From: an uncultured bacterium
GTDB taxonomy: Bacteria > Hydrogenedentota > Hydrogenedentia > Hydrogenedentales > JAEUWI01
Assembly: GCA_963977445.1 (NCBI GenBank)
Contig: CAXBPH010000130.1
Span: 1-18,353 of the forward strand
Reading direction: 5' to 3'
Length of the DNA: 18,353 nt
Part shown: positions 1 through 18,353 of the stretch, one piece after another
Layout: each line of letters starts with the position of its first letter
Numbering within the stretch: the first letter of the stretch is position 1
The notes under the pieces: model-generated
Database searches by the model: none
What the model saw: the letters and a program-made list of their open reading frames with translations, nothing else
What the model was told of the DNA's origin: nothing
Translations under genes and position numbers: made by a program

Positions 1-278
1 CAGTTTTCTATGGGTTGGGCTGCTGTCGCCCGTTCCATGGTCGTGGAAAGCCCACGGTCATGGGGGCTCCGTACACACGAACTCACCTTTGGCGAGTCTT
101 CGACCGACGTTGTCGGATCGCGTGGCACGAAGAGTTGGTTGGGCGCGGGACGATTGGCGTAAACTGGTGGTGGAAATCGGAACTGGGCTCGCGTAGCTAC
201 GTATAGGGCCAACGGAGTAGTGTATACAGCGGCGGCACCGGAGATTGGGTCACCCCCTGTCGTAAAATGAGGTATACT

Positions 279-536
279 ATGCCTGAGATATCGCGTTTCC
301 TTGGAATTATCATCTACATGTACTACAAGGACCATTCACCCGCGCATTTCCATGCGGAATACGGTGAGTACACCATCACCGTGGAAATCGAATCGGGTGT
401 GGTACAAGGCAGGTTTCCTCGTCGAGCGCTTAACTTGGTCTTAGATTGGTATTCATACCACGAGCAAGAATTGATGCAAAACTGGGATCTCGCACTGGCC
501 CGAAAACCATTAAACAAAATCGAACCGTTGGAGTAG
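279..536 (+). CDS. DUF4160 family protein (putative toxin of a DhiTA-like type II TA pair)
   Basis: MPEISRFLGIIIYMYYKDHSPAHFHAEYGEY and the C-terminal ELMQNWDLA match the DUF4160 pattern (H-x-P-x-H-F-H). ATG 279 has GAGGT 5 nt upstream; the ORF track starts at 267. Confidence 0.85.
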   Translation: MPEISRFLGIIIYMYYKDHSPAHFHAEYGEYTITVEIESGVVQGRFPRRALNLVLDWYSYHEQELMQNWDLALARKPLNKIEPLE

Positions 537-540
537 TCAT

Positions 541-792
541 ATGATTCCGTGGATTATCCGTGCCGAATACGTCAAGGACTACCGCATTCATATAACGTTC
601 AACGACGGTGTCTCGGGGGAGATAGATTTTTCTAACGAGTTCGATGGGGAAATCTTTGAGCCGTTGATGAATAAGGCCTACTTCGCGAGTTTTCATATTG
701 AAGGGCACACGTTGGCGTGGGAAAACGGGGCCGATTTTGCGCCGGAATACTTGAGAGCACTACTGGGTGAAAATGTGAGCGCGGTACGCTGA
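541..792 (+). CDS. DUF2442 family protein (putative antitoxin)
   Basis: DYRIHITFNDGVSGEIDF...GEIFEPL...TLAWENGADFAPEYL is the typical DUF2442 signature. It starts 4 nt after the DUF4160 stop, with a GGAG RBS in the upstream gene end. Confidence 0.85.
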   Translation: MIPWIIRAEYVKDYRIHITFNDGVSGEIDFSNEFDGEIFEPLMNKAYFASFHIEGHTLAWENGADFAPEYLRALLGENVSAVR

Positions 793-873
793 ATGGCCCG
801 GCGCGTCAAGTGGTCTGTTGGCGCTATTCCTCCGCGTTGGCTTCGGAGAGTATCCACCCCAAGCTATGGCCGT

Positions 874-1125
874 TTACTTTGCCGTGTCAGACTCCTGCCA
901 AATACCGTCCCGGAATTCATACATTGTAGTTGGCGACGTGAGCGATACCGCTACACGGGGTCGTCCAGTGAACATTGTGCCTTCCGTGTCTACGGACACC
1001 CAATGTTGCTCCACCAAAATGGCGTGGCGTGCTGACTTGACCTCGTTCTCGATCTCCATTTGGTTGTAAGCGTTACTCAATGTTGGCGTTGCGCATAATA
1101 CCAGGAATCCCCATAATCTATTCAA
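874..1125 (-). CDS. possible small hypothetical protein (signal-peptide-like N-terminus if TTG 1125 is the start)
   Basis: Part of ORF 874..1299. From TTG 1125 it reads MNRLWGFLVLCATPTLSNA-YNQMEIENEV. No clear RBS and no recognised family. Confidence 0.2.
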   Translation of the reverse strand: MNRLWGFLVLCATPTLSNAYNQMEIENEVKSARHAILVEQHWVSVDTEGTMFTGRPRVAVSLTSPTTMYEFRDGIWQESDTAK

Positions 1126-1257
1126 TAGCGGTATTGAAAGGTTGAAACGCTCGTATTGGCTGTGGCAGGGGCGACTGAGGCCCACCGTGCTCCGGGCACA
1201 CGAATCAGCGTGGCACAATCGCGTGGCACAATTGTTTTTCCTCCGGCTCGCGCTAGC

Positions 1258-1286
1258 TGGAAATCTGCTTTTATTTTCAGTATAGT
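1258..1286 (+). promoter_or_regulatory. candidate sigma70 promoter of ruvAB (TGGAAA-N17-TATAGT) with a CTG-N10-CAG dyad in the spacer
   Basis: TGGAAA 1258-1263, 17-nt AT-rich spacer, TATAGT 1281-1286, 44 nt before the ruvA ATG. Confidence 0.4.
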
Positions 1287-1330
1287 GAGTGGCGTTCAAC
1301 CAAATAAATCACCAATGAGGCCCCCGACCC

Positions 1331-1936
1331 ATGTTTGCCTTTCTTCGTGGCACCGTAGCCATCAAATCGCTCGATCACATTGCCCTCGATGTGGGGGGGG
1401 TGGGTTATCAGGTGTCCGTTTCAGAACCGGTCTACCGCAAGCTTGCCATTCATCAGGAAGTGTTCCTCCTGACCTATTGCCACATCCGGGAGGAGTCGTT
1501 TCAGATATTCGGCTTCTTGAAGGAAGAGGAAAAGACCCTGTTCACCACCTTGTTGGGCATCAACAAGGTGGGGCCGAAAGTGGCCCTTGCGGTCCTTTCC
1601 GGCTTGTCGGTGCAGGCTTTTGGGCAGGCGGTGCTCGAAAACGATGTGAAAGCCTTCACAAAGATCTCCGGTATTGGCAAAGCCATGGGCCAGCGCATCG
1701 TCCTCGAGATGAAGACAAAACTCAAGCAGAACCCCGACCTGAACTCGATTATCGGCGAGCCCGAGGGTACGGACAGCGTCTCCGATGGTGACGATGCCTA
1801 TGAGGCTCTCCTATCTCTGGGGTGCACCCCCCAGGAAGCAAAAAAAGCGACCCTGGCCGCCCGGAAGAAGTTGGGGGACGGAGCCACCGATGAAGAGGTG
1901 GTCCGCGCTGCGCTACAATCGATGTCGAAGGTGTAA
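1331..1936 (+). CDS. ruvA: Holliday junction branch migration protein RuvA
   Basis: LDVGGVGYQV, HIREE...IFGF, LLGINKVGPKVALAVLS, two HhH motifs and C-terminal ALLSLG. Directly upstream of ruvB. Confidence 0.97.
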   Translation: MFAFLRGTVAIKSLDHIALDVGGVGYQVSVSEPVYRKLAIHQEVFLLTYCHIREESFQIFGFLKEEEKTLFTTLLGINKVGPKVALAVLSGLSVQAFGQAVLENDVKAFTKISGIGKAMGQRIVLEMKTKLKQNPDLNSIIGEPEGTDSVSDGDDAYEALLSLGCTPQEAKKATLAARKKLGDGATDEEVVRAALQSMSKV

Positions 1937-1942
1937 TTACCC

Positions 1943-2965
1943 ATGGCAAGCGACGAAACGATCAATCCCGAAATTCAAGGCGACGACACGCTCGCCGAGG
2001 AGCAAATCCGTCCCCAGCGGTTGGATGAGTTTCCTGGACAGGTGCCCCTTAAAGATAAATTGGCGATTGCCATTGCTGCGGCCAAGGGGCGCAACGAGCC
2101 ACTGGACCACATGCTCCTCAGCGGTCCGCCGGGATTGGGGAAGACCACCCTGGCCCGTATCCTGGCCAATGAAATGGGCGTTGATATCAAGCAGAGTTCC
2201 GGGCCGGTCATCGAACGTCAGGCTGATTTGTCGGCAATCCTGACCAGCCTGGAGTCCTTCGATGTTCTTTTCATCGACGAGATTCACCGGTTGAATCACG
2301 CGGTCGAAGAGACCCTCTACTCCGCCATGGAAGATTTTGAGGTCGATATCATGTTGGGCAAAGGGCCCACGGCCCGCTCCATGAAAATTGGCCTTAAACC
2401 CTTCACCCTCATTGGGGCCACGACCCGTTCCGGCCTGTTGACCCCGCCATTACGTGCCCGCTTCGGCGACACCTGCCGTTTCGAGTTCTACAGCCCGGCG
2501 GAACTGAAACATATTGTGTTGCGGGCCGCCCGCATTCTTGATGTGCCTATCGACGACGACGGTGCCCTCGAGATTGCGGCACGATCCCGGGGAACGGCCC
2601 GTGTGGCCAACCGTCTTCTTCGCCGTGTTCGAGACTATGCCCAGGTCAAGGGCGTAGGTATTATTACGCAGGAAATGGCCGATGCCGCTCTCGAATTGCT
2701 CCGCATCGACCGTCTGGGTCTGGACGATATGGACCGTAGTATCCTCCGAACCGCGATTGATAAATTTGGCGGTGGCCCGGTGGGGCTCTCCTCCCTTGCC
2801 GTGGCTGTGGGGGAAGAGCGTCAGACCCTCGAAGAGGTCCACGAACCCTATTTGATCCAACTCGGATTCATGAAGCGCACCCAGCAGGGCCGGGTCGCAA
2901 CCCCCCTGGCCTACAAGCATTTTGGCCTCAATACCCCGCAAACAATAGCCCCTGAGTTGTTTTAG
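1943..2965 (+). CDS. ruvB: Holliday junction branch migration DNA helicase RuvB
   Basis: IRPQRLDEF, Walker [10 protein letters not shown], Walker [38 protein letters not shown]. Confidence 0.98.
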
Positions 2966-3241
2966 ATACGGGCCTTCCCGCATAATGGAGCAAGTACTGG
3001 TGTGTGCTACGCGTCCGTCGGGGACCATTGAAATTGTGGACGCGATCCGCCCGAGTCAGACCCATTCATGGCGACCTTTCTTTCGGCTTTCCTGCCGCAC
3101 CCGGTCAAATCGCAAGCAAAATCAGATGCAGTTCACGCAGTAGCAGGTATTGTCTAGATGTCCACCACGGATCTAGAATGGGTCTCCGATTTCGATTGAC
3201 TTCTTACCGAACCAACCAACGCCCCTGGAAGGAACGACCTC

Positions 3242-4648
3242 ATGAAAGAAGATATTAACAGCACCCTTCAAAAGGCGCTGGAGATCAATCTCGACCCCCA
3301 TAAGTACGGCACGATTGCCGAAATTGGTGCGGGTCAGGAGATTGCGCGATTCTTTTTTCAGGCGGGCGGCGCGGCTGGCACGCTGGCAAAAACCATGTCG
3401 GCCTACGACATGCAATTCAGCGATGCTATCTATGGGGAAGAAGAGAATGGGCGCTACGTAAGCCGCAGTCGCCTGGAAAAAATGCTGGAGAAAGAATTTC
3501 GCTTGTTGGGCGAACGCATTCGCGATTCCCGGCCGAAAAACAGCTGTTTTTTTGCCATCGCCGATACCGTTAAGGCAGCCGGCTATAAGATCCGTGGTCA
3601 TTGTCATGGTTGGTTGGGCATTCGGGCTCAGCTCTATCCCGGTGCGCCGCCCAGCGATATTATTCTCCACGTGCGCATGCTCGACAACTCCAATCGCCAG
3701 CAGCAGTTTGCTCTGGGTGTATTGGGGGTTAATTTGATCTACGGTGCCTTTAATTACTACCGAAATCCGGAGCAATTGGTTGAATCCCTCTCCGACAATC
3801 TGGAACCGGGCCGCATCGAAATTAACATGATTAATTTTCAGGGGCCCTACTTCGACGATGTGGACAACCGGCTCATGGCGTTGCACCTCGTGAAGTCGGG
3901 TATGACCGGCGCGGTCATGTTCTCACCCGATGGTGACGTGCTACCGCCCTCCGACGTGCTCTATAAGAAAAACTGCCTCGTTTTTCGAGGAAGTTTCCGC
4001 CCCATTACCAACGTGAACATGGATATGGCACGTTGCGGTAAGGAGCGGTTTCTTGCCGAAGATGAGATAGATGGTGACCGCACCGTGTTGCTGGCCGAAT
4101 TAACCATGGCCAACCTGATGAACGACGGGGATATTGACACCCAGGACTTTCTGGCCCGCGTCGATATGCTCGGTGATCAGGGCTTCACCGTGCTCATATC
4201 CAATTACCTGCGCTTTTTCCGGCTTCGAAGTTATCTCAACGAGTTTACCAAGCGGAAAATCGGTATTGTCCTCGGGGTACCCAATATTCAGGACATTTTC
4301 AACGAAAAGTACTACACCGACCTGGAAGGGGGCATTCTCGAAGCCTTCGGAAAGCTCTTCTCCGGAAACATTCGTCTTTATGTCTATCCGGTTCTCGGGG
4401 AAGATGGCGAGCTGATTTGCCTCGACAATATTCGGGTGGGCAACCAGGTCCGCCTCTTATTGCGGCATCTCGTAGAAAACGGTTGTATTGTGCCCCTCGA
4501 TGGCGCAAGCAAAGAAGTCCTTCACATCCAATCCCGTGATGTTCTTAAGTCCATTCGACAGGGCCGGGAAGACTGGAAAGACGCTGTACCCGAAGACGTC
4601 TACGAAACCATCGTCAGCAAGGGCCTCTTTAATTTCGATTCGGAGTAA
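3242..4648 (+). CDS. conserved protein with a CinA/PncC-like N-terminal half and a NadD/nucleotidyltransferase-like C-terminal half
   Basis: N-terminal KALEINLD..YGTIAEIGAGQEIARFFFQAGGAAGTLAKTMSAYDM. Central VFRGSFRPITNVN resembles GSFxPxHxGH. C-terminal HIQSRDVLKSIRQG...VPEDVYETIVSKGLF resembles the NadD ISST...VP...I...GLY tail. RBS AAGGA upstream. Confidence 0.7.
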   Translation: MKEDINSTLQKALEINLDPHKYGTIAEIGAGQEIARFFFQAGGAAGTLAKTMSAYDMQFSDAIYGEEENGRYVSRSRLEKMLEKEFRLLGERIRDSRPKNSCFFAIADTVKAAGYKIRGHCHGWLGIRAQLYPGAPPSDIILHVRMLDNSNRQQQFALGVLGVNLIYGAFNYYRNPEQLVESLSDNLEPGRIEINMINFQGPYFDDVDNRLMALHLVKSGMTGAVMFSPDGDVLPPSDVLYKKNCLVFRGSFRPITNVNMDMARCGKERFLAEDEIDGDRTVLLAELTMANLMNDGDIDTQDFLARVDMLGDQGFTVLISNYLRFFRLRSYLNEFTKRKIGIVLGVPNIQDIFNEKYYTDLEGGILEAFGKLFSGNIRLYVYPVLGEDGELICLDNIRVGNQVRLLLRHLVENGCIVPLDGASKEVLHIQSRDVLKSIRQGREDWKDAVPEDVYETIVSKGLFNFDSE

Positions 4649-4722
4649 AGGGCGTTTGTGCGGTTGGCGGACCTTATTACGCCTGTACGTTGGCACGTAT
4701 TTCTGGTTCACACCAGAATCGG

Positions 4723-5079
4723 CTAAAAGGGTAACTCGTCGGTCGGCGTGAAATGATAGGTTTCGGGCTCATCGGGTTCCCAGCGAAAGACGGCGAGATC
4801 ACACCGGTCATCCGCGCCAAACAGCACGCCCTCCTCATCGAGCAATTCATACTGCAACGAAGGCCGTCCAGAATCCCCTCGAGCGCTCACCCCACCGCGA
4901 CTATTGATGACGCGCTGCCACGGCACGTCACTGCCCTCTTCGAGGGCGCGAAGGGCATAGCCTACGGCCCGTGCGGCCCGGGGCGCGCCAAGTATCGTCG
5001 CAATCTGCCCGTAGGTCATGACGCGGCCCGACGGGATATCTCGGACCAGGGTGTAGACGGCATCGTAGAAGTTGGGCAT
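4723..5079 (-). CDS. MGMT-family alkyltransferase-like protein (Atl/YbaZ type)
   Basis: MPNFYDAVYTLVRDIPSGRVMTYGQIA...AARAVGYAL...VPWQRVINSRG; Trp occupies the catalytic Cys position of PCHRV. The start was moved to ATG 5079 because the longer ORF extension does not resemble the family. Confidence 0.9.
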   Translation of the reverse strand: MPNFYDAVYTLVRDIPSGRVMTYGQIATILGAPRAARAVGYALRALEEGSDVPWQRVINSRGGVSARGDSGRPSLQYELLDEEGVLFGADDRCDLAVFRWEPDEPETYHFTPTDELPF

Positions 5080-5308
5080 GACAAAAAGGCTCGTGGCGTG
5101 GTGCCTGGGGAAAGTCCGATGTTTTGCACGGTGGATCGCTCTCAAACCATACGACGGGTGTGGCTGTTGGTGCAACCCTGGATTCAACGTCCAAGTGAAA
5201 TGCGTCGTTGATACTACTGTTTTCGTTGTTTCCCTATTGCCGGGCAGATAGTGGGGCGTTGATAGTTTCGTTAACCTGCCCACCGTTAAAAGCAGTGTTC
5301 CACGGTGC

Positions 5309-5337
5309 CACCCGATCCGGTATTCCCGGTTCGGGTG
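5309..5337. repeat. GC-rich intergenic hairpin
   Basis: CACCCGA-t-CCGG-tattc-CCGG-t-TCGGGTG: 11 bp of pairing with one T-T mismatch and no U-tract. Confidence 0.45.
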
Positions 5338-5655
5338 ACTTGGGCGAGGCTCCTGACGGGCTTGACGGGGCTATACGATAACCTTGTTCGTCAGCGTTGG
5401 CCGAAGGGTGAAAGGGTAAACCATGCTACGGTTATGTGTTCCCAAGTCATCCGTCCTTCCGGGTCAAGGCACCCGAACGCTTTCGGCAGGACGTGTGCCG
5501 ATTGCACCTGTTTTAAGACAACGGGATATCCCAACGTGTCCATTCTGAAAGCAGAGCGCGATCGGGTGGCACGTCGGCGAGACCACGAAAAAGGTAGGCC
5601 GTCGGTTGTTGCACGTAGTTTGTGAACCTGCAACCCTGCGTTGCCCACAGGTCAC

Positions 5656-5684
5656 TTGGCATTTGAAACTTTCCCCACTATAAT
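5656..5684 (+). promoter_or_regulatory. sigma70-type promoter for the sugar oxidoreductase operon
   Basis: TTGGCA (5656-5661), 17 nt, perfect TATAAT (5679-5684); about 140 nt before ATG 5825. Confidence 0.7.
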
Positions 5685-5824
5685 GGACCGATGCGTTTGC
5701 TACGGATTTCTGGAACATGGGCCCGTGCGAACCTGACGTAAGATGAAGGAAAGAATATAGTTCATACGTACGGGTGTGGCTCGACTGTGCCCGCGACAAG
5801 ACCTACGACGAAGGAGAGAACGGA

Positions 5825-6994
5825 ATGGCGAAGAAGAAACTCAACGTGGCCCTCATCGGCACGAAATTCATGGGCAAAGCCCACAGTAATGCTTTCCGCC
5901 AGGTCAGCCACTTTTTTGATCTGCCCGCCGAGCCGGTTATGAAGGTCATCTGTGGTAGCGACCCTAAGGGTACTCAGGAAGCGGCCGACCAGATGGGCTG
6001 GGAAGAAGCCAGCACGGACTGGAAGAAGACGGTTGCCCGGGAGGACATCGATATCGTAAGCATCGCGTCGCCTGGTTACCTTCATGCGCCCATGGCCATC
6101 GAAGCGGCGAAACAGGGTAAGCACGTCATCTGCGAGAAGCCCCTGGCCAACACCCTTAAAGAAGCGCAGGACATGCTCAAGGCGGTCGAGAAGGCCGGCG
6201 TGCAGAACATGTGCGGATTTACCTACCGCTTCAATCCCGCCATCGCCACCATTAAAAACATGATTCAAAAGGGCGAACTGGGCGAAATCTTCCACTACCG
6301 CGGATGCTACCTCCAGGATTGGATCGTGGATCCCGAATTTCCGGTCAACTGGCGCCTGAAGAAGAAGACGGCCGGCTCCGGTGCGTTGGGCGACATTGGT
6401 GCCCACACGATCGACATGGCCCAGAACCTTATCGGTGACATTGCCGAAGTGAGTGCCACGCTCCAGACCTTCATCACCAAGCGGCCCCTTGAAGAAGGCC
6501 AGGCCACCATCGCCAACAAAAAGACATCGGCCGGCAAAAAGAAAATGGGCACGGTCGATGTGGACGACGCCGCCATCGTTATCGCCCGCTTCAAGGGCTG
6601 CAACACCCTGGCTACTTTCGAAGCGACCCGTTTTGCTCCGGGACGTCGTAATTTCCACGGCCTGGAAATCTATGGCAGCAAGGGCAGTGTCATCTGGAAC
6701 CAGGAAGACATGCACAAGTTCCAGTATTACGATATCGCCGACGACGGCCTGAAGCAGGGTTTCCGGACCATCCACGCCACGGACCCCGGTCATCCTTATA
6801 CGGACGCCTGGTGGCCCAGTGCCCACAACATCGGCTACGAACACCTGTTTACCCACGAAGTCTATGAGTTCATTTCCCAGCTGAAGAAGAAGAAAGTCAC
6901 CTACCCGACCTTCGCTGATGGCGTTCAGTGCCAGAAAGTCCTCGACGCGGTAGAGAAGTCTTCTTCAAGCAAGAAGTGGGTCAACGTTAAATAG
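5825..6994 (+). CDS. Gfo/Idh/MocA family NAD-dependent oxidoreductase (levoglucosan-dehydrogenase-like subfamily)
   Basis: LNVALIGTKFMGKAHS Rossmann start, GKHVICEKPLA, YLQDW...WR...AGSGALGDIGAHTID, DVDD, EATR, HPY..AWWP...IGYE. AAGGAG RBS at 5811-5816. Confidence 0.92.
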   Translation: MAKKKLNVALIGTKFMGKAHSNAFRQVSHFFDLPAEPVMKVICGSDPKGTQEAADQMGWEEASTDWKKTVAREDIDIVSIASPGYLHAPMAIEAAKQGKHVICEKPLANTLKEAQDMLKAVEKAGVQNMCGFTYRFNPAIATIKNMIQKGELGEIFHYRGCYLQDWIVDPEFPVNWRLKKKTAGSGALGDIGAHTIDMAQNLIGDIAEVSATLQTFITKRPLEEGQATIANKKTSAGKKKMGTVDVDDAAIVIARFKGCNTLATFEATRFAPGRRNFHGLEIYGSKGSVIWNQEDMHKFQYYDIADDGLKQGFRTIHATDPGHPYTDAWWPSAHNIGYEHLFTHEVYEFISQLKKKKVTYPTFADGVQCQKVLDAVEKSSSSKKWVNVK

Positions 6995-7027
6995 TGCGGC
7001 AAAACTATAACGTGAGGGAGTTGCAGC

Positions 7028-7255
7028 ATGGGTCCGTTTGAGATTGGAATGATTCTAGTCAGTTTGGCGGTGTACCCCCTTTTATTTGCAGGGGCGCTTT
7101 TCCTTATACGGTATGTTTTCGATATGAAGAAACGACTTGCTATCAGGGAAGAAGAGCTTGCTGTGAAGAAGCGGTATGCTGAACAGGGTGACGAAGCCAT
7201 TGCATTGCTGAAGTCTATCAACGAGAACTTGGCCCATCGCACCAGCAAGAACTAG
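7028..7255 (+). CDS. small single-pass membrane protein with a charged coiled-coil-like tail
   Basis: GAGGGAG RBS at 7014-7020. Hydrophobic stretch IGMILVSLAVYPLLFAGALFLI followed by a charged helix. Confidence 0.65.
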   Translation: MGPFEIGMILVSLAVYPLLFAGALFLIRYVFDMKKRLAIREEELAVKKRYAEQGDEAIALLKSINENLAHRTSKN

Positions 7256-7357
7256 CGTTAACCCCCATTCCCAGGCAGCGCCTGGTAATGAAGAAAATTA
7301 AAACATCACACATCATACGGCTACGAACCGAACGCGAGAAACGGTAGTTCCGCTGCG

Positions 7358-7433
7358 TCTCAGGGACGGCAGGGACTACAGAGACAGCAGGAAAAGTTAC
7401 CTGCTGTCCCTGCCGTCTCTGTCGTCCCTGAGA
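7358..7433. repeat. 34-bp imperfect inverted repeat made of tandem 9-mers (CAGRGACNN)
   Basis: Arms 7358-7391 and 7400-7433 with loop AAAAGTTA. On the + strand this gives 29 Watson-Crick pairs, 2 G-U pairs and 3 mismatches. Confidence 0.85.
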
Positions 7434-7503
7434 ACCTGCGAAAATACCCTATGACAACATTGCCCGCCGTGAAGGCATCAAACGACAACGAAGGAGAATG
7501 ACC

Positions 7504-8469
7504 ATGAAATTAGGATTGCTGACCTGCATGTTCGGCGACAAGCCCTTGAAAGAAGTCCTGGAGCTCATCAAGCCCCTGGGTCTCGACACCGTCGAACTTG
7601 GTGCCGGTGGTTACCCCGGTGATGCCCACGCGCCCACCAAGGAGCTCCTGGCCTCCAAGCCCAAGCGCGAAGAACTCCTTGCCATGATTAAGGGCGAAGG
7701 CCTGGAAATCAGTGCCCTGAGTTGCCATGGCAATTCCCTGCACCCCAACAAGGCTCTCGCGAAGGAATTTCAGAAGGCTCAGTCCGATACCATCAAGCTC
7801 GCTGGCTTGCTCGGTGTGAAGACCATCAACGACTTTTCGGGCTGCCCCGGTTCCGACAAGAAGGCCGAACAGCCCAACTGGGTGACCTGCGCCTGGCCAC
7901 CAGACTACCTCGAAATCCTCGACTACCAGTGGAACGAGGTCGTTATTCCTTATTGGACCAAGCAGGCGAAGTTCGCCAAGGACAATGGCGTGCGGGTAGC
8001 TTTCGAAGCCCACCCCGGTTTCGTGGTTTACAATACGGAAACCCTGTTGAAGATCCGTAAAGCGTGCGGCAATAACCTCGGTGCCAATTTCGACCCCAGC
8101 CACTTCTTCTGGCAGGGTATCGAGCCCATCGAATCCGTCAAGGCTCTCGGCGGCAACGCCATCTTCCACGTCCATGCGAAGGACTCCAAGGTCGACCCCG
8201 TCAACAGTTCCATCAACGGCGTCCTCGACACCAAGCATTATGGTGACGAAGCCAATCGCAGCTGGGTCTTCCGCACCTGTGGCTATGGCCACAGCCTGGA
8301 GTGGTGGAAAGACTTTTTCACCGCACTTACCTTGGCGGGCTACGATGGTCCCGTCAGCATTGAACACGAAGATGCGCGTATGTCCAGCCAGGAAGGCCTC
8401 ACCAAGGCCGTCGAATTCCTCAAGCAGTGCATCATCCGCGACAAACCCGGTGCGATGCACTGGGCGTAA
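7504..8469 (+). CDS. sugar phosphate isomerase/epimerase family (xylose-isomerase-like TIM barrel)
   Basis: MKLGLLT, VELGAGGYPGDAH, ISALSCHGN, FEAHPG, NFDPSH, HVHAKD, W.FRT.GYGH, SIEHED metal ligands. AAGGAG at 7491-7496 favours ATG 7504 over 7498. Confidence 0.92.
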   Translation: MKLGLLTCMFGDKPLKEVLELIKPLGLDTVELGAGGYPGDAHAPTKELLASKPKREELLAMIKGEGLEISALSCHGNSLHPNKALAKEFQKAQSDTIKLAGLLGVKTINDFSGCPGSDKKAEQPNWVTCAWPPDYLEILDYQWNEVVIPYWTKQAKFAKDNGVRVAFEAHPGFVVYNTETLLKIRKACGNNLGANFDPSHFFWQGIEPIESVKALGGNAIFHVHAKDSKVDPVNSSINGVLDTKHYGDEANRSWVFRTCGYGHSLEWWKDFFTALTLAGYDGPVSIEHEDARMSSQEGLTKAVEFLKQCIIRDKPGAMHWA

Positions 8470-8494
8470 GCCAACTATCCCTATAGACTAGCTC

Positions 8495-8527
8495 AAGGAG
8501 CACGGCATCGGCCGTGCTCCTTTTTTC
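8495..8527 (+). terminator. rho-independent terminator
   Basis: AAGGAGCACGGC-atcg-GCCGTGCTCCTT followed by a T-run, 25 nt after the isomerase stop. Confidence 0.9.
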
Positions 8528-8652
8528 TGAAGTTTCAGGCCGGCGTATCGGGTGCGCTATCTCCAGATACCAATCCCGGCGGGGTGTATACTGAAGATAC
8601 GTGCCCGTTGGATGGGGGCCGGACGCGACGAAACACGTCAGGGAGGCGAAGG

Positions 8653-9357
8653 ATGAAAAGGAGACGACGTTGGCTGCGGAATGGCTGTCTACTCGGCGTT
8701 CTTGTGCTCGTCGCCGTGTATTCCATCCATACTGCCCGTAGTGTCGTCGCCGAGTTTTTCCTTGTTGATTGTTCTGCTCTCGGAAGATCTGCGGGGTTGA
8801 GTCTCCAATTATATGCCTATGAATCGGAGGGGAGGTTTTTCCCACCACTGCGTAACCGGCAAGCCCCATTAACGGTAGACTCGAAATATTTGGTCCCTGC
8901 GTATTCGAGCGAGGAGAATTTTCATCAGACGTTCCGCTATCACGGGGTTAGCTCCGCCACCGGACAAGATTTCTACTATCTGGGTTACGCGGTCGAGAAC
9001 GAAGAAGAGATGGCGGCATTTGCTGCGGCATACGAACTAAGACGCGCTGAGGGCGGGGAGTTTACGGGAGACTTATCGGTGCCAACAGATAGGGAAGGCC
9101 ATGGGGGTCGTACAATCAAACGCTTGACCAAGCACACCGCCGAATCACGATCCATGGTGCCCCTTCTCATTGAGAAGTCTGGCCACTACCATCGTCCTGG
9201 CGGCTACGTTGTCTACACCGACGGTGCTGTGGAGTTTATCGTGTATCCTGGCAAATGGCCGATGAGCAAGGCGACGATGGATAGGTTGAAGACGCTCGAA
9301 GAGGTGATTTCAGTGAGCACGGCGTCGTCGGGCGAAATCGTTACGATGATTCCGTGA
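8653..9357 (+). CDS. DUF1559-like / H-X9-DG motif membrane-anchored protein
   Basis: GGAGG RBS. Basic N-terminus plus a TM segment, C...GLSLQLYAYES..FPPL, and C-terminal H-RPGGYVVYT-DG (exact H-X9-DG) followed by VEFIVYPGKWPM. Confidence 0.65.
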   Translation: MKRRRRWLRNGCLLGVLVLVAVYSIHTARSVVAEFFLVDCSALGRSAGLSLQLYAYESEGRFFPPLRNRQAPLTVDSKYLVPAYSSEENFHQTFRYHGVSSATGQDFYYLGYAVENEEEMAAFAAAYELRRAEGGEFTGDLSVPTDREGHGGRTIKRLTKHTAESRSMVPLLIEKSGHYHRPGGYVVYTDGAVEFIVYPGKWPMSKATMDRLKTLEEVISVSTASSGEIVTMIP

Positions 9358-9955
9358 TACGATCGACTTCCCGCTGGTAACAGTCGGGGCAGTAGCTGTG
9401 GGTAAAATCGGCCTGGGTGTGTTGGCTGATGTAGGCTTCCACCACATGCCAGAAGCCCTCATCGTCCCTTATTTTCTTACATTCTGCACAAATAGGAACC
9501 AAGCCGCGTAGCGTCTCGATATCATTGAGCGCTGTCTGCAACTGCTCAATGAGCGCGTCTTTCTCTGCTTCCCGTTCACGAACGGTACGTCGAAGCCGGG
9601 ACCGCTCGAGGGCATTTTGTACCGCCCGGCTGAGGTCCGATTCCCGCAAGTCGCTCTTCGTGAGATAGTCATCCGCACCGACTTGTAACGCTTTTACCGC
9701 CAATGCCTCGCTGCCCCGCGCCGTACAGACGACAACGGGCAACTGTTGCTCTACCAACTCGGGTATGAGCAGCGTGCCTTCGCCATCGGGGAGCCGAAAG
9801 TCCAGGAGCACGCAGTCTGGCTTGCTCAGTTGAATGGAGGTGCGGGCAGCACCCAAGGTGTCTGCAAACTGAATCGTGTAATCTTGACCGAGTAAACGCT
9901 CAATCGATTCTCGAAATACGTCATCGTCCTCTACAACTAATATTTTCACAGCCAT
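9341..9955 (-). CDS. response regulator: REC + coiled coil + C-terminal Cys/His-rich domain
   Basis: ILVVEDD, LLDFRLPDG, TARG, DYLTK receiver motifs. Tail LVPICAECKKIRDDEGFW..VEAYI..H....FTHSYCPDC. Confidence 0.9.
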   Translation of the reverse strand: MAVKILVVEDDDVFRESIERLLGQDYTIQFADTLGAARTSIQLSKPDCVLLDFRLPDGEGTLLIPELVEQQLPVVVCTARGSEALAVKALQVGADDYLTKSDLRESDLSRAVQNALERSRLRRTVREREAEKDALIEQLQTALNDIETLRGLVPICAECKKIRDDEGFWHVVEAYISQHTQADFTHSYCPDCYQREVDRITESS

Positions 9956-9966
9956 ACGTTGACCCC

Positions 9967-10377
9967 TTATCTAAATGTCACGATGCTGCAGTAATGACTC
10001 AGCATTCGCGTAGAATTGTCGAAATTTGCGTCCAATCCAGATTTCAGCAGATAGCCTGCAATCTGGAATTCATAGGCTTCCCGTCGGTCCGCCTCATTAC
10101 TTGAGGTCGTTAATACAAAAACGACGATATGTTTTAGCTTTGGATTGCCTCTGAGTTCTTTCAGAAATTCCAACCCACTCATCCGGGGTAACTTTAAATC
10201 CAGCAGAATGATAAAGGGCTCCGCCATGGGCGGCGGGGTCGTGCCACGTAATATGTCGAGGGCTTCGAGGCCGTCGGAAGCCCGGCGTACCGGGAAAGGT
10301 ACCTCAGCCTTGCTCAGGGCGCGACATACCCGCTCGGCCTCTACATCATCATCTTCTATGAGCAATACAGATACCAT
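9967..10377 (-). CDS. single-domain response regulator (Rcp1-like)
   Basis: VLLIEDD, DGLEAL, ILLDLKLPRMSGLEFLKELR, VFVLTTSS..DR..AY, GYLLK. AGGAGA RBS supports start 10377. Confidence 0.9.
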   Translation of the reverse strand: MVSVLLIEDDDVEAERVCRALSKAEVPFPVRRASDGLEALDILRGTTPPPMAEPFIILLDLKLPRMSGLEFLKELRGNPKLKHIVVFVLTTSSNEADRREAYEFQIAGYLLKSGLDANFDNSTRMLSHYCSIVTFR

Positions 10378-10517
10378 GCTTCTCCTGTCCCTACACGAAA
10401 TTAAGCGCCTCGTCCGAAACCGGATGTGTGCCCCTCCGAAATTTGGGCATATTTGGGTCAAATTCACCCAATTCGTGGCGATGTCGGCGCATAGGCCATT
10501 CTAATCACGTAATGGGA

Positions 10518-12020
10518 TTATACCCGAGAATCGATGGGCCAGGTAAATTCAAAGGTAGTTCCCTCACCGATCGTGGACGTAACCTGGATGGTCCCACCAC
10601 AGGCACCCAGTAATTTCTTAACAATGGCCAGGCCCATGCCACTGCCTTCTACCTTATCCCGGGGCTTCAATGTTTCGAATAACATGAATATTTTGTCGTG
10701 AAAATCGGGCGCGATCCCGGGGCCGTCGTCGGCGATGCGGAACACATAGTGGGTCGGCGAGGTCTCGCAACTGACCGTGATAGCACCATCCTCCCGATCG
10801 TGGTGCTTAATGGCATTTCCGATTAAGTTTAAGAATACCCGCCGGAGGGGCGTCTCGGCCGTCGTGAGCTGGGGGAGATCGTCTTGAATGTGAAAGTTAA
10901 ATTCTTTCGGCGGGTGCAGGGAATTTACGACTTCTTCTACCAATTCGTGGACATTTACCGGGTCCAGTGTCGTTTCCAGACGCCCGGCCCGTGAGTAGGC
11001 CAACAAATCATCCAGCAGTACTTTGAGGCGGGAGGCCCGCTGCTGGATCTGCTGCAGGTGGCGCTGAGAGGCTTCGGGCAGCAGGGCTGCCGCGTCTTCC
11101 TGGACCCAGCCCGCCAGGCTTTGTATGCCTTCAAGTGGCGTGCGAAGGTCGTGGGAGGCCACATAGGCGTATTCGTCGAGTTCCTGATTGCTGCGCTCTA
11201 ATTCGGCGGTATAGCGCGCCAGCGTCTCCTCCGCTTTTTTGCGCTCTGTAATATCGACGATAGTCGCCAGGACCAGGGTTCCTTCGTCGGATTCGATGGG
11301 ATTCAGGCCGATTTCTACGGGTATTTCTGTGCCATCCTTGCACTGACCGTAGAGGTCCCGTCCCCGTCCCATCGGGCGGGTTTCCGGTGCGGCCAGAAAC
11401 GCGTCACGATAGGCGGGGTGCGGTCCGTGGAGGTGAGCAGGTACCAGCACTTCAATATCCTGCCCCACCAATTCTCCCTGTTCATAGCCAAAAATAGTGT
11501 TACATACTGGGTTGGTGAGCACGATCTTGCCCTTATCATTCACGATTACAATGCCATTCGGAACGGATTCAATAACTTTGCGCAGTCGCTCCTCCGATTT
11601 CGTGATCGCTTCCAACGCCTTGTTCAATTCTGCGTTGACCGCTCCGAGTCCGGGCAATGACAAGGCTTTTGGGATGACCGGTATGAGGGCGAACACCGTG
11701 GCCCAGGACACAATGGCGGTAATAAGCTTAACAATCCCCGAAAGCCGATAACTGGGCCACCAGAAGATACCGGCATCCAGCAGGTGGGTCGTTCCACAAG
11801 AAAAAATAAACGCAGCGAAGAGCCAAAAGACAGGAAGGAAAGGGATATCTTTGCGTTTCAGGATGAAATAGGTCAACGTCGCTGGAATGGCCATGTAGGC
11901 ACCCCAGATCGCGGTATCGGAAATTATATGGAGCCAGCCATGACCTTCGCTCCAATTGCCACAATACCAACGGGCGGGGAAATCAGATGTATCGAACAGT
12001 TTCTCAAAAAACTCGACCAC
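10518..12020 (-). CDS. sensor histidine kinase with ETR1-type ethylene-binding domain, PAS, HisKA and HATPase domains
   Basis: Three-TM N-terminus SDTAIWGAYMAIP...FAAFIFSCGTTH. PAS-PAC. H-box AYVASHDLRTPL, N-box NLIGNAIKHH, G1 DDGPGI, G2 GSGMGL. GTG start with GGGAGA RBS. Confidence 0.92.
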   Translation of the reverse strand: MVEFFEKLFDTSDFPARWYCGNWSEGHGWLHIISDTAIWGAYMAIPATLTYFILKRKDIPFLPVFWLFAAFIFSCGTTHLLDAGIFWWPSYRLSGIVKLITAIVSWATVFALIPVIPKALSLPGLGAVNAELNKALEAITKSEERLRKVIESVPNGIVIVNDKGKIVLTNPVCNTIFGYEQGELVGQDIEVLVPAHLHGPHPAYRDAFLAAPETRPMGRGRDLYGQCKDGTEIPVEIGLNPIESDEGTLVLATIVDITERKKAEETLARYTAELERSNQELDEYAYVASHDLRTPLEGIQSLAGWVQEDAAALLPEASQRHLQQIQQRASRLKVLLDDLLAYSRAGRLETTLDPVNVHELVEEVVNSLHPPKEFNFHIQDDLPQLTTAETPLRRVFLNLIGNAIKHHDREDGAITVSCETSPTHYVFRIADDGPGIAPDFHDKIFMLFETLKPRDKVEGSGMGLAIVKKLLGACGGTIQVTSTIGEGTTFEFTWPIDSRV

Positions 12021-12166
12021 GGTACAGTCTCCCGAAACTGGGTAAAATACGATTCGGGAACTGGGGGAAGAAGATCCCCATTGCGCCGAAAGCCTGTCGA
12101 CGCATCTCCCGTTGTCCTTTACAGCCCATCTGCTCTGAGCCTATGGCCTGTGAAGACACACCTCAA

Positions 12167-12200
12167 TGTAGAGTCTACACCACTTGCAGGCGATTGCCAA
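12167..12200 (-). promoter_or_regulatory. candidate sigma70 promoter of the kinase operon with a palindrome over the -10
   Basis: Minus strand TTGGCA (12200-12195), 17 nt, TAGACT (12177-12172). Dyad TGTAGA-G-TCTACA at 12167-12179. Confidence 0.5.
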
Positions 12201-12221
12201 CCGGTGGGCGGGCAGACTGTC

Positions 12222-13784
12222 TTAGGCGTCGTGGTGCCGCATACGATCCAATACGTTGCGTGTAATTTGTTGTGCCCGCGGGTCGGGGCCCTGGGGCTCG
12301 GTATAGGTCGCCGGCCGAATGTAGCCCGGAGGCTCGGCGAGTCCATCGGCCCACCAGATTGTCGCGGCATTGAACACAATGTTGCCCTTTTTCCCGGGGT
12401 AAACCGTCGCTGCGTAGGTTCCTTCTGCGCTGCCCGTAGAGGCCGTGCCCGTGGCGACGACGCGAAGCCCGGGAATGTCTGCCGGGGCACCGTGCCACTC
12501 GAAGCCCACGAGTCCCGGAATGGCGTCCCCATTCTTCATGCCCGTACCATCGAAAATCCAGTGATCCTCGGCGCTACAGGTCCAGTCAGCGCCGCCGGAT
12601 ACGGGGTAGATATCCCGGCCACCAATCATGAGGGCCTGATCCGGTCCTTTGTGGGGCAGGGTAGCCACGGCGGGATACTTCTCACAGAGCACCTCGTCGA
12701 TGGGGCCGAAATGGTCAACCCGCGTGATGTGGCGGTGGGTGTGCCCGTTGCTATCCGACAGCAGGTCAATCATGCCCCAGCAGGTGTCCCCGGAAAAAAA
12801 GCCAGCACTCATCCCGTCGTTGATAGCCGCCATGACGTTGTCATACATGGTCCGGGTCCAGTATTCGTCGTGGCCCAGGGAAAGAAAGCCCTTTACACGT
12901 CGCAGGCCGGGTCCGTCGGCGTGGGTATCCAGATTGGAGGCATAGGTGACATCGTAGCCCTCTTGCTCCAGCCAATAGACCATGGGAAATTCCCACAGCA
13001 TAAACTCGCCCGATCCGATGGAGAGGGGGGTATCGACTACCTGACAATACTTGCCGTAGGGCCGATTGAAGCTGGTCGCCGTGCCTGCACCCAGGTACCA
13101 TTCGGAATTTCCATCGTCATAGAGGGCAAATTGATCGGGCCAGCGGTTGTAGGCATTCCACGTGGTATCGCTGCATTGAAACATGAAATCGGCACGACGA
13201 TCATCGCGAACGATAAAGATGACGTAACTCTGGAGGCCGTCTTTCTGCTCCGTCAGTTTTCCGACGTAAACACCACTTACCCAGTCTTCGGGAATGGTCA
13301 AGGTCGTGCTCGGCTCCCAGGCACAATCCCGGAGGCGCATATCGCCCACGTCGGGGTCGGGTTGGGTCTCACCACTAAATTCGCCGAGGCTCGTCATGTG
13401 ACGTCCACCCTTGCCGCCGTAGAAGCCCATACGGAAGATTTCCACGGTGAACGGTGCGGGCGGGTTGGTGGAGACCATGATAGATAGAGGTTCACCCGGC
13501 CGAACGGACGTGGCGCTGCAGTAACCTTCGATACGTGGACTGCGATATCGTGTGTCCGGGTCGATATGGGTCTTCGTCAGCAGCCATGCTGTGGTGCCTG
13601 TGATGGCGTTTTCTTTCTGGATTGCATTCAGGGTGGGCTGGGTGTCGGAAGTCGCTCCTGAAGCCTCGCTGGCGCCGCCAGTGACACCGAGCATACCGAG
13701 CCCCAACGCAGCGCCCTTCAACAGGTCTCGACGGCCCAGACCGTGGGGGAGAGGTGATTCAGCATCGGTGGGTGGTGGGGTCAT
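12222..13784 (-). CDS. Tat-exported N,N-dimethylformamidase beta-subunit-like protein (DUF6605-type)
   Basis: GRRDLLKG twin-arginine signal plus h-region. IEGY...SVRPGE, EIFRMGFYGG.GGR, W.SGVY..KL, TWNAYN.W, SFNRPY, WLEQEGYDVTY, GHDEYW. Confidence 0.8.
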   Translation of the reverse strand: MTPPPTDAESPLPHGLGRRDLLKGAALGLGMLGVTGGASEASGATSDTQPTLNAIQKENAITGTTAWLLTKTHIDPDTRYRSPRIEGYCSATSVRPGEPLSIMVSTNPPAPFTVEIFRMGFYGGKGGRHMTSLGEFSGETQPDPDVGDMRLRDCAWEPSTTLTIPEDWVSGVYVGKLTEQKDGLQSYVIFIVRDDRRADFMFQCSDTTWNAYNRWPDQFALYDDGNSEWYLGAGTATSFNRPYGKYCQVVDTPLSIGSGEFMLWEFPMVYWLEQEGYDVTYASNLDTHADGPGLRRVKGFLSLGHDEYWTRTMYDNVMAAINDGMSAGFFSGDTCWGMIDLLSDSNGHTHRHITRVDHFGPIDEVLCEKYPAVATLPHKGPDQALMIGGRDIYPVSGGADWTCSAEDHWIFDGTGMKNGDAIPGLVGFEWHGAPADIPGLRVVATGTASTGSAEGTYAATVYPGKKGNIVFNAATIWWADGLAEPPGYIRPATYTEPQGPDPRAQQITRNVLDRMRHHDA

Positions 13785-13869
13785 GGATACGGTCCTTTTG
13801 TTGAGTCGAGCTATCCTACCTCAGGTCGAGGCGCTTATCCCAGCGTGACGATTCTACGGGACCGTGCAC

Positions 13870-13899
13870 AAAAAAACCTGTGTCCAGGGGGACACAGGT
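13870..13899 (-). terminator. rho-independent terminator after yebC
   Basis: ACCTGTGTCC-aggg-GGACACAGGT 10-bp stem with an A7 run at 13870-13876 (U-tract on the minus strand). Confidence 0.85.
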
Positions 13900-13925
13900 A
13901 AGGAATTTCGCGTGTTGATATTTTA

Positions 13926-14678
13926 TCAGTCGGCCATTGCGGCTTCCATGGCCTCGTCGGTCAACTCGACATTATTAAAGACTTCCTGGATGTCTTCATC
14001 GTCATCCAGCATATCCATGAGGGTTAACATCGTCTTCAAGGCCTTACCGTCCAGCTCTACCGTCGTCTTGGGAACCATGGTGAGCTTGGCTTCTTTGGGC
14101 ACGATACCCATCGCCTCCAGGGCACTGGCTACATTGTGAAGCTCGGTATTCTCGGTGGTGATGTCGTAGGTCTCGCCTTCCATGTCTACATCTTCGGCCC
14201 CCGCTTCGGTGGCTTTTTCAAAGATGGTATCGTCGTCGAGGCCCTCTTTTTCAACAACAATGAGACCCTTCTGTTCGAAGTTCCAACTTACCGCGTTGGA
14301 TTCCGCCATACTGCCGCCATACTTGGCCAGCAGGTGGCGCACGTTGGCCACGGTACGATTTTTGTTATCCGTGAGGGTGTCGATGATGAGGCCGGCACCG
14401 GCAGGGCCGTAGCCTTCATATCGCTGGGATTCGTAGGTAACCCCTTCGATTTCGCCGGTACCTTTTGCGATGGCCCGGGCAATATTGTCCTTGGGCATAT
14501 TTTCCGCCTTGGCCGCCAGCAAGACGGTGCGCAATCGGGGATTCATATCGGGATCGCCACCACCCATTCGGGCCGCTACCGAGATTTCCTTGGCGAGCTT
14601 GGAAAAGATTTTACCCCGTTTCGCATCGAGAGCACCCTTCTTACGCTTGATGGTGCTCCATTTAGAGTGACCGGACAT
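13926..14678 (-). CDS. yebC: YebC/PmpR (TACO1) family protein
   Basis: MSGHSKWSTIKRKKG..DAKRGKIFSKL, NPRLR, MPKDNI.RAI, YEGYGP.G, TDNKNRT. Start set at the family-typical MSGHS. Confidence 0.96.
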   Translation of the reverse strand: MSGHSKWSTIKRKKGALDAKRGKIFSKLAKEISVAARMGGGDPDMNPRLRTVLLAAKAENMPKDNIARAIAKGTGEIEGVTYESQRYEGYGPAGAGLIIDTLTDNKNRTVANVRHLLAKYGGSMAESNAVSWNFEQKGLIVVEKEGLDDDTIFEKATEAGAEDVDMEGETYDITTENTELHNVASALEAMGIVPKEAKLTMVPKTTVELDGKALKTMLTLMDMLDDDEDIQEVFNNVELTDEAMEAAMAD

Positions 14679-14728
14679 GTATCGCAATCTCCATATGAAC
14701 AGATTCGTGCCGAGAAATAGACCGCTGG

Positions 14729-14758
14729 ATTGTAGCAGAGCACAGAGATTTTGTGCAA
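14729..14758 (-). promoter_or_regulatory. sigma70-type promoter of yebC
   Basis: Minus strand TTGCAC (14758-14753), 18 nt, TACAAT (14734-14729) with a TGn extended -10. Confidence 0.55.
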
Positions 14759-14794
14759 AGGTCAATCAGGCGAACTTTTTCCTTAAAATGCAAT

Positions 14795-14825
14795 AGAAAA
14801 CGCGATTCCCAGAGGAATCGCGTTT
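14795..14825 (-). terminator. terminator-like hairpin ending the ATPase/EIIA operon
   Basis: AAACGCGATTCC-caga-GGAATCGCGTTT 12-bp stem, T-rich tail on the minus strand, 23 nt after the EIIA stop. Confidence 0.75.
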
Positions 14826-14848
14826 GGAATGTAATTAATCAACCGAGC

Positions 14849-15319
14849 CTATTGGCCATCTTCGGCCGCCTCAATCAGCGTGTAGGCTTCTTGCGGGCCG
14901 ACCGACTTAATGAGTTTTATCAGAAGTTCTTCGCTTTCCAGGAGGTGTTGCACTCCACGAATCGCCTGAACTTCGCCCAGAAAATCCTTTTTGGGAACGA
15001 GGAGGAGTACGACGACTTTGGCGACCTTGTCATCCAACGACCGGAAGGGAATTCCCTTGGCCGAGATGCCAATCGTGCAAATTACGTCTTCCACCAGATC
15101 GGTTGCCAGATGGGGGACGGCTATGCCGCGGGCCATACCGGATCCCAGGGAGTCTTCATTGGCATAGAGACCATCAAGCAGTATACCGCGGTGCTTCATG
15201 GGCACATCGTGATATTGAATGAGGATATCCATCAATTCACTGATGGTTTCCCGCTTCTTTTCCGCGTCCAGTCCTATCTTGATAAGCTCGGGCCGCAATA
15301 TCTCATGTAACATTATCAT
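14849..15319 (-). CDS. PTS EIIA (fructose/mannitol/Ntr-type, PTS_EIIA_2) domain protein
   Basis: L.A..K.E.I.EL, GIAVPH phospho-His motif, GIPF.SLD...K.V.LL. Start overlaps the atpD stop (ATGA); an alternative start is 15313. Confidence 0.85.
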   Translation of the reverse strand: MIMLHEILRPELIKIGLDAEKKRETISELMDILIQYHDVPMKHRGILLDGLYANEDSLGSGMARGIAVPHLATDLVEDVICTIGISAKGIPFRSLDDKVAKVVVLLLVPKKDFLGEVQAIRGVQHLLESEELLIKLIKSVGPQEAYTLIEAAEDGQ

Positions 15320-16005
15320 TGGGCCTGCTCCTGTACGGCAGCCTTTTCTTTTGCTGCAGCCTGCGCCTTGCGCTTCTGAACGGCCTTCTTGCCCTTGATT
15401 TTCTTCAGGCGGAAGGTGTCTTCCCGCTCGCGTTCGTCCAGCACACTGGCAATACCCCGCATTTGGCCGCGCAAGCGGGGCAGGAGGTATTCTTCCAGCG
15501 CGTTGATACGGCGGGAGACTTTTTTCACTTCTTCACCCACTATCTGGAGGTTACGCTCCAGGGGGGCGCATATAAGGAGCTGGGCAAGCATGAGTTCCGA
15601 ACTTTCGGAGGCTTCCTGTACATGGGCGGACGTATCCAGCAGTCCCATGCCACGGGTCGATGGGGTGCGGACGACGCCGACCTGATCGATACGACCGAGG
15701 GGAAGGCCCCAGACTTTATCGGAGCCCACCTTCAAGTCAAGCTCACGGCGGCCAGCGACGGCGGCCGACTTGAGCTCGGGCGTACCCCGAACGGCACGGG
15801 CCATGGCAACGGCATCACCTGCCGCACGACCCCGTTCATGGAGCTCATCGCGCATGTCGCGAAGTTCACGAGCCCGCGTCAGCAATTCCTGCATCAGGGC
15901 GTCTCGTTTGCCCTTCAACAGACCCACCCCGTCGGAAGCCATTTTGATCTGGCCCTTCAGGAGGAGCATATTCATGCGTGTTGGCGCTATATTGTCCATA
16001 CTCAT
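15316..16005 (-). CDS. atpD: V/A-type ATP synthase subunit D
   Basis: PTRMNMLLLK, G..LLK.KRDAL..E, EVKKVSRRINALE..LLP, LDEREREDTFRLKKIK. Confidence 0.95.
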   Translation of the reverse strand: MSMDNIAPTRMNMLLLKGQIKMASDGVGLLKGKRDALMQELLTRARELRDMRDELHERGRAAGDAVAMARAVRGTPELKSAAVAGRRELDLKVGSDKVWGLPLGRIDQVGVVRTPSTRGMGLLDTSAHVQEASESSELMLAQLLICAPLERNLQIVGEEVKKVSRRINALEEYLLPRLRGQMRGIASVLDEREREDTFRLKKIKGKKAVQKRKAQAAAKEKAAVQEQAQ

Positions 16006-16102
16006 GGTTCAAAATCTCGTGTGAAGTTTGAGTTTAACGTGTTGCCACGTCAGACGGTGCTTCGATTGTATATTCAACGGCCCAACCGTGGGCTGATGAA
16101 AG

Positions 16103-16132
16103 GCCTGACAGGACTCAGGAGCCCTGTCAGGC
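16103..16132. repeat. intra-operon hairpin between subunits B and D
   Basis: GCCTGACAGG...CCTGTCAGGC 10-bp perfect arms. Only a short CTTTC tail on the transcribed (minus) strand. Confidence 0.6.
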
Positions 16133-16148
16133 AAACGTAACGACGTTA

Positions 16149-17597
16149 CTAGGCGTTTTCGATCGTCGATACCGCTTCTTTTTTCACGGTGGCGTTGGGA
16201 TCGATTGGCACGTAGAATTCTTCAACGGTTTCGCGCTTGATACGGGTCAGTTCGGACTTGGGCAGGTGACCCATGACCTTCCAACCGATGGCGAAAGTGT
16301 CTTCCATGGGACGACGGGTCATACCCTGTCCAATCATTTCCGCTTCGAATGCATTGGAGAAACGGAGATACTTCTTGTCGAGCTCTGTCAGGGCGTCTTC
16401 ACCCACGATGGCCATCAGCTTTTTGATACGCTGACCTTCGGCATAGGCGGCGTAGAGCTGGTTAGCCCATTCGCGGTGCCAGGGCTGTGTCTTGTTCTTG
16501 CCGATACCATTGTTCATGAGACGGGAAAGACAGGGCAGCAGGTCCACCGGCGGGAAGATACCCTGGCGGTGAAGGGGACGACTCAGTACGATCTGGCCCT
16601 CGGTGATATAACCGGTAAGGTCAGGAATGGGGTGCGTGATATCGTCATCCGGCATGGTAAGCATGGGGATCTGCGTTACCGAGCCACTGTTGCCACGGAT
16701 ACGACCGGCGCGTTCATAGATGGTCGACAAATCGGTGTACATGTAACCGGGATATCCACGACGTCCGGGAATTTCTTCACGGGCGGAGGAGATCTGACGG
16801 AGTGCGTCGCAATAGTTGGTCAAGTCGGTCAGTACGACGAGTACCTGGTATCCTTTTTCAAAGGCCAGGTATTCAGCGACCGTCAGGGCGCAACGGGGGG
16901 TGAAGAGTCGTTCAATCGCCGGATCATCCGCCTGATTGATAAACGCCACCACCTGGGATCCCTTACCGCCTTCTTCGAAGGCCTTCAGGAAGTACTCGGT
17001 CTCACGGGCGGTAATGCCCATGGCCGCAAACACCGTCACGAAAGGCGTGTCGTCGCCCTTGGTACCGGCGTTCTGCACGATCATGTTGGCGATTTCGTTA
17101 CCAGGAAGACCGGAGCCCAGGAAGATAGGAAGCTTCTGACCACGTACCAGGGTGTTGAACCCGTCGATGGTGGAGAGGCCGGTTTCGATAAAGTCATTAG
17201 GCGCATCGCGAGACACGGGATTAATGGCTGAACCACCGATTTCCACTTCCTTTTCCGGCACAACCGGGGGCAATCCGTCGATAGGTACGCCCGTTCCATT
17301 GAAACGGCGACCAATAACGTCAGGGGTACAGGCGACCTTGGCGGCGCTATCCTTGAGGGATACCGACGTGCCTTTGATATCGACACCACGTGTTCCCTGC
17401 AGAATCTGCAGTACGGCGTGGGTCTTGGTCGCTTCGAGGATCTGGCCCTGGCGCTGTTCACCGCTTTCCATGTGAACATTGAGGATAGCGCCCGTTGGGA
17501 AACGTTCACCATTCTCCAGAAAAACCAGGGGACCCGAAACATAGGTCATGTCCCAGTATTCTTTTTGGAGTGTTTCTTCGTTACTATTTTCAGACAT
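16149..17597 (-). CDS. atpB: V/A-type ATP synthase subunit B
   Basis: LVRGQKLPIF.GSGLP.NEIA, ADDPAIER..TPR.ALT.AEYLA, EEIPGRRGYPGYMYTDL..IYERAG, DITHPIPDLTGYITEGQI, LSRLM. Confidence 0.97.
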   Translation of the reverse strand: MSENSNEETLQKEYWDMTYVSGPLVFLENGERFPTGAILNVHMESGEQRQGQILEATKTHAVLQILQGTRGVDIKGTSVSLKDSAAKVACTPDVIGRRFNGTGVPIDGLPPVVPEKEVEIGGSAINPVSRDAPNDFIETGLSTIDGFNTLVRGQKLPIFLGSGLPGNEIANMIVQNAGTKGDDTPFVTVFAAMGITARETEYFLKAFEEGGKGSQVVAFINQADDPAIERLFTPRCALTVAEYLAFEKGYQVLVVLTDLTNYCDALRQISSAREEIPGRRGYPGYMYTDLSTIYERAGRIRGNSGSVTQIPMLTMPDDDITHPIPDLTGYITEGQIVLSRPLHRQGIFPPVDLLPCLSRLMNNGIGKNKTQPWHREWANQLYAAYAEGQRIKKLMAIVGEDALTELDKKYLRFSNAFEAEMIGQGMTRRPMEDTFAIGWKVMGHLPKSELTRIKRETVEEFYVPIDPNATVKKEAVSTIENA

Positions 17598-17614
17598 GGC
17601 AGTAATTCCCTGGG

Positions 17615-18353
17615 TTATTTGGCTTCAAGTGCGCCAAGGACCTGTTTGTAGTTTTCGATGCAGGCATCTTTCTTGGCCGTGAAGCCTTCATTCGGCTCTT
17701 CCTTAAGACGCGAAATTTCTTCACGAAGGGGGAGATCCGTGATGCGCGTCAAGGGAATTTCACGTTCAAGGACCTTCATGCACTCCTCGTGATAGACAAG
17801 GATCATCTCAAGAAGGCCGAAGCATTTATCCAAATCGCAGGCCGCGTCGTTTTCGGAAAACGCACTCTGTTGGAGGAATACTTCGCGAACCATACGGGAT
17901 ACTTCGAGGATAAGGCGTTCCTGATCCTGCAGGGCGTCGGGTCCGACCAACTGAACGATGTCATTCAATTCGTGTTCACGCTGAAGCAGCGAGGCTGCCT
18001 GCTGGCGACGTGCAATCCAGCCCGTCGGTGCGTTTTCTTCGAACCAGTCCTTGAGCCCTTCGAAATACAGGGTGAAACTGGTATTCCAGTTAACACTGGG
18101 ATAGTGACGACGGTAGGCCAGACCGGAATCCAGCGCCCAGAGGGCACCCGACACACGCATGGAGGTCTGGGTAACCGGTTCCGAGAAGTCACCACCGGGA
18201 GGGGACACGGCACCTACAGCGGTCAAGGAACCCTTACGGGGCTTGTCGCTCGTGGCTTCAGTACCGCAGCAAATCACGTTACCGCAACGTTCATAGAATG
18301 CAGCGATACGTTCGGAAAGGTAGGTTGGATAGCCTTCTTCACCGGGCATCTCT
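17615..18353 (-). CDS. atpA: V/A-type ATP synthase subunit A, C-terminal part (truncated by the window edge)
   Basis: EMPGEEGYPTYL..RIAAFYER.G, GAVSPPGGDFSEPVTQ, LAYRRHYPSVNW..S, IVQLVG.DAL, FLQQ.AF. Confidence 0.96.
   Translation of the reverse strand, partial: EMPGEEGYPTYLSERIAAFYERCGNVICCGTEATSDKPRKGSLTAVGAVSPPGGDFSEPVTQTSMRVSGALWALDSGLAYRRHYPSVNWNTSFTLYFEGLKDWFEENAPTGWIARRQQAASLLQREHELNDIVQLVGPDALQDQERLILEVSRMVREVFLQQSAFSENDAACDLDKCFGLLEMILVYHEECMKVLEREIPLTRITDLPLREEISRLKEEPNEGFTAKKDACIENYKQVLGALEAK

Follow-up and report, generated by a model that had tools for sequence, protein, structure and literature searches.

Three genes on the minus strand

The window, a stretch of 18,353 nt of DNA from an uncultured Hydrogenedentota bacterium, carries three intact ORFs in the same orientation on its minus strand. 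They encode a sensor histidine kinase (K) and two response regulators (R1 and R2), and the catalytic residues of the kinase and of both receivers are all present. The locus is laid out as follows.

12172..12200, minus strand: weak candidate promoter, a sigma-70-like pair of hexamers (TTGGCA-17-TAGACT) within the 201 nt that precede K
10518..12020, minus strand: K gene, 500-aa sensor histidine kinase with a GTG start; ETR1_N, PAS, HisKA and HATPase_c domains (Pfam)
10378..10517, minus strand: K-R1 spacer of 140 nt
9967..10377, minus strand: R1 gene, Rcp1-type stand-alone receiver of 136 aa; Response_reg only (Pfam)
9341..9955, minus strand: R2 gene, 204-aa response regulator in which a helix joins a receiver to a Cys4 module

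The GTG start of K is consistent with the N-termini of its homologues, and the ATG start of R1 is preceded by AGGAGA. A longer R1 beginning at a GTG at 10467 was rejected, as it found no support in the orthologue alignments. An earlier note on this DNA had described three co-oriented genes with the two regulators 11 nt apart, and this spacing was confirmed between the R1 stop and the R2 start (9956-9966). The note had also given the cassette a candidate promoter of its own; one sigma-70-like match does lie upstream of K, but such matches are not above chance (one in 9000-12400 versus 2.2 +/- 1.5 in shuffled sequences). No terminator-like site was found downstream of R2 on the minus strand. An Rfam search of the K-R1 spacer returned no family match, and the orthologous spacers measure very roughly 50 to 190 nt, as estimated from the ends of the orthologue matches.

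Sensory and transmitter domains of the kinase

Three domains of K were delimited.

11655..11942, minus strand: ETR1_N transmembrane domain (K aa 27-122; Pfam PF25487)
11241..11591, minus strand: PAS domain (K aa 144-260; Pfam)
10533..11171, minus strand: Cph1/bacteriophytochrome-class transmitter, with HisKA (K aa 284-345) and HATPase_c (K aa 389-496)

The ETR1_N domain scores 126.7 bits against a Pfam cut-off of 27, covers profile positions 2-97 of 97 and was confirmed on the genome, so that the gas-type input proposed earlier is borne out by a domain of the ethylene-receptor type. ETR1_N is found very widely across Planctomycetota, Verrucomicrobiota and Myxococcota, where it occurs in many architectures. 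In K, helix II carries the copper-ligand Cys and His, C75/H79, at a distance of one turn, and the helix I Asp and helix III Lys are present as D35/K98. All four residues are invariant in 14 homologues, in which Y42, I45, P46 and I72 of K are invariant or at least 90% conserved. The latter four correspond, at an offset of +10, to ETR1 Y32, I35, P36 and I62, which are reported to be among seven ETR1 residues needed for binding (Wang et al., 2006). In the numbering given in PMC11819568, the copper ligands C65/H69 of ETR1 are C75/H79 of AzoEtr1 and the ETR1 pair D25/K91 is D35/K98, which places all four at identical residue numbers in AzoEtr1 and K; the roles of the helix I Asp and helix III Lys are described in PMC10266040. 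The conservation of these residues suggests that ethylene may be the ligand of K.

The PAS domain resembles those of haem-based oxygen sensors, with 14 of its 15 PDB matches being FixL or DosP. K H201 and R221 align gaplessly with the His and Arg that serve B. japonicum FixL as its proximal and distal haem residues, and the FixL R220A mutant entry 1y28 shows Ala in the column of R221. The His is conserved in 33/47 and the Arg in 29/47 of the PAS domains aligned from ETR1_N proteins. At FixL R206 and I215, which we assume to be further haem-pocket positions, the same gapless alignment gives Ala and Pro in K.

It is possible, though we consider it doubtful, that K does not sense ethylene: ETR1_N might report copper status or some other small ligand, unsaturated or gaseous, or the true sensor might be the FixL-like PAS domain, responding to O2, NO or CO by way of a haem. 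The argument for ethylene is one from residue conservation, and the breadth of ETR1_N and the solved relatives of the PAS domain, with both haem-associated residues aligned and conserved, agree with such an alternative. However, all of the ethylene-domain residues are kept in K, and the Ala and Pro depart from FixL within the presumed haem pocket. Moreover, the bacterial ETR1_N domains with these residues that have been tested so far, SynEtr1 and AzoEtr1, all bound ethylene (PMC11819568, PMC10266040).

The transmitter contains the phospho-accepting His, H290, and the kinase core motif quoted in the earlier note, ELERSNQELDEYAYVASHDL, was located at aa 273-292. Its best solved relatives are bacteriophytochrome kinases (PDB ranks 1, 2, 6 and 7; best E 9e-32). 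The 12 best PDB relatives of R1 include RcpA, RcpB and Rcp1 together with a bacteriophytochrome-receiver fusion chain, at E values of 5e-18 to 5e-12, about 5 orders apart from the next receiver (1e-7); R1 has an acidic pocket at E8-D11, the phospho-acceptor D60, T90/T91 and K112. The solved relatives thus agree with the Cph1/Rcp1 class to which the kinase core and the first regulator had been assigned. Cph1/Rcp1 and the bacteriophytochrome pairs (PDB 1i3c, 1k68, 1k66, 8avv, 8uph) likewise set a single-domain receiver gene beside the kinase gene. They differ from the present locus in their PAS-GAF-PHY photosensory module, of which Pfam found neither GAF nor PHY in K, where only the membrane ETR1_N and one FixL-like PAS precede the transmitter; a second receiver protein is a further difference. 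Since K lacks the phytochrome photosensory module, only the transmitter and receiver class are held in common with phytochromes, and the phytochrome-style relay suggested earlier stands to that extent.

A second known system is comparable in its input. AzoEtr1 of Azospirillum brasilense binds 14C-ethylene and is an EBD-PAS-kinase with an adjoining 135-aa output-less receiver, AzoRR(etr1) (PLoS Genet 2025, PMC11819568). Both AzoEtr1 (525 aa) and K (500 aa) join an ethylene-binding-type three-helix domain to a PAS domain and a histidine kinase, and AzoRR (135 aa) and R1 (136 aa) are both small receivers without an output domain beside the kinase. Unlike the Azospirillum pair as described there, the present locus has a second response regulator with a Cys4 module, a 140-nt K-R1 spacer in place of overlapping kinase and receiver genes, and a host in Hydrogenedentota instead of a plant-associated proteobacterium. 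It also differs from SynEtr1 (UirS)/slr1213 of Synechocystis, as PMC11819568 describes it, in that no known DNA-binding domain was found at the locus. Because AzoEtr1/AzoRR has already been described and tested (PMC11819568), the core of the locus is not an undescribed system, for which the earlier note had named the cassette as the best candidate in the window. The kinase and single-receiver pair is a repeat of the studied AzoEtr1/AzoRR kind, and the Cys4-bearing R2 is the addition.

The second regulator and its Cys4/His/Trp module

R2 has a receiver at aa 5-101 (Pfam Response_reg), with D10, D52, T78 and K100, and no other Pfam domain scores above threshold in the remainder of the protein, which includes the following feature.

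9365..9565, minus strand: helical linker (R2 aa ~131-151) and Cys4/His/Trp module (aa ~152-197)

The invariant residues of the module are C156, C159, W169, H186, C189 and C192. Its two CxxC knuckles come with beta-hairpins, and the first knuckle is followed by the basic sequence K-K-(I/V)-R. In accordance with the earlier description, neither Pfam nor NCBIfam found HTH, GGDEF or EAL in either regulator; winged-helix, AAA+ and HD-GYP outputs were likewise absent from the Pfam results, which consist of Response_reg only, and the NCBIfam matches cover the receiver part only, far below the cut-offs. No Pfam or NCBIfam model matches the Cys4 module itself, and the 74-aa C-terminus of R2 gave no match to HalOD2 (PF18547) or to a DNA-binding family even at E <= 10.

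The module was counted in 20,908 representative clusters, attached to many sensor types in a C-terminal position after a helix. Among the 150 best module matches, 93 were scanned with Pfam; none of these has a known output domain, and they contain sensor or receiver domains, or none. The module domain is 50-65% identical among matches, most of which have no assigned taxon. The source genome has nine module carriers, three of which are 7TMR-DISM, and its nine module copies share a nearly identical surface motif; other module carriers are integral membrane sensors of the MASE1, HisKA_7TM and CHASE types. In 24 of the 58 metagenome loci with room upstream, the gene immediately before the receiver-Cys4 gene encodes a kinase or hybrid kinase, which speaks for R2 being a genuine response regulator. 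A receiver-only gene is found directly upstream of the receiver-Cys4 gene in just 2 to 4 of these 58, indicating that the R1 step is not general. No recurrent non-signalling neighbour, which could be a target, was found around 80 receiver-Cys4 loci.

Two known zinc-binding arrangements bear comparison with the module. In HalOD2 of haloarchaea, a helix precedes two CXXC motifs that are spaced by 20-25 residues, and binding of DNA or RNA has been proposed for it (Galperin et al., 2018, PMC5847659). In REC-HalOD2 proteins as in R2, a receiver is followed by a helical stretch and by a conserved pair of CXXC motifs for which zinc binding is predicted, but the listing of HalOD2 comprises 14 halobacterial proteins (PMC5847659), in contrast to the number of clusters and sensor types given above, and the R2 module has an additional invariant Trp and His. 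The Zn(Cys)4 site of PerR/Fur (PDB 2fe3, 4i7h) also consists of two CxxC pairs and lies in a dimerisation region, as is predicted for the R2 module, to which PerR/Fur has no sequence relationship.

AF2 predictions of the helix and module reached pLDDT values of 83 and 90. A homodimer model with two Zn, predicted with a custom alignment and with zinc included and thus outside the tool's calibration, gave an ipSAE of 0.51 versus 0.00 for the best control, a mark reached by 20/30 proteins solved as pairs and by 1/23 solved as single chains. The partner pLDDT was at least 81, and the runs agreed in 100% of contacts. The contacts of lowest error join module residues C26/C29 of one chain (R2 C156/C159) to C59/C62 of the other (R2 C189/C192), and the metal sites, most of the conserved module residues and K30, K31 and R33 of the module all lie at or within the predicted interface. 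As the conserved residues are mostly within this interface, their conservation alone does not demand an external partner. The top Foldseek rows are PerR (4i7h, 2fe3) and are not significant (E 2.1, TM 0.26), VIA-align returned no chain at Z >= 2 among 48,161, and no solved DNA-binding fold resembling the module was matched. These models suggest that the module may bind metal, probably zinc, and dimerise.

R2 might be an ordinary transcription (or RNA) regulator that binds nucleic acid through its Cys4 module, a new zinc-ribbon domain in that case, and the cassette a normal two-component system whose DNA-binding output goes unrecognised; we regard this as unlikely. The knuckles with their hairpins and basic stretch would suit such a function, as would the dimeric state that is the rule for response regulators and the nucleic-acid binding proposed for the similarly built archaeal HalOD2 (PMC5847659). 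However, many carriers are integral membrane sensors, and the candidate contact residues hardly vary among the nine paralogues of one genome, a poor fit to separate regulons; for these two reasons, docking of a partner protein is preferred over DNA binding. The burial of K30, K31 and R33 in the predicted dimer interface, the absence of a HalOD2 or DNA-binding family match at E <= 10 and the lack of a matching solved DNA-binding fold also argue against it. There is, similarly, only a small chance that the module is not an output but a structural zinc clasp for the dimer, or a thiol/metal redox switch, with the receiver (or a PAS, GAF or similar domain) itself signalling, for instance through feedback to the kinase or R1. 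The location of the metal sites and most conserved residues in the predicted interface would fit a clasp, as would the best, non-significant Foldseek rows, which point to PerR in its Zn(Cys)4 dimerisation region, and the absence of a conserved partner gene near the 80 receiver-Cys4 loci; Galperin et al. noted that receiver-attached domains of such a kind may act simply via dimerisation (PMC5847659). The position of the module speaks against a clasp, as it sits where a transmitter or GGDEF would, after a signalling-type helix, in proteins of which 0/93 have another known output. In sister cassettes (Phycisphaerae loci L065 and L132, and the C95 cassette), a kinase transmitter occupies this very position, and a domain identity of 50-65%, among matches mostly without an assigned taxon, is high for a mere clasp.

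Conservation of the cassette and a proposed pathway

The order K-R1-R2 is kept in six of eight other genomes of the same genus at 49-70% amino-acid identity (K 63-70%, R1 51-57%, R2 49-66%), showing that the arrangement is conserved in relatives. In these genomes, the flanking genes are 77-95% identical, except for one 60% match (G004), and the triad evolves faster than its flanking genes. K, R1 and R2 are under selection as a unit. G010 and G011, which belong to two further genera of the family, and one MAG (L134) also have an ETR1_N kinase directly before a receiver-Cys4 gene. In the source genome, all three receiver-Cys4 genes sit in cassettes of a kinase, an Rcp-like receiver and a receiver-Cys4 protein, with ETR1_N-PAS, CHASE8-HAMP and CHASE as the respective sensors. 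The R1s of the three cassettes are mutual best matches (36-39%), as are the R2 receivers (33-37%), and one H-box type is common to all cassette kinases. That the three genes are chance neighbours and not one pathway is highly improbable, because, despite the 140-nt K-R1 gap and the uninformative promoter and terminator scans, their order is kept in the same-genus genomes although they evolve faster than their flanks, the cassette recurs twice more in the source genome with other sensors, and the kinase and receiver-Cys4 genes are adjacent in two further genera.

The survey of gene neighbourhoods around ethylene-domain kinases, which the earlier note had called for, did not show the triad as a general arrangement: it occurs at 3 of 80 ETR1_N loci, and the other 77 lack a Cys4 gene within 6-kb flanks. 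The Cys4 module was also absent, at E <= 1e-8, from three of five planctomycete genomes with ETR1_N kinases. Taken together, these absences indicate that the module is dispensable for signalling from an ETR1_N sensor. The triad is a lineage-specific arrangement and not a general partner set of ethylene-domain kinases, which are not linked to the module outside this Hydrogenedentota family.

We favour, with somewhat better than even confidence, a branched two-component pathway in which an ETR1_N-PAS kinase acts on R1 as a modulator and on R2 as an effector that docks a partner protein. K is a membrane histidine kinase with a three-helix domain of the copper-dependent ethylene-receptor type and a FixL-like cytoplasmic PAS domain. 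From what is known of the family, it would autophosphorylate on H290 and pass the phosphate to both receivers encoded downstream. R1 would most likely serve as a competing phosphate acceptor or modulator, and R2, whose receiver is joined by a helix to the Cys4/His/Trp module, would most likely be the effector. In the prediction, the module pairs into a symmetric dimer whose interface contains the metal sites, probably for zinc, and pairing of the receivers driven by phosphorylation would alter the geometry of this dimeric 'clasp'. The output may then be a conformation-dependent docking of a shared partner protein and not sequence-specific DNA binding. Such action may be post-translational, as the earlier note had supposed, although nucleic-acid binding by the Cys4 module is still conceivable.

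More tentatively, the Cys4/His/Trp module may represent a signalling output of a new class. As a dimer clasped by zinc, it would pass on the state of bacterial sensors and receivers from more than 20,000 families to one shared cellular target. If so, the Hydrogenedentota cassettes of a kinase, an Rcp-type receiver and a receiver-Cys4 protein would be a compact, genetically defined form of the module's route, and K may read two gases at once, with copper in the membrane domain serving for ethylene and a haem in the PAS domain for O2, NO or CO.

Layout and conservation of the three-gene locus

The three co-oriented minus-strand genes described in the earlier note were found where it had placed them, and encode a sensor histidine kinase with an ethylene-binding-type transmembrane domain (ETR1_N, PF25487) and a PAS domain (K), a stand-alone Rcp1-like receiver (R1), and a receiver protein (R2) that ends in a Cys4/His/Trp domain, here called the Cys4 module.

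Genes of the locus and its surroundings
1331-2965, plus strand: RuvA and RuvB genes, ordinary housekeeping context
8584-9357, plus strand: 257-aa ORF converging on R2
9341..9955, minus strand: R2, 204 aa
ATG at 10377, minus strand: R1, 136 aa; AGGAGA precedes the ATG, and orthologue alignments start there
10518..12020, minus strand: K, 500 aa, GTG start; the N-terminus MVEFFEKLFDTSDFP... agrees with homologues
12222-13784, minus strand: DMFA2_C protein, 520 aa, with a twin-arginine-like N-terminus; separated from the upstream end of K by a 201-nt gap
15316-18349, minus strand: V/A-type ATPase subunits D, B and A, ordinary housekeeping context

The R1 stop and the R2 start are 11 nt apart, the distance noted earlier, and 140 nt separate K from R1. 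The suggestion that the group has a promoter of its own was upheld only in that the 201-nt gap in front of K contains one sigma-70-like site, a count that is within chance (shuffles 2.2 +/- 1.5). No terminator-like site was found on the minus strand after R2, and neither Rfam nor a tRNA scan gave a match anywhere in the window. Pfam assigned ETR1_N (aa 27-122, 126.7 bits vs a cut-off of 27), PAS, HisKA and HATPase_c to K, and Response_reg alone to R1 and to R2 (aa 5-101), in agreement with the observation that neither regulator carries an HTH, GGDEF or EAL output. NCBIfam gave only sub-threshold receiver and kinase matches on the three proteins. The 257-aa ORF, which overlaps the 3' end of R2 by 17 nt, matched no Pfam family and has no counterpart at that position in the six orthologous loci; its family is multi-copy: a related genome can have as many as 21 matches, frequently repeated in tandem within open frames of about 1000 aa.

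The K-R1-R2 order is conserved in relatives, being present in six of the eight other genomes of the same genus (G001, G003, G004, G006, G007 and G008), with orthologue identities of 63-70% for K, 51-57% for R1 and 49-66% for R2. No ETR1_N match was detected in the other two, G002 and G005 (91 and 94% completeness). The triad is flanked by genes for a xylose-isomerase-like protein, the DMFA2_C protein, YebC and a GFO-type oxidoreductase, which are 77-95% identical in the orthologous loci, the sole exception being the GFO-type oxidoreductase in G004 (60%). Because its identities fall below those of the flanks, the triad evolves faster than its surroundings. The DMFA2_C gene, named for an N,N-dimethylformamidase beta-subunit-like domain, is kept at its place in four of the six orthologous loci. 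In the G004 locus (L038, contig C29), the ETR1_N-PAS kinase occurs as a tandem duplicate upstream of R1 and R2, and no match to a DMFA2_C-like gene was found within the stretch examined. An ETR1_N kinase that lacks a PAS domain is found in two further genera of the family (G010 and G011) and in the MAG locus L134; there the next gene directly after it encodes a receiver protein ending in the Cys4 module (receiver-Cys4), with no R1 between them.

The ethylene-type kinase and its receivers

K carries D35, C75, H79 and K98 at residue numbers identical to those of the Azospirillum receptor AzoEtr1, where they correspond to D25, C65, H69 and K91 of ETR1 and the first 130 residues bound 14C-ethylene (PMC11819568). 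The roles of ETR1 Asp25 and Lys91 are described in a second report (PMC10266040). Residues Y42, I45, P46 and I72 of K lie at a +10 offset relative to ETR1 and complete a set of seven residues that was reportedly defined by Wang and colleagues in 2006. Across 14 homologues, the ethylene-domain residues of K, these four included, show little or no variation. The N-terminal domain of K is of the ethylene-receptor type. To our knowledge, bacterial ethylene perception has been shown in two organisms only. AzoEtr1 shares with K the build of ethylene-binding domain, PAS and kinase, and is adjacent to a 135-aa receiver without an output domain, the counterpart of the 136-aa R1. Because of this equal build and the adjacent output-less receiver, K and R1 belong to an already known, tested type, and the proposal of an undescribed system does not hold for this pair.

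The assignment of the kinase core to the phytochrome class was confirmed, the best solved relatives of the K transmitter being bacteriophytochrome kinases (E 9e-32). The same applies to the Rcp1 class of the first regulator: the twelve best solved relatives of R1, which stand about five orders of E-value above every other receiver, include RcpA, RcpB, Rcp1 and a bacteriophytochrome-receiver fusion chain. R1 retains the acidic pocket, D60, T90/T91 and K112. In R2, the invariant receiver columns D10, D52 and K100 are followed by a helix and then by the module, with invariant C156, C159, W169, H186, C189 and C192.

Among 15 solved-structure matches to the PAS domain of K, a feature on which the earlier note does not remark, 14 are FixL or DosP, which are haem oxygen sensors. 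H201 and R221 of K align gaplessly with the FixL proximal His and distal Arg, as we take these columns to be in FixL numbering, and in 47 aligned PAS domains of ETR1_N proteins the His is kept in 33 and the Arg in 29. Haem binding by the PAS domain of K is possible from this alignment, and a FixL-like PAS domain raises the idea that a second gas might be read by some receptors of the ethylene type.

Distribution and predicted structure of the Cys4 module

A phmmer search with the 74-aa C-terminus of R2 against 1.84 billion representatives returned 20,908 matches at E <= 1e-3, of which 15,131 also pass a threshold of E <= 1e-10. The module stands at or near the C-terminal end in most of the best 150 of the 20,908 matches, and some proteins have two copies. 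A Pfam scan of 93 of these best 150 found 13 with receivers, 13 without any family, and one whose only match is a marginal zinc-ribbon hit within the module; in all others the domains are PAS, GAF, MASE1/3/6, HisKA_7TM, CHASE3/4/5, dCache, HAMP, Reg_prop and similar sensor domains. None of the 93 carries a kinase, GGDEF, EAL, HD or HTH domain. The same kinds of carriers were seen in the ESM Atlas, and the nine full copies in the genome itself (GCA_963977445.1) are on three receivers, two PAS, one GAF and three 7TMR-DISM proteins. A rare non-terminal module was observed on contig C10 (L141 4692-5624, minus strand), in a 311-aa protein with a PAS domain, the module in mid-protein and a C-terminal acyl-CoA-binding (ACBP) domain. 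Three short ORFs (55-95 aa) with the reduced motif CCxCKK...W...SHxYCPxC on contigs C118, C115 and C270 of this genome match the module weakly (E 1e-4 to 1e-2).

Pfam and NCBIfam searches with the 74-aa C-terminus at E <= 10 gave nothing beyond sub-threshold zinc-ribbon noise. Literature searches by output domain, zinc ribbon or CXXC, by peptide motifs, by output-domain census, and by Hydrogenedentes with ethylene yielded no description of the module within the part of the literature covered, which excludes about 1.7 million PMC articles and the subscription journals. Confident AF2 models of the module (pLDDT 83 and 90) consist of two short hairpins and two helices. When the two models, with and without the helix, were used for fold searches, no solved fold was matched by Foldseek against the PDB (best E 2.1 with each), and VIA-align wide reached no more than Z 2.2 with one model and found nothing at Z >= 2 with the other.

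The predicted homodimer with two zinc ions scored 0.51 vs 0.00 for the best control, which passes the tool's mark. In the calibration of the tool, which covers neither a custom alignment nor a co-modelled ligand as used here, 20 of the 30 proteins with a paired structure and one of the 23 with a single-chain structure came up to this mark. The partner pLDDT was at least 81, contact agreement between runs was 100%, and the contacts of lowest error run between the first CxxC in one chain and the second CxxC in its partner. The modelling supports a putative dimer with metal sites at its interface. Such a module may be a pure clasp or a redox switch, or it may bind nucleic acid. The favoured reading is that the Cys4 clasp would dock a shared partner protein; this is preferred over DNA binding because many carriers are membrane sensors, and because paralogues have a common surface. 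An all-against-all BLAST of three genes on each side of 80 metagenome receiver-Cys4 loci with the motif, run as a target-gene search, recovered a kinase/receiver cluster as the sole recurrent neighbour (63 members in 39 loci), and no recurrent non-signalling gene was found beside the nine copies in the genome itself.

Cassette modularity and a possible signalling route

All three receiver-Cys4 genes of the genome stand in the same kinase, receiver and receiver-Cys4 arrangement.

Cassettes with a receiver-Cys4 gene
C130 (the window): ETR1_N-PAS kinase, R1, R2
C48 (L142 2597-5559): CHASE8-HAMP kinase, 144-aa receiver, 202-aa receiver-Cys4
C102 (L145 2692-5731): CHASE kinase, 153-aa receiver, 228-aa receiver-Cys4

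Intergenic gaps in the C48 and C102 cassettes are 0-20 nt. Each first receiver finds its best matches in the other two (36-39% identity), and the second receivers behave likewise (33-37%); one H-box type is common to all cassette kinases. On contig C95 (14369-20337, L152), a second ETR1_N kinase of this genome (427 aa, no PAS) and an Rcp-like receiver are followed by a 1012-aa receiver-PAS-hybrid kinase and a receiver-HD-GYP protein, which stand in the place of R2; G007 and G003 have this layout as well. In Phycisphaerae loci, a related order runs from a split ETR1_N protein through a large PAS kinase and an R1-like receiver (124-127 bits) to a receiver-kinase. This comparison indicates a stable core of a Cph1-type transmitter, an Rcp-type receiver and a second receiver protein, and both the sensor and the last output of the cassette are exchangeable. 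In the Phycisphaerae MAG loci L065, L132 and L070, ETR1_N is a separate 214-229-aa protein directly upstream of a large membrane PAS kinase, the PAS-transmitter part of which is closely similar to K, and behind the kinase come an R1-like receiver and a receiver-kinase; the receptor is here encoded in split form.

The neighbourhood survey proposed in the earlier note did not reveal a general link between ethylene-domain kinases and the module. A Cys4 gene was present in three of 80 ETR1_N loci from many phyla (6-kb flanks), two of them Hydrogenedentota contigs already found, and three of five planctomycete genomes with ETR1_N kinases had no Cys4 module at E <= 1e-8. No direct ETR1_N-Cys4 fusion was found by motif among 120 ETR1_N and 150 Cys4 proteins; four short ETR1_N-PAS candidates from the fusion search were rejected as truncated or frameshifted. 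Upstream sequence of 700 nt or more was present at 58 metagenome loci with a receiver-Cys4 gene, and in 24 of them this gene stands directly behind a kinase or hybrid kinase, so that receiver-Cys4 proteins are regular partners of kinases. A receiver-only ORF occupies the directly upstream position in four (two clearly R1-type), and neither was detected in 30, an upper bound because the neighbour HMMs, built from three or four sequences, are narrow and overlook receivers that have diverged as well as kinases outside the Cph1 type. An interposed R1 and an ethylene-type sensor are special features of the lineage to which this genome belongs. The earlier observations stand outright, and the interpretation put on them was only partly borne out.

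A branched phosphorelay can be proposed, in which K would integrate the ethylene/copper site, perhaps with a haem PAS, and feed both R1 and R2. R1 would serve as a sink or modulator and R2 as the effector, the dimeric Cys4 clasp of which would change upon phosphorylation. The same kind of receptor as in the two organisms with demonstrated ethylene perception is here hard-wired to a second regulator, R2, the tail of which is among the largest unannotated signalling modules measurable here (20,908 representative clusters). Should the module prove to be simply a clasp for dimerisation, or a finger that binds DNA, the locus would rank as an ordinary variant of a two-component system. Its main value is the well-defined access that it gives to a signalling module that is very large and unannotated: the three-gene cassette with three different sensors offers a defined protein set for biochemistry and could reveal the role of the module everywhere.

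Follow-up and report, generated by a model that had tools for sequence, protein, structure and literature searches.

The window, by which we mean the whole stretch of 18,353 nucleotides that was analysed, carries a three-gene two-component operon in the order kinase, RR1, RR2. Its features are the following, all of them on the minus strand.

10518..12020, minus strand: sensor histidine kinase gene P0001, a 500-aa open reading frame (translation and Pfam domains)
11952..11999, minus strand: conserved N-terminal segment of the kinase, residues 8-23 (LFDTSDFPARWYCGNW; homologue conservation)
11655..11942, minus strand: ETR1_N ethylene-binding domain, residues 27-122 (PF25487 and whole-genome profile scan)
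11223..11594, minus strand: PAS domain of the FixL/DosP/FG214 heme-binding class, residues 143-266 (phmmer, Foldseek)
10986..11171, minus strand: HisKA, residues 284-345 (Pfam PF00512, E 2.2e-13)
10533..10856, minus strand: HATPase_c catalytic domain, residues 389-496 (Pfam PF02518, E 2.4e-26)
12021..12221, minus strand: 201-nt intergenic region preceding the kinase gene, a probable operon boundary
9967..10467, minus strand: RR1, a stand-alone receiver-domain response regulator (Pfam Response_reg, E 2.1e-15)
9341..9955, minus strand: RR2, 204 aa, with a receiver, then a predicted coiled coil, and at the C-terminus a Cys-rich domain

The kinase and its operon

Pfam orders the domains of the kinase as ethylene-binding domain (EBD), PAS, HisKA and HATPase_c, and finds at E <= 0.1 neither a GAF nor a receiver domain within its 500 residues, in agreement with the first-pass annotation, which had described the protein as lacking GAF domains. 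The protein P0002 on record is the same as that of P0001 except for Met as its first residue. The start codon is a GTG at position 12020, an assignment supported by the Met that homologues carry at the same position and by a GGGAG motif about 8 nt upstream. The phosphoacceptor of the HisKA dimerisation and phosphoacceptor domain is the H-box His H290 (SHDLRTPL). H-box, N-box and G-boxes are all present in the sequence, and the best solved relatives of the HATPase_c domain are bacteriophytochrome kinase cores. With a single sigma-70-like match (12200..12172) against a mean of 2.4 in shuffled sequences, the intergenic region 12021..12221 gives no evidence of a promoter upstream of the kinase; a promoter and terminator scan of positions 9100-12400 likewise yielded counts not above those in shuffles.

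RR1 contains no Pfam domain besides Response_reg. Read from the first GTG, its open reading frame has 166 aa, but translation likely starts at Met31 (position 10377), which would shorten the protein to about 136 aa. An interval of 11 nt separates the RR1 stop from the start of RR2, and the acceptor Asp is present in the receivers of both regulators. The C-terminal domain of RR2, about 50 aa long with a CxxC ... CxxC pattern, has no family, the receiver domain being the sole Pfam or NCBIfam match of the protein. According to predicted structure, this C-terminal module also ends PAS, receiver, MASE1, Cache and DUF4118 proteins. The gene order is stable: RR1 lies directly downstream of the kinase and RR2 after RR1 in 5/5 same-genus loci, and in 2/2 other genera of the family an RR2-like gene directly follows the EBD kinase. 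A recent transfer specific to the window genome was ruled out, the locus being syntenic in all five same-genus genomes.

An ETR1-type ethylene-binding domain

The first-pass annotation had proposed an intact ETR1-type EBD on a bacterial histidine kinase at positions 11660-12020, i.e. kinase residues 1-120. This proposal was borne out. PF25487 (ETR1_N) matched with an E-value of 4.5e-37 and 126.7 bits (cut-off 27) over model positions 2-97 of 97, ahead of the PAS, HisKA and HATPase_c domains, and none of 14 control genomes matched the profile. Judged from its sequence, the N-terminal domain of the kinase is almost certainly a true ETR1_N member. The residues that had been singled out as a binding site (D35, Y42, I45 and P46 in helix 1; I72, C75 and H79 in helix 2; K98 in helix 3) are all found in the translation at the positions given for them. 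The three hydrophobic helices that were said to hold them recur when residues 1-130 are modelled with AlphaFold2 (mean pLDDT 92.9, alignment of 44 rows), as long helices at 25-55, 62-84 and 91-121. Counted from the helix starts in this model, D35 is found 10 residues along helix 1 and K98 7 residues along helix 3; C75 and H79 are 9 and 5 residues, respectively, short of the outer end of helix 2. These positions would bring the four residues to a similar depth in the membrane.

The putative binding site is strongly conserved. Of 252 homologues, 242 share all seven binding residues; taken singly, D35 and H79 are kept in 252, C75 in 251 and K98 in 249. The position of T78, in contrast, is variable in the same set (T in 171, G in 46, V in 26), and its ETR1 equivalent, T68, is placed near copper in a published model (PMC10266040). 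Comparison with solved structures was uninformative for this domain: phmmer returned no PDB match at E <= 10, Foldseek with the model none at E <= 0.001, and the best VIA-align score (Z 8.9), obtained for BAR-domain and generic helical bundles, is below the level that is meaningful for helical proteins.

Immediately before helix 1, the N-terminal segment is conserved to a similar extent, with R17, C20, G21 and W23 each present in 252/252 homologues, W18 in 251 and F14 in 249. It is modelled with a pLDDT of 88-93 and is probably periplasmic, since the K55-R56-K57 stretch between helices 1 and 2 would face the cytoplasm by the positive-inside rule. C20 is the only conserved Cys of the segment and replaces the N-terminal Cys pair of ETR1, which forms a disulfide. 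The motif formed by R17, W18, C20, G21 and W23 is invariant in the clade of the window EBD and only partly common to AzoEtr1, the receptor of Azospirillum brasilense, which keeps FDTS, C20 and W23. This extra motif could represent a modified site or reflect a different ligand.

A PAS domain resembling heme-binding oxygen sensors

In a phmmer search of the PDB, the alignments of the PAS domain with FixL were gap-free at E 5e-14, and 14 of the 15 sequence matches lay at E <= 1e-9 and were FixL, DosP/YddU or FG214, all heme-PAS proteins. Foldseek with the PAS model gave the same picture: the listed matches down to rank 22 are all heme-PAS domains (FixL, FG214, EcDOS/DosP) with TM-scores of 0.72-0.88 by query, FixL itself reaching 0.85-0.88, and LOV-type PAS domains appear from rank 23 on. 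For FG214, heme binding is described in a preprint.

H201 of the kinase aligns with the proximal His200 of Bradyrhizobium japonicum FixL and R221 with the distal Arg220, a register anchored by the R206A (2cmn) and R220A (1y28) variants in the alignments. Of the orthologue-like rows, 24/24 have H201, which is thus invariant there, and at least 90% have R221. Other positions depart from FixL: Arg206 corresponds to Ala207, with a conserved R205 nearby, and His214 corresponds to Arg215. Around the F helix and FG loop, the model reaches a pLDDT of only 64-70. Counted over the PAS domains of EBD proteins, both His and Arg occur in 45, His only in 8, Arg only in 1 and neither in 86. A FixL-type PAS is found in 44/252 EBD homologues, distributed across several architectures, and an EBD protein from Phycisphaeraceae (L060) carries a near-canonical FixL motif. 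We are inclined, by a small margin and on sequence grounds, to regard the window PAS as heme-binding.

The kinase as a whole was rejected as a FixL orthologue, its NCBIfam sens_FixL_Rhizob score being 97 bits against a cut-off of 850. FixL has its own N-terminus before the PAS domain, whereas the window PAS is joined to a copper-type membrane sensor. Both the FixL-type PAS and the second, Cys-rich regulator had been missed by the first-pass annotation.

Comparison with known ethylene receptors

How does this kinase compare with receptors that have been tested? SynEtr1 (slr1212 of Synechocystis) and AzoEtr1 are named in PMC11819568 as the only bacterial ethylene receptors tied to physiology. 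AzoEtr1 and its regulator AzoRR-etr1 come from A. brasilense Sp7 (PLoS Genet 2025, PMC11819568), the gene lying at L003:2486-4063. As described there, AzoEtr1 is an EBD-PAS-kinase protein followed by a stand-alone response regulator, its residues 1-130 show saturable 14C-ethylene binding, the D35A and C75A variants fail to complement, and all seven ETR1 binding residues are conserved.

The window kinase closely follows this plan. Both proteins consist of EBD, PAS, HisKA and HATPase_c (525 aa in AzoEtr1, 500 aa in the window) and both have a stand-alone receiver gene directly downstream. Over residues 6-124 the two align gap-free with identical numbering, and both carry D35, Y42, I45, P46, I72, C75, H79, K98 and C20. 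EBD identity is about 46% (tblastn, residues 6-123) and overall identity about 30%. The two also differ in several respects: the PAS of AzoEtr1 has a Val at the position of H201 and is not FixL-like, AzoEtr1 is not accompanied by a second, Cys-rich regulator as the window kinase is by RR2, and its host is a plant-associated alphaproteobacterium, whereas the window comes from an uncultured member of the Hydrogenedentota. An orthologous relationship was rejected in view of the long branch between them (SH-aLRT 99), the EBD identity of 46% and the unlike PAS domains. The PAS of AzoEtr1 may act as a heme-free, signal-transmitting linker.

The correspondence to the plant receptor follows from the same alignment. 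AtETR1 D25, C65, H69 and K91 align with AzoEtr1 D35, C75, H79 and K98 (PMC11819568), and the roles of these four ETR1 residues in copper and ethylene binding and in signal relay are described in PMC10266040. Together with the gap-free alignment to AzoEtr1, this correspondence upholds the earlier, tentative equation of K98 with ETR1 K91. The numbering offset from ETR1, set through AzoEtr1 rather than by alignment to plant sequences, is +10 in helices 1 and 2 and +7 at K98, so the loop between helices 2 and 3 is shorter in the window kinase than in ETR1. The remaining positions, Y32, I35, P36 and I62, are reportedly among the seven ETR1 residues that Wang et al. found in 2006 to be required for ethylene binding. 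Arabidopsis ETR1 and the window kinase thus have in common a three-helix ETR1_N domain and the Asp, Cys, His and Lys that would serve copper, ethylene and relay. The window protein differs in having neither GAF nor C-terminal receiver, and in lying in a classical phosphotransfer operon where ETR1 has CTR1 as its output.

SynEtr1 resembles the window kinase as a bacterial EBD protein in a His-kinase phosphotransfer system, signalling in this type to a neighbouring regulator (PMC11819568). It carries a photosensory module, whereas the window kinase has no GAF; indeed, the GAF domain that follows the EBD in the plant ETR1/ERS and SynEtr1 types is absent here. Plasmid-borne cyanobacterial EBDs are 43-49% identical to that of the window. 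Taking these comparisons together, the EBD sequence is best read as that of a copper-dependent sensor whose ligand is ethylene or another small molecule like it, and we consider it probable that the domain binds ethylene through copper.

Host and distribution

The first-pass annotation had further judged the receptor to be apparently from a lineage unrelated to those studied and proposed ruvB as a taxonomic marker. All 7 named matches among the best 120 of RuvB belong to Hydrogenedentes or Hydrogenedentota, and among named EBD loci the best match, 85% identical, is from a Hydrogenedentota MAG. The host is a member of the Hydrogenedentota, a lineage unrelated to cyanobacteria or Azospirillum. 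To our knowledge, this candidate phylum has no cultured member. The same genome encodes a paralogue with an intact EBD and no PAS.

Is an ETR1-type domain unusual in such bacteria? The ETR1_N profile matches 7,773 cluster representatives in a library of 1.84 billion proteins. Pfam already curates the EBD as a family whose bacterial members number in the thousands, and the domain is less novel than had been implied. Likewise, the absence of GAF is not special, since the tested receptor AzoEtr1 is also an EBD-PAS-kinase. Of the earlier description of a GAF-free receptor in a new lineage, the facts therefore stand, whereas the novelty that it suggested does not.

In an EBD tree, the EBD of the window falls into a clade of sequences from Planctomycetota, Verrucomicrobiota, Myxococcota and Hydrogenedentota. 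With 125 columns and one sequence representing the cyanobacteria, the tree separates this clade from AzoEtr1 and that cyanobacterial sequence by a branch of 1.74 with an SH-aLRT support of 99. The hosts are mostly MAGs of these four phyla from water or soil, and not known plant associates. Our literature search returned no work on ethylene-binding domains in Planctomycetes, only rhizosphere-microbiome papers that looked unrelated by title and abstract opening, and published lists of EBD-containing phyla may include these lineages; a search for ETR1_N or PF25487, judged by title and abstract opening, returned only unrelated work.

Discussion

The observations are likely explained by a sensor kinase in a three-gene operon that has a copper ethylene-binding domain, a probable heme PAS and an output through RR1 and RR2. 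We propose that the three membrane helices would hold Cu(I) via C75 and H79 of helix 2, that D35 of helix 1 would help to position the copper site, and that K98 of helix 3 may relay the ligand state. The ligand of the copper would be ethylene or a small unsaturated gas much like it and, by analogy with ETR1 and SynEtr1, ligand binding may lower autophosphorylation at H290. The cytoplasmic PAS, which is situated between membrane domain and kinase core, probably holds heme b on H201, by which O2, another diatomic gas or the redox state could act on this kinase as a second signal. Phosphate would then pass to RR1, to RR2 or to both, the output module of RR2 being an uncharacterised Cys-rich domain that appears zinc-ribbon-like.

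A functional copper-type domain might also serve a ligand other than ethylene, such as another alkene, CO, an isonitrile or other pi-acid, or it might report on periplasmic Cu(I) supply or redox state. The long and well-supported branch that parts the clade of the window EBD from AzoEtr1 and the one cyanobacterial sequence of the tree would suit such a change of ligand, as would the invariant extra motif, whose Cys20 closely precedes helix 1, and the variability of the T68-equivalent position. On the other hand, conservation is close to 100% at every position that ethylene binding is known to require, and ethylene is bound by AzoEtr1, which has these residues too and is 46% identical. The preponderance of aquatic and soil MAGs without known plant association among the hosts could be added in favour of another ligand, but ethylene also arises abiotically in sunlit waters, as reported in PMC6682694, so that a plant association is not required. 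We therefore regard a ligand other than ethylene as unlikely, and copper-dependent ethylene binding remains our preferred reading of the membrane domain.

The PAS domain raises the question of which part of the kinase does the sensing. Being the part of the protein that comes closest to sensors characterised by experiment (FixL, E 5e-14), it might make the kinase chiefly a heme-type O2 or redox sensor, with the ETR1-like helices reduced to a ligand-free anchor or dimerisation module. This we consider very improbable: the polar residues D35, C75, H79 and K98 within the membrane are near-invariant (249-252 of 252 homologues), which makes a passive anchor unlikely, a FixL-type PAS accompanies only 44/252 EBDs, and the paralogue that this genome also encodes has kept its EBD intact yet lacks a PAS altogether. 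A stronger contender is the opposite arrangement, in which the PAS is FixL-like in fold only and acts as a heme-free, signal-transmitting linker, leaving a kinase with ethylene as its single input. The positions of FixL Arg206 and His214 are not conserved (Ala207, Arg215), model confidence drops in the heme-pocket region, and LOV-type PAS domains follow among the Foldseek matches from rank 23. However, the proximal His is invariant in 24/24 orthologue-like rows and co-varies with the distal Arg, and all 14 PDB sequence matches at E <= 1e-9 are heme proteins. We thus rate the heme-free linker as a real possibility, somewhat short of even. With a heme-bearing PAS, which we slightly prefer, the kinase could be a two-gas integrator, in which membrane copper reads ethylene, cytoplasmic heme reads O2 or another diatomic, and the Cys-rich regulator provides the output; this combined reading we advance only tentatively.

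Among the homologues, EBD and FixL-type PAS are joined repeatedly. Flooded plants couple ethylene and oxygen sensing, and the recurring fusion suggests, by analogy, that bacteria of sediments and waterlogged habitats may do the same. Among the papers that our literature search listed, judged partly from titles and abstract openings, none showed an EBD fused to a FixL-type or heme PAS.

In summary, we found an intact binding site in a bacterium of the Hydrogenedentota, within a very large clade that also spans Planctomycetota, Verrucomicrobiota and Myxococcota, which supports the idea of ethylene or a similar gas as a general environmental cue for bacteria. While the hosts of SynEtr1 and AzoEtr1 have an obvious link to light or plants, the host of the window comes from a candidate phylum. 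Since the 130-residue domain models well and has no solved relative, EBDs of the window clade are reasonable targets for a first structure. If only the ethylene part of our interpretation holds, the locus would be a sound but ordinary find. If the PAS domain does bind heme, it would offer a natural system in which to study how one kinase combines two gas signals, and also a handle on the RR2 output domain, which has no family.

An intact ethylene-binding domain in register with a tested receptor

The first-pass annotation had proposed an intact ETR1-type ethylene-binding domain (EBD) on a bacterial histidine kinase at 11660..12020, and our analysis confirms this reading. Coordinates 11660-12020 correspond to residues 1-120 of a 500-residue protein (P0001; an identical protein, P0002, is in the database), whose open frame starts with GTG about 8 nt downstream of a GGGAG, at a position where the homologues carry Met. 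The gene and its Pfam domains, all on the minus strand, are as follows.

12020..10518: sensor histidine kinase gene, 500 aa, open frame, GTG start
Residues 27-122: ETR1_N (PF25487), model 2-97 of 97, E 4.5e-37, 126.7 bits against a cut-off of 27
Residues 144-259: PAS
Residues 284-345: HisKA
Residues 389-496: HATPase_c

Besides the full-length PF25487 match and the kinase domains, we found D35, Y42, I45, P46, I72, C75, H79 and K98 by direct count in the translation, while the ETR1_N profile matched 0 of 14 control genomes. The ETR1-type EBD is thus real and goes beyond a chance pattern. Neither a GAF nor a receiver domain was found in the Pfam search of the 500-residue kinase, in line with the GAF-less architecture proposed from the sequence.

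Is this domain in register with receptors of demonstrated function? With residues 1-130 as query, tblastn against plasmid records retrieved the gene for the ethylene receptor AzoEtr1 of Azospirillum brasilense Sp7, an ORF of 525 aa (L003:2486-4063) whose first residues agree with the cloning primer printed in PMC11819568. The window protein aligns with AzoEtr1 without gaps over residues 6-124 in identical numbering, and all residues counted in the translation, as well as C20, occupy the same positions in both. The same paper equates AtETR1 D25, C65, H69 and K91 with AzoEtr1 D35, C75, H79 and K98, describes saturable 14C-ethylene binding by AzoEtr1[1-130] and reports that complementation fails with D35A and C75A. 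Therefore, the proposed +10 offset to ETR1 and the equivalence of K98 with K91 are supported via a tested bacterial receptor, the register having been checked through AzoEtr1. AzoEtr1 is the closest functional model of the window kinase, and the overall layout is common to both. Four other ETR1 residues 'required' for ethylene binding reportedly come from Wang et al. 2006; we take Y42, I45, P46 and I72 to be their equivalents.

Abundance and conservation of the domain family

With residues 1-130 as the phmmer query, 1.84 billion cluster representatives yielded 7,773 matches at E <= 1e-3 (5,543 at <= 1e-10 and 911 at <= 1e-30). A word-seeded search gave 910 matches from a pool of 1,097 candidates, and their output types are many (kinase, hybrid kinase, HWE kinase, GGDEF, multi-PAS and GAF proteins). 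When 185,579 species genomes were scanned with an EBD pattern, at least 526 loci were confirmed. The best 80 of these are mostly from Planctomycetota, with Verrucomicrobiota, Myxococcota and Hydrogenedentota also present, and include one cultured strain, Lacipirellula limnantheis. Among 252 homologues pooled from the word-seeded and phmmer searches, the seven binding residues are all identical in 242 (D35 and H79 in 252, C75 in 251; K98 in 249), a conservation that is partly expected for the best matches to the query. Predicted EBDs are described in many proteobacteria, cyanobacteria and 'other bacterial phyla' (PMC7700396 and PMC11819568), and one study analysed 1,221 EBD sequences (PMC10266040). 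The family to which the window kinase belongs is large and curated, and some of its members have been tested.

At L012, L018, L071 and other loci, the EBD forms a separate ORF of ~195-240 aa with a PAS/kinase ORF directly after it. Such loci may hold genuine split receptors, or the MAG contigs may contain frameshifts.

Host lineage and distribution

Taxonomic assignment by ruvB, as the first-pass annotation had suggested, points to Hydrogenedentota: the best 120 RuvB homologues include 7 named rows, all Candidatus Hydrogenedentes/-ota at 80-91% identity. The nearest named EBD locus among the best 80 listed is also from a Hydrogenedentota MAG (85% identity), and the two together bear out a host unrelated to cyanobacteria and Azospirillum. 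Judged from its sequence, the protein is an intact ETR1-type EBD kinase from a lineage unrelated to those studied.

Within the phylum, ETR1_N scored above its cut-off in 11 of 135 genomes sampled: 9 of 15 in the window's own family, this genome counted, and 2 of 120 outside it, one of them fragmentary. It was found in 0 of 26 genomes, a smaller sample, from other families of the same order. Such a patchy spread is compatible with lateral acquisition; either lateral gain or repeated loss could explain it. An EBD tree built by a quick method (87 rows, 125 columns; 2 of 89 loci left out for too short an EBD) places a branch of 1.74 (SH-aLRT 99) between AzoEtr1 plus one cyanobacterial row and 85 sequences from Planctomycetota, Verrucomicrobiota, Myxococcota and Hydrogenedentota, a clade whose tightness is partly a selection effect because its 80 named loci were chosen as best query matches. 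The window EBD falls in one group (SH-aLRT 94) with rows from its own genus and from Hydrogenedentales, and this group is nested in a poorly resolved mix of other phyla.

The same genome carries a second EBD kinase, whose EBD is 56% identical to that of the window:

L098:3370-8155 (contig C95): 427-aa kinase with an EBD and a coiled coil but no PAS, and the two genes after it

The two genes code for a receiver and then a hybrid kinase of 1,012 aa (receiver, PAS, kinase, receiver).

Predicted structure and a conserved N-terminal motif

The AF2 model of residues 1-130 (44-row alignment A1; mean pLDDT 92.9) has helices at 25-55, 62-84 and 91-121, in agreement with the three helices proposed earlier. 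Sequence and structure searches found no solved structure resembling the EBD. By the positive-inside rule, K55-R56-K57 would put the loop that joins helices 1 and 2 in the cytoplasm, so that the N-terminus would lie in the periplasm and the PAS and kinase domains in the cytoplasm, which is the topology of ETR1. D35, C75, H79 and K98 would then sit at similar membrane depth, since each is 5-10 residues from the presumed periplasmic end of its own helix by the AF2 helix limits.

Ahead of helix 1 lies a conserved motif:

Residues 8-23, window 11952-11999, minus strand: LFDTSDFPARWYCGNW

All 252 homologues have R17, C20, G21 and W23; W18 is found in 251 of them and F14 in 249, whereas AzoEtr1 shares only part of the motif (FDTS, C20 and W23). 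The segment is modelled at pLDDT 88-93 and is probably periplasmic and close to the copper residues at the outer end of the bundle. The motif could be a lid over the pocket. In ETR1, an N-terminal Cys pair forms an inter-subunit disulfide; we speculate that Cys20 could serve as such a site or take part in copper loading.

A FixL-type PAS domain

What might the PAS domain sense? Searching residues 137-270 against the PDB with phmmer gave 15 matches, 14 of them at E <= 1e-9: B. japonicum and S. meliloti FixL, E. coli DOS/DosP (YddU) and 10jx. The latter is the heme-binding PAS of FG214, with a proximal His identified by spectroscopy and mutagenesis according to a preprint (10.64898/2026.03.15.711900). 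Alignments with the FixL chains are gap-free, and the register was fixed by the printed variant chains 2cmn (R206A) and 1y28 (R220A).

B. japonicum FixL His200 (proximal): window H201
B. japonicum FixL Arg220: window R221
B. japonicum FixL Arg206: window A207
B. japonicum FixL His214: window R215

The PAS of AzoEtr1 differs, with Val at the H201 position and a poor alignment to the window PAS. For the AF2 PAS model (pLDDT 78.1, lower at 64-70 near the F helix and the FG loop), FixL, FG214 and DOS/DosP fill the listed Foldseek rows as far as rank 22 (TM 0.72-0.88 by query), and LOV-domain proteins appear from rank 23. Orthologue-like rows all keep H201 (24 of 24), and at least 90% keep R221; with looser selection (28 rows), H201 occurs in 25 and R221 in 24. 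These alignments and fold matches assign the window PAS to the heme-binding class, and we lean slightly towards heme binding by the domain itself. An orthologue of FixL was ruled out (NCBIfam, 97 bits vs 850).

Among the 252 EBD homologues, 101 contain PAS domains, 140 in all, a set biased by the use of the window's own PAS as query; His and Arg are both present in 45, His only in 8, Arg only in 1 and neither in 86. Proteins with a His + Arg PAS number 44 of 252 and span 373-1,678 aa. A Phycisphaeraceae locus provides an independent example of an EBD fused to a heme-type PAS:

L060:731-2269, uncultured Phycisphaeraceae MAG: EBD-PAS-kinase, 512 aa, F-helix to G-strand motif very close to rhizobial FixL

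Two receiver genes follow it. A literature search, with several key reviews outside its reach, found no publication joining an ethylene-binding domain with FixL.

Gene neighbourhood and response regulators

The surroundings of the kinase gene contain the following features.

10467..9967, minus: RR1, receiver domain only, likely start Met31 at 10377
9955..9341, minus: RR2, 204 aa, start 11 nt past the RR1 stop
Residues ~150-204 of RR2 (P0123), minus: Cys-rich C-terminal domain, ~50 aa, CxxC ... CxxC
Upstream of the kinase, minus: DMFA2_C-family gene and yebC
3242-4648, plus: ORF, 468 aa
8584-9357, plus: ORF, 257 aa, convergent with RR2
15316-18349, minus: V/A-type ATPase subunit genes (D; ATP-synt_ab + VA_C subunit; another such, 3' part only, cut by the window end)

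The 468-aa and 257-aa ORFs had no Pfam match at E <= 0.001. RR2 consists of a receiver, a coiled coil and the Cys-rich domain. Neither Pfam nor NCBIfam gave a match to this domain; structure predictions show the module again at the C-terminal end of PAS, receiver, MASE1, Cache and DUF4118 proteins from several phyla. All 5 same-genus loci preserve the order kinase-RR1-RR2, 3 of them with the DMFA2-like gene upstream. Two named Hydrogenedentota MAG loci do so as well, but they may come from genomes already counted among the same-genus or family loci. An EBD kinase that lacks PAS and is directly followed by an RR2-like gene occurs in 2 of 2 loci from two further genera of the family. EBD kinases of this Hydrogenedentota family have RR2 as their conserved partner. 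In one same-genus genome (G004; L091:3121-6674), tandem EBD-PAS-kinase genes of 503 and 500 aa, a local duplication of the receptor, precede RR1 and RR2.

The conserved Cys20 motif and the family-less output domain of RR2 may repay work, as may the fusion of a FixL-type PAS to a copper domain, which may sense both ethylene and O2.
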